DNA of 64,000 nucleotides, taken from positions 51,346 through 115,345 of the forward strand of contig ADNK01002688.1 in the NCBI GenBank assembly GCA_000320545.1, written 5' to 3'. Position 1 is the stretch's first letter. The number at the start of each line of letters is the position of its first letter. The position numbers and the translations under genes are program-made. This DNA is from Bigelowiella natans CCMP2755 (lineage: Eukaryota; Protista; Cercozoa). Positions 1 to 64,000 of this stretch are shown here, piece by piece. The notes beneath the pieces were generated by a model, which saw only the letters and a list, made by a program, of their open reading frames with translations, had not been told where the DNA came from and did not search any database.

Positions 1-221
1 TCTCGCATCTCTCAATGCCCCAGCTATGGTAGCCAAGGTAGAAGGACTAGATATAGACGAATACAAAAAGTCGGCTCGGAGCAAGAACAATTCGAGTACC
101 GAAATCATTAGTGACATAAGGATAAAGTTATCATTTTAGGGAAGAACCTAAGTTTAGCTTCGGAAGAGAATAGTCGGCTTCGAACATTTCTTATGGCCAC
201 GTGGGCTACTGTGGCCGCCAT
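1..221 (-). CDS. 5' end of a gene running off the window; possible mitochondrial presequence
   Basis: ATG at 221 reads MAATVAHVAIRNVRSRLFSSEAKL, which is R/S/A-rich and nearly free of acidic residues. The frame stays open to position 1, with a possible GT-AG intron at ~48-147. Divergent from the SirB gene. Confidence 0.35.
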
Positions 222-491
222 CGCTCACTTTGCTGTTGCAACTGCTCGTACTTGTCCACCACCACTTCCGCCTTAACCTTCTCAGAATAATGTTGTTGTT
301 ATTGTTGTTGTTACCAGATAAAGTAATATAGGATAAATTAGGCATATATTTTCAACCAAATATATTTATAATGACCATCTAGAAGGAAAGTCTCTTTCTT
401 TGCAAGTTCTTTGCATGATTATTTAACGAAATATAATCTATTTTAAAACATAAACAACAACCAGACATCCCAATCGTGCTTGCGAGCGGAA

Positions 492-1735
492 ATGGGGCAG
501 GGGCAGTGCATAACATCAGGGTTTTGCATAGGCCTCTTGGCATTTGCGTGCTTGATCGCCATCATCCCCTCCACAGCCCTCAAAATTTCTCAAAAGTTGT
601 ATTCCCCCTCGTTTTTTTCTTTTTCCTCCTTCTGCACGTACCAAAACAACAGTAAACACATATTTCATGCAAATGCTACTCTGTCCCTTTTCAGGCAATA
701 CTCTCACCGAGCACACGTTGGCTATCCAGCAGTAAGATACGCAACACCAATAGTACCATCGCTGAAGAAATCATGTAGACGGCGCCTATGGACAATTAAG
801 AGTTCATGGATTCCAGCAACTACCCAAACGTTACTACCAAAGCCATCGAGACTGGGATCTCCTTTATCATGGCCGCCTCCTCGAAGTTCTTTGAGAGTGA
901 AAGCATTGTCTTCCAACTACTCGATACAGCAGTTTGACCCAATAGGGATCGTTCTTGTCGATCATGGCTCAAAGAAGAAAGTCGCTACTCATTTGTTCTG
1001 CTTGAACACGAACTTGATGATTCCGGGGCTATACATTTGAACATAAGATATAGTGTAGTGATCAAATTTGTGTAAAACTCGAATGTAACTACTCAAGCCA
1101 CTCATGCGGTGATTTGAACCTCTTGACAGGAATCGAACGATATGCTTCTAAAGTTTGCACAGCTGTATCAAGTGAGCACTAGCAGTAGTTTATCAACAAC
1201 ACCTCTGATAAAGACTCCACGTAACTTTTGTTCATTATTCAGGAAGTTTCCCAAAGAGACATAATCGAAACGGCTCACATGGAAATAGCCCCTCCATCAA
1301 TACCCGAAGCTATCGAGAAATGCATCTCAAAAGGAGCGAAGAGTATTGTTATCGCACCATATTTTCTTTCCAAAGGACGACATGTGCAGGTAATCTTAAT
1401 CGGAAAGGATACAAAATAATGCACTTAAAATAAGTCCGCGATTTCCCATCTCAACATCAACATATTTTCTATTGTGTTCAGATTGACATCCCCGAAATAG
1501 TTGAGGACGCTCGTGCATCTTATCCTGACCTCCCAATTCGCCTTGCGGTATGATATTATTTGATACAGAGAAAAGTTGCAACAAATGCCAATATCATGTA
1601 ATACTAGAATACATACTTACATTTCAATGTGAATTTCCGTCTCACATTATCTCTAAACGAAAGGAGCCTCTCGGAATGGACAAACTGATTGCGCAAGTGA
1701 TAGAGGATCGCGTATCTCAGGCTATAATGAAATAG
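492..1735 (+). CDS. sirB: Sirohydrochlorin ferrochelatase / CbiX-family chelatase with bipartite (signal + transit-like) leader, spliced
   Basis: In-phase GT-AG exons give GIVLVDHGSKKK|ESNDMLLKFAQLYQ|EVSQRDIIETAHMEIAPPSIPEAIEKCISKGAKSIVIAPYFLSKGRHVQ|IDIPEIVEDAR...RLA|EPLGMDKLIAQVIEDRV. These carry the CbiX DHGS, AHME and PYFL..GRH..DIP motifs. A hydrophobic N-terminus is followed by an R/S/P-rich stretch. Confidence 0.9.
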
Positions 1736-1749
1736 TAAACTATGAACGT

Positions 1750-2530
1750 TTCTAGATGTACAGAGCAAGAGAACGCACAAAATGTTGGGCGAGCTTTCAG
1801 CTTTGCAGGAGCGACTTGCACAATCTTGCAAGCTCTAGAGCTCGCGCAAAGTTATGCACAGCCCTCTTTCTCTAGTCTAGTGGTGCTTGCTCGAAGTTTA
1901 TGTATGTAGAGCATTGCGTGTTGTTCTAGTGTTAGCAATACCTAGAGGAACTAGAGAACACGCTAGCACGTTCGCGCACTCTAGCACTCTAGCACTGCTC
2001 TAGTGCTAACTAGCTAGACTGTGGCGTTGTCGGGGACAAACAAATGCGAAATTGCTAGCACAATCTAGCAATGATCTAGTGATGGCTGAGTAGTGAGCTG
2101 CAGTTTAGTAGCGCATTTAACTAGTTAAGCAAGCCTAGAAAACCCCACATTCTAGTATTCTAGCATTTTGTATTTGATCAACTGTCAATACTGTCAAGTG
2201 TAACGCGTCATCGATGTGTGCCGCACTACTATAGTACTAGCACCTAGCGCAGTGAGTTGACACTCATGTTCACCAGTTCAAGTAATTCGACTAAACTAGC
2301 AGAAATTTGCAACAAATTGTTGTTTTCCTATCGTTGAAATGTTTTACGCGCACGAATAAGAACGCCCTAGCGCATACTTCGCGTCAGTTCCTCGATGCGA
2401 TGACATGCATCTTGAGATCTAACCATGCATACGATGTTTCAATGGTCGAAGGCACTGTGGTGATAAGTCTAGATGCGATTACATGGCGTTAACATCAATC
2501 AAACAAAATATCTAAACTAGAACCCGAACA
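1750..2530. other. CTAG-enriched, partly TpA-depleted intergenic island between convergent genes
   Basis: Dense CTAG (e.g. ctagcactctagcactgctctagtgctaactagctag at 1981-2017) and many TGCA/GCGC words. The composition changes right after the sirB stop. Confidence 0.75.
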
Positions 2531-2590
2531 ACATGAAACTGCACGATCACGAGCCTTAAACAACCGAAGATTTATGGGCAAGAATCCAGT

Positions 2591-5447
2591 TCACTGAATG
2601 CTCTCAAGGATGCTTTCTGTCACTGAAATGGCGTCTTTAAACATCTCAGTAATTTTCGCCGTGATCTTGTCTTCAAACTCTTCCAGCTTTTGTCGCGATA
2701 TACACATACAACAGTGTTTTCACATTCACATAAACAATATTACAATTTTCATAAATTTAATAATCAAAAGTACCTTTTCCTTAATGACTTCAGCTTCCGA
2801 GACTTTATTTTTTTTAATCCCCCTTCCACCAGCATATCGGCTATTCCAGGATTAGGGATTACTTTAGCTTTTACATAACTTAAAATTATCATCCGTACTT
2901 TTTGTGCGAAGATTTTCCTGTGGTTGAAGTCTTGGGCTTCCTCAAAACTTTACCACTTACAACTACAGTCGATTTTACGGATCTTGGTCTATTATTGCCT
3001 GTATATTTTGATCCCGTTTGCATTGACTTTGAACTTACTTTCCCTTCAGCAGGTCGACGATGAGATCTTCCATTTTTCCTGGCAGCTGATTTAGGTCTAG
3101 ATTTGTGTGTAGTTGTATTGCATCAGGTAAATACGATAATTGCTGCTACTACTCAAAATACATGCTGAATATCATAGATATTGATTTTCCGAATCCACGT
3201 GGATGCGACTGAAAATATGGCTTACAATGTTTTTGTTATTTTTTTCTTGACTGTGCGTCCTTTTTTGCTTGTAATTGGATTTTTAGAACCCTTATTCTGC
3301 AAATTACAGCTTGTAAACATTCGAATTTAATAACATGAATTAGCAATGTCCAAAACGGATAGTTAAACATTAAAACATAACCTTCTTATTCGAAGCAGTC
3401 GATTTGATAGTTTTCTGATCTGATTGCGTCTTTTGCTTCGACACATTGATTTCAGCTGCCATTTTGGTATTCTTTTCGATCATAATGTGTTTTGATGGAA
3501 TCTGCTTATCTCCATCTATTAAAGTGATATTTCCTACGTCGTGACTTGGTTCAAGCTGTGAGCCCATTTCACCTTCATGGGCCATTCCGTTCCTAACCTA
3601 CAACCTTGCCATCAATTTAATTTTGCTATGGAAATAGGAACAATGTACCTGTTTCTCAACAGGCTCTAAGAAGAGTTCGACACCAGTCCCACGATCATCT
3701 TTTGCTTCAGTATAGGAATCATTTGTCGTTGGTTCTTCGGCAACTGTGGGCAAGATGTCAATTGCTTCAGCTTGTGGTTCTGTTGGTTCTGCATTCATAG
3801 GCTTTTCGACTACAAGAACTTCGGAGAGAGGTTCCGGGTCTGCTTTCGCCTCTTTTTGCTCCTTGGCTGTCTGTACGATATCGCCATACCCTTCAATAAT
3901 GAATGGAGGGGATGGAGGTTGAGGCTGTGGTGGTTCTTCTTCTTCTTCAGCTAGCTTGGCTTCGGATTCTTCCACTGTGGCTTGACCATGATTCAATTGT
4001 AACTTTTGCAAAGAATCTTCAGTGTTAACAAGATCAGTAATCACTTCAAGAGATCTTTGCTTATCCATCTCCAGGTTTTTACTCTGACTGTTATCCACGC
4101 AATTTTGGATGACTTCGAAAGAGTCTTGGTCATCATTCTCTGGTTGTGCAGCTATTTCCGGAGACAGAGATGCTTCCTCATTGATCATATTTCTTTCATA
4201 TTGCGTAGAAACTTCGTTTTCTGCTGTTGATTGAGGGTGAGCCTCAGTTTTGTGCTTTTCTTCGGGGACTTGGTCTGTCTCTTTTTCCAATGAGATGGCT
4301 ATATCGACTTGTTTGTGTTCATTTGATACCCTATCTTCAAGATCTTGACGCTCATCCTCTGAGATAGCAGCACCACTTATACTTTGTTCATTATTTCCAC
4401 CTCCTACACGAATGTTCTCTTCCGGGGATGTCCCAACACCATGCGCAATGTGCTTCTCATTTTGAATTATACCAGGCTCCACATCTATTTTGGAGTCCAC
4501 GTTATCTGCTGGAGAAACTGGCTCAGGAATTATTTCACGTTCTTCCAGAGGGTTCTGATTGTTTCCAGTTTCCGAACTAATGTTCACTTCGGAGGATGTC
4601 GGTGCCCCAACATCACACGCAGTTTCCTTCTCATTTTGAATTACATCTTGTTGCACATCTATTTTGGAGTCCATATTTTCTGATGGAGAAACTTGCTGAG
4701 GAACTGTTTCAAGTCCATTTTGAGTGTTCAGATAAGCTTCGGTGGAGATAGAACCCAGTCTATCACCGTTACTTAAATCTACTTCTGTGGAGGCTCGTGA
4801 GTTAGGATTTACGATATATGGATCAGGATGTTTCTCCTCTGCTTGTAGCCCTTGGGTTGAGTTTTGGTTCTCAATATTGGTATCAGCAGCTACGTAATCG
4901 TCACCGTCATCAGAAACATTAGATTCTTGGTGCGGAATAAATGGTTTATATGTGGCTTCATCTACATTAGGCTGCGGCTCCAACCCATTTGACGATGATT
5001 CGAGCGCGGATTTTTCTATCGCAGGTGAATGGATTTCGTTCTTCAGTGAATCAGAAGACTCTAGTTCTCCTTTTCGTTGGCCTAAATCTGATTCCTGAAC
5101 AACACAAATACAAATAAGTATTACTAAAATTCTCGCCCATGGATAAGTTCAAAAGCCCTCAAAATGCGCTCTTTTTCAAATACCTCTTGTTTTAAGGTAT
5201 CAATTTCCTTTCCATCAACATTTGATTCCTATTGCACGAGTACAAATTTGATCTATGTTGCACATTGTGATGCTTGAATTTGTGAGAATGAACGAAAAAC
5301 CTTATTTTCGTTCGGGCTATCTTCCTGACCATTAATACCCTCTACTTTGCCGCTTTGATCATTTTCAAAGAAACTGTTTAAATTGATTTCACTACTTGCT
5401 GGCTCGGTTGCAACTCCGTTGAAGTCGAGCGAGAACGGATCTTCCAT
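2591..5447 (-). CDS. Large acidic, probably disordered protein with internal ~58-aa duplication and basic/helical C-terminus; function unknown, spliced
   Basis: First exon MEDPFSLDFNG...ENK|gt. It includes the 461-aa E/N/Q-rich ORF at 3598-4983, further exons near 3383-3595 and 2773-3297, and a last exon ...EEFEDKITAKITEMFKDAISVTESILESIQ* (stop at 2591-2593). Confidence 0.7.
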
Positions 5448-6197
5448 GATAAATGAGGGTTTGTGCGTTTGATGTTTGATGGGCTCAGCAGCACAGCACC
5501 ACCTGTTTTATTAATATTCCGTTAGAGCCATCATGGCTTGAGACATAACTTCATTGGATGACGCACAAACTAAATCCTTGCTCAAAGCACAGTTTTTACC
5601 CAACACTTGTGCCTCGATCCAGACGTCAGGATGCGAATAATTTTCAACTTAAATATTGATATCCAAAATCGGCTGTTGTCGCGGTGTGCATCGAAGCTTG
5701 TATTTTTCTAATATTGAATGGATTTTTGCGTTTTGAATAAAATTTGATGAAAACAATTAGATGTCATTTGTGAGTCTTTTGAGTTATAAACTTTACCCAT
5801 ATGTGCCAATTTACATAATATTGTACTCATAATCATACAAATTGTCGTGGATTTTACAATATTTGCAAGGAAATATCTCTTTCTTTATTCTGATTCTTTA
5901 ATAACCCAGGTAGTTAAAATTGGGGGGTGCATTAAATTGGTCAATTAGTTCTCCAACCTCTATGTGTGTTGCGTAGGGGTGACCATCTTCCATTAAGCCC
6001 CCCAACTTTCATCCTCTTTTTATGTAACGCAGTGTAGCGAAACGAGTCACATTTGTTCAATGCAAGGTTTACAAAAATGAAACCATCGTATGCATCATTA
6101 CATTACAAAGTTGTTAAGTCATTTCAATGTCCAATAATTCAATGATCAATGTGTTGTACCACATACCGCAGACGCAATAAAATTAGAAGAATCAACG

Positions 6198-7661
6198 ATG
6201 GGTGAAGCCATTGGAGAGAGTCACGATGAAATAAAAGATAGTCTGCGATCAACAATGCATAGCAAATTAATAGAAGGAAAGGAATGTAATGAAGAAGGAC
6301 AAAAAGAAGATCATGATGCAGCAGAATTTGAGGTCGAGGTGTTGATTGGTACGTTCCACGTCTTAGAATTTAAAGTATCATGCATAGCGGCGATGAATAC
6401 TGAAACCATTTTCAGAATGGGATTTAATTATTCTGTAATAGGTCACCGGAAAACGCTCGTTGGACATGTGGAGATGCTTGTAAAATGGAAAGGATATGTA
6501 TGTTAACCGTTACGCAATAACTGCATTTACAATATGAAATGAGTCCCTTCAATTATAAATTTAGGGAGAAGAGGAAGCAACTTGGTTCGTACTTTGTAAA
6601 TATGAACTCAGCAAGAGCCTTGTATCCTAATTCCCCCTGCCCCAATAACCAATTTTATTTCAAAATCAGTAAATTTTAAATTATCCATAAATTTATTAGG
6701 GAACCAATCGAAAACGTGCACCCTGATCTGCTGGTTGAGTATTTTCTACATAAAATGGAAATGATAAAGCACCAAAAAGGAGGCGTAGCACTCTCAAGAG
6801 ACTCTAAATCCGAAAAAGATTACTCTCGTTTCAGAGCCGGGTAGTATTTAAAAGAGGCTTTTGAAACCGAAAATGAACAAGATGCAATGGAATAAATGTG
6901 TCTCACTGCTCTGTTTGATAAGGTTAAGAAGCATTAGTAGAAAGCTACGACAAACAGAAAAAGTGTGTGAAGATTTAAGAAATCAGAACGAAGATTTGCA
7001 ACGAACTATCAATCAGCTTGTGGATGAAAATGAAGCCATAAAGAAGCAGTCAAAGGGTATGGAGGCTCCATTGTCTATTGTCCATAAGTCTATAATACTG
7101 AAAAAATATTTAGCCTTGGGAAGATCAACATCTTAACTCTTTTCAGAAACATCATCATCCAAAGGTCGGAAACATTCTGCTAAAGAAATTGAGATCTTAA
7201 GAAAGGTTTATTATTTCAAACGTGCCGTAGCATCACATTTTATATTTTATATCCAACTCGTGGTTCATAAAGGAAGTATCTTCTCTTAAGTCGATGTTGC
7301 GGTATAATCGTCAAAAACAAAAGAAACAGGTACTGCGAATACTACTTGAGTAGCTTAACCAAATCCAGGTTTATTTGTTTTTTCCCACTAGATGAGTTTG
7401 AGGAAAAATGAGACCCAAAGGATTCAGGCGAAAGAAAAGAGAATACTTCAAATCATTGAAAAAGCTACAGCAGATTTAAGTAAAGAAAATATGGAAGAAA
7501 ATATTCTGGAGCCCACTCTCCGTACCTCAACATTTGAGGTTTCCCGAAAGAGGAGAAGAAGCACATTCACCAGGCAGGCTTCCAAGAAGTACTGCGATAT
7601 TTTCGGAAGCTACACAAATCTTGGAAATGTTGCACCAATTGAAGACCCGGCATTTCTATAA
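6198..7661 (+). CDS. Chromodomain plus coiled-coil protein, spliced
   Basis: Exons join to EFEVEVLI|GHRKTLVGHVEMLVKWKGY|GEEEATW|EPIENV, a canonical chromodomain with aromatic-cage F/W/Y residues and a 20-nt micro-exon at ~6565-6584. A coiled coil (LRQTEKVCEDLRNQNEDLQRTINQL) and an NLS-like RKRRR follow. Confidence 0.85.
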
Positions 7662-7699
7662 TTCACTATGTCAAGGAGCACTATCGTTACTATCGCAGT

Positions 7700-8741
7700 A
7701 ACTCCATCTAGCCATTGTGCGTACTAGAGAAAGCAGCAGCAGCAAACATCGCACCACATTGCTAGATGCAGTGCGTTCGCGTGCGCTCCTGTGTGCGCGT
7801 ATCAGGCAGCCAGGTGTCTGCGAGCCGGCCACGCAAAGCGATTGTTCTGGATTGGCTTGCTTGCAAGCTTGGCACGTGCCCACACCTAGCTAGCTAGACA
7901 CTGCTTTTTGTCATCGAAATTTTGAGAACGCTGAAAACATCGATCGCCGTTGGAGATCACACGCTGGCATGCACATGCACGCAACGCAACACGCTAGCAC
8001 GGATGTGTGCAACAGACAGTTCTAGAGTTTGTTGTGCACGTTCACGCCACTAGACCAGCAATGTTTCTTGCCGTTTGATGCAAATGCTTTGACAATCCAG
8101 GACATCTGAAAAAATCGACGCGAGGGCTCTTGCTAGCTTGGCCCTCCGCGCGCACTTTGATCGCAGCCAAGCTGTGCAGCAAGTTGCGTCCACACGTGTT
8201 CAAAGCACAGCACGCAAGCGTGCGTGCAGTTGCGTCCGCACGTGTTCGAAGCACAGCACGCAAGCGTGAAAAGCACTCGGGCTAGCGGGGGAAAATGCCG
8301 TGTCCTGTCTGTCAACGATCGTCGTGAGCTAGTGAGGGTCGATCAAACATCGATCACTCCAGCACTCACTTGTGTGAGGAACGTTCAACGTTGAACACAG
8401 CAGTGAGCCCGGTGCGTGCGAACTGTGCGCGGAACGACTCGAGTGAATCACGCGGGAAGTCGAACGAACGAGTCAATGAGTGCTTCCAATTGCAACAGTG
8501 CGTGCTAGCGTGTGCAGCTGAGATTGTTAAAAAAAAGCAGAAGAGGACCGTCGATCAAAAGCTCTGTGTAATTGTCCCTCTGATGATGATGTGTGACTAC
8601 ACTCTGGAGCTGGAAAGTTGCCAAGTTGCCCAACTTGATCACCAACTTTCGTGCACGTGTGCCCCTGATGAAAACCATCACTGGGGCACGACTGTGGCAA
8701 CTCCTAGACTCTGGAACTGCACGTGTGCGCCTTGCTGTGTT

Positions 8742-8776
<35 letters not shown>

Positions 8777-9230
8777 GCACGCGTTGCAGGGCAGCTCGAA
8801 ACAAAGTGGAAGTGCACACTTTCGAAACCAAAACACGACTGAAAGATGACACGCTTCCTCCCACAATCAGACACTTCAAGTGCATGAACGGCACTTCTTT
8901 CCCACCTCTGGAACAATGAACAATGAACTGGGCCCACAATGTCATCGAACGTCAACTCCGCATTGAGCAATGAGAACAATGAGAACTGATGAAAAACCAC
9001 ACTTCCAAAGTGTGACAAGACACTTGCAGTGTGCGAAATGCAGTGCCTCGAACTGGCTTCAGTGAGGACTGAAAACTGTGCCTCGAACCAACTTTAGTGG
9101 GCTAGTGAGAACTAACTAGTGAAACAAAAAGGAATCAAGAATGGCATCATTCTAGCCACTCCTCCATTCCTAGTTTCTTCATGGTTGCAAAATCCACATC
9201 GAATCAGCTAGCTAGTCGTAGTCAATTCCA
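7700..9230. other. TpA-erased island with CTAG retained; probable decayed gene or repeat relic
   Basis: From 7803 to 8526 all 10 TA dinucleotides counted by eye lie in CTAG. Overlapping ORFs are Cys/His-rich and almost Tyr-free. There is a (TG)n tract at ~8736-8777 and a 46-bp tandem duplication at 8182-8268. Confidence 0.85.
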
Positions 9231-9492
9231 TCAATGCAATTCATAGGTGTTGATCAAACAAATGTTCGCCTAATTCATATGGTAGGAAATTGCACGTTCA
9301 GAATGGGCAAAATGAAATCAGAATTTCCAGTCAATATTATTAGAAGTGTGAGATGTTTGTGGGGTAAAAAAGTTGTCTAGTTTTTTCTTGAAATTGCCCT
9401 GATCAAATCGGAGGAGTATCCTCCACCAGGAACTTTCCCAGAATAGAACTCACCCCACCGCTACTGCTCCTTCTCTTCTGCTGTATTTAATT

Positions 9493-10216
9493 ATGAGCCA
9501 GCCAGCTCATGTAATAGTAAATAAAACCATCCCCCTGCTGAATGCAAAGAAGACGGGGAACGGGGACAAAGAGAAAGAGAAAGAGAAGACGAAGGAGAAG
9601 TCTACCAAAAAGTCTCTGGAAAAGAAGAAGAAGAAAAAGGAGGGGGAAAAGCGACCCCCTCCTCCATCAGTTGCTGGATGGTTAAAGAAGAGCAAACGAA
9701 AATGGAAAGTTTTGTCATCATTCCACACCCTCATTGTTCGCGAGGATTCTTCCCAGGTTAGCTCATTTCCCCCCCTTTTTTTGATGTGATGATATGATGC
9801 TTCTTAGCATGTTTATTGATACTGATTCTTCTGATCTTTGTTTCAGATTCTTATGGTTTTAAATTGGAATGAGATGGATAAACTCTTCTTTCCTCAAGTT
9901 ACTCTGAGAGGGTTGGAAGGAGGCCTTCCTGACATGTGGGATATCACACCTAAAAATACAGGTCTGCCTGTCGATAGTTGCGCCTTTACTTCTCTATCAC
10001 GACAGGAGCTGCAGATAATTATAACTTTTCCTATTCTTTCGTATCAAAAGGTCTCAAGTTTGAAAAAGGTCCAGGAGTAGTCGGACGCAACCTAGTATTA
10101 TTAGTGGAGGACCAACAGTATTTAAAACCCTCTGATTTACAGGCTTCAATCCATTCGAACAACTCAAGGTAGTAGTAGCAGCGATAGCAGTTATAGGTGT
10201 ACTATATGGAGAGAAT

Positions 10217-10262
<46 letters not shown>

Positions 10263-10801
10263 CATCGTGAACTACTGCTACTACAACTACTACACACACA
10301 CTTGCACAGAGGTTATAATACGGGGTTCGTCCGAGCATTCAAGCCGCTCATTGTGGACGCAAAGAAGGTAGGGCAGTTGGTTGTACATTGATAGTGTTAG
10401 GAATTGTTATTTTCAAAAAGAGTAGCAAGTATAGCAACTTGTAGCAGCTGCACACCATTGAAATACTCCAATAAAAAAAGTACATGGCCGCCTCATTGTC
10501 ATCAGTATTGCCATGCAGTCATAATCATCATCATTGCTACTATCATTCAGTTAGTTCAACAGATATGTAAACTAGAACTGCCCATGCCAAATAAACTCTT
10601 TTCAAAATTAAATTTAGCTTAATACATATCAGAGAAATAGTTACGAGAATATTGAGATAGGTTGGTTTGTTGATGTTCCTTCTTCTTTTTATTTAGAAGC
10701 AGTACCTGATTGACGTCACCGGTTGGTTGATGTCTTTCTCTACCTATGCACAAAAAGCTATTCGTCAAAGACGAGGAGCATTCGGTACCATTATTTGCAC
10801 A

Positions 10802-10839
<38 letters not shown>

Positions 10840-10847
10840 ATATATCA

Positions 10848-10880
<33 letters not shown>

Positions 10881-12523
10881 TTGGATGATGCAGTTAAACA
10901 AAGAAATTGGAGTTAAGGATGTTCGTCAATAATGTCAACTTCAAAATTAACAACAGGGGGGGGAGGAGAGCAGACGATGCTAAAGGATATCAAGGCTTTT
11001 CCTGAAAACTTTTTCCTTCTGATGCTATGTCAGAAAAGATCTTCAAATCCTCTCAAGTTAGAAATCACTTAAAGCATAAATAAACATAAATTATCTCTTC
11101 GTTTTTACTTCTCCTTATCATCGATAACCGTCACAGATAAGAATAATAATTATTCTCACTTGTTATTCTTTCTGATTCAGGGATTACTCGAACAAGACCG
11201 TGTACTTCACTGTCGCTTTTTGTCGCCTTCCAGACTACCCCATGACCCCAAGGGTATTTATTTATTTATTTATGTATTGGTTCACTAATTCGTATGAAAC
11301 AATTGTTGCAGCACATATACTTCTTTTTCAGCTGAGTAGTAACAATTGTTCCTTTATCACCATTCACTCTTAGTGAGCTTGTGTATGTTATTAATCATCA
11401 ATGCTTAAGTGAATTGCATATTTTTCTTGTGATTGATTTACTCCTTTCGCTCTCCATTATTTATATTATTAACATTTATAATACGATGATGATGCTGATG
11501 ATAATGATGGTATTAACAGGTGGCGGATCGTCGAGTGGGATACTTCACTACTGCGATAACAGTGGGTGGTGAGAAGGTTTGAGAAGATGATTATGATGAT
11601 GATGGTGATGGTGATGATGATCAACGATCGCTGCTGCTGCTACTATGATAAGATTATAATGAGATAAATTTGTATTAATTCGTATTCTTAGAAATAAATC
11701 AACATCATCGCCTTTACGCTTCATCCATCGTCATCATTTTTTCTCACTCTATTTTTTTGTTGATTCATTGGTACTTTTATCATCTTGTATTATTATCTGG
11801 TACTTGCTCTCTAGAGGGTGAGCTTTCGTCAAAGTGTTATCAATAAATGGGACTTAAATAGGAGGAACAACGAAATTGTGTAATACTAACTACTACTAAA
11901 TTCTCACCATTTCTTCCATCTATTAGCTGCTACTATTCTTACGATCTGGAAAGCAGCAATATATTGCTTAGTGAATTCTTGATGTGGTTACTGCTACTAC
12001 TACTACCACTACTACTACTACTACTACTACTAACACAACTACTACGTTCAGATACGTCATTGACCCTTCTGTTCCTAAGTTATTTTGGACAACAATAAAG
12101 AAAGCAGTCACATCATGGAACTTTGCTTTCCATCAAGCAGGGTACTACGTCACCACCACCAGTGGGTAGAGGAGAAGGAGGGCGAGGAGGAGGAGGAGGA
12201 GGAAGGGCACCAACTGCTACTACTACTACTACTACTGCTACCTACTACCGATAATGTCTGATTGCTGCTTCGTAATATTTAACAACAACAACCATTAGTC
12301 AGTCGTCTCCGTTTCAATTAACCCTTTGTGCATTCAACGACAGACTGAGTGAGTGAGCGATGAATATGACATTATTGGTTTAGATATAAAAACGACCCTG
12401 TAAAGTGCTATTCCAAGGTCCCCTCTTGTTATTTTTTTATATTTTTTTTAGTTTTTGGTAAAACGTTTGATGATGACACTGATATCAGCAACGGGTGTAT
12501 TTTTAATGCCTTATAATAACATT

Positions 12524-12581
<58 letters not shown>

Positions 12582-14305
12582 TTCTCTTCAGGGAGATGTA
12601 GGGTTCCCTCTTGACTACAGTGCTGGGGATGCACGTTATTCTGCAATATTTATGACTGATCCTTTCTTTTCGGTATACGGATACGGCCCATCTCTCACAG
12701 ATTTCAGATCGGTACTGCTACTATTACTATTACTACTACTACTACTACTACTACAACCACTGTACTATTAGCTGCTACTGCCTCAGTACTGTTGTTTATT
12801 ATATAGGGTGAGATACTAGTAGGACATGTGTTGTTGGGGTTCTCTAGTTTTGTCAGAGGCACCTCCGCCTTTTCTTTGGAGGCTTTACAAAAAGGTAGAT
12901 AAAACGTCAAGAACGTAGGAAACGAGAGGAGGAAGGAGAAGGGGGAGGGTTAGGGTGATTTATAGCGGCAGTTGAAATGCCTTGTTTGTTAACAACAGTT
13001 TGCTTAGTTCCAGTAATTGTGCATTTCGTCAATCTTTACCATCTATTTTGCCTCATCAACTATTTTGTATTTTCTAGTTGATGTGTTTTGCTGCTAATTA
13101 TAACTATTGAAAATTGGTAGTAAAATTTTCTTTTTCTGTGCTATAATAGTATATTTTTGTTCCTATCATTTTTTATAAATTCATTATTATTATTTGTTTT
13201 GTTGATTGATATATTCAGATTTCGACTATCCAATGCTCGAAGCAGATCATCCTGATGTTGTCAAAAACCTCTACTTCACGGTAGTATTGCTTCCTTCCGT
13301 TATTATTTCGATGTTTGTGCTCAAAGCTTCTTTGTCCGTATCAGAGTATTTCTTCTTTTATGCAACAGTCTTTATCATCACCATACACATTTAGATGATA
13401 CGCAGTAGCAATATCATTATGACTTTATCATCATCATCGCCATGCACATTTAGATGATACGCAGTAGCAATATCATTATGACGATGATGATGATGATGAT
13501 GGTGGTGATGATGATATGGGCATATATATTATGATAAATCATCTTTAGGTTATGCACGAGGTAGGCCACACACTTGGTTTGAGGCACAACTTTATCTCCA
13601 CAGAAGATGGAAAGTCAAGTGTGATGGATTACCCTGATGATATCGGTACTATAATTCATCCATCCATCATCGTCTACTACTACTACTACTACTACTACTG
13701 GAAAAGACAGACGTGTTTGCCGTTCACATTTCTTCTCCTTCTTCTTCTTCTTCTTCTTCTTCTTCTTCTTCTCCTTATGCCAATTATTAACAATAAGCGT
13801 CGATTCCTCTCTCCTTCCCTTGACCTCTCACTACTACTCGTGTCCCCTCCCCCGCGTCATTCTAATTGAAAGACACTGTAAGCGTTCGGGGAGAAGGCAT
13901 CTTTGGAGGTTGAGCATGTGTGTGTGTGTGTGGGTGTGTGTGTGTGTGTAAAACTCCTCTTTGGGTATTCTTTCTGATTTACTGGTGGTTGATAGGACAT
14001 TATCTGAATGATATTGGGAAATACGACATCTATGCCATCAAATATGGGTAAGAAAGTCATTCAAGGAGTGAGTGAGTGATTGGTGGGTGTTATCAATGAT
14101 GAATAAGAACACAATCCCCATATCTTTCATCATGCTCCTCATCGTCATCATCATCATCATCCTGATCTTCATGAATGTATAGATATACACCATTGACTGA
14201 CGAAAAACGGGGTACAAAGCATCAAAAACTAAATTTACTAGCAAATGGCCAGGATCATTATGAGGTGGTTGTTCTCACTTATTTGTGTGTGTTGTTTTGT
14301 TTTGT

Positions 14306-14336
<31 letters not shown>

Positions 14337-14509
14337 TTGTGTGCGTGGTGGGTATGTGAGTAGTAGTAGCAGTTTTTATTATACTACTACTTCTACAACT
14401 AATCCTGCTACTACTACTACTACTACTACAATGATTATATAAATTATTATCATCATTGCTATTAACAATATCTTCCCCCTCCCCCTCCCCCTCCCCCTCC
14501 TTCTACTAT

Positions 14510-14541
<32 letters not shown>

Positions 14542-14800
14542 TCCCTGCTGCAGGCACTGTCACCTGTCGCGCAAAATCCTCTATTTGCAACAGATGAGAA
14601 TGTGTTTGGCCTTGATCCTCGGGTTAACCGTTGGGCAAATAACGTACGTGATGATGACTGATGACGATTGATGCTGATTGTGGTCAAGATTAAGATGCCA
14701 CGTAGAAGTACATGGCAACAACTTGGCAACAACTTGGCAACAACTTGCTGCTGCTGCTGCTGTTTCTGGCTGCGTGGTTGTAAATATAAACATCTCCCGC

Positions 14801-14836
<36 letters not shown>

Positions 14837-15372
14837 ACTGATGTTTATTCTTTTCCATTAGGTTGAGCTGATGGGAGTTGACAAACTCAAGTTCAGCATA
14901 AATCGCAAAAATCAACTGTTGAAAATAGTGGAAAGCGGTAATGTGAGGCCTGAGGTATATTCAAGTCATATCATCAGCGTCATTCAAAGCTGCTTTCGAT
15001 CTATGGGAGTCAGCATTCGTTTTATTGGAGGCTCTTTTACAGATAGAAAGCGTTTACAAGTAATAGTACCAGTAGTAGTCGTCGTCATCGTCGTCGTATT
15101 GGTTGTAATGAGTCGTAAGAACTAGGATTGGATGTTGTTGTTGTTACGATAATGATGATGATTATAATAACAATAACGATACTACATAAAGATCATTGAT
15201 GATCAGAACTACATGTTGTACTACTTGCTTTATATCCTTCATCTTTCCCCTCCACCCTCATTATCATCATCATGATCATTAACATATTCAACGAGTCAAA
15301 TAAAAGTGATCAGTATCTATGACTACTAATAATCAATTATTGCATAACTTTAATGTGGTACTGTTGTTGTTG

Positions 15373-15412
<40 letters not shown>

Positions 15413-15637
15413 GGCTAATGCAATGGAATGCATTATTATTACTACTATTTATGGTCTTTGTTGTTGTGTCCATGTACTACTACCAATGGAATACATTATT
15501 ACTACTACTATCATAGTCGTCGTTGTGTAACCCATGAACTACTACCATGATTTACCAAAAAAAAAAATGATAATAGCCTACTAAGCATGATTCTATATTT
15601 TATAATAATAGGTTAATCCATGTTCTCGTTCTATGGG

Positions 15638-15675
<38 letters not shown>

Positions 15676-16132
15676 AATAGGATAATAGTAGCAGTAGTGG
15701 TAGTAGTAGTAATAATGCTGAGTTCTGCAGCTGCTTTACCGTCATAACTAACAACCGAAACTCTGATGATGCTTAGTGTGAATAAATAATAGAATGTAGG
15801 TCGTCATCTCTCATGGATAATTGCCAATAACTTATCTATGCTGTTGAGTTTCTGTTGTTAATTATGATGGTAAAGCAGCTGCAGAACTCCACTCACACTC
15901 TGCATCAAACTCACCATCATCATCATCATCATCCTCATAGGATTTCGTGCAATAAAGTCAATGGTTGACTTTATGGTTGGCCCTCTGCTAAGATTTACGG
16001 CAGAAGAACAAAAGTGTGGATGTAGAAGGAACTTATTATTGCACTAGGAAGAGGAGGAGGAGAAGAAGAAGCATATCTCATGATGTGAAAATCGTTAAAA
16101 TAAGAAGTTGCAGTCCATAGTATTCCTTACAA

Positions 16133-16168
<36 letters not shown>

Positions 16169-16307
16169 TGGGAACAGGTACATGCTACAGGCACGATCCG
16201 ACTATTCTCTAGACCAGGTACTAATAGTATTCTTTACGATCCGACTATTTTCTAGACCAGGTAGGTGCTGCCTGCAACTATTAGTATTCTTTATACTGCT
16301 TTAAGTT

Positions 16308-16343
<36 letters not shown>

Positions 16344-16435
16344 GTTATAACGAATTAGTGATGATACATTATTCATGCTGTATTATAATGATAAGGTTGA
16401 CGTGTTCCGTATCTACCAAGACGCAGTCAAAAGGT

Positions 16436-16470
<35 letters not shown>

Positions 16471-16858
16471 AATGATCATGAAAAGAGGAGAGAAAGGACC
16501 GAAGAGAATGAATCCTATCTCAGTCAATAATAATGTGATCATGCGGAGAGGAGGAGGAGGAGGAGGAGGAGGAGGAGGAGGAGTGCAATGAGATGTAGTA
16601 GTAGTAGTGAAGAGGAGGGGGGGGGAACAGGAGGGTAATAATGACCATAAAGAATGGACAGAGTAAGCAGAAGGGTAATAATGACCATAAGAGAATGGAC
16701 AGATAATCAAGCTTCCTGCTGCTCAAATAAAATGTGTTATTTCGCATCCTCGTCATCATCTTATTATTATCATAATCATCATCATCATTATCTATCTATC
16801 TTTCTTCTTTCTTTCAGTGGTTTGTTCCTGGTTATTAACCAGCTTTTAAGGTATTATC

Positions 16859-16895
<37 letters not shown>

Positions 16896-17287
16896 GAGGG
16901 GGGGCAGGCAGCACCGCCTGTATGTTGTTGTGATGCAATTGTTGATGTACATTGATCGATTGAATGAATCAATGAACATAATAATGATAATAAGACCCTC
17001 CTCATAGGTGTGTTGTGTTGTGTTGTTTTATTATTATAATCATTATTATTACTATTGTTTAGAACCGCAAGCATAAGAACGATGAAGATGACGACATCAT
17101 CGAAAATCCCCAAAAAGTCCTCCTCCTCCTCCTCCTCCCTGTCCCTGTCCTCCTCCTCTCCCTCCAACATCTCGGCATATGAGGCATTGTCCGCCCTTTG
17201 CTTCTCTCCTGGTTACTACTACCACCACTAGTAGTAGTAGTAGTAGAAACTCCGCTATCACCATCATCATCATCATCATCATCTACT

Positions 17288-17318
<31 letters not shown>

Positions 17319-18913
17319 CGTCATGTATCGTTTATTTGTTTGACGTACGAGGGAGGGAGGGAGGGGGAGAGAGATATTTAGCTCTTGTTGTTCTTGTTGT
17401 CGTTGTCGGCGTTGTTGCCTGTCGCCGTTGATTGTTTTGTCTTCATTCGTAATGTTATTTATAGGTAATACAAACAAGTGTGTGTTTTCACCTGTGAGCG
17501 GGTATGTACGATTCTGCAAGAAGTTAATATTGTTATTCTCACAAATTATAGCTGCGGTAGTAATAGTAGTGGTAGAAGTAGTAATAGTGGTATGTTTTAT
17601 TGAATATTATCATAGAAGAAGAACAAGGGTAGCAGTCGTAAGTGACAAACTAACATATGGACTACTTCTATTAATAACTACACACAGCCTACAACACCTT
17701 CCATCTGTGGAGGAAGTTAATGATGCAGTAACGAATGATATTCACCGGATACTTGCGCAACAAATCTTCACACGACAAATAAGAAAATGTACTACTCCTC
17801 TACTAGTAGTAATAGTGTGCTTATGTTGTGAAAATGTCGTTGTCCTATTATCAATTTTTGGTGAACATCATCATCATCATCATCTTAATCAGGATTATAT
17901 ACTTTTAGTGAAGATTCTTAGTTATACGGATATGCCTTCTCATCGTCCATTATTTGTTGTTTCTCTATTATTATTATTTATCAGATTCTATACATCAAGG
18001 GGTTGCTTTGGAGTTTCAACTAGGAGCCGATGTAATAATACGTACAATGTACAACAATATTGTAATCAAAAGGAGGAGGAGGAGGGGGGGGGGAGGGGGG
18101 TAGGTTGCTACGAGGATGGCGATGATAATAATGACTGCGAGCTGACACAGCATTATTGTTGTGATACCTCTTTTTGAATTGATTTTATGATTATGACAAT
18201 CATTCTCAGCGATTATCACATCACCTTGTCCATGCTGCTGCATGCATGGTGTATTATGTTGTTGATGATAATGGTGAATAATAGGCTTTGATATCCGATA
18301 TTAAACGAATTGCCGATGCGATCCTCGATATGCCTGGTTTGTCCAAGGTCAGTGAGTGAGTGTGTCAGAGTGTTACTAAGTAACTGTGCTCTAATCAATG
18401 TGTGCTGCTGCTGCTGCAATCGATCATAATTATAATATCTCTGTCAAGAGGGAAGGGAGGGAACGGGAAAAGAATAGAGAACACACTCACAAACACTCAC
18501 ACTCACTGAGAAAGAAAGAGAGGGGAGGAGGGGGTGGAAAGAGAGAGAGGGAGAGAAAAAATACAACAATCATTACTATAAATTTAATATTAGAAATGAT
18601 ATTATATGATCAGCAGCATCATGATCTCCATGACACATGTCTTCCACTGTAAATAATATCCTGGTTGGTATATATATCACAGATGGCAAGGACACATTGG
18701 AGTAGGATTGCTGATGCTTCAGAAAAAGAGGAGGAAGAACCCAACAATCATACTGGCGACCACCATCACCACTTACAGTCGTCGCACCATCAGCACATCA
18801 ATCAACAGCAACAGCATCCTAAATGCTTCCCTCATCGTCGTAAGGATGATCAAGATATTAAAGAATCTACTACGACTACTGCTGGTTGGCTTTCTGGAGG
18901 GGGTTGCTGGTAG
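9493..18913 (+). CDS. Zinc-dependent metalloprotease (metzincin) of the bacterial DUF5117/DUF4953 (EcxA-like) family, multi-exon; 3' end uncertain
   Basis: Spliced motifs in family order: [17 protein letters not shown]|[24 protein letters not shown]...[29 protein letters not shown]|[17 protein letters not shown] (HExxHxxGxxH), Met-turn [18 protein letters not shown]|Y and LFATDE...DPRVNRW. Confidence 0.88.
13383..13482. repeat. Intronic direct duplication (~59-bp period, 2 copies)
   Basis: cacatttagatgatacgcagtagcaatatcattatgac occurs twice. Confidence 0.85.
15720..15889. repeat. Intronic 44-bp inverted repeat (hairpin or MITE-like)
   Basis: 15720-15763 (gagttctgcagctgctttaccgtcataactaacaaccgaaactc) is the reverse complement of 15846-15889 with 3 mismatches and an ~82-bp spacer. 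Confidence 0.85.
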
Positions 18914-19129
18914 TTTGTGATTTGTGTTATTATTGGTGCTATTTATTATTTATCACTCGGTTGGCAATAGAACCATTCTATTCAAAGGAGTCATATGCAT
19001 CGTGATTTTTAGGCATTGTGCGATGTACAAATCTGGCATGAACAGCCATCAAGGACGTTCTGCAGGCTACGACGATGAAGACCGGGCAAAACCTGAGATT
19101 AGGAATTTGACTACTCGTTCTATGTTATA

Positions 19130-20620
19130 GCTATCTAACGATTGATAGTGCACTGAATCTCGATGCCATGTTGTGTGCGGCATGTAGTATATCGTACTGT
19201 ATGTTATGTACTACTATCATGCTATACATCAGACGTGCACGTATAGCATTGTGTCGTCATTATCATCATTAATACATGATGGGTGCACACACCACTATAG
19301 GGATGATGTCTGATATCCCTCCTCCTAACAAGAAGTCACATGTGCTACACACACACACATACACACACACGTATAGGGACATCATATGTCCCTAAACCAG
19401 AAAAAGACTCGGCACTGCTGCATCCATATAGTACCTCAAACAAGTACTAGAGTCTAGAGAGTAAGCTAGTAGTATAGTAGTGCGTGGAGGTCGGCGGACA
19501 ACAATAAACCATGGCGGCACGCCTACTGGCAAACAACCCAGAGGCAGTCTAGCAGTGTGCACGACGACGCGTATACGCGACCATGCCAGCATGTATATGC
19601 AGCAACCACGCATGCGATGCGCCCGAAAGCAATGTTGTTGTGCCAAATAAGCATGCTCATGGCTGCGCTGTTCACATGGTTAAAAGAATCATTCATTGCC
19701 GTTAATAAACCAGACTGTGGAATCAACACAGCTTGACAGGGATACGTGTGACCGGCACCTGATCTAGTGATGTGCTGATCGACAACACATGCGTAGCATG
19801 CAACGTGCTAGCGTGTTTAGCTAGTTAGGCATGTGACCTTTAGCCTAGCCATTTGTGAACGTCTAGCTAGCCATAGCACATCTTGTCTAGACATGTCTAG
19901 ATCTAGAAATGTCTCGATGTGCATTTATTCTAGATACGTGCCTAAAAAAACACAATGAATAGCTAAAAGAGCACACAACAATGACATAATGCACAGCAGC
20001 ACCACAGACAAATTGTTTATCAAAGGAGTGGCGCTAGTAGGTATAATGCAATGACAAGGATCGTATTAATAAATAGAGTGTGGGTGCATGCGCATGCATG
20101 TACACCGCCCTCGCTAGCTTGCTTGCTTAGCTTGGCACGCCAGCATTGGCAGATGTACAATGTGTATGGCGGCACATGAATTGTCATTCATCACATGCAA
20201 GATCGAGTAAACTAGTAAAAGTCATGATATCTCCATGCAATGTCCTGCTGTACGTGACGATGTTGTCGCATTGCTGGTGCATTGTCATTGCTAGATTGTA
20301 GCGTGAGAGCAAACGATGTGCATATATCGTATCGCAGGAGGCAAGTCGCTATTTGCATTGGATAAGGATAGCATACAGCATACGCATATATCAATGCCGA
20401 CACCGCCAATACTGCCAAAATTAGGCCATAAGCCATACGTAATGCGTGTATATTCAACAAAATGCGTTTAACATTACAAGGGGTCTGTTTCTATGCGTCT
20501 GCATGATTGATGCCTAATTTGCCTTGTGCATTATGCACGCATGATGCATCTATCACTCTACCGTACGCCGTCAACCTTGCATCGCACAAGAAGGGTAGTC
20601 CACAGGATGTGATTCGAATT
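19130..20620. other. CTAG/TGCA/CATG-rich intergenic island between convergent genes
   Basis: Example: gtctagctagccatagcacatcttgtctagacatgtctagatctaga at 19861-19907. TpA depletion here is only partial. Confidence 0.7.
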
Positions 20621-20649
20621 GACACTGTATCTTTGCTGTTGCAGACAAT

Positions 20650-22424
20650 TTATCCTCCGGGAAAATAGCCAAAAGAAACTCCAGATATATTCTCCATTCT
20701 AGCTTGTCTGTTAGCACAATCTTTCATTGCAACGACAAGAGGGTCATTATCACGACGAGACTTTGAGCGTCCTTTCATCCACTTCTCCTCATCAATTGTT
20801 TGTTTAGTTATAGGTTTGGTGCTGTTCGTCCTATAATCAATTCTTGTGATGCATCTTGCCACTCTACCGTCCTGTTATTTGATCATTACAATGATTGAGT
20901 TGAATTGATCATTGCAGTGAAGTTTAAAGAAATGACTAGAAATAGATATATGTATTATTCTATTCCGAATCTAAGATTTATTGAAATCGTGATTTTTGCT
21001 ATCAAGTGATTGTTAGATGAGTGTGTTGTCCAGTCAGCGTCACATAACAAAACAATTCCCACCCCCCACACATAATAATACATCAGACCTGGAGAAGCAA
21101 TCCTTCGTTTCCACAAGGAAGAATACATCTTCTACCGTCGTCAGATTTCCTGACTTCAATAACAGCCCTAAGAGAATCCACACGAGCAGCTCTTAGGTTT
21201 TTGACTATCCTATGTGGATAATCTCTTCCAATTCTGAAGTCAGAGGCTTGTGCTCGCACCTGCCGCATATTGGTGTATTATCGCAGTAAGGACAGAGGAG
21301 AAGAAAAGGTAAGACTTTGCAGTCCAAAAATGGCTCCTCCTCCTCCTCCTCTCCTCGCTTTTGATGTGAGTCATTAATATTCTTTGTGATATAAGTCATA
21401 GTTATTATTGTTATTATTCTTCTTATTACACTTGGTGGTGCATCCCAAGGACAATGGACAAATTCATCTGGCAATTTCCTTATCTCAGGAACCCATTTCC
21501 TCGTGTACTTTGCTTCTGGATCGCAAGATTTGGCTGCGTAAACAGGATGCATCACGAAGTTCCATTGGTCAACCTACAATACAAGAAGATATGATGATGA
21601 TGATGATGATGATGATAATGACGATGATAAACAGCATTGATATTGAGTACTGCATATGCATTTTCCCTACTACTTATTACGAATAGTAGTCTATTATCGT
21701 GGTAACCAGAGTAGTAGTAGTAGAAGTAGTAGTAGTAATAGTATTAGGGGTGCTTCTCTTTGATTAATGAGGCCGTTGATGTTTAAAATACATCATAAAA
21801 TATCAATAATGGATCGATAATCCAGGCCAAATGAATGACAGCAGAAACGTATTATCAGTATTCATTATTTAGTACCCAAAAGGGATATTAATCCACTATG
21901 TTCATCATACACACACAAACACACACACACACACAGATATACACACATACACACAGACACACTCAGTTCCTCACTCGCTCATATACACACCCACCCACCC
22001 CTGAATGGCCTCCATTTTGCCACATATGCGAGTTTATGGCGACATCAGCATCCACAAGAGTCTCATGGAACCAATCAGCCCCTATCTTCCAGGATAAATT
22101 GAGGTACTCGATCAGAAACCCTGCAACTACATGTCGCATGTAATTAGGCATCCAGCCAGTGACCCACAGCTGCCTCATTCCTTATGGTAGTAGTGGTGGT
22201 GGTGGTGTTGTTTAGGAAGAGGAGGAGGATAGAGAAGGATAATAAGACTATCAATGATAATAATACTAAAAATACGAAGAAGAATGACAATAGTCGCAGC
22301 CAACAAACAACCATTGTTACAGCTATTAAGTCGTCGTTGACCATTTAATGTCATCGTCATTATCATAATCATCATCATTCTATCATCACGATTACACCAA
22401 CATAAATTGTTGTTTATAGCTTAT

Positions 22425-22467
<43 letters not shown>

Positions 22468-25212
22468 CACTCACCTGCGTCTACCAGAGGAAAGCCTGTT
22501 TGCCCTGTTTTCCAAGCTCTTACTCGAGCACCATCATCATCGTTATACCACCGTTGTTGTTCGTATTGCATCCTCAACGACAAATCAGGTAGTTGCGGAA
22601 ACTTAAACAACATCCAATACGCAAGCTCACGCCACGCTAATCGCCTTAAGAAGGCCTTACACCGATGTGCCCCTCTCCTCTTCTTTGCTGCATGGTATCT
22701 GTGAGTCATTACAAAAATAAAACTAAATGAATAATTATACAAGGGCATTATTGTAGCCATAGTAATGTGTTGTCGCTCTCAACAAGAAAGAAACGATGAG
22801 TAGTACAACACACATTGAGAGCTATTATGTATTTGATAATAATACTATAATTACGTACACGGTGTTCGGGCTAAGTTGGCCAAAACGAATGTATGGAGAA
22901 ATGACAGCTGTATTGCTTTGATCCGCTCTATGTCGGTCCCTCCCTTCAAACTTGTAAATCCCCCCACTGAGGAACTTCTCGAGTGCTACATGAGCATCTT
23001 CTTCTGTAAACCCCCACGCTTCTTCGATCCCAAATGTCCAGTTAACTTTCTCTTTAATCCATATATCACGATGTTGCTTGGTGTTTTCTCCTCTCTCCCA
23101 CCCCCCCCCATTAATATTGCACTTAGATGTAGCATTAGACTTCTGCTCATATTTCTTATTTTGTTCAGTACATTCCATCTTCTCCACTAACCCATTGTTC
23201 TTTCTGATGTTCCTTGTTTTCTGGAATAATAGTGGTTTCTGGATTTTAACCCTATCTACGACCCTCATCAAGTTACCACCCGTGCCATTATCACGACGAT
23301 GTACTCTTCTATATATTCTAATCGGCTGCTGTACAAGATTTAGACTATCAATCCCATCAGAAAAAATGGGGTAGTGCCACTGTGTCTGTATCTTATCTTC
23401 TTCTTCTTTAACAGCAGCAGTAGGTATTGGCAAAGGCCTTCTTGGCTCCCCAAACCTATTAACAATCATTCATCAGGGGAAAATAAGGAAGTCACAACTA
23501 AGGAAATGTGGTATACGAATAGTATATTCTTAAGTTCTATGATAGGAATGTTTGAAAAACATCATCAATCATCATCATCATCATGATTATTGGCACTTAC
23601 TTGATGCAGCCTCTAAGATAAAATCCAACACTTCCAAATCCATGAGAAAGAGCACCAGGCTCCTTATCAGGATGTACCTCAGTTATCTCGTACAAAACTG
23701 ATCCTTGGAACAAGTGAACAACAACTGTTGTAGCAGTATTAGTGGTAGTAGTAGTAGTGCTTGACAAAGGAGGAGGAGGAGGTGGAGGAGAAGCAACGTC
23801 ACTACAAGAAGCAGCTGTGCTAACACTACTATTTAGGTTATTTATCTTCTTTTTTATCATCTGATTATGCTTTCTATTCCCCATTGATATGAAGGTGCTG
23901 CTAATGACTTTCTTTATGAGCTCATCTCTCTCCATCAGCCATGGCTCATAGGAACGGCAATAAAATAGTGCTTCAGCTTGGGTTTCCTTGATGATTTTTG
24001 ACAACATATTCAATGTACTCTCGTTTTTACTGCTATCACATTTTCTCACAATGAGCTTCAAGTTTAGTTTTTCCTTGAGATCATGTTCTAATCCACGAAG
24101 GGCATGATAAAGCCAACATCTACACGCTCCTCGAATCCCCCATTGATGCCCACATTCCTCCTCCTCGTTCCAGATAAAAACCTGATGGATGGTATTAATT
24201 ATCAGAACATATCGACATATTATTATTATGTTGTCAATGAGAATATAATTAAGTATTTGAAAAAACAGAGAATTATTCGGATATGAGAGGATGTAGACAT
24301 CGCTTTCATCATCATCGTCATCATCATCATCATCATCATCATCATTATCAGTATCAACAACAACAACAGCACCCGATAAAGTAGCCAGTTAACACAACGA
24401 AAATTGAAAACGTAGTAGCAGTTATCTCAAGCTACTACAGGAATAATTTGAGTGCATTTCTTGTCGTTATAAGCGGCAACCAACGCCTCGTTATCGAAAA
24501 GCCTAAGATATCCGGTCTTAAACCATAAAATTCCCACTTTTTCTGCGATCACGAGGAGGAAGAGGAGGAGAAGGAAGAATGGGAATACGACGTCAAACAC
24601 AGAGAACAAATTTATGCTCAATCATCATATAATAGCAATATAGTATTCGAGTGGATATCATCATACTAAGTTTTTGTTATCATCATGATACTTATACAAC
24701 ATTATATGCGCGCATGCACGATTACGTAGTACACAAAGTAGTAGTAGCACGCAAAACAGTATTAGTAGTATTAGTAGTAGCAATGACGATGTATTCTAAA
24801 ATAGTGTAAGTTGTGGTGTACTAGGTCGCTGCTGCAGCTGGATTTGCTTGCGCCATTTCTTCCTTCTCCTCCTCCTTCGACTACTACTACTAGTACTACT
24901 ACTAGTAGTAGTACTTTTCCGTGAGGACGAAGTATGAACGATGGTTGTTCCACCATGAGTAGGAGTGTTAACTACAAACTCCTTTTCATCATTATTAGTA
25001 GTACTAAAAGGAGGGGGAGGAGGAAGAGGAGGACCACCATCCTTGCTTTCACAAGTAGTTGTAGGAAGAGTAGTAGGAGTACCAGCAGCAGCAATGAGGA
25101 AGTCTTTTGAACCAGATTTAATTGTACCATTCATTCCATTATCGCCACAAACGTAGTCATTATCATTGCCATTATCATTATCATCATCATCATCATCATT
25201 TAATGTATCATC

Positions 25213-25243
<31 letters not shown>

Positions 25244-25986
25244 TGCTGCCTTGTGAACGTTGTTGTAGTAACATCTATTGCCCATCGATGCTTTGGGTTC
25301 AATGGTAGGTATTTCTTCGTGCCAGTAATATGCCTTGGAAACCACAACCCAGATGTCAGTTTGAAGGACGGACCAGGCGCAGGACGAAGAGGAGGAGGAG
25401 GAGGAGGCTCCAGAGAGACCATTGAGGAGGAGGAGGAGGAGGTTAAAGATGCAGATAATGTATCATCATCACCAGCATTATCTTGATGATAGCTTCGAGG
25501 ATGAGATGATGAGTCCTGGTGCTGACTTCTTGCATCTTTGCTGCTACTACTACAACGAAATCCTATTTTTTGTTTCCTCCTCTGACCCGTCCATAGCCCT
25601 GCACTTCTTCTTCTTTCACAACACTGAGAAACACTACCAGCACCCATCTTTTTGCTTTGGTTTGATGTTGCAATCGTCATTCCACCGGGAGGTGAAATGG
25701 CAGGTACAGCAGTATTGGTAACAGTATTTGATCCGATGACACTACCATCTCTGTTGTGATTCCTTCGTTGGTGTGAGCAGGAGGAGGAGGAGGTCTTTGT
25801 TCCAAGCCATTCCTTCTCCTTATTATTTCGACTTAAGGAGCCTCTTGACACTCGGACTCTTCTCTCAGAGTTGAATCGAGCAGTCACAACACCGCCGACT
25901 CTCTTACTATTGCTCCTATTCTTAATAGGGTTCTTATTATTATACTTTTTGCTGCTTTTGCGGTCAAGCCTTCCTCCTTTATACAA
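20650..25986 (-). CDS. DNA photolyase/cryptochrome family protein (class III CPD / plant-CRY-like) with long low-complexity N-terminal extension; true start not resolved
   Basis: Motifs: ILWFKTGYLRLFDNEAL, FYCRSYEPWLMERD, TAVISPYIRFGQLSP, FLRRLAWRELAYW, AWKTGQTGFPLVDAG|MRQLWVTGWMPNYMRHVVAGFL..W..GADWFHETLVDADVAINSHMWQ and DPEAKYTRKWVPE...HCPW. The last exon DGRVARCITRIDYR...GG* ends at 20650. Confidence 0.92.
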
Positions 25987-26887
25987 CCTATGTTCGATAT
26001 TTCATATTTAACACTTGTACAAAATTTAGATTATGTGATTACTCTTTCATTTGCTTTAACATGATCTTTTTCCTAACGAACAAAGGCAGATACCTGTTGT
26101 TTCTTTGGAGGCACGTATTTGTTCCAACTCTGTTTCGGCCGCCATTGTAGCTATGATGCCGAAGTATCTCCTATTTGTTCGAAAATTAGCGAATGTTAAG
26201 AATATTTGTCGTGGCTAACCTGTATACTTCCTTCCGATAGGCCTAGAGACTTGAGCATCGACGTCATGGTTGCTATTCCTTCTCTCTCTACAACCAACCA
26301 CATTTCTCATTAGATTATTTCGATCAATAAAACAGTAATGAATGAATGACACGCATTTCCTATCTATTCTAGGTACCATTTTCAGCATAGTTGAGCGACG
26401 AGCATATTTGATAGAAATCACGTGAATCAAGTTCCCCCTCCATAAACCTTACGGCTGCAAGCTCGACTGATTCTGCATCGGACGCCATTCTTCTTCTGCA
26501 CGGGTTCTTCCGAGCCACACGATTCTTTCTCGGAGGTAAGTGGCCGATGATCTCTAAGAAATGGAAAATATGCGGTGTTCCTTAACTTGCGACAACCAAC
26601 GAACCCAACAACAACACTTAATAAGGCACATTCTTCAACTCACCTTATCCAAGATGTTTTAAGGGTAAAATACATGCATATTTGCTCGTGCTCCTTTTCT
26701 TTTTAACTGCTTGTTCTTTCACCAAGAAATATCCTGATAATTCTTTCTTTTTTTCTTTTTTCCTTTTTTTTCGTTATTCTGTTCGCATCCCAGCTATGTT
26801 AGTTAGTTAGTTTCTCCTAGTTATTCTGTTATGTTTTTTTCAATTTATTTATTACTATGTTTATCATTATGTTGAATAATTCGTAGT

Positions 26888-26945
<58 letters not shown>

Positions 26946-27351
26946 CGATAGTCTTCTTTCTGCCTTCGATACATTTCGGTCAGTTACTATAGGAAACTCT
27001 CTTTTTTTAATACCTATATTATATCGTTTTAGAGTATAATTTGATAATACACATAGTATTTTTTCGAGAATGTATGATAATGTCATGTCGCTATAAGACA
27101 TTGGAAATCCACAGTCAATATCCGCTTCAAGTGAATTCATATGTGAATCTTAATTTTGAACTTCAAGTTAGTTGTTAGCTAGGGAGGGGCAAGCCGACAC
27201 TACGAGTAGCAATAACATATCCATAATGTTATCATCTGCATTATTATTCCTCCTTCGATATGCGGTGTTTTTAGGAAGGTGTTAGATTCATATTCTGACA
27301 TATACTCACTCTTAGTTTCCTTTGAATGGCAGATTAGTGCTGGTTGCCGTC

Positions 27352-28448
27352 ATGGCTGGTGTCCAACGAGAGGATAGAACACCTGTGCTCGATCAGGTTA
27401 AACATGACGATGGAAAGGTCTGTTCTTCGATGATATTATATAACACACACATAGAAACATATAAATACACACACATGCATGCATGCATGCATGCATATAT
27501 GTGTATCCATATATTATAATGTGTGTTGGTTTTACATACTCATCCCACTTATTTATTTATAATCTTATTCAGATTGCGATATCGATGAACTCAGATGGAA
27601 CAGGCTTTGCATATTATCCTTCGGGGAACATAGCTTTATGCATTATTCACACAAAGACGCAGAATGTGACAATAGCTACGCTATATTGCTATGATGATGT
27701 ACCGAAATCTCCAAAGGTAACCTTAATGTCATGCTGTTCTTCACAATATCAGCTATTACAAATTTAAACCATTTAACGAAAACACAATGACAAAAATAGA
27801 TGCTAGCTGCGATCGATAGCAGAGGACACGGTTTCTCAATTCGAGGAAAGGCTGTTAGTTATGGTAACAAAAAGGAGGTACAAGCAGGGGTTTTGCCCGG
27901 GTACAAGCTGCTTTCAGACGCTGAGAACGGAGTCAGACTTGCCGACGGATCTGGAATTCTTATTCCTAGTCAAATGAAAGAGCTGGTAGTAAGAGGGAGA
28001 GAAATAAGTGATAACAACGACGATATGAACAGCAGCACAGTAGATACTTCAATCGCATCTACCTAAGATTATACCGTTGAGAGAAGGAAAGCCGATTGTT
28101 TCTAAATTATTCTCGTTGCAGATAGGGGCAGATGTCACGCTCCCCAAGCGTCTCCAAAAGAAACTCAACCAGCTTAGGTGTGATATATAGTTATTTCTTG
28201 TAATCATGGTTATGATTGTATACTGTCGCAACAGACTGCAACATCCATATGCGAAAACAACACAGTAATGTCTATAAGGCCGCTTAGTGGTACTACTTTC
28301 TCTTCATATACACACAGTGCTGATGAGAACAACACGGGAGATGGCAATGACGCAAAAGCAGCAATGAGTAGTTCTGATGAAGTCCATAAAAGGGCTCAGG
28401 TAGTAGAATGCATCTGCTGCTGCCACATAGAGAAAGAGAGAGAACGAA

Positions 28449-28525
<77 letters not shown>

Positions 28526-29095
28526 TGGTTGATACATAAAATAGAGGAGGCATAACATGAACCTACTGTCTTGTAGTTAGTAAGCGCTAATGGAGGGGGA
28601 GAAGGAGGAGGAGGATTATTAGTGTTACGTACGCGTGCAGCATCGCCAAGAAATTCTAATTGCAATGATTAATTCTTTTATTGATTGTTCTTCCTCTACT
28701 GCTCGCTACTCAGAGCCTCTCATTCCAGGGCAGGCGTTATTTCTATGGGACTGGTGTAGCAAAATCACAACGAAAAGGTGCGGAATTCTACCGAAAAGCG
28801 GCAGCCTTAGGGCATGCCCCATCCGCCTTTCGGTTGGGGATGTGCTACCAGGTAATAATTATCGTTATCCGGAAAAATCTTAAAATATGAATCAGCAATT
28901 CACGATCAACACTGTATGCATGTATGATGTGTGGGATGCGTGTTTGTGTGAAAAGTGTTGGATTGAAAGCTATAAGACAGACGATGGTGATAATGCTCAC
29001 AAGTTTATTCAATTAGAAATATTACTACATCATTACCATTCGTAAATTATTACTTAAGAAAGATACAAAGCCGAGGCTAGCCCACCATTACCTAG

Positions 29096-29128
<33 letters not shown>

Positions 29129-30565
29129 TATATTATATATATATATAATATACATATATCTTGTCTGCGTTATAATATTGTGAAACACTTTCAGGAAGGA
29201 TCAGGAGTACCTAGAGATTTAGAAAGAGCGTTGGATTTTTACGAGCAAGCTGCTCAAAGCGGACATGTGCCTGCAATGTCAAAGCTGGGTGTTATGTTGG
29301 GAAATGGCATAGGATGTGTTGCTGACGTTGACAGGGCAATATCCATCCTTGAAACAGCAACAAGACAAGGATCAACAGAAGCAAAGTGTGATGATAGATA
29401 CTAGCGCAGCTGGAAATAAACATGACTATATGTGCTCAACTATAAACAAGCGATTGTGAAAATGATGGGTAGTTGGTCCTACTTTCTTTCGGAATGTAAT
29501 CTTCAGTCGCGTTAACATTAGATGAGGATGGGAGAAGCAGAATGCAGCAGCTTTGGAAGTATTTGAATTGTGTCTTCCTTCTTTTTGAAATTATGTTATT
29601 GTAGCATTTGCGTAATAATTACATGTGATAATCATCATCATCAACATTATAGATATGAGTTACGGAGGATAAAAGGAAAAGCTAGGATGATGATGACGAT
29701 GCACAAAAAGGAACGTAAAAATGCTGCTGAAAGTAGTATCAAGGCAACAACTAAGGTACAAACGAATAAGAGGACAAGGAGGCTGGTAGTTGGGAGAAAC
29801 TGTGGTAGAATTTAGAAAAAGAATAGAAGAAGAAGAAGTAGTAGGTAGTAGTAGGTAGTAGTAGTAATATCATCATTTCTACAATAATTCCCGAGGCCTA
29901 CAGAATAATATGCAAGATCTGATTGCTTCATATGCACCTACTTGATAATAATAAATCAGATGATGAAGACGATTTTTGTATGTATGACCTTGTTCTGCTT
30001 ATTTTAGAGTTAATCGTTTTTTTACTTTATTTTGGGAACATTGTTAGCGATCGATCGATCTTGTTCACCGCCTTTCCATAATCAACCGTGCGTGTGTTAT
30101 GTGGGAATAATTTTCCAGCGCCCTGCTGCTGCTGCTAAGATAAATGGTGGCGGAGATAGATCTGGCAAAGTGAGTTAATTTATCCTAGTCGTGATAGTAG
30201 CAGTAGTAGTAGTAGTAGCAGTAGTAAGGATGTGTGGTCAAATGCCAATATGGACGATTATGATAAAGATAATGATGGTGATTAAGTGTTGTTGCCTGTA
30301 GATGAGTTGAGGTAGTAGTAGTGAGGAAATAAAAGTAGACATAATGTTGAATAATAGCCTTAAATTCCATGTTTTACGACTCGTGATGGAAATGATGATG
30401 GTGGTGGTGGTGGTGGTGGTGTCACGACGTTTAAAAGGCGTGGAACTCAGGGGCACAAGAATCAACATCGAAGCGAAATTGGTGAAATACAAGCAAAATA
30501 TTGTGTCGGCGAACGTTGAAATACTAATGAATTTCGGATTATCCAGACGTCAAACATACTTACAG

Positions 30566-30600
<35 letters not shown>

Positions 30601-31117
30601 ACCACAATTAATGAATAGGGTGCTTCCAATGGAATTCAATGTTGGAGAGAATATTTGGATGCGGTTTTATGACACGAGAAATATTGATTTTCTCTTCACG
30701 GTAGGTAGGTAGGTAGGTAGGTTGGTAGTAGCATGATAAAATACCACACGATGATGCTCGGTAACCACAACACAACAATTGATCATACATTGACGATTTC
30801 TCTGATTGCCGTAATCACTCTATTTGTTGCTCTTAGGTTAACGGTATCGAGCATGCCTTTCATATAGCGCGGCCTCATGAAAAGGGGGGGTAATTAACAT
30901 TAAATAATGTTCTAAGAATTAGATGATGAGTAGTCGGTTGCACAACCTGCTGTTCTTGAGATAATCTGAAGTAGGTTTAAAGTAATAAGTAATTATATCT
31001 CTCAAATCATAGACTACTACTATTACTTATTATAATACAAGTGTTGTTCATTCACCACATAAACCTCCCCTTTCAATCGGTGGTAGCGAATTGAGATGAT
31101 ATTACATGTTAATATAC

Positions 31118-31149
<32 letters not shown>

Positions 31150-31707
31150 CTTATCAGTATTGGATACACGATGGGAAATAGTGACCGAAGAGGAGGAATA
31201 AAGAGAAATGATGCTAAAGGAGGAAGTAGATCTCCTTCTTCTCCTTCTACAAGCACTTTATTCACCAAGTTTGGAACCGACTATCAAATGGTATTATTTT
31301 TATAATAAAATGGAAGAAAATCTACCCTACAATGTACGCAAAGAACCTAATTATATAGAGGATGCTAGTATCGAGCTAAGTAGAAATCACCTCCCTTCAC
31401 AAAGGAATGGAGGGCGCTACTGATACTATGATCATCACCACCACTAGATGACATCATTCTTCTCCTTCTGCTGCTACTACTTCTAGGTTCAAAAGGGTGA
31501 ATTTGAACCACATCTTGAGCTGCTCCGTGAGGCACACTTAATAGCAAAGGCAAAATATTGTCGTGGAAAAACTATTAAGGACTTGAGTCAAACGCTCAAA
31601 TCCGCATGTACAAGCGTGCCGAAGCCCCCCGTGAGAGCACGATCGATTACTGGGAAAATAGACGATATTGATACCGGAGGGGTCAAAGCATGCAAACCCC
31701 TTGCACG

Positions 31708-31741
<34 letters not shown>

Positions 31742-32222
31742 AGGTAGTAGACCTATTCTAATATAATTATTATTATAACTAAAATTTAGTAGTTTGAGTA
31801 TATATGTATGATGTAGTATCGGTCGGCGTCAGCAATAACAACCAACAGTTCCATTTATTTTGCAAGAACCAACGATAATATTTGAGAGCAACCCTCATCT
31901 AATCTACTCCTGCTTATACTGGTGGTGTTCACATTTTGTTGCATAGATCTATGTTGATTCGTGGATCCAGTGGGAAATATTGCCGAGACATTCCTACCAA
32001 AAAGGTGTCTGTGTTTGTATGTGTGTGTGTGTGCGTGTGCGTGTGCATGTGTGTGTGTGTGTGTGTGTGTATCGGCGGTGATGCAGTCTGTTCCCTTGCC
32101 TGCACCCAATAGTTCCAACAGAAGAAATCAATCATATTTCGAATAATTTCCATATAAATATAAGAACAACTTCAATCATCACTCAAATTGATGAGGAAAA
32201 GAACATAGTACTGCTATTTGTG

Positions 32223-32266
<44 letters not shown>

Positions 32267-34286
32267 TATTTATAGGGTGTAGAGATAAAGAAATTCGGTT
32301 TTCTGTCGGACTCGGTATTCCGTACAACTTTGGAGAGCGATAAAAACTTGAACAAAGTCGTAGCTATTTTGTGCGTAGCAGATTGGCAGCCAGCCTGCAC
32401 GCAAGTTCTTCAAAGTACTGAGCTTGAATATGCAAAGAGACTCAAAAAAGCGAAGAAAGATGGAATAGATTTCCCGTTTAAGGTTGTTATCAGTTATCAT
32501 CAGAGGAAACGTATGATAAACATCGTATTCACAAATATAAAATAAAGCAGTGTAAGAAGAAGCATCAGGCTAGCAGCAGCAGCAATGAGCAGCTTTTGTT
32601 GTACTTCATGATCATCACTAATGCTACTACTACTACTACTACTACTTCCATTTTTGTTTGCAGGTGTATAGATACGATATGTCATCGTCACGAATGATGA
32701 CTGCGCTCTACAATCTCAACACGGCACCAGCTGTTCTTATGTATTATAATGGAAACCTGGTAGTTGTGCGTCAGATATCATTTGTTAGAATTGATTGAAT
32801 ATGTTTGCATCAACTACTTCTAGGGTCTTGATTTCGTCTATTATTATCCCAGGTTTATGCATCAAAGTTGGCAGGAAGAAGTATTAAGATAAAAGATGCT
32901 AGGCCTTTCAACAAGAAGGTAATAAGTCAAAAATGGTGTTTGGTTGTGGATTTATTTGGTAAGTGTATTTACAATAATCCGAATTTTATGGTTCTTCTAA
33001 ATTCAAATAGTGGTATTAATGGTGGCGATGGTGGTTGGTTCCGAACACTGAATATCATTGGTTTTTATGCTCACGAAAGTTTCTATTGCACATTTTGCAA
33101 ATTTGTAGGTGCTTTTGGTGGAACCCAATTTCCTGATGCAAACACGATATGAACAGGTGGTGGTGGTGGTGGTGTCCACACTAGCTGATTCACTCGCTCA
33201 CATTTCTCCCTTCTCTCGCTATCTCTCTGTTCTTCTTTCCATCATAGTCGCGCATAGAGAGCAGCATTTACGTGGAACTACCCATACTTCATCATAGACG
33301 CGAATTACTCTCTTAAGGGGAGTTGTTCTTTATATAGTAGCATTTTCATCATAATTCTGTTATTAGGTCTTGAGAAAGTTGAATTTAAGTTGGAACCTTG
33401 CCATGGATGGAAAGGGTGTTGTCAATCTTGCCAATTCAAGTACTGACAATCAATTTTTGTAGTTCACTAAAGTAGTACATATCATTTACGCCTCGAAATG
33501 CAACTTCACTTTGTACAACCCTACGTATAGATAAACGCGCACAATACACAAATAGATAAGCATATGTCTTAATACATGTTTGTGTCTAATGTTTCGCATC
33601 ATCTATATAGTAACATCCGAACAAAATAGCTATGGCATTTGCGTAATTGACTTGGACTTGGCACCTCAAGAGTTAAATAGTATCGCTGGATCAACACGAC
33701 TAGGGGCATCTAATAAGAATGTAGATAAGATTAAGAAAAAGAAGAAGAAGGAGAAGAGGAAGAAGAAGGGTATTCATAGGAGGTTATGATGATGCTTGAT
33801 TTATCTCATGTAACAATGACTGTAGTAGGTGAGATGGATATTGGGAGTTGGGTTTGAATTTCCTGAGTATTTGGCTGTGAATGTTCTAATAATTGTACCA
33901 CCGCAGACCTATTTGATTGGATTAACGGCCCAAAAAGAAAGACGGCACCCTTTTGCATGCGACGAAATGTTGATGAAGCCCGTAGGAGCAAGACAACTAG
34001 AAAAAGTACGGCAAGAAATCTATTGATGTTTGCTAGTCCCTTTCCCTTCTTTTGATATTCTGAAAGATGTGTTGCGCCAATGAAGAGTGCTGTGGCATAA
34101 AAAAAGAACGTGTATATTAAACAGGTTCTTGTTAAGGTTTTGGTGAAGTTGGGCAAGGAGCACAAACATGAGGGATTTGATGGAGTTGACTTCATGGAAA
34201 AGATGAACGAATCTATACAGAATGGACGTCGGTCAATATTTTACTCATCACGTTTTCGTTTCAAGGCTACTGATGGTAACTCATGA
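27352..34286 (+). CDS. Multidomain protein: FAM194-like domain split by Sel1 repeats, degenerate thioredoxin-like fold, response-regulator receiver (REC) domain; spliced
   Basis: Phase-compatible exons encode GFAYYPSGNIAL/MLAAIDSRGHG (FAM194 N-half) and ~3 Sel1 repeats (YFYGTGVAKS..AEFYRKAAALGH; EGSGVPRDLERALDFYEQAAQSGH). Then come VLPMEFNVGENIWMRF (FAM194 C-half), CVADWQPAC...APAVLMYYNGNL (Trx-like) and VLLVEPN..AMDG..ICVIDLDL..LIGLTA..CDEMLMKPV (REC). Stop at 34284-34286. Confidence 0.72.
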
Positions 34287-34319
34287 CTTTAAAGAAAATT
34301 ACAGCAGTAAATCATCATT

Positions 34320-35400
34320 TGCATGTAAGACGGATATAACGAATCAAATTAATTTGTTCAATGGTCATTGCATGTGTGTCTAGATGTGCGTCTGGAAGGC
34401 GTGCGGTGTAGTTCATGGCATTCTTTTGCAATGCATGCGAGCATGTCTGCATTAATATAGATGAACATGCACTAGATGCAGCCAATACTTGCAGTGTTTT
34501 GGATGTGACTGCCACTACAAGTCTAGAAGTTTATAGAGGTGCACGACGTCTAGCGCTAAAGGCCTTCAAGTTGATCTGCGACACAGATGCGATGTAGTTG
34601 AATTTGAGGTTGACCACGCGAGGCACAGGAGGGATGCCCAAGCGATACGATTGCAATCTTTGGTCAACGTTCGTTCACCTTCAAATGCCTACTGACTAGC
34701 TGAACCAGCACACACACAACACGACACTAGCGACGTCTAGGCCGCCATGCAGTGCATCGCATGCTGTGAAACTTTGCTCAGCAGCATCGCATGTGAAGAC
34801 TGCTAGTCACTGTCTGCTGTGGCATGCTAGCATGCGTGCACACGATGCACAATGACGTGCAGCATTCACATGGATCGATGTGCATCATCAGCGAAAACAT
34901 CTAGGCATCACGTCACACACCACACGCACACAACTTTGTCCATGATGCACATTGCAAGTGTCGTGTGACGCTTTTGGAAAGTCACAACGAAGTGCAGTGT
35001 GGCACGATGTTCATCACTTGTTGTTCTGTTGCATGCTAGCATGGCGTTTCAGAGTTCTTGCTCATGTAGTTTTGGCATCAATGCTTTGTTCATTGTTCGA
35101 TCAACGTCCAGAATTTGTGGTCCACCTTCCTGCTCTTCCTCGATTTGTGCCCTTTCACTCGTGCAATGTTTGGACCTCAGTGGCTCACTGAACTAGCAAA
35201 GCTAGAAAGTCAGTGTTTCGGTTTCGTGCACTGCAAATGTCTTGTGTTGTAGCCGCTGCTTTGCATGCACAGTTACATCAGGATGACCATTGAAAAGATT
35301 TGATCACTTCATTGCATGCTGCATCTCATGCACAGTGCAATGGACACCAAGGAACGTGCCATTGTCACAGGGCACGGGCCATGCACTGGCGATTCACAAC
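34320..35400. other. TpA-erased island with CTAG retained
   Basis: From 34695 to 35065 all 7 TA counted are in CTAG. ORFs at 34952-35196 are Tyr-free. Confidence 0.85.
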
Positions 35401-35497
35401 ATTGTCGCAAGAAGGTGAACGGCGATCCACAACATTGTCGCAAGAAGGTGAACGGCGATCCACAACATTGTCGCAAGAAGGTGAACGGCGATCCACA
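35388..35497. repeat. 33-bp tandem repeat, ~3.3 copies
   Basis: Unit ggcgatccacaacattgtcgcaagaaggtgaac starts at 35388, 35421 and 35454, with a partial copy at 35487. Confidence 0.95.
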
Positions 35498-35613
35498 TCT
35501 TTCTCCTACGTCTACGACACCACGTCACCCGCTTGCTTGTTCCCCCATCTCCCCCCCCCTGGGCTGCTACGCCCCGGATAATTTTCTTAATCGACGACTG
35601 AAACATTTCTTAA

Positions 35614-37198
35614 ATGCTACTACCTCTGAACTATCATGGTAGAGCCGAATCTGGTTGTACATCATCACTCATAGTGTTACTTCTAGGAAGTGCATTGTTG
35701 GTGCGTAGTAGTCCCCTGTCTCTTGCAACCAGAAGATGGGGAAGAACGAACCCAAAACTAGGTCGAATGCTAAGATACCCAACTTCTGTAGCTGTTGCTC
35801 CTAGTCTGCAAATCTACACCCACGAGGTTTCTTCATCTATTTGTCTCTTCGTTGAAAGAAGATGAGCAGCGTAGTGGACATGGTTCTGCTCTCCTATTAT
35901 TTTTATCAGGGATGTCTTAAACACAAAGTCATGTTTCATCCAGAATCCCCAGAGCGCCTTCGGTATCTCATGGAGGTAGTAGCAGTAGTACTTGTTGTCG
36001 GAAAGAAGTCGTAGAAATAGTCTCTGAATACTACGACGACTACGTATACTTTCATTATGTTATTAACGTTTGGCAGATGGATAGGAACACAATTTTTTGT
36101 GTGATTATTAAATAATATAAGTATCAACTATTAAGTGTACTCTTGCAGGATATTATTCCGACGTTGTCCTCTCGCTTGAGTTTTGATGTGATTTCACCAA
36201 ACCGCCTCCCTACGAAGGTTAAGTAGTAGTAGTAGTAGGAGTAGTAGTAGTAGTAGTAGCACGTATATGAAACAATAACGGGAAAGGATGCATATAGTAG
36301 AAACAGTAGCAGTTGTAGCAGCAGTAGTATGTAGTAGTAAGTAATAAGTAAAAGTACAGACATTCCTGAGATGGTAAAACCTTCTTCTGCTTACTGATTC
36401 GTCTTCTTCCTACATAACTAAGGGAATACTAATTGCTGATACATGTGTCCGCTATTGTAAAATGATCCTACATAACTAAGGGAATACTAATTGCTAATGC
36501 ATGTGCCCGCTATTGTAAAATGACAGGAAGATCTTCAATTAATTCATACTCCAGATTATGTGGAATCGGTATCATCAACCATCAATAATTTAAAAATGTC
36601 TTTGATTTCAAATGCTGGCTGCTGCGGTGCGCAAAGAAAGAGCCTTTATTATTTTGAGGCAACTACTGAAAACCAGCCTATGTTCTCCTGCTGTTTCCAC
36701 CAGTCGTTCTGTTGTCGTCTCTTTATGACTCATCATTTTATTTTTATTTGATACAACTACCCCGTTAGACCTTTGAAGCATTTAGACAAGTTCGGGATGG
36801 ACATGCAGTTTCAGTGTAATAAGCTGCTACTACTAAACATAATAATAATATGATATAATACACGAGGATCGGTCGTAAATATACAGCATGGTTTTGATGA
36901 ATTAGTCTTATCTTTTCTCATAAACCTCATATTTGTTGTTGGTTGTTGCTGTTTTAGATTTTTAGACAGTGACACACAAGTCGTGGAAGGTGGGTTGATA
37001 ACATGATAACCGTAACAACCAAGGAAACAATTGCAGTTCCAATAAAACAACGTTCTCCAATCATTCATGACGGGAAGTGAGGGATATCGGCAGGCAAATG
37101 ACGACCTTTATCGATGATTTATCATCTCCTATTGTAAATTTCTAGGAACTGAGGAATCGGCAATGAGAGGGGCAGGTGTTACTCTTCAGGTAGTAGTC

Positions 37199-37234
<36 letters not shown>

Positions 37235-38803
37235 ATAGTAGAAGAAGAAGAAGTAGGAGGAGGAGGAGTACAAATGTGCCCCCTTTTTTTTTCTTCACTG
37301 ACAATGATAAAAAATAGATGATGGTTTCTAAGTATTAGTATTATCTCTACACAATCTACACAAGCACACTCGCAAGCACACTCGCAAGCACGTACAGACA
37401 TACACATCGTTTCATTGCTAATAATAGTGGTGGTTGGTTTCGCTTACGTCATCAACTATTGAAGATTTGCTCCTCCTCCTTCTTCTCCACAAATCATGCA
37501 TTTCCAAAGGCTGTGGAAGATGTTGTAGAGGGAAAAGCACTCAGGGCATTCGTAATGGTTGAAATCTCACGATGATGATAATGACCATGACGTTGGTGTT
37601 GTTGGTATTGATCTTGCTAATCCTTCTTTTCGTGACTACCACTACTAATACTACTACTACTACTACTATTCACTGTTATATAGGTAAGACCCCCAGGACA
37701 CCATGCAGAGCCTAATACTGCCATGGGATTTTGCGTGTACTACTCCGTACTTTGTATCACGTCGTCTGTTTCATGAAATCATCAAATGAATAAATATATC
37801 GTCAACGCACTAGCATCTTGCAGCAGCAGCAGTCAGAAGTAGCAAAACAGTTTTCCATCAGTTAGGAGCAGCAGTCCTGTCAGGTAGAACAAGAACAAGA
37901 ACAAGAAGAAGAAGAAGAAGAAGAAGAAGAAGAAGAAGAGAAAGAAGTGCGACTGCCGAACAGATAAATGTTATTTTTCTTTCTTGAATTATTTTCTCGA
38001 TTGCAACTATAGATTCAATAACATTATGCTCGGGTTAGCACACGCGCAGGTATTGTATTCTGCCTCATCACTGCCAAACACTTCGTTCAGATAGCAGCAA
38101 CTTTAATACGATACTAGCAAAGCAGCATCATGATCAATCGTTGACTTTGCTTAATATTATTGACCACCCCCCCCCCCCCCTTAAGTGCTGGTATAGTAGT
38201 AGTTGTATCACCAAGATCGGTCAATCTCATAGTAGTCTTCGTCATGTTCTTCGTTGTCTTCTTTGTTTTGTGCTTGATACATTGCTTGTTGTTTCTGTTT
38301 CGTGTTGCCATGTATACATATATTAGAGAAAATATCATAAGTTAATAAAAAGGGTGGCTTTGCTTGATTTCGATGTTCACCATGGGTAGATTTATACTCA
38401 ATCATATTGCACGTTATAATAAAGTCCTTACGATTTGTTGTATTAGCATAGCATTAAATGATGATTGTAGGCATCACGATAGCAGCAGCAGCAGCAGCAG
38501 CAGTGGACTCTTGTATTGTTCTTTGTGTGTGAAAAGCAGCATAGAGCTATTTGATGTCTTATTACTGTAAACTTTTCTTCAAAGTGAAACTTAGTTATCT
38601 ACATTGTTGTAATTATGTCTTTACGACAGACAAAACCAAGTTCTTTCTCCATTTTCTTGCAACCCTTTTTTTTATGATGTTGATAGAATGTGATACTCTG
38701 TAAATAATTTATAGTAATGGAGGTCAGGCAGCATGTTGGGAACATCCATCTCGGTTTTTTGCTTCTACTCACCAAACTCCTCTTTTTCCTTGGAAGGTAG
38801 TAA

Positions 38804-38837
<34 letters not shown>

Positions 38838-40043
38838 CGTAGTTCTACTTGTCCTCTTTTCCCTTGGAAGGTACTACTAGTAGTAGTCCTACTTCAAGCA
38901 GATGACTTTGTTTCTATGACTATTTCATTGACCACCCTGCTGCTGGCATCTTAAGATGAGTTCCTTCCTTGTCTGCTGCTACTATGTGTTCGTCGTCTTA
39001 TCGTCTACATTTTTTGTTGCGAAACCGATCATGAACAACATCGATTTGTCCTATTTTGTACAAATACTTGGTCCTAACGTATGTTGTCATTATTGTCGTC
39101 ATTATCACCACGTTTTGTTTTTGTTTTCCCCTGGTGATTGTTTTTATTATCATTGTTATTATTTATACTTTATTATGATTAGGGATTATCTACGGATACA
39201 GGTGTTCAAATGAACGTTGTTAATGTTCCCCTCTCCAAAGTAAGATTACATTTAGATATTAACATCTCTAACCCTAAATCCTTTCTCCTTCCTCATTCCT
39301 CCTCCTTCTAGGAGTCTACTAGCCAAGAATTCAGAGATGCCTGGGAACATAAGGTTCTTTCTACTAGAGAGAATAATAGTGATGATGATTTAAGATTCTT
39401 TCCAATAGAGAGAATAATAGTGATGATGATGCACCCTGATTAATATAAGGGGTTAGTTTGAATATTACTGTGGTATGCTACTTTCAAAAATTATTGGGAT
39501 TTTGGTGTATATCATCTTTTCATGCCATTGATATATAAGAACCTGCACTTGTTCCTAGCTATTGTCGGCTAGTGTTATCAAAGGACTAACGGTGCATTTC
39601 TTGTAAAAATCTTTGATTCATTTGTTATTTTTCAATTCTTTCCTTCCTTGCTAATATGTGACGATGATTCTCACACTTGAATTGTAGATACTGCCTTCTG
39701 TAAGAAAATATCAACCGGATATGATATTTGTCAGTGCAGGCTTCGATGCACATGAGTAATAAACATTTACAACTTACACATATCGACTTTCATACTACTC
39801 CTAGAGATAAAGGAGAAGCTAATCCTCTTCACCTCTTCCTAATTTTTTCTCTTTTTTCTTCTTCTTCATCGTCATTTTGTCTCATTATGTTGTTGCTTAA
39901 ATGCGTTTGCGGAATACACATTCATTCTATGTTTATCGTGACATTCTTAGAGACGATCCTTTAGCATCTTTAAATCTTGTCGAGGTATTTATTTGTTAAA
40001 GTATTAGTAAGAAAACTAGCAGGGAGTTAGGGACTTAGTAGTA

Positions 40044-40075
<32 letters not shown>

Positions 40076-40224
40076 GTTGCTGCTGCTGCAGTTGTTGTTG
40101 CCTGGGTAAAAAAGATGCACCGACTTGGGATATCATCAATCCTATTTTTACCAAAACAGAGTTTAGATTTAATATATCCTTTTGTTTCACAAGTAATATA
40201 GCATGAGGAGTGGCATTCTTATGG

Positions 40225-40256
<32 letters not shown>

Positions 40257-41010
40257 TTACTACTATCATGGTACTTCCATGATTACAGGATGATTTTCAT
40301 TTTTTGACGGACAAGATAGCACGTCTGGTAGTATTATTGTTATTATTAGTAGTAGAAGAAGTAGAATATTGGCTATGTTATATTATAACATCGATAACAA
40401 TAACGATCTCCTGATAGTGGGAATATCCATGAGTGTTTAATTGTAATAAGTACAACCTAGTATACTACAAAATGAGAAACTACACTTTATATGGTGGGAG
40501 GGAGGGAGATTTTCCTGCTCATTTAGACGCTATTATTACCCAAGAAGGCGAGCCACCTATGTGCTCTTGTTGCCATTTTGCTTAATTATGATGCTGACCT
40601 CAAATCACTTCCTAATTTTTTTGTGATAAGGCGAATGAAGTGTCAAATGGACGACTAGTGACTGTACTAGAAGGGGTTTGTTTTCATCTTGAGTAGTAGT
40701 AATAGTAGTAATAGTAGTAGTAGTAGTAGCAGCAGCATTAGTAGTGGTAGTAATAATATATATGAGGTTGTTATTATTGCCCAGTAGAATAGTTACTACT
40801 TGAGTATTGATATGTTGTCGGAGTAATAATTAACTACTACAGAATATTCATACACTGGTGCGGTATGTACCAATATAAATATATCTGGTTGGTAAACCCA
40901 CACAATATTTGGCTTATCTTGTTACGTGTTGCTGTAGGGTTATGATCCTGATGCTCTTGGTAGGTGTGTTACAGCTCATATTGAGGTATGTAAGAGGGTT
41001 TATTACCCCT

Positions 41011-41047
<37 letters not shown>

Positions 41048-41089
41048 CACACATTTGATTACGTTCTCGCTCACTCGTTTGATATTATA

Positions 41090-41130
<41 letters not shown>

Positions 41131-41365
41131 TATATTATATTTACACGTATAGGGTTACAATCATATCATTTGATTATCGGTGTGGTTTTTGAAGAACAAT
41201 CACAATCATAATCAGAAGTATGATGATGACAATAAAAATGATAATGATAGTAATAATAACAAAAAGGCACTCGCCGAGGCCCCATTACCATCTGAGGCCC
41301 AACTAAAAGGAGAAACACGATCAACAGATGACAGGTTAATAAAAGCTTCCAATGTAGTGATATGA
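35614..41365 (+). CDS. Zn-dependent (class II-like) histone/lysine deacetylase with signal + transit-like leader, spliced
   Basis: Motifs: HPESPERL, VRPPGHHAEPNTAMGFC, FNNIM, DFDVHHG|NGGQ, FASTHQTPLFP, NVVNVPL, YQPDMIFVSAGFDAHE|DDPL, LVTVLEG|GYD and AHIE|ALAEAP. The catalytic His pair, Zn ligands and Tyr are retained. Confidence 0.92.
36409..36524. repeat. Intronic 58-bp tandem duplication ending at a splice acceptor
   Basis: cctacataactaagggaatactaattgct...ccgctattgtaaaatga occurs twice. Confidence 0.85.
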
Positions 41366-41749
41366 TAATTATTTGTTGTCTTAAGTACCTTCATCAATCG
41401 ATGTTAAAATTCTGTCGTGAAAATGTAAGTGTGTTTGACTATTGCTTCTAACTAGATCGTTAAAAGTATCTATGTTGTTTTCAAGAGAAGAGATCGAAGC
41501 GATGGATAAAAGGTTGAATGATTAAATTATTTTCGTATTGGAGAGGGTGTCCAGCACATTAGTTGTCGTCGTCGTATGAACAGCAAATTTAGATGTAGAT
41601 GATGCATTGGTTGACGACATGACGTATTTTCAGTACCATCAGAGCCGAATTGGCCAAGTTAGGCCTTCCGACAAGTGGAAGATTAGATTCTCTAAAGGAC
41701 AGATTAGGAGCAGTGGTTTCTGAGAGATATTTATAGTACGTTTGGCATG

Positions 41750-42400
41750 TTAATTTGCACACGGCAATACCGATTGTGCACCCACCATTCCCTAGCTCTA
41801 AAGCCAGCCATGCTAGCATGCGCCTGTCCAACAGCTGCGACTGCCATTCATACGAGACTACATTCATTCTTTGCGCGTCATCATAAAAAGATCGACCTTG
41901 TGTGCATCGACTGCAATGCAGATCTTCAGCAAATGCTACGACATATTGACATGATCGAAGTCAGCTTTACTAGATTGTGGTGTCGCGTGGCATATGGATG
42001 ACAGCTGCCAGCTCTAGTGCTGAACACAAAGCACATCTAGCAGATCGATGTGGCTCACCTAATCATCATCTGCTTGAGATCTAGTCATGCAGGCATACTA
42101 GCGTGCATGCTAACATGTTGCGAACATCATTGCATTGTTGCAGTGAGCATCACAGCTATAGACAGTCGCTAGCATTTTGCGCATGACAATAGACTAGTAG
42201 ACACGACTATCACAATAGTACATACGTAAACACATATTTGTGTGCTACTGTAGATGCATGCGAGCCGTGGTAGCACTGATGCATGCAGTTTGCATGTGCA
42301 GTAGCATCGCAGTGCTTGAACACGTCAACTTAAACAGCATTTGAACTATCTACATGGTCGCACTGCCGTGCATGCAAGTATGACTTCATTGAGAGAAATT
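41750..42400. other. CTAG/TGCA/CATG-rich, partly TpA-depleted island between convergent genes
   Basis: Same word bias as the other islands (gcatgc, ctag, tgca), lying between the HDAC and SDR stops. Confidence 0.65.
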
Positions 42401-42423
42401 GGGAAAATTGCAAATAAAAGCAA

Positions 42424-44107
42424 TCACAACCATTTGAGTACTCGTCTTTTTGAAATGAGTTTCCCATGTCCATCTTTAAACCTATTTTGCACCAACCAGA
42501 GCACATCTACTGCCGCTTGATCCGGAGTAGCTGCTTTTGAAACATCTTTAAACCAGGCCCTACACCGTTATCAAAACACAATGATTACAAATAAATCATA
42601 CCAACTCGCATAGAGTAAAATGTATGATTATAATTTCTGTGGCAGCACTAGCTGTTAGCATGAGCTGGTCACGCATTCTCTTGGTATCAGCACTACAAGC
42701 ATTCTTGTTATGATATCGTTATTCATAAATGGATACCTAGAGAGTTCTGTATCAATAAGGCCAGGGCATACTGCGTGAACAAGGACTTGATTTTTAATTA
42801 GTCTTATGTCCTGTGCTAATATCTTTGCTATAGCAACCTGTCCTACTTTTGATGGGACATTGATCCTGTGATTCCATAAAAGTAGTTATAATAATTTGGA
42901 CATGGAAGAAGAAGAAAGGAAGAAGAAGAAGAAGAAAATAAACGAGTTTCATTTAGTGATGATAAGTTATATACGAGGCATACTAGCATAAACCATATCA
43001 TCAGTTTCATAAAATATCTCATAAATACTATTCGTCAATTTTTTTCAAGAATAATCACTATCACAACACTATAATGACCACTCTGGCCAGCCTTTTTTAT
43101 CGTCGACCCTCGCCTAAAAAAAAAGGTGCAAATCTCGCCTTATTTATTAATTTCTTATGACTAAAATTGGGGGCGACTCACAATGTTTATATGACAGAAA
43201 TTTGAAATAGTGCGATAAACCTTGACATCCTCTATGTAATCAATCATCACTTTATCAATATCCTCAATTGTTTGTTTCTTGAAATCAAAGTAATGATGCT
43301 TTGACTTATCTAATCTGCTAAGAGCACCAAAGCTACTTGCAATGATGATAAAATGCGATCCAAAGCCCATTATGGGGGTAAAATACTTCGTCATCCGAGA
43401 TGTGCCTAGATTATTCGTGTTGACGAATGTAGTAACTTGTTCATGCTTTGGCATTCTTATATTCAACCGTGCTGCTGCATTGTGGATGACGATATCCAAT
43501 GACCCCTTAGCTTTAAATATGGCTTCTGCACATAATTTCACACTACGATCGTCCGAAACGTCACATAGTATTGGTTCAGCTATAAGCCCTACAGACATCA
43601 ACTCAGAGACCGCCTTCCGACCTGGAATGAGTTAATCATATCATAACGAATTATACTCTATTTTTTTATTTATCAATTAGGTGTAGTACAAAGTTTAAAA
43701 GATGATAAAATATCACTTGTACTTCATTTCATCATTTGCTAGTGATAGCAATCAACCTCTTTCAAAGTTTCTGACACCCATGTAGATTGTGCTTCCCAAA
43801 GGAAGAGATCTGCAGAGGCCTTTGACTAGAGCATACCCTAATCCTTGATTTCCTCCTGTTACGAGTGCAACCTTGCTTTCATGAACAATGTCTTTACTTT
43901 CGTCCTCGGACAATTCATCATCATCATCATCATCATCATCATCGTCGTCATCCACGTTTGTCTTTGAAACAGCAGAAGGGATTCGTCTAAGTTGCATAGC
44001 ATACCAAGCAACCACAGAGCGTCACCCAGCAACACCTTCCAGTATATAAGATTGTGAGCAACAAACCTGAAGCCCCCTGTACAGCATTTGGTTGGGCTGG
44101 TTCCCAT
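42424..44107 (-). CDS. Carbonyl reductase-like short-chain dehydrogenase (atypical), spliced
   Basis: MGTSPTKCC...|poly-D, then VALVTGGNQGLG (TGxxxGxG), CDVSD, HNAA, VNTNNLG, IASSFG, GWPEW|INVPSKVG and AVCPGLIDT. The last exon ends RVLKWL* at 42424. Confidence 0.88.
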
Positions 44108-44808
44108 GAAATATTTGAGATGATTTTTGCAGAGGGTGTCCTTTTTTGTCCTTCCTTCCTTCCTTATGTGTGCATGGGAAAGTAGTACGGAAAGTAGACC
44201 AAGGCTTATATCTAGTCGTAACTATGACAATGTCCTGCTATTTGCGAGTACGACGACTACGAACAATGTAAGAATAAGGATGCTCCTGACAACTGTAGTC
44301 GCATGTTCGAGCATGTACTTGAACCAGATGCAAAACACCACGTTTGGATGCAATGATCTCCCTTTTTCATCTGCGACATATGATCACATCCTTCCTTTGA
44401 GATCGCAGCCGAGAATCCTGAATCCGCCTTTTTTTTAGATTGATTTACGTTACATTGTCCACAAATAGAATAGAAAAAGCGTAGATCGGAGAAAAATCGC
44501 GTGTGCGCTAATGAATACAGGCAGCAAACTTTAAGCGACAACTAACTCCGCTTGGATCAACGTGTAAGTGCAAGTAGATCTAGATCTAGAACATCTGAAT
44601 ACTTCCTCCCCCAACCAAGCCAAGCCGCGGGTTAGACATCTAGTATATCATCATCATTGTAATCATCGTCTACACCCATCCAACACCGTTAACCGACTCC
44701 TCATAATTCATCACTTCAGTTCGAAGGTAGCGGCACCGCTCTAGGTCAGTGTTGATATCGGTGGGAGGCTTATTTCAACTGAAATTATTAAAGACAGCGT
44801 AGAACAAC

Positions 44809-46408
44809 ATGCTTGGGAGATGTCGGTTGTTCTCTCAAGCACCATCGTGGCATGAAATGGCAATGGGAAAGGCATTACTATTATTGGTTATGTGTTCCTG
44901 CGTTCCAACAAGAGGTGTTACTTCGTATGAAGACGTGCAGGTGGCCAAATACTTTTTCTTCCATGCTGTAAAGTAGTCAATTCTGCACACGAATTATTCA
45001 AATATGGCAATACATAATACTTCACAGGCTGGAGCAACGAAGATAAGCTCAGTAATTGAAGCGGTTCTTCAGGATCAGATGAAAGCCGAAGTACTTCAAA
45101 ACGAGTTTAATCAACTTCCTCGTTCACTTCAACCTCAAAGCGCAGAAGAAATCACTGCAAGAGGGTCCTATCCATCGCTATAATTTCAAAATCAATATCA
45201 TTATCTCTTCCTCCTCCTCCCTGTATATTATTATAGCCGATATTCCACATTTCAGGGCCGCTGCCATTGGACGTATATTTCGTGAGTATGAACAGTCTTT
45301 GCAGGCTCAAGCTAAGGTGACACTTTGTATTTACACACGCACACACACGCGCGCGCGCATACGCTTTTACACATTTACACTTATTATTCTTATGGATGAG
45401 TGCGTGTGTGTATTTGCGAAAAGAAGGGGGGGGGGGGGGGGGAGAGGGAGTCAGGAGGGAATGATGAGGCACAAAATAAATGACACAGCTCTTTCATTCA
45501 GGCTGTAACAGATGCATATTATTCAACTATGCTGACAAGGAGTAGCAGCACTCTTCTCTCGACAAGCTCAGATTTTTATGATATAGAAGAGAGTGCATCC
45601 CTGCCAGGAGGTTATCACAAATACAAATACATATACACCAACTATGATGCTCTTAAACTTGTTACGAAATCGTAATGATGAGTTGTTCCAACGACTAACA
45701 TTACCATACAAATAAGGCCTGAATTTTTCTTCAAATCTTGGAGTGAACTGCTCAACGACGTACAGCGGGTAATAATATCGCTATTATATCAACGTCAGAC
45801 TAGCCTCAAAGCAAATGCAGGACAAAACTTTGTGTTTTTGTTGATTTAGCAAATCAAATAATCTGGAAGGAGTTTTCATTTAGATAATTAGCTGACTGTG
45901 TTACAATATCTTGATATCATATCATTGTCGTTATGATGTTAAATAGATATAAGAAGGCGTCGGTGGTCACTAATTCGGATTCAGAATTAGGTGTTTATGA
46001 TGATATATTTGATGGTAACTAGTAGTTGTGTTTTGTTAAGCACATCTACTTACCTAATCAGTAGCAATTGTGAACGTTAATAAACCTATTATTGCTTTAT
46101 CGTGCGGTTTTGTGTGGATACTAGTAATTGTATGCACCATCGAATAAGTTTATTGTTTTTGTGTGTTCTTTCTTCCTACTATTAATCACTGTAGGGTGGG
46201 AGGCAGCATATTCATCACCTCTCAGAAATCTGTGGATAGACCAATTTAGGTTGATATTTGGATATACAACAAAAATAACATGAACAACAAACACAACAAC
46301 AAGAAGAAGAGCCATATTTCCTGAACAGTGATTAGCTGACACACGTAAGACATGCATTTATTTTATCATTCTCTCCCTTTATCTCTCTTTATCTCTCTTT
46401 CTCATTAT

Positions 46409-46443
<35 letters not shown>

Positions 46444-47205
46444 TGATATGGTTTATCGTGTGATGGTATTATTGTTAGTTCTTCACTTAATGATGTTGTC
46501 TCATTCCAATACTTTGGAACTCCTTCTGGTATTATTATCATTCCATTCCATACAAATGTATGACTGCATATTTTGGTATACATAATATCTTGTGCTGTGT
46601 ACTTAAGTATTTTGAGAAGTGCATGTGTGTATGTGTGTGTGTGTGTGTAAGATAAGGAGAGAGAGAGAAAGAGTGTGTTTGGTATTGGTTTTTGGGTCCT
46701 TATTGTGATGATGACGTTTGTTGTTGTTTTTGTTTTTATTCTTTGAACCATGTCGTCGGTTTTAGTTTATTGCAAGTGATGATATGTGTTTTGATTTTTC
46801 CTTCTCCTCCTCCTCCTCCTCCTCTTGCAGGGGTATTATTCGTTTATCCGTATCAAGAATGGAGAGAACCGTATGATCCTAGAGGATCCCCTTGGTGAGA
46901 AGCGATCAAAAAGTTTAAAAATTATGTTATTACGACAATGAGAAATAGTGGTGTTCGCATATCAATAATGATAATAGATAAATAAATACTATAAGGTACA
47001 CAACAGCACTTGTTGGGCCGAAGAACTCTATTATATTAATTGATATATCACGTCAAGATAAACTTGCCATCAACAAAGAGGTATGAATGTATTAGTATGT
47101 ATGTGTGATGGTCAAGCTATACAAAATACCCTCAGGAACATCGTCATCATCATCATCATTATCATTATTATCATCATCATCATCATCGCTAAGATTAGCT
47201 ACTAA

Positions 47206-47247
<42 letters not shown>

Positions 47248-48196
47248 TTTCTACAGATAGCAAAGGCGATATTGAACACATTGAGTGTCCACGATTACGT
47301 TTCAGTATTTGCATACGGTTCCACGGTATTATTTATTTATTTGTTTATCATGCTACCACGCTTTTATTTATTTATTTATCATGTATTGCTTATTTATTTA
47401 TTTGGTTATCATGGTTCTCTCTCCAGCGGACCATTCAAAATACTGCAATCTTATCTTTCACACCCTCCTCGCCTCCTCACTCATATTGTTTGCTTCAAGT
47501 CACTCACTTTTCGTCGTCAATTCATCATCTGTTTTTTGGTAACATTGTGATCTTCTCCTTCTCCTCTCTTATAGCAGCTGCAGCTGCTTTTAGCAAAACA
47601 CATCATCATCATCTACTACTACTATTAGTAATAATATCAATGATAATAATAATGATTAGGTGACGAAGCTAGGGCCTTCAAGTTGCATTGGGACTAATTT
47701 ATTATCTCGTGCATCTCAAGCCTACATCTCAACCACTATTGCCCAGATTGAAGTTTTACAACATTCGGAAGGCCTTAATGTATGGTGACCTTTCGTCGTG
47801 TTATGATAAATACTACTACTACATTATTTTCTTTTTAGGAACGACGATTTTACAAATGATACTTTTTTGGTATTTTCAGGTGAAAGAAGCATACACTGCT
47901 GCCTATGAGGATGGGTACTCTACAAACTGCGGCACCAACATTATCATCAATATTCAAGGAAGTAAAGATTCTGCTAATAGTGCTTTAAAGAGAAGGTTCT
48001 CTGCAATACAAAAACTAATATTCGAGCAGCAATAGTATTAATAGTAGTAGTAGCGGTTGTAGTTGGAAAAGGAAAAGGCGGAGAAACACCATCTTAAACA
48101 GAAGTTGAGTGACTAACATTATCAGAACCAATTTAATAATTGTAGCGTATGATGGTGTGTTCAAGTAATACTCATCTTTACCTTACCGTTGTAGTA

Positions 48197-48230
<34 letters not shown>

Positions 48231-48930
48231 TGTGATATGATTATTGACACCTGCTGCATTATCGATGAATCTTGTTTGGTTATTAGTGGTTGGAGAGCAT
48301 TTACCTTTGCCACTGCAGCTGGGGCTGGATCAGAGGATGTGAAGTTTATCTGTGATAGTGATGGATGGTATGAGGAACTTGATAGAGGCTCCACTGAAGA
48401 AATTGTTTACCAAGCAATCTCATTTTACAACTACATCTTTACCCAAAACCAACCATCATCTGTGGCAAATTCCGATGAGGCAGTCTCGTACACATATGGC
48501 AAGGTGGTGGTTAATCCTCTTCTCAACTTAGTAGTAGTAGTAGCCCCTAATTAGTAATTCCACACACTCAGTACGTATCCCAATAATAATAATAACAATA
48601 ACAATTACAATTACAATTACAATTACAGGGAAGTTAGGTTGTTAGATTAGTTTGTACTGTTACTTTTGTCGTTTTTTGTGTGGAGAATGGGAATGAATTT
48701 GATCATATTAAAAGTCAACGGACAACGATATGCTGTTAGTCAATCTTGCTGTACTTCTTAATTATTGATGGAGAAATATCTGATATAATGATGATGATGA
48801 TGATGATGATTCTTATTGTTATTATTATGATGGTTGGCAAATAAACCCTCCTCTACTCTAAATTAGGGTATTCGCTCAATGTATCACAACGTCGATTCTT
48901 TAGGGTGGATCATCCATCACTAATTATTTT

Positions 48931-48966
<36 letters not shown>

Positions 48967-49317
48967 TATTTATATTTATATATGCACATATATTCTTTAT
49001 TTACCTTAGCCATCTTATTTTATGACCATCAGTCATCATTTTGTATGTACGTACGTACGTACGCTGATAATAATAATAAATGCTTTTTGCAAATTCTGGT
49101 CGTCTGTAACAATATTCAGATATTTGCTGACAATGTCAAAGGCAGTGTGGACATCGGATAACACCTTGTTAGGTTCTTATTACATATAACAAGTTAAATC
49201 ATGTCGCTCTTTCTTCTTGATTATAAGATGATATACAAATAGGTGTCTTGGGAGTTGATATTCGTATGGCAAATATAAAGGATGTTTTGGATAACATGCA
49301 AACGGTACTTACATAAC

Positions 49318-49349
<32 letters not shown>

Positions 49350-49585
49350 CAGTAGTAACATTTGTTCCCGCATGAATTACAATCTATTAACGCCTATAGA
49401 GAGAGGAGGAGGAGGAGGAGGAATCAGCAACACTATACTGATTTCATTTGTTTTTTCGAGTTCTTAAGACGATGATGATGGCTTAATAATAACGAAATTC
49501 TTGTCGTACATTCATTCTGTAGTCATTATCTCTCTCTCTCTCTTTCTCCCTCTCTCTCACACACACGCACACACACACACACACG

Positions 49586-49658
<73 letters not shown>

Positions 49659-50089
49659 CATACGCATTGGCAAGTGAATGCATACTTAAACAAGCACAAC
49701 TCAGTATTTTGCTGATACTCATCGATATTTTCACTAACAGCCGACACCATAACCATGATGATCCTCCCACTAGCATGATCTTACTTATTCCTACTACATA
49801 ACAGGGTGTGTCATTCCCTATTCTATTTTCCAACAACGGAGAGACGTTGTATCACCCTGAGCAAAGCGAGTACAAGAAAACCTTTCTTGTTGGAACAGGT
49901 AGTGGTGCCCATCATTGATCGATCATATCGCCATCATCACTATCTCTAAGTTGCTGTATAACAACTCTTATTATTGTACTCATAATTGATCATATTTCTA
50001 CTGACAATTTTGCTTTATCGTTTACTAAGGCCGTGAGATATCTGACTATGAGAGCTTTGATGTGAATAGTAATTTCATGACCAAGGTGG

Positions 50090-50120
<31 letters not shown>

Positions 50121-50222
50121 GTCAAAAGCCATCTAGTTTGTACATATCGGATATATCATCATCAGCATCATCATTATCATTATCATTATGATGTGATAAT
50201 GATGATGACACACAGGCATGAT

Positions 50223-50261
<39 letters not shown>

Positions 50262-50416
50262 ATATTTTGGTCCTTCTCATCCTCCTCCTCCTCCTTGTCG
50301 TCCTTCTCTTTCATAGGTTAGAAAGCCAATGCTTCAACTCAATTCAGGTGTGGATTGTGTGGATTATTGTATTATTGTGTGGATTATTTATCACTTCATA
50401 TTTTACACTATAAGTT

Positions 50417-50451
<35 letters not shown>

Positions 50452-51603
50452 CAAGGGTGTCTATGTTTCTATTTTACTTCAAGGGAACATTGGATTATTG
50501 GTGAATAGACCTCTTCCAAAAGGAGATGCTACACAGGAAGGTGTTGCTCTTTCATTTATCAATGTTATGACTATTGTTAGTACGTGTCTTCTACTATCCG
50601 TCGATGATAGATGACCAATCGTCATAACCCTAAATGAATCAAACATATACACACGACTACTGTAAAATACTACATCGATGATCCTTATAAATGAATACAT
50701 AAACATATAGTTCCTTAGTCATTTATTCTTGTCTTCTTATTGTAGATTTATACACGATGTTGGCAGTAGTAATTTATCACTCACTCTTCTCCTCCTCCGT
50801 GTTATTATTTGATTACTGTTACTAGGATTAGACACGATACCGACTTTCACATATTACGTATGGATTCGGTAATGTTTGTGTGTGAGTGTGTGTGATATGT
50901 GTTAATTGATAATGTTCTTGTGGTTTTAAAGGCTTGCGGGAACTCCTTATAAATTATGTATGACGATTGGAGAAAAGGATTTGCAGCTAAATTCTCAGTA
51001 TCCTCCTTTCGAGGTAGGTAGTAGGGTTAGTCAGTCAGTGAGTAATTTTTACTTAATATACCAGTCAGTCAGTGAGTAATGATTACTTAATATACCAGTC
51101 AGTCAGTGAGTAATGATTACTTAATATACCAGTCAGTCAGTGAGTAATTTTTACTTAATATACCAGTCAGCCAGTGAGTAATTATTACTTAATATACCAG
51201 TCAGTCAGTGAGTAATGATTACTTAATATACCAGTCAGTCAGTGAGTAATGATTACTTAATATACCAGTCTGCCAGTGAGTAATGATTACTTAATATACC
51301 AGTCAGCCAGTGAGTAATTATTACTTAATATACCAGTCAGCCAGTGAGTAATTATTACTTAAAATATACCAGTCAGCCAGTGAGTAATTATCACTTAATA
51401 TACTAATACCACCATAATTACTATCATTATTATTGTGTTGTTCCTGCTGTGTTTTGCTGAGTTTGATTTTGCTGTCTGACATTATTGATGATACCTACAC
51501 ACCAATTGACTTAGACACGGGATGTATACCTAGTAACCGATCATATTCTTCAAAATGCTGCAGATATTAACCAACAAGATTTCGCAAATCACGTACTACT
51601 AAG

Positions 51604-51636
<33 letters not shown>

Positions 51637-51825
51637 GCTTCTATTACAATTGATCAAAGCAACAACAGCTCACCGCTGCTACATTAGATCGGCTACCACT
51701 ACCCCCATCACCACCACCACCACACTACTACTACTACTACTACTACTACTATAATAACATCCATTGCATTACATAGGGGGTAAATTTTACCGTGATTAAT
51801 GAAGGAAATTGTGCTGAGAACGGTA

Positions 51826-51861
<36 letters not shown>

Positions 51862-52114
51862 CTGTATGAAGTAGCAGTAATTCAAAAAACGCAAACAAAT
51901 CTAAGGCTAACCTAAGTCTTAAAAAAAAACAATGGAAATATAGAATGATGAATTGCCTATAAATATTCGTTGTTGATTGATTGATGGATTGATTGATTGA
52001 TTGTTACACGTAAAAGAAGAAGAAGAAGAAGAAGAAAGAAATGAAGTTATTATTGCCTCCATTGTTTGTTGTTTCTTTCTAATTATCGATTTGTATCACT
52101 ACTACTCACTACTA

Positions 52115-52151
<37 letters not shown>

Positions 52152-52738
52152 ATGCCCAACAAACAACACACTAATTCTTACCACCCCACCACTACCACCA
52201 CCATATAATACTCAGGAACGAATTTCATAAGAGCTAATTGTACAAGTCACCCACTTCGATACACTGGTTGTTGTTGTTGTTGTTGCTGCTGCTGCTGTTG
52301 TTTTTGTTTCATTGTTGCTGTTGTTGTCGAGTTTGCTTATTTTCATTGCTCTGAAAGATGATCTTCCTGTGTATCTCACTCTCTCCCTACCATCTATCTT
52401 CGGCCTTTTGAATCCATCCCAACAATGTTTCTACCTACTTCTTTTTTCCATATCTTTTATTGTGTAAAATTAAGATTTAAATGGTGTCTCGTATTATCTA
52501 TCTGAGAGTTGTTTGGTGTTTGGTATGATGTTGTTTATACTACTGCTGTTAACTTAGTCGATGCTGTGAGCCTAACCTCATCGGTATTACTAGTAGTAGT
52601 AGTAGTAGTAGTAGTTGATAGTGATAAAATTAATATATTTGAGAGGTGTGTATGCATGTCGAGAAGGAAAGGGAAGAACAACAAAGTTATTGTAATTGTA
52701 GCAGTAGGAAGAAGCTGCTTATCAATAGAAGAATGTGA

Positions 52739-52774
<36 letters not shown>

Positions 52775-53275
52775 GTGATGGTGACAAGAATCTGATGGAG
52801 ATCTATTAAATGTGATCAACAAACAACAGAGTGTACATTTGGCACCAAAATGTTTCCTCTCTGCGACAGAAGCTCATAGGTACTAAATACTTGGATAGTA
52901 TAAGTAGTAGTAGTAGTAGTAGTTGTTGTTGTTGTTGTGGTAGTACCAACAGATACTGCCCCAGAAGTATAATTGATATTGGTTGTGAATACTAGCTGTT
53001 GGTGATGATGATGAGAAATAATTAATTTTTCAATCAATTTGTTATTTTCATAAGATTAATTATTATAGAATAGTAAGAAAAGGGTATACATCAAATCATC
53101 ATCATGTTGCTCTCATGATTTTCCTCCTCCTCCTCCTCCTCCTCCTCCTCCTCCTCCCACTCAAAGTTACACATGGAGCAACGACGACGTATACGGACTT
53201 CGTAAATTCATTAATCAAGAGAGAAATGCATCAAATGGCCCATATCCATCACTCGGTATGATCACTACGACGACG

Positions 53276-53306
<31 letters not shown>

Positions 53307-53397
53307 AGTCTAAATGCTGTTTGTTTATTGTTAACAACTTGCTGCAAGTAGTAGTAGAAGTAGTTGTAGAAGAGAAACAAACCACTACGATAAACCT

Positions 53398-53436
<39 letters not shown>

Positions 53437-53976
53437 GTGTTTTATCAACTTCTTTATATATGGTCATCATCTGACACAGCGACAAAAATAATATAGGGGA
53501 TAAATGCCTAAAGACTGCACGATTGACTCGTGGGTGGTTTAGTGAGATCATCAATGCAGATCATAGCAACACAGTATGGGTGTATTTCGGCTCTAGGGAT
53601 GGTACTACTACGTACACCATCATTAGTAGAAGAATGAACACATCAACCTCTATGGCACTTTGAAACTACTAAAGAAGTATGTTGCTTGTTGTCTACTATG
53701 TTTTCCCATACACGGTGCATGTTAAGTATTTGGTGGTGGTGGCGGAGTCTTTTTTAATAGTACTATCAGCAGCACTAAGTAAGTAATAATATTTTGTAAT
53801 TGATTCTTGATGAACACGGAGGTAATACAGTTAGTTAACATCATACTTTACATCATTTCTTCACCTAACAGAAATTAGTAGCATTGTTTTTAAATATGTC
53901 CTTCTTCATCATCTTCATCATCATCTTCTTCTTCTTTTTCTTCTTCCTATTCGTTCTATCTACCCACCATTACTAC

Positions 53977-54008
<32 letters not shown>

Positions 54009-54131
54009 CTCTCGCACAGGAACTTTGACTCAATACCCTGCAAACTATTGGGGGAACTCTTATGATCCTACTCGCAGACCTTGGTATTTTAGAGCCCTGG
54101 CAGTTGGTGGTACAAATAATACATGTATATT

Positions 54132-54181
<50 letters not shown>

Positions 54182-54804
54182 TTATGATTGGAGTTACTGT
54201 CATTGCTAGTAGCTGGTTAACGGTGGGTGTGTGCAGACGCAGATGGATTGTCTTTTTTCGGATAATGATTATACAACTCCTACAAACAAACAAACAAACA
54301 ACTACTACTACCATCTTCGTAGGAAAAATAGCATTTAGCACCCCATATCAAGATGCAGGAGGAGCTGGTAGTAAAAGAAGAAGAGTGATAATGGGGATTA
54401 GATGGATGGATATGTTGATCCAGCCAACATGAACATGACGACGAAAAGAATGATGATGATGATGATGATCAATCACACTAGCAGTGATGGTGATAGCGAT
54501 AAGAAATTTTGATTGAAAGCAATAATCGTCTCCACAATTAATATGTTCAAACTTCAGCACAATACTACATACAATACTACATACATTTAGTATTTGTGAA
54601 TAGAATTTGGTTGTTTCTTCTTCTCATAATGCTTGTTGTGTTTAATGATAAATAGGTCTTTTAATTACAGTGTCAATAGGTAAAAGAACAAAAAACAACT
54701 CGATTTGTTCCAAACATCATACGATACATGATGATGATGTGATAAGATAATATCAATGATTGTTTTTTCCCATTTATGCTTTTCGCTTCCTCTTCTTCCA
54801 TCTC

Positions 54805-54842
<38 letters not shown>

Positions 54843-55809
54843 CTTGCAGCTATAAATCACAACTCAAGCCCAAAGAATACCTCTACTACCGAAATAGTTG
54901 ATGAAAGAGTAGCAGGAGTTATTGGTAACAATAGTCAGCAATTGTAGAAGTGCTAGTCGTGAGTGATGATGAAAAGTAGGAGAAGAAAAAGCCATACATG
55001 ATGATGATGATGATGATGATGGTGATGAGAACATAATATCGATAAAGAATCAAACCCTTTCTTTTGATTGGCTGCCCGTTGTGTACATTCGTTCGCACTG
55101 ATTACCATAAGTATGAGTAGTAGCATTAGTATTATTAGTAGTAGTATTAGTTGTTGTTGTTGTAGTCTTGTTTAACATCAATGGAACACTCTCATTGGTT
55201 TTATTTCATTTGTCACTCATTATTAAACCACCACCACCACAAGCAGCAGCAGAGTGTACGTTGTAGTACATGTGCTACTACTTATCCAATGATATCTAAT
55301 ATCACTTCTTTAGGTTATGACTATGTATATCCGGTTTTTCATAATTTTACCTTTAATTATGCCAACTGCTCAAACGCCAATGTCCAGGTATTATTGTTAT
55401 CATTCTTCTTCTTATTATTATTATTATTATTATTATTTTTAATTATCATAATCTCTGAGTGATTGTTATTTATTATCAGAGTGTGCTACTAATTACAAGT
55501 CATGTAATTTTCCTTGCTAGTCAGTTTGTATGTTATTACGGATATCAGTAGTACACTGATGAAAAATGTTCTTTATTTAATTGTTAAGGTGCTACCACGA
55601 TGATGATAATGATGATGAGATTATTCTCTGTTTTTTTTTATTTCCCCCCCCCCCCCCCTAAACTCTAAGGACCATTTGAATACAAGTTCACAGCCTATGT
55701 GTTTTCTCGTTGATACTGCCGGTACTAACAAAATCACAACATAACATAATTGTAAATTGTATATATCCTGTCGTCGTTGGTTGTTTGTTTGTTCCACAAC
55801 TTACTTACC

Positions 55810-55850
<41 letters not shown>

Positions 55851-55969
55851 GGAATGCTACTCACGCATAGTGATTTCCTCATAACTGCTTCTGAGGCTAC
55901 AGATTTGGGATATGTCACAGGTAGTAGTAGTTAGTAGTAGTAGTAGTAGTAGTAGTAGTAGGTAGTATT

Positions 55970-56004
<35 letters not shown>

Positions 56005-56102
56005 AGGCACCATTGGAACATGGCCAATTGAGAACATATTCTTGGGCAAGAAGGAACCTCCACTAGCATCTGCATTGATTGATGTCCGTAGTTGTACGTT
56101 TA

Positions 56103-56141
<39 letters not shown>

Positions 56142-56917
56142 GAGGGGGGGGGGGGGGGGGGGAACAGAGAGAGATCACAGTAGTGGTTTGAGGGTGTGTT
56201 ATGATGCTGCTATATGAGCGGAAAAAATTTAAGAATAGTTAGTGCTATAATTCAAATGCTGCAAAGTAGCAGTAGTAGTAGTAGTAATAGTAGCACTAAG
56301 GACTAAAAGTCTAGCTATGACGTTGTGCAAGCATTACAAATATCATCACTTCTCTTCCATCCATGTGTCAATCTATTTTATGTTGCGAATTATATCATCA
56401 TCTTACTTTGTATTTTGTTGTGTTGTGTGGTTGGTTGGTGATAGTATTATGTGGAACGGTGTAAGATTGATTATAGTTATATCACTTGTAACTTCATATA
56501 TCATCAGATTGGGTTTCTTGTACCCAAATCCAGCTCAAATAGGTGCTATCTATTATTATGAGACTACTATCGTGTTTACAACGATGTGCTTATTGAATTG
56601 TTTGGTGCCCTCCATTATTTATTATCTTAACCAGAGATAAAACAGCTACTTTGTCGTTTTATGAAACAAACGACACTGTTCTTGATGCTAATGGAGTGTT
56701 ACGTGGAGGTCAGTAGATTCGTCGTTTGTAGCTATTACCACAACAAATATGTTGATATTACATTCCAATTGTATATTGTACATTTTGTTTCAATTCTGGG
56801 AGGAATTGATTGCGTGTATGTTTGTTTGTGCGACGTAGTCGCATTTGCCTCAGCAGCATCTGTTTTCATATATTGCGAATATAAATCTTAGATTGTAGGA
56901 GTTGTACCTGCATATGA

Positions 56918-56970
<53 letters not shown>

Positions 56971-57643
56971 ATACTTGAAAATGGTTATATCGTTCACTGT
57001 TTCATGTTGAATATAGGAGATATTATCTCAACAACATCTTGTGCATGGCAAGGAAATTGGAGCATAATTCAAGTATAACAACAGACAACAATAACAACAA
57101 CAACAACAACAACAACAACAACCTATTGGTGCATTATTTCGCTGGTCATTGTATTATTTTGATGCTAATTTTGGAACTACGACTACTACTACTACTACTA
57201 CTACTACTGATGATGATAATCATCATTATAGCGAATGAATAAAATCCAGCTTACAATAGCAACGACATTATCCTCTTATAGTATTATCCAGCTCACAATA
57301 ACAACAACATTACATTCTTGATAGCAGCAGCCTAATAGTTTGATTACTCTGTAATTCTTGTTAGGTTCCCAGAACGAATGCTTATGTATTGGTTGTGGAT
57401 GGATATAAAAGAGGTTGGTTGGTGCTTGTTGTGAATACTTATAGCAGCAGCGCCAGTAGTAGGCAGCAGCAGTAGTAGTAGTAGTAGTAGTAGTAGTAAT
57501 AGTAGTAGTAGAGCTTTGGTGGAACCGCAGCACACTATTATCATCATCATCATAGAGTTTATTCTTTTCACATTACTCGTATTCTTGTACTGCTGAATTG
57601 TTCTTTTCATATTCCTTGTATTCTTGTACTACTCTACACAAAC

Positions 57644-57680
<37 letters not shown>

Positions 57681-57849
57681 ATGAATCCCGCACTACTACT
57701 ACTACTACTACTACTACTACCCTCAAACAATAATCACATTCAGGAAATCTTAGTTTATGCCCGTTGGTCAAACCTACCGATTTGGTAGTGATCCCCGCAG
57801 TAGTGATAATAATGATGATCAGGCAAAGATATGATACTTCTGAGACAGC

Positions 57850-57889
<40 letters not shown>

Positions 57890-58217
57890 GCTATTGATGG
57901 TTTGCTCTACTACTCGATTGTTTTGAACACAACATCAACAACAACAGCAACTACTGCTACTACTACTATTCCTAATACTATTACTATTGTCATTAAGGTG
58001 TCTATCCCCATATCGTACTGTCCAACTACGCATGATAAAGGCGCGTCTTCATGTGTATCACGAGAAATAGCAGACGTCTACTATCTGGAAAGTATGTATA
58101 TAATTTAAATTAATAGTTTTTACTAATAAAAAGCAATAAGAATGATGATGAAATCATGGAGGCGTGTGCATTAAAAAGTAGTAGGTACAATGATATTGGT
58201 GTTTGATGGTGCTGTTA

Positions 58218-58252
<35 letters not shown>

Positions 58253-58544
58253 ATAGTAGTGAGAACAGGAGCGTGTGTGTATAGCACCAGTATCAGTTTT
58301 GCCATAGCCGTAAAATGTTACGGTATGGATAATGACGGTGCTTATTTGTTGTTTAAATTGTAGTAAGTCACATTATTTACTCTATTTTTAGTTTTTATCC
58401 ATAAGCATCATCATTATTATTTTGTTCATTCGTCAATGTGTTGTATGTGTTGTTTAGAATTCAAAACAGCTGAAGGAAGTTGTAAGGTTTTCAACTGGGT
58501 ACTACTGCTATACTAATTACTATCGTATATTACCTTCTGAGTAT

Positions 58545-58577
<33 letters not shown>

Positions 58578-59072
58578 CACTAATTACCTTTGCATACCAT
58601 CTTTCTGATATGTGCATATATGAAAAAGGTATCTTAAGTGTGTGGGATGCTACCACTTATTTCCTAGATATATTGAAAGACTTCTTGTTTTTGTAATTAT
58701 TTGCTTCGTACAGATCCATGCATCTTCAAATATTGGCAGCTTTGTGATAACGTTGTCAGCGATAGGTGGATAAATGATTTGCTCTATCTGCCTAATTTAT
58801 TCACTTAATCGGCATTACCATTGTCCAAGTATTTAGACTGCCGCTGTGATTTCAATTTCTAATAATAAATTCATCATGATATCAAGGGTGTTTGTACTCT
58901 TTTTTCAGTCATCTTCTTCTGTCATGGAATACATATAATTTTTTATTTTTCTCTATTTTTCCTTTTTTACTTCCTTCCAAAGGCATTGCGATTACATTAC
59001 TCCTCATAGCCTTCCTCGGTACTACTGACTGACTGACTGACTACTACTACTACTACTGTGTCACTACCAATA

Positions 59073-59159
<87 letters not shown>

Positions 59160-59437
59160 TCAAACCTCATGCACACATATCAATACTACCTAAACTATTA
59201 GCTCGAATTTGCTATCCGATTTGATAATTTCGTTGTTATGTAATTAATAGATTTTCTCTTTCATGGTTCTTTATTGTGGGACAACAATATGAATTTATTA
59301 TTTATTGATCTATAACCATTATGTATGTGATTGCCAGCCTACAATCGCACGAAGTATGTCATAAGAGCTACTGCGCCAACATTTGGGTTAGTCGCTACTT
59401 AAATGATGTCTAATGCTTGCTGGATCCAACTACTGCA

Positions 59438-59468
<31 letters not shown>

Positions 59469-61867
59469 TCGATCTACAAGATTCGCTTCAATGGATGACG
59501 ATTTGTTTCAAATATTATGCCCTGATATATGTATATATGTATGTTTGTATTTAGCTACGTGATGTGTGCCGGGGCTCTTCTTACGTTTATCTTCCTCATT
59601 CTCCTAATTGGAAAGCCAAACAGAAGGTAATAATGATAATGATGATGATGATGATGATGATGATGATGTAATGATGAGAGATAGAACGAACAAGCATTTA
59701 TCATAAATCGAAGGCAACATTCAACAAAATATATAAACTATTTTTAAACCCCCTTTGGATTTGTAATTATTACATGTTTAAAGGCTGACTACACGGCAAT
59801 AATGATTATATCCATTGCATTCAACATCTCATCCTCATTAATGTGTTGGTTTATCATCAGCATTTGCATTGGTCGTGTTTGGTTGGGGACATTGGGTAAT
59901 ATGAGTAAATAGCAACTAATTATTGTTCATTGCTCCGTCTTATGTAATTTTGTATTCGCACAACGGTTGGAACATTGTTCAATATTTTTATTTGCGGTAT
60001 CAGCATTGTTTTATGGTTTTCTGGCAATGATAGTAGTAGTAGATGTGTACAGGTGTAGTAAATATAATAAAATATGTTTTTTGTTTCATCTAGGTTTCAT
60101 ATTGATGTTTATGGGATTGATCATTCGGTCCCTTAGAATCTATCTTATCTGTGCCTCGAAAGGTAGTCTTTTTACAATAAACAAGATTTAAAAAGAAGGA
60201 GGAATGATACTGAAAATAATTACAAGTATTATACCATAAGAAATTCTTAAGCAATGTACTTGTATTTTCGGGCCAATTAATTTAATGACAAATAAGTAAC
60301 TACAAGATTTTCATTCTATTTAGGGAGACGCCGAATGAAGAAGCAAATAATAACGGATTGGTAAGTAATTGCAAGTTTGTAATACAATTTCACATGCACG
60401 GATAATTTAGCGTGGGGTTTGAGTTGAATGTTAGCTTTATTGTTATCACTTTCCTTTCTTGACATGATAAAGCGTTTTAATCAGCGTTTTGATCTACTCA
60501 ATTCTAGGTACCTGATGCGGTACATCGGCGCTTTTTGTTTCGTCCAGACGGTTTTGGTTACACTTTGGGTACTATGTGTTTACATTCCTTTTACATTTTT
60601 TAAACGAATGCAAATATGTGGATCAATTACTTGCTAATGCTGATCGAGTATATGTTAATCTGATTCATTGCACATTAGTCAACTATTGGAAACCTCCGCG
60701 ATAGGAATCAAAAGGGAGATGATGTATTATAGACACAGCACGCACACATGGACAACATGATCTCATGAAAAAATAATAACGAAGTGGGGGGTTTTGCAAT
60801 TATATTGTTGGAAGCTAAAACCGCAACGTAATAACTGCTATGCCACGCCAAGCAAAAATAAAGTACATTGTTGCCATCCATCTATCGTTTCCTAAAAAGG
60901 AGTAAGTGTTCTTCTTTTTCTACCACTCTTCCAATCAGGACCTTGAGTACCAAGTCATTTGTGAAAGTGACTTTGACATTGTTTGGAACTGTTTACTCTA
61001 TGCTCTAGATGCCTCAATTCTTTGCTGGGTACTATTGGCAGTGATCTGAATATAGTATTAGGAGGAGGAGGAGGAGGAGGAGGAGGAGGAGGAATGTGTA
61101 GAGTAAGAGAGAGGCGGGGGAGGCATTTTGTCATTCTTGAATTTCCACCAAAAAATTCAGTATTTTATTTATTTACAACATCAAATGTAGGGCATATATT
61201 TAGCTATCAAAACAAGGGATGTGTCTCTAAAGGAGTTCAACGAATCAAAGCATATTGGATTGGTATTAACAAATACGTGACGCTACATCTCAATTGTCGT
61301 TTCTGATACGCATCGCTCTGTGGCCTACGTTACTATTGTTGCTGTTTTTTATGAAAGGCAATTTACAATGTCACTATCATTGCTCTAATTACTATTCCAT
61401 TAATGGATGCAATAAAAGTCCAAGAGGTAATAGCTAGATAGTCGCAACAGATGAGAATGTGGTACTTTCCTTTCCCTCCTGATAATTAGTTTGATCAAAT
61501 TGTTTTCATTCCATATTCCACAGTCGACCCGCGTTTTGGTAATATCCATGGCGACTTTTGTGTCTGTCATCGCTACGTTGGGTAAGTGATAGAAATGGCA
61601 CGCGACATTAAGATGTAAAGTGTCACTCAACAAGAGTGTTATATATCATCCAATGCTAACCGCTTGAAATTTTGGATGCTAGGCATTGTGTACATCCCGA
61701 AGATGAGAAATCTACATTTAGAGGCTGCAGATTTCAAATTTACAAATAAGGCCAAAAAATCCATTCAAGAATTCAAAATGAAGCGATTGGGAGAACGTAT
61801 GTCTTCTGCAGCTGATAAACGTATTTCCTCTGACATGTCAGGTAGAATCAGTCGTTTTGATAGATGA
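44809..61867 (+). CDS. Class C (GABA-B/7tm_3-like) GPCR with alpha2delta/CACHD1-like ectodomain (signal peptide, VWA inserted in dCache-1, second dCache); dozens of exons
   Basis: Signal peptide (MAMGKALLLLVMCSCVPTRG), then YDPRGSPW|Y..GPKNSIILIDIS (Cache into VWA) and GVLGVD. The second Cache reads YFGSRDG|TLTQYPANYWGNSYDPTRRPWY, STPYQDAGGAG, VAGVIG|YD and VPRTNAYVLVVD. In-phase exons continue into the 7TM: VIRATAPTF, CIGRVWLGTLGFILMF..IIRSLRIY, LAIKTRDVSLKEFNESKHIGLAIYN and IVYIPK. Confidence 0.88.
51029..51404. repeat. Intronic 34-bp minisatellite, ~11 copies
   Basis: Unit agtcagtcagtgagtaatgattacttaatatacc starts at 51029, 51063, 51097 and onward to 51371, with small variants. Confidence 0.95.
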
Positions 61868-62049
61868 ATCGTTTCTTCCAATCGTCATCCATTCGTTACA
61901 AAATCCGGACATTGTTTTGTGATGCATTGAATAGACATGAAAAAGAATAATTCATCGGCGTCAGTGGTGGAAACGCGGAACACGGTATTCCTAAAACTGT
62001 GTGATTTGATTTAAACAAATGGTTTTGACAATGCAATTTTTTTGGAATT

Positions 62050-63708
62050 TGAGTGTATGAGTGACATTGTTCTGGCATTTTCAATCGGTTTCAGAATCTC
62101 AATGGAAGCATGACACAGGGACAATGTAAGAGTCTTCGATGAAAAGTCAACATCATTCGATTTTGTTGATGAATTTGTTGTTTTGTCTCATCTGTGCAGC
62201 AGTGGCAACAAAGTGTCTGGATTCCGATGCAACGAACGTCAATCCTTTGACGAGGTGATCATTGTGGTTTCCAAAATGTTTCGTGACCAGATCTAGCATT
62301 GCATGTCGAATTTCATCACATGTTTTTGGTGTGTTTGAAGTGACCATTCTGCAATTGGTTCGATGAAATCTCCTGGTGGCGTTCTGAACAGGTGATGCAA
62401 TCATCATCAGAAATGTTCACATTGAAGCATTTCAGTTTGTCGTTTTGTCCATCAGCAATTTGGCTTTGTAAGAGTTCTTCTGTCACGTCCTCCAAGTCAT
62501 CAGTGTCGTCATCAACGGAAAGCGCATTGTGCGTTGAAGTGACGTTGATCCTCAGCGACGTGTTCCATTTTTGTTCCCAATTGGCACTTGCTGTGTCAGC
62601 TTGCAACATGGGCTTTGTTGAATCCCGCGTTCTGAGCCAAAATCGCAATGTCGTTGATGTCAACTAGTCAACCTACTGCGCACACAACCCACTGAGCGTT
62701 CACATGCGAACAAAGCTCGATGTCATCAGAGAAACACAAGTCCGTCAAACCTGTGATGAATCGCCAGAATGTGCATTTGGAAGCTTTTGCGCGCGACCAA
62801 GCGCGTCATGTGATGCAATGGACATTGGATTTGCTCGCATTTCTTTGAAATTTTTCGTGCATGTCACACTTGGTCAAACGCACACGCAAAAGCATTCAAA
62901 GTGTGGCAGAGAACAAACGCGCAGCGTGCATCCGCCACACAACGGGTGTGAATTTTCACACTTTGAGGCCTTGAAATTGGAGATTTGGGTCAACATTCCG
63001 GTCATTTTTTCAGGTTTGGCCATCGGACAAGTTCTGATGACTTTTCTTTGACCAACTGCAACTGCCTGCTGCTTCAAAGCGCGTCGCAAATGAGCGCTGC
63101 ACTGTTCACAACCCCGTCATTGCCGGGTTTGACGGACTTGTGAAAAGAAAACAGAACGAATGAGACGGAGGCCACTTTCTGGCTTGTCAAGTGAAGTGCG
63201 ACGTGTGCCACAGTGACACGGTGAAATTGTTGACGCACTCCCGCCCTGGCGCCGATGAACAGATGCAATTGATTGTCTTGCGCACCTGCACGCGTTTGCA
63301 ACGCTCGATCAAACTGCCATTGATCGAGTGGGAAGGGAAACAGCATGCGCCATGCAGAAGGAACAACACAGAGACTTGTGAGTCCACATGCGTGTGCGCG
63401 CATGAAAACTTCATGTGCACGTTGCAAGCAGACAGCACACACGTGTGAGGACTTGCAAGTCCATGCAACAAGTGACGTTCAAAGAACGTGTGACAAACAC
63501 CAAGCTGATGGCCAATCCTTTTTGCACGCGCGCACATCCGCGTGCTGCACAATGAAACACAGTTGCGCAACCCAAAACCTCAAATCATCCCTCTTTGCCT
63601 CCTCCTCCTTCTCCTCCTCTTTGATTCGTGAGTTGCTTCTTGACTTTGTTGTCGTGAATTGTTGTTCCAAAAATCTTTCAAAGTGAGGTGGACGTGCAGA
63701 CAAACCAG
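62050..63708 (-). pseudogene. Subtelomeric TpA-free relic of a probable protein-coding gene
   Basis: No TA found by eye in 62676-63714. Minus-strand ORF pieces read like protein (SVDDDTDDLEDVTEELLQSQIADGQNDKLKCFNVNISDDDCITCSE; IKEEEKEEEAKRDDLRFW) but contain no Tyr and are frame-broken. Confidence 0.5.
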
Positions 63709-64000
63709 TTCGGGTTAGGGTTAGGGTTAGGGTTAGGGTTAGGGTTAGGGTTAGGGTTAGGGTTAGGGTTAGGGTTAGGGTTAGGGTTAGGGTTAGGGTT
63801 AGGGTAAGGGTTAGGGTTAGGGTTAGGGTTAGGGTTAGGGTTAGGGTTAGGGTTAGGGTTAGGGTTAGGGTTAGGGTTAGGGTTAGGGTTAGGGTTAGGG
63901 TTAGGGTTAGGGTTAGGGTTAGGGTTAGGGTTAGGGTTAGGGTTAGGGTTAGGGTTAGGGTTAGGGTTAGGGTTAGGGTTAGGGTTAGGGTTAGGGTTAC
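63709..64000 (+). repeat. Telomere (TTAGGG)n, ~48 units, G-rich strand running toward the end
   Basis: Near-perfect TTAGGG array to the window end. The first unit is a TTCGGG variant, there is one TAAGGG variant at 63805, and the window ends TTAC. Confidence 0.99.

What the first reader, a model, noticed from the sequence alone, without database searches (positions are those of the whole stretch)
44809..61867. alpha2delta/CACHD1-type ectodomain fused to a class C GPCR 7TM
Seen: exon phases are continuous from the Cache C-terminal strand (VPRTNAYVLVVD, 57365) through a Cys-rich linker into all seven TMs and the stop at 61867. The 7TM has class C hallmarks: KTR...FNESK.IG..IYN, a TM3 Cys with an ECL2 Cys, and YIPK. 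Established: alpha2delta and CACHD1 are membrane-anchored (GPI or single-pass) Ca-channel partners with VWA inserted in a double Cache. Class C GPCRs normally use a Venus flytrap, and GPR158/179 use a Cache domain without VWA. Inference: this is a distinct receptor class linking the alpha2delta sensor module directly to G-protein signalling in a protist.
Basis: partly seen in the sequence, partly recalled or inferred. Interest (0 to 1): 0.88.

Follow-up and report, generated by a model that had tools for sequence, protein, structure and literature searches.

The report
Alpha2delta-type sensor fused to GPCR
This marine alga makes one protein that joins the whole outside part of an animal-type calcium-channel helper subunit (alpha2delta/CACHD1), including a complete amino-acid-binding motif, to the membrane part of a GABA-B-like receptor; I found this combination described nowhere, and it could show whether that module can itself pass on a signal.

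Summary
Confirmed, with a corrected end. The genome is Bigelowiella natans. The gene has 64 exons (44809-62471, all 63 introns GT-AG) and encodes 1424 aa; the stop at 61867 lies inside intron 59. Single spliced transcript contigs from several studies join the ectodomain to the membrane part, and a complete MMETSP protein matches the model with 5 substitutions. The JGI annotation splits the gene in two, which may explain why it was missed. The ectodomain is CACHD1/alpha2delta-like (E 1.7e-29): VWA with a degenerate MIDAS, and two dCache domains. The second dCache keeps the full amino-acid motif; the first lacks its Arg. The 7TM is class C, closest to GABA-B rather than GPR158. A 42%-identical orthologue from an unnamed organism has the same fusion, with its second dCache most conserved (60%). 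Most likely it is an amino-acid-sensing class C GPCR; binding and coupling are inferred, not shown. Cache-plus-7TM receptors are known (GPR158/179, a diatom protein); a VWA-double-dCache version was not found in the papers searched. Its range is unknown because the homologue searches were insensitive. The scan had no such finding on other DNA.

The parts
44809..62471 (+). Whole gene: 64 exons, 63 GT-AG introns (63-501 nt, median 204), CDS 4275 nt, 1424 aa
   Evidence: matches P0012 and transcript contig L016
44857..44916 (+). Hydrophobic N-terminal segment (aa 17-36), probable signal peptide; translation may start at M1 or M17
   Evidence: hydropathy; aligns with the CACHD1 N-terminus; no signal-peptide predictor was run
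44926..47007 (+). Long N-terminal helices and first half of dCache 1 (aa 40-238, approximate), with YDPRGSPWY, where the motif Arg is replaced by S233
   Evidence: alignment to CACHD1 and alpha2delta-1; motif
47008..48440 (+). VWA domain inserted in dCache 1 (aa 239-415, approximate); MIDAS degenerate (DISRQ for DxSxS, IQG for TDG)
   Evidence: phmmer to the alpha2delta-1 VWA region, E 0.003 over 166 aa; below Pfam VWA detection
48441..51013 (+). Second half of dCache 1 (aa 416 to about 609), with the motif Tyr (Y443) and Asp (D473) positions
   Evidence: PF02743 match in P0001
53167..57405 (+). dCache 2 (aa 693-995, approximate), distal and proximal modules
   Evidence: PF02743 54 bits, over the cut-off of 45; CACHD1 E 8.9e-17 and PctA E 2.6e-8
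54061..54087 (+). Intact N-terminal half of the amino-acid motif, YDPTRRPWY (Y772, R777, W779, Y780); Y796 follows in exon 54323-54367 and D838 in exon 55314-55387
   Evidence: motif as defined in PMC8915833
57406..58720 (+). Cys-rich linker (aa 996-1058), four Cys (1003, 1019, 1030, 1051) conserved in the orthologue
   Evidence: spliced continuity; fold not resolved (pLDDT about 33)
58714..61703 (+). Class C seven-helix domain (aa 1060-1311), exons 46-59
   Evidence: PF00003 168 bits, positions 4-251 of 251; GABA-B best by sequence and by fold
61704..62471 (+). Ser/Thr-rich cytoplasmic tail (aa 1312-1424): rest of exon 59 to 61841, then exons 61935-61984, 62095-62125, 62200-62254, 62341-62391, 62456-62471
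   Evidence: P0012 C-terminus mapped to the window

Best explanation
A cell-surface class C GPCR whose ligand-binding part is an entire CACHD1/alpha2delta-type module instead of a Venus flytrap. Shown: one transcript and one protein; domain identities; an intact amino-acid motif in dCache 2; a degenerate MIDAS; a canonical class C 7TM; G-alpha genes in the genome. Inferred: a free amino acid or close derivative binds the distal pocket of dCache 2 (Y772/R777/W779 for the carboxyl, Y796/D838 for the amino group), the change passes through the disulfide-rich linker to the 7TM, probably in a dimer as in other class C receptors, and a heterotrimeric G protein is activated. A use in sensing nutrients or prey in a marine alga is a further inference.
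For: Single spliced transcripts. CACHD1 E 1.7e-29 and GABA-B E 4.5e-24 on one protein. The pocket aligns residue for residue with PctA and CACHD1. The same fusion is in a 42%-identical orthologue once a 71-nt retained GT-AG intron is removed. All pocket residues are invariant there, and distal dCache 2 is the most conserved region: 60% against 34-39% for the N-terminal part, VWA and linker. The 7TM keeps the TM3-ECL2 Cys pair, basic residues at the cytoplasmic end of TM3 (RSLR), the acidic residue at TM6 (FNESK) and the TM7 PK; PMC3727952 lists these as class C features, the charged ones needed for GABA-B activation. The genome has many G-alpha genes (96 exon-level matches). The lost MIDAS argues against channel docking.
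Against: No binding or signalling data. Some class C 7TMs with these motifs do not activate G proteins themselves (GABA-B1, GPR158; my own knowledge). dCache 2 may lie some way from the membrane, and no confident ectodomain or linker model was obtained, so the coupling path is unmodelled. Only two species are in hand.
Confidence: 0.6

Rival explanations
1. GPR158-like non-canonical receptor: dCache 2 binds an amino acid, but the 7TM and tail act through an RGS protein or a partner receptor rather than as an exchange factor for G-alpha.
For: The only studied Cache-type class C receptor, GPR158/mGlyR, works with RGS7-Gbeta5 (titles cited in PMC12716839). B. natans has 39 RGS proteins (PMC3971589).
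Against: The 7TM scores far higher to GABA-B (87 bits) and mGlu7 (67) than to GPR179 (46) or GPR158 (40); the fold search ranks GABA-B first. The activation-related charged residues are kept.
Confidence: 0.17
2. A channel partner: the ectodomain works like alpha2delta/CACHD1 on a four-domain voltage-gated channel, and the 7TM ties that channel to G-protein control.
For: The ectodomain is the whole alpha2delta/CACHD1 module, and no second copy was detected in the genome. Four-domain voltage-gated cation channels are present. CACHD1 also lacks a full MIDAS (DHGAS) yet modulates channels (PMC8915833).
Against: MIDAS is lost in both orthologues, and VWA is among the least conserved parts (39%). 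The module predates its channel role and serves a kinase in streptophytes (PMC8915833).
Confidence: 0.1
3. A GPCR for another ligand: the pocket binds a non-amino-acid small molecule, or the receptor is triggered by a protein or surface ligand at VWA or dCache 1.
For: dCache 1 keeps W, Y and D but lacks the Arg in both species, a pattern that also marks amine-binding dCache domains (10.1101/2023.04.06.535858); the full amine motif was not tested. The ectodomain is large and has 14 N-glycosylation sequons (first model).
Against: The dCache 2 motif is complete and the most conserved part; PMC8915833 reports that this motif binds only amino acids and derivatives in prokaryotes.
Confidence: 0.11
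4. Artefact: two neighbouring genes, as in the JGI annotation, joined by chance phase or by chimeric assembly.
For: JGI models 81044 (594 aa) and 90697 (804 aa) split the locus. Support is from contigs; the raw-read run had almost no coverage.
Against: The JGI split falls inside the ectodomain, not before the 7TM: model 90697 itself joins dCache 2 to the 7TM. Contigs from separate studies and pipelines are collinear with the genome, and another species has the same fusion.
Confidence: 0.02

Closest known systems
CACHD1 (PDB 8s7c) and alpha2delta-1
   Same: Signal peptide, long N-terminal helices, VWA inserted in dCache 1, second dCache, Cys-rich stalk. As in CACHD1, the amino-acid motif is in dCache 2 and MIDAS is degenerate (PMC8915833).
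   Different: Ends in a full class C 7TM and a 113-aa cytoplasmic tail, not a single helix or a GPI anchor.
GABA-B receptor (GABBR1/2)
   Same: Best sequence and fold match for the 7TM (E 4.5e-24; Foldseek E 2e-11), same motifs.
   Different: No Venus flytrap; a roughly 1020-aa VWA-double-dCache ectodomain instead. Partner subunit unknown.
GPR158 (mGlyR) / GPR179
   Same: Cache-fold amino-acid sensor, then a Cys-rich linker, then a class C 7TM (PMC12716839).
   Different: They have one Cache domain plus an EGF-like domain and no VWA. Their 7TMs score much lower than GABA-B's (40-46 against 87 bits), which suggests a separate fusion; no tree was built.
Diatom Cache_1-7tm_3 receptors (T. pseudonana TP_7830)
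   Same: Cache plus class C 7TM in a SAR alga (PMC3251606; PMC3727952; Atlas cluster of 730 aa).
   Different: About 730 aa or so, too short for the roughly 1020-aa module; no VWA reported. I could not fetch the sequence, so the relationship is untested.
Streptophyte VWA-dCache_1AA Ser/Thr kinases
   Same: The eukaryotic VWA-dCache module fused to a signalling output (PMC8915833).
   Different: Output is a kinase; that paper names no GPCR fusion in its main text (supplement not held).

Membership tests
Class C GPCR (7tm_3) | Seven-helix domain over the PF00003 cut-off, full length | tested here: met
   168.5 bits against 33.5, model 4-251 of 251; seven helices in the model, pLDDT mostly 80-95
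Class C GPCR (7tm_3) | TM3-ECL2 Cys pair, basic residues at the TM3 end, acidic residue at TM6, PK in TM7 | tested here: met
   C1128, C1216, R1149, R1152, E1256, P1310-K1311; features as listed in PMC3727952
Class C GPCR (7tm_3) | Dimerisation and ligand-dependent G-protein activation | not testable with these tools
   G-alpha genes are present; no functional data
GABA-B / mGlu subfamilies | Venus flytrap (ANF_receptor) ectodomain | tested here: not met
   No PF01094 match; GABA-B and mGlu hits cover only aa 1058-1366
alpha2delta / CACHD1 family | VWA inserted in dCache 1 plus a second dCache | tested here: met
   Collinear matches to CACHD1 (E 1.4e-35 by profile) and alpha2delta-1 (E 1.1e-17); VWA region E 0.003; VWA is under the Pfam thresholds
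alpha2delta / CACHD1 family | Single membrane anchor (GPI or one helix) | tested here: not met
   Continues into seven helices on the same transcript
alpha2delta (1-4) | Intact MIDAS and amino-acid motif in dCache 1 | tested here: not met
   DISRQ/IQG here and DLTNN/IQG in the orthologue; motif Arg replaced by Ser/Thr
alpha2delta / CACHD1 family | Association with a voltage-gated calcium channel | not testable with these tools
   Four-domain channels exist in the genome; interaction unknown
dCache_1AA amino-acid sensors | YxxxxRxWY ... Y ... D motif | tested here: met
   dCache 2: Y772, R777, W779, Y780, Y796, D838, all kept in the orthologue; the Y-to-D gap carries a short insertion (41 aa here, 33 in the orthologue)
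dCache_1AA amino-acid sensors | Measured amino-acid binding | not testable with these tools
   No binding data; no confident model for docking
GPR158/GPR179 | GPR158_179_EC single Cache plus EGF-like domain, and a 7TM of that clade | tested here: not met
   No PF22572 match at E up to 1; 7TM scores 40-46 bits against 87 for GABA-B

The most novel reading that the evidence does not exclude
An undescribed branch of class C receptors in which the complete CACHD1/alpha2delta module is the agonist-binding domain. Amino-acid binding at the dCache pocket (the motif that binds gabapentinoids in alpha2delta, here in dCache 2 as in CACHD1) would directly switch on a G protein, showing that the module is a working allosteric sensor in eukaryotes, and that Cache-to-7TM coupling arose separately from GPR158.
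Probability: 0.45. Interest if true: 0.8.

Novelty: new variant of a known kind. Interest (0 to 1): 0.66.

Why it matters
PMC8915833 states that the function of dCache_1 domains in eukaryotes remains unknown. In alpha2delta and CACHD1 the pocket has no direct output to measure. Here evolution has wired the whole module to a GPCR, so a standard G-protein assay can ask whether amino-acid binding to a CACHD1-type module produces a signal. It also adds an ectodomain type to class C receptors: a 2025 survey found Cache domains in no non-metazoan receptor of its opisthokont-centred sample (PMC12716839), and the earlier diatom report has no VWA. It would be a concrete candidate nutrient receptor in a rhizarian alga known for a rich G-protein toolkit (PMC3971589).

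Tried and rejected
My joined spliced model was not sent to any database search. Exons were searched by reference, later searches used proteins returned by the tools (P0009, P0012), and the joined model was used only inside scripts for local comparison. Exon-wise Pfam found only 7tm_3 in one exon. PF08399 on the genome found nothing. Three word-based homologue searches returned only the B. natans cluster and P0009; they missed even animal CACHD1 and GABA-B, so they say nothing about range. Two metagenome scans found no relative. A single-sequence fold of the ectodomain failed (pLDDT 30.6) and was not used. Five other B. natans 7tm_3 loci were only 22-29% identical in the 7TM, and no second ectodomain copy was found; intron-rich paralogues could be missed. 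Two of my first exon guesses (3' end of exon 6, exon 27) were corrected by transcripts. Paper searches found no VWA-dCache-7TM description; supplements of the two key surveys were not held. InterPro and EukProt architecture searches could not be run.
Full report
Setting. The window ends in a TTAGGG telomere array from about 63712. The assembly has 91.4 Mb in 3736 contigs, and proteins from this locus carry Bigelowiella natans JGI and EukProt names, so the organism is the chlorarachniophyte B. natans. Genes here have many short exons between microsatellite-rich introns.

The gene. I built an exon model from the sequence and corrected it with transcripts. The final model has 64 exons from 44809 to 62471, 63 introns all GT-AG, and 1424 codons without an internal stop.

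One transcript. Contigs of three RNA runs from three studies were laid on 54000-59990. In X1 and X5 one record runs from the exon with YDPTRRPWY across the last Cache strand and the Cys-rich linker to TM3; X2 gives the same joints in two records. A JGI transcript contig (L016, 4840 nt) covers the gene from about 44598 to 62740 with 60 of 63 junctions exact, one SNP and two retained introns. A complete MMETSP protein, P0012, equals the model but for 5 residues. The reference annotation splits the locus into models 81044 and 90697, which may be why domain surveys missed it. The caveat is that these are assembled contigs; the one raw-read run had only 5 reads here.

Domains. P0012 matches CACHD1 (E 1.7e-29) and GABA-B receptors (E 4.5e-24) in non-overlapping parts. 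A two-sequence profile of the ectodomain aligns collinearly with CACHD1 (E 1.4e-35) and alpha2delta-1 (E 1.1e-17). The VWA is divergent: it escapes Pfam but aligns with the alpha2delta-1 VWA over 166 residues at E 0.003, and its MIDAS is lost (DISRQ, IQG). dCache 2 passes the Pfam cut-off and aligns with PctA and CACHD1 at the pocket: Y772, R777, W779, Y780, Y796 and D838 form the amino-acid motif of PMC8915833. dCache 1 has Ser in place of the Arg. This is the CACHD1 pattern. The 7TM scores 168 bits on PF00003, folds as seven helices, and is closest to GABA-B by sequence and fold. GPR158 and GPR179 score much lower.

An orthologue. The longest exon found P0009, 41-42% identical over the whole ectodomain. 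Its contigs come from JGI sample 3300017015, organism not given. The called protein stops after TM1, but removing a 71-nt retained GT-AG intron gives one frame of 1220 aa that runs through TM5 to the contig end. All pocket residues and the four linker cysteines are kept; distal dCache 2 is 60% identical against 34-39% for the N-terminal part, VWA and linker. The fusion is therefore old enough for much divergence, and conservation is concentrated on the amino-acid pocket. No second ectodomain copy was found in B. natans.

Mechanism. The most likely reading (0.6) is an amino-acid-sensing class C GPCR: ligand binds distal dCache 2, the change passes through the disulfide-rich stalk, and the 7TM activates a G protein. 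The anatomy is shown; binding, transmission, dimerisation and coupling are inferred. The genome has many G-alpha genes (PMC3971589). Rivals are an RGS-linked receptor like GPR158 (0.17), a receptor for another ligand (0.11), a partner of the four-domain channels that the genome also encodes (0.10), and an artefact (0.02).

Comparison with what is known. It belongs to class C by its 7TM, but to none of the GABA-B, mGlu or GPR158 subfamilies by ectodomain. Its ectodomain is built like CACHD1, but it fails the single-anchor test for that family. Precedents exist for each half of the idea: GPR158/179 couple one Cache domain to a class C 7TM; a diatom receptor with Cache_1 and 7tm_3 was reported in 2012-2013, and the Atlas has a similar 730-aa diatom cluster; streptophytes fuse VWA-dCache to a kinase. 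I found no paper with the whole VWA-double-dCache module on a GPCR, but supplements and InterPro could not be checked.

Limits and verdict. The range is unknown: the homologue searches missed even known animal relatives, and the metagenome scans were blank. The ectodomain could not be modelled. Verdict: a real, expressed, conserved and apparently undescribed receptor architecture, a new variant of a known kind, interest 0.66.

Noticed in passing
window 63712-64000: TTAGGG telomere array (reads GGGTTA on +); the gene ends about 1.2 kb from it, so it is subtelomeric.
   Followed up: no
window 51029-51403: A 34-bp minisatellite, 11 copies, 95% matches, inside intron 23 of the gene.
   Followed up: partly
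window 43161-44015, minus strand: Short-chain dehydrogenase gene (adh_short) head to head with the receptor gene, starts about 0.8 kb apart.
   Followed up: partly
window 22825-24061, minus strand: Exons that look like a photolyase/cryptochrome by eye (SPYIRFGQLS); no Pfam hit on the one ORF tested.
   Followed up: partly
window 60569-60678, 61582-61682, 62392-62455; L014:3293-3363: Retained introns are frequent in transcript assemblies of this gene and its orthologue (P0010 intron 53; L016 introns 58 and 63), giving truncated database proteins.
   Followed up: partly
L001-L012: Other class C 7TM genes in the genome have different neighbours in frame: L001 looks flytrap-like upstream, L002 has a Cys-rich and Ig-like stretch, L011 lies next to an RGS-like frame (by eye).
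   Followed up: no
L037, L038: Four-domain voltage-gated cation channels with unusual pore motifs in repeats III and IV (TLSGW, TGDAW).
   Followed up: no
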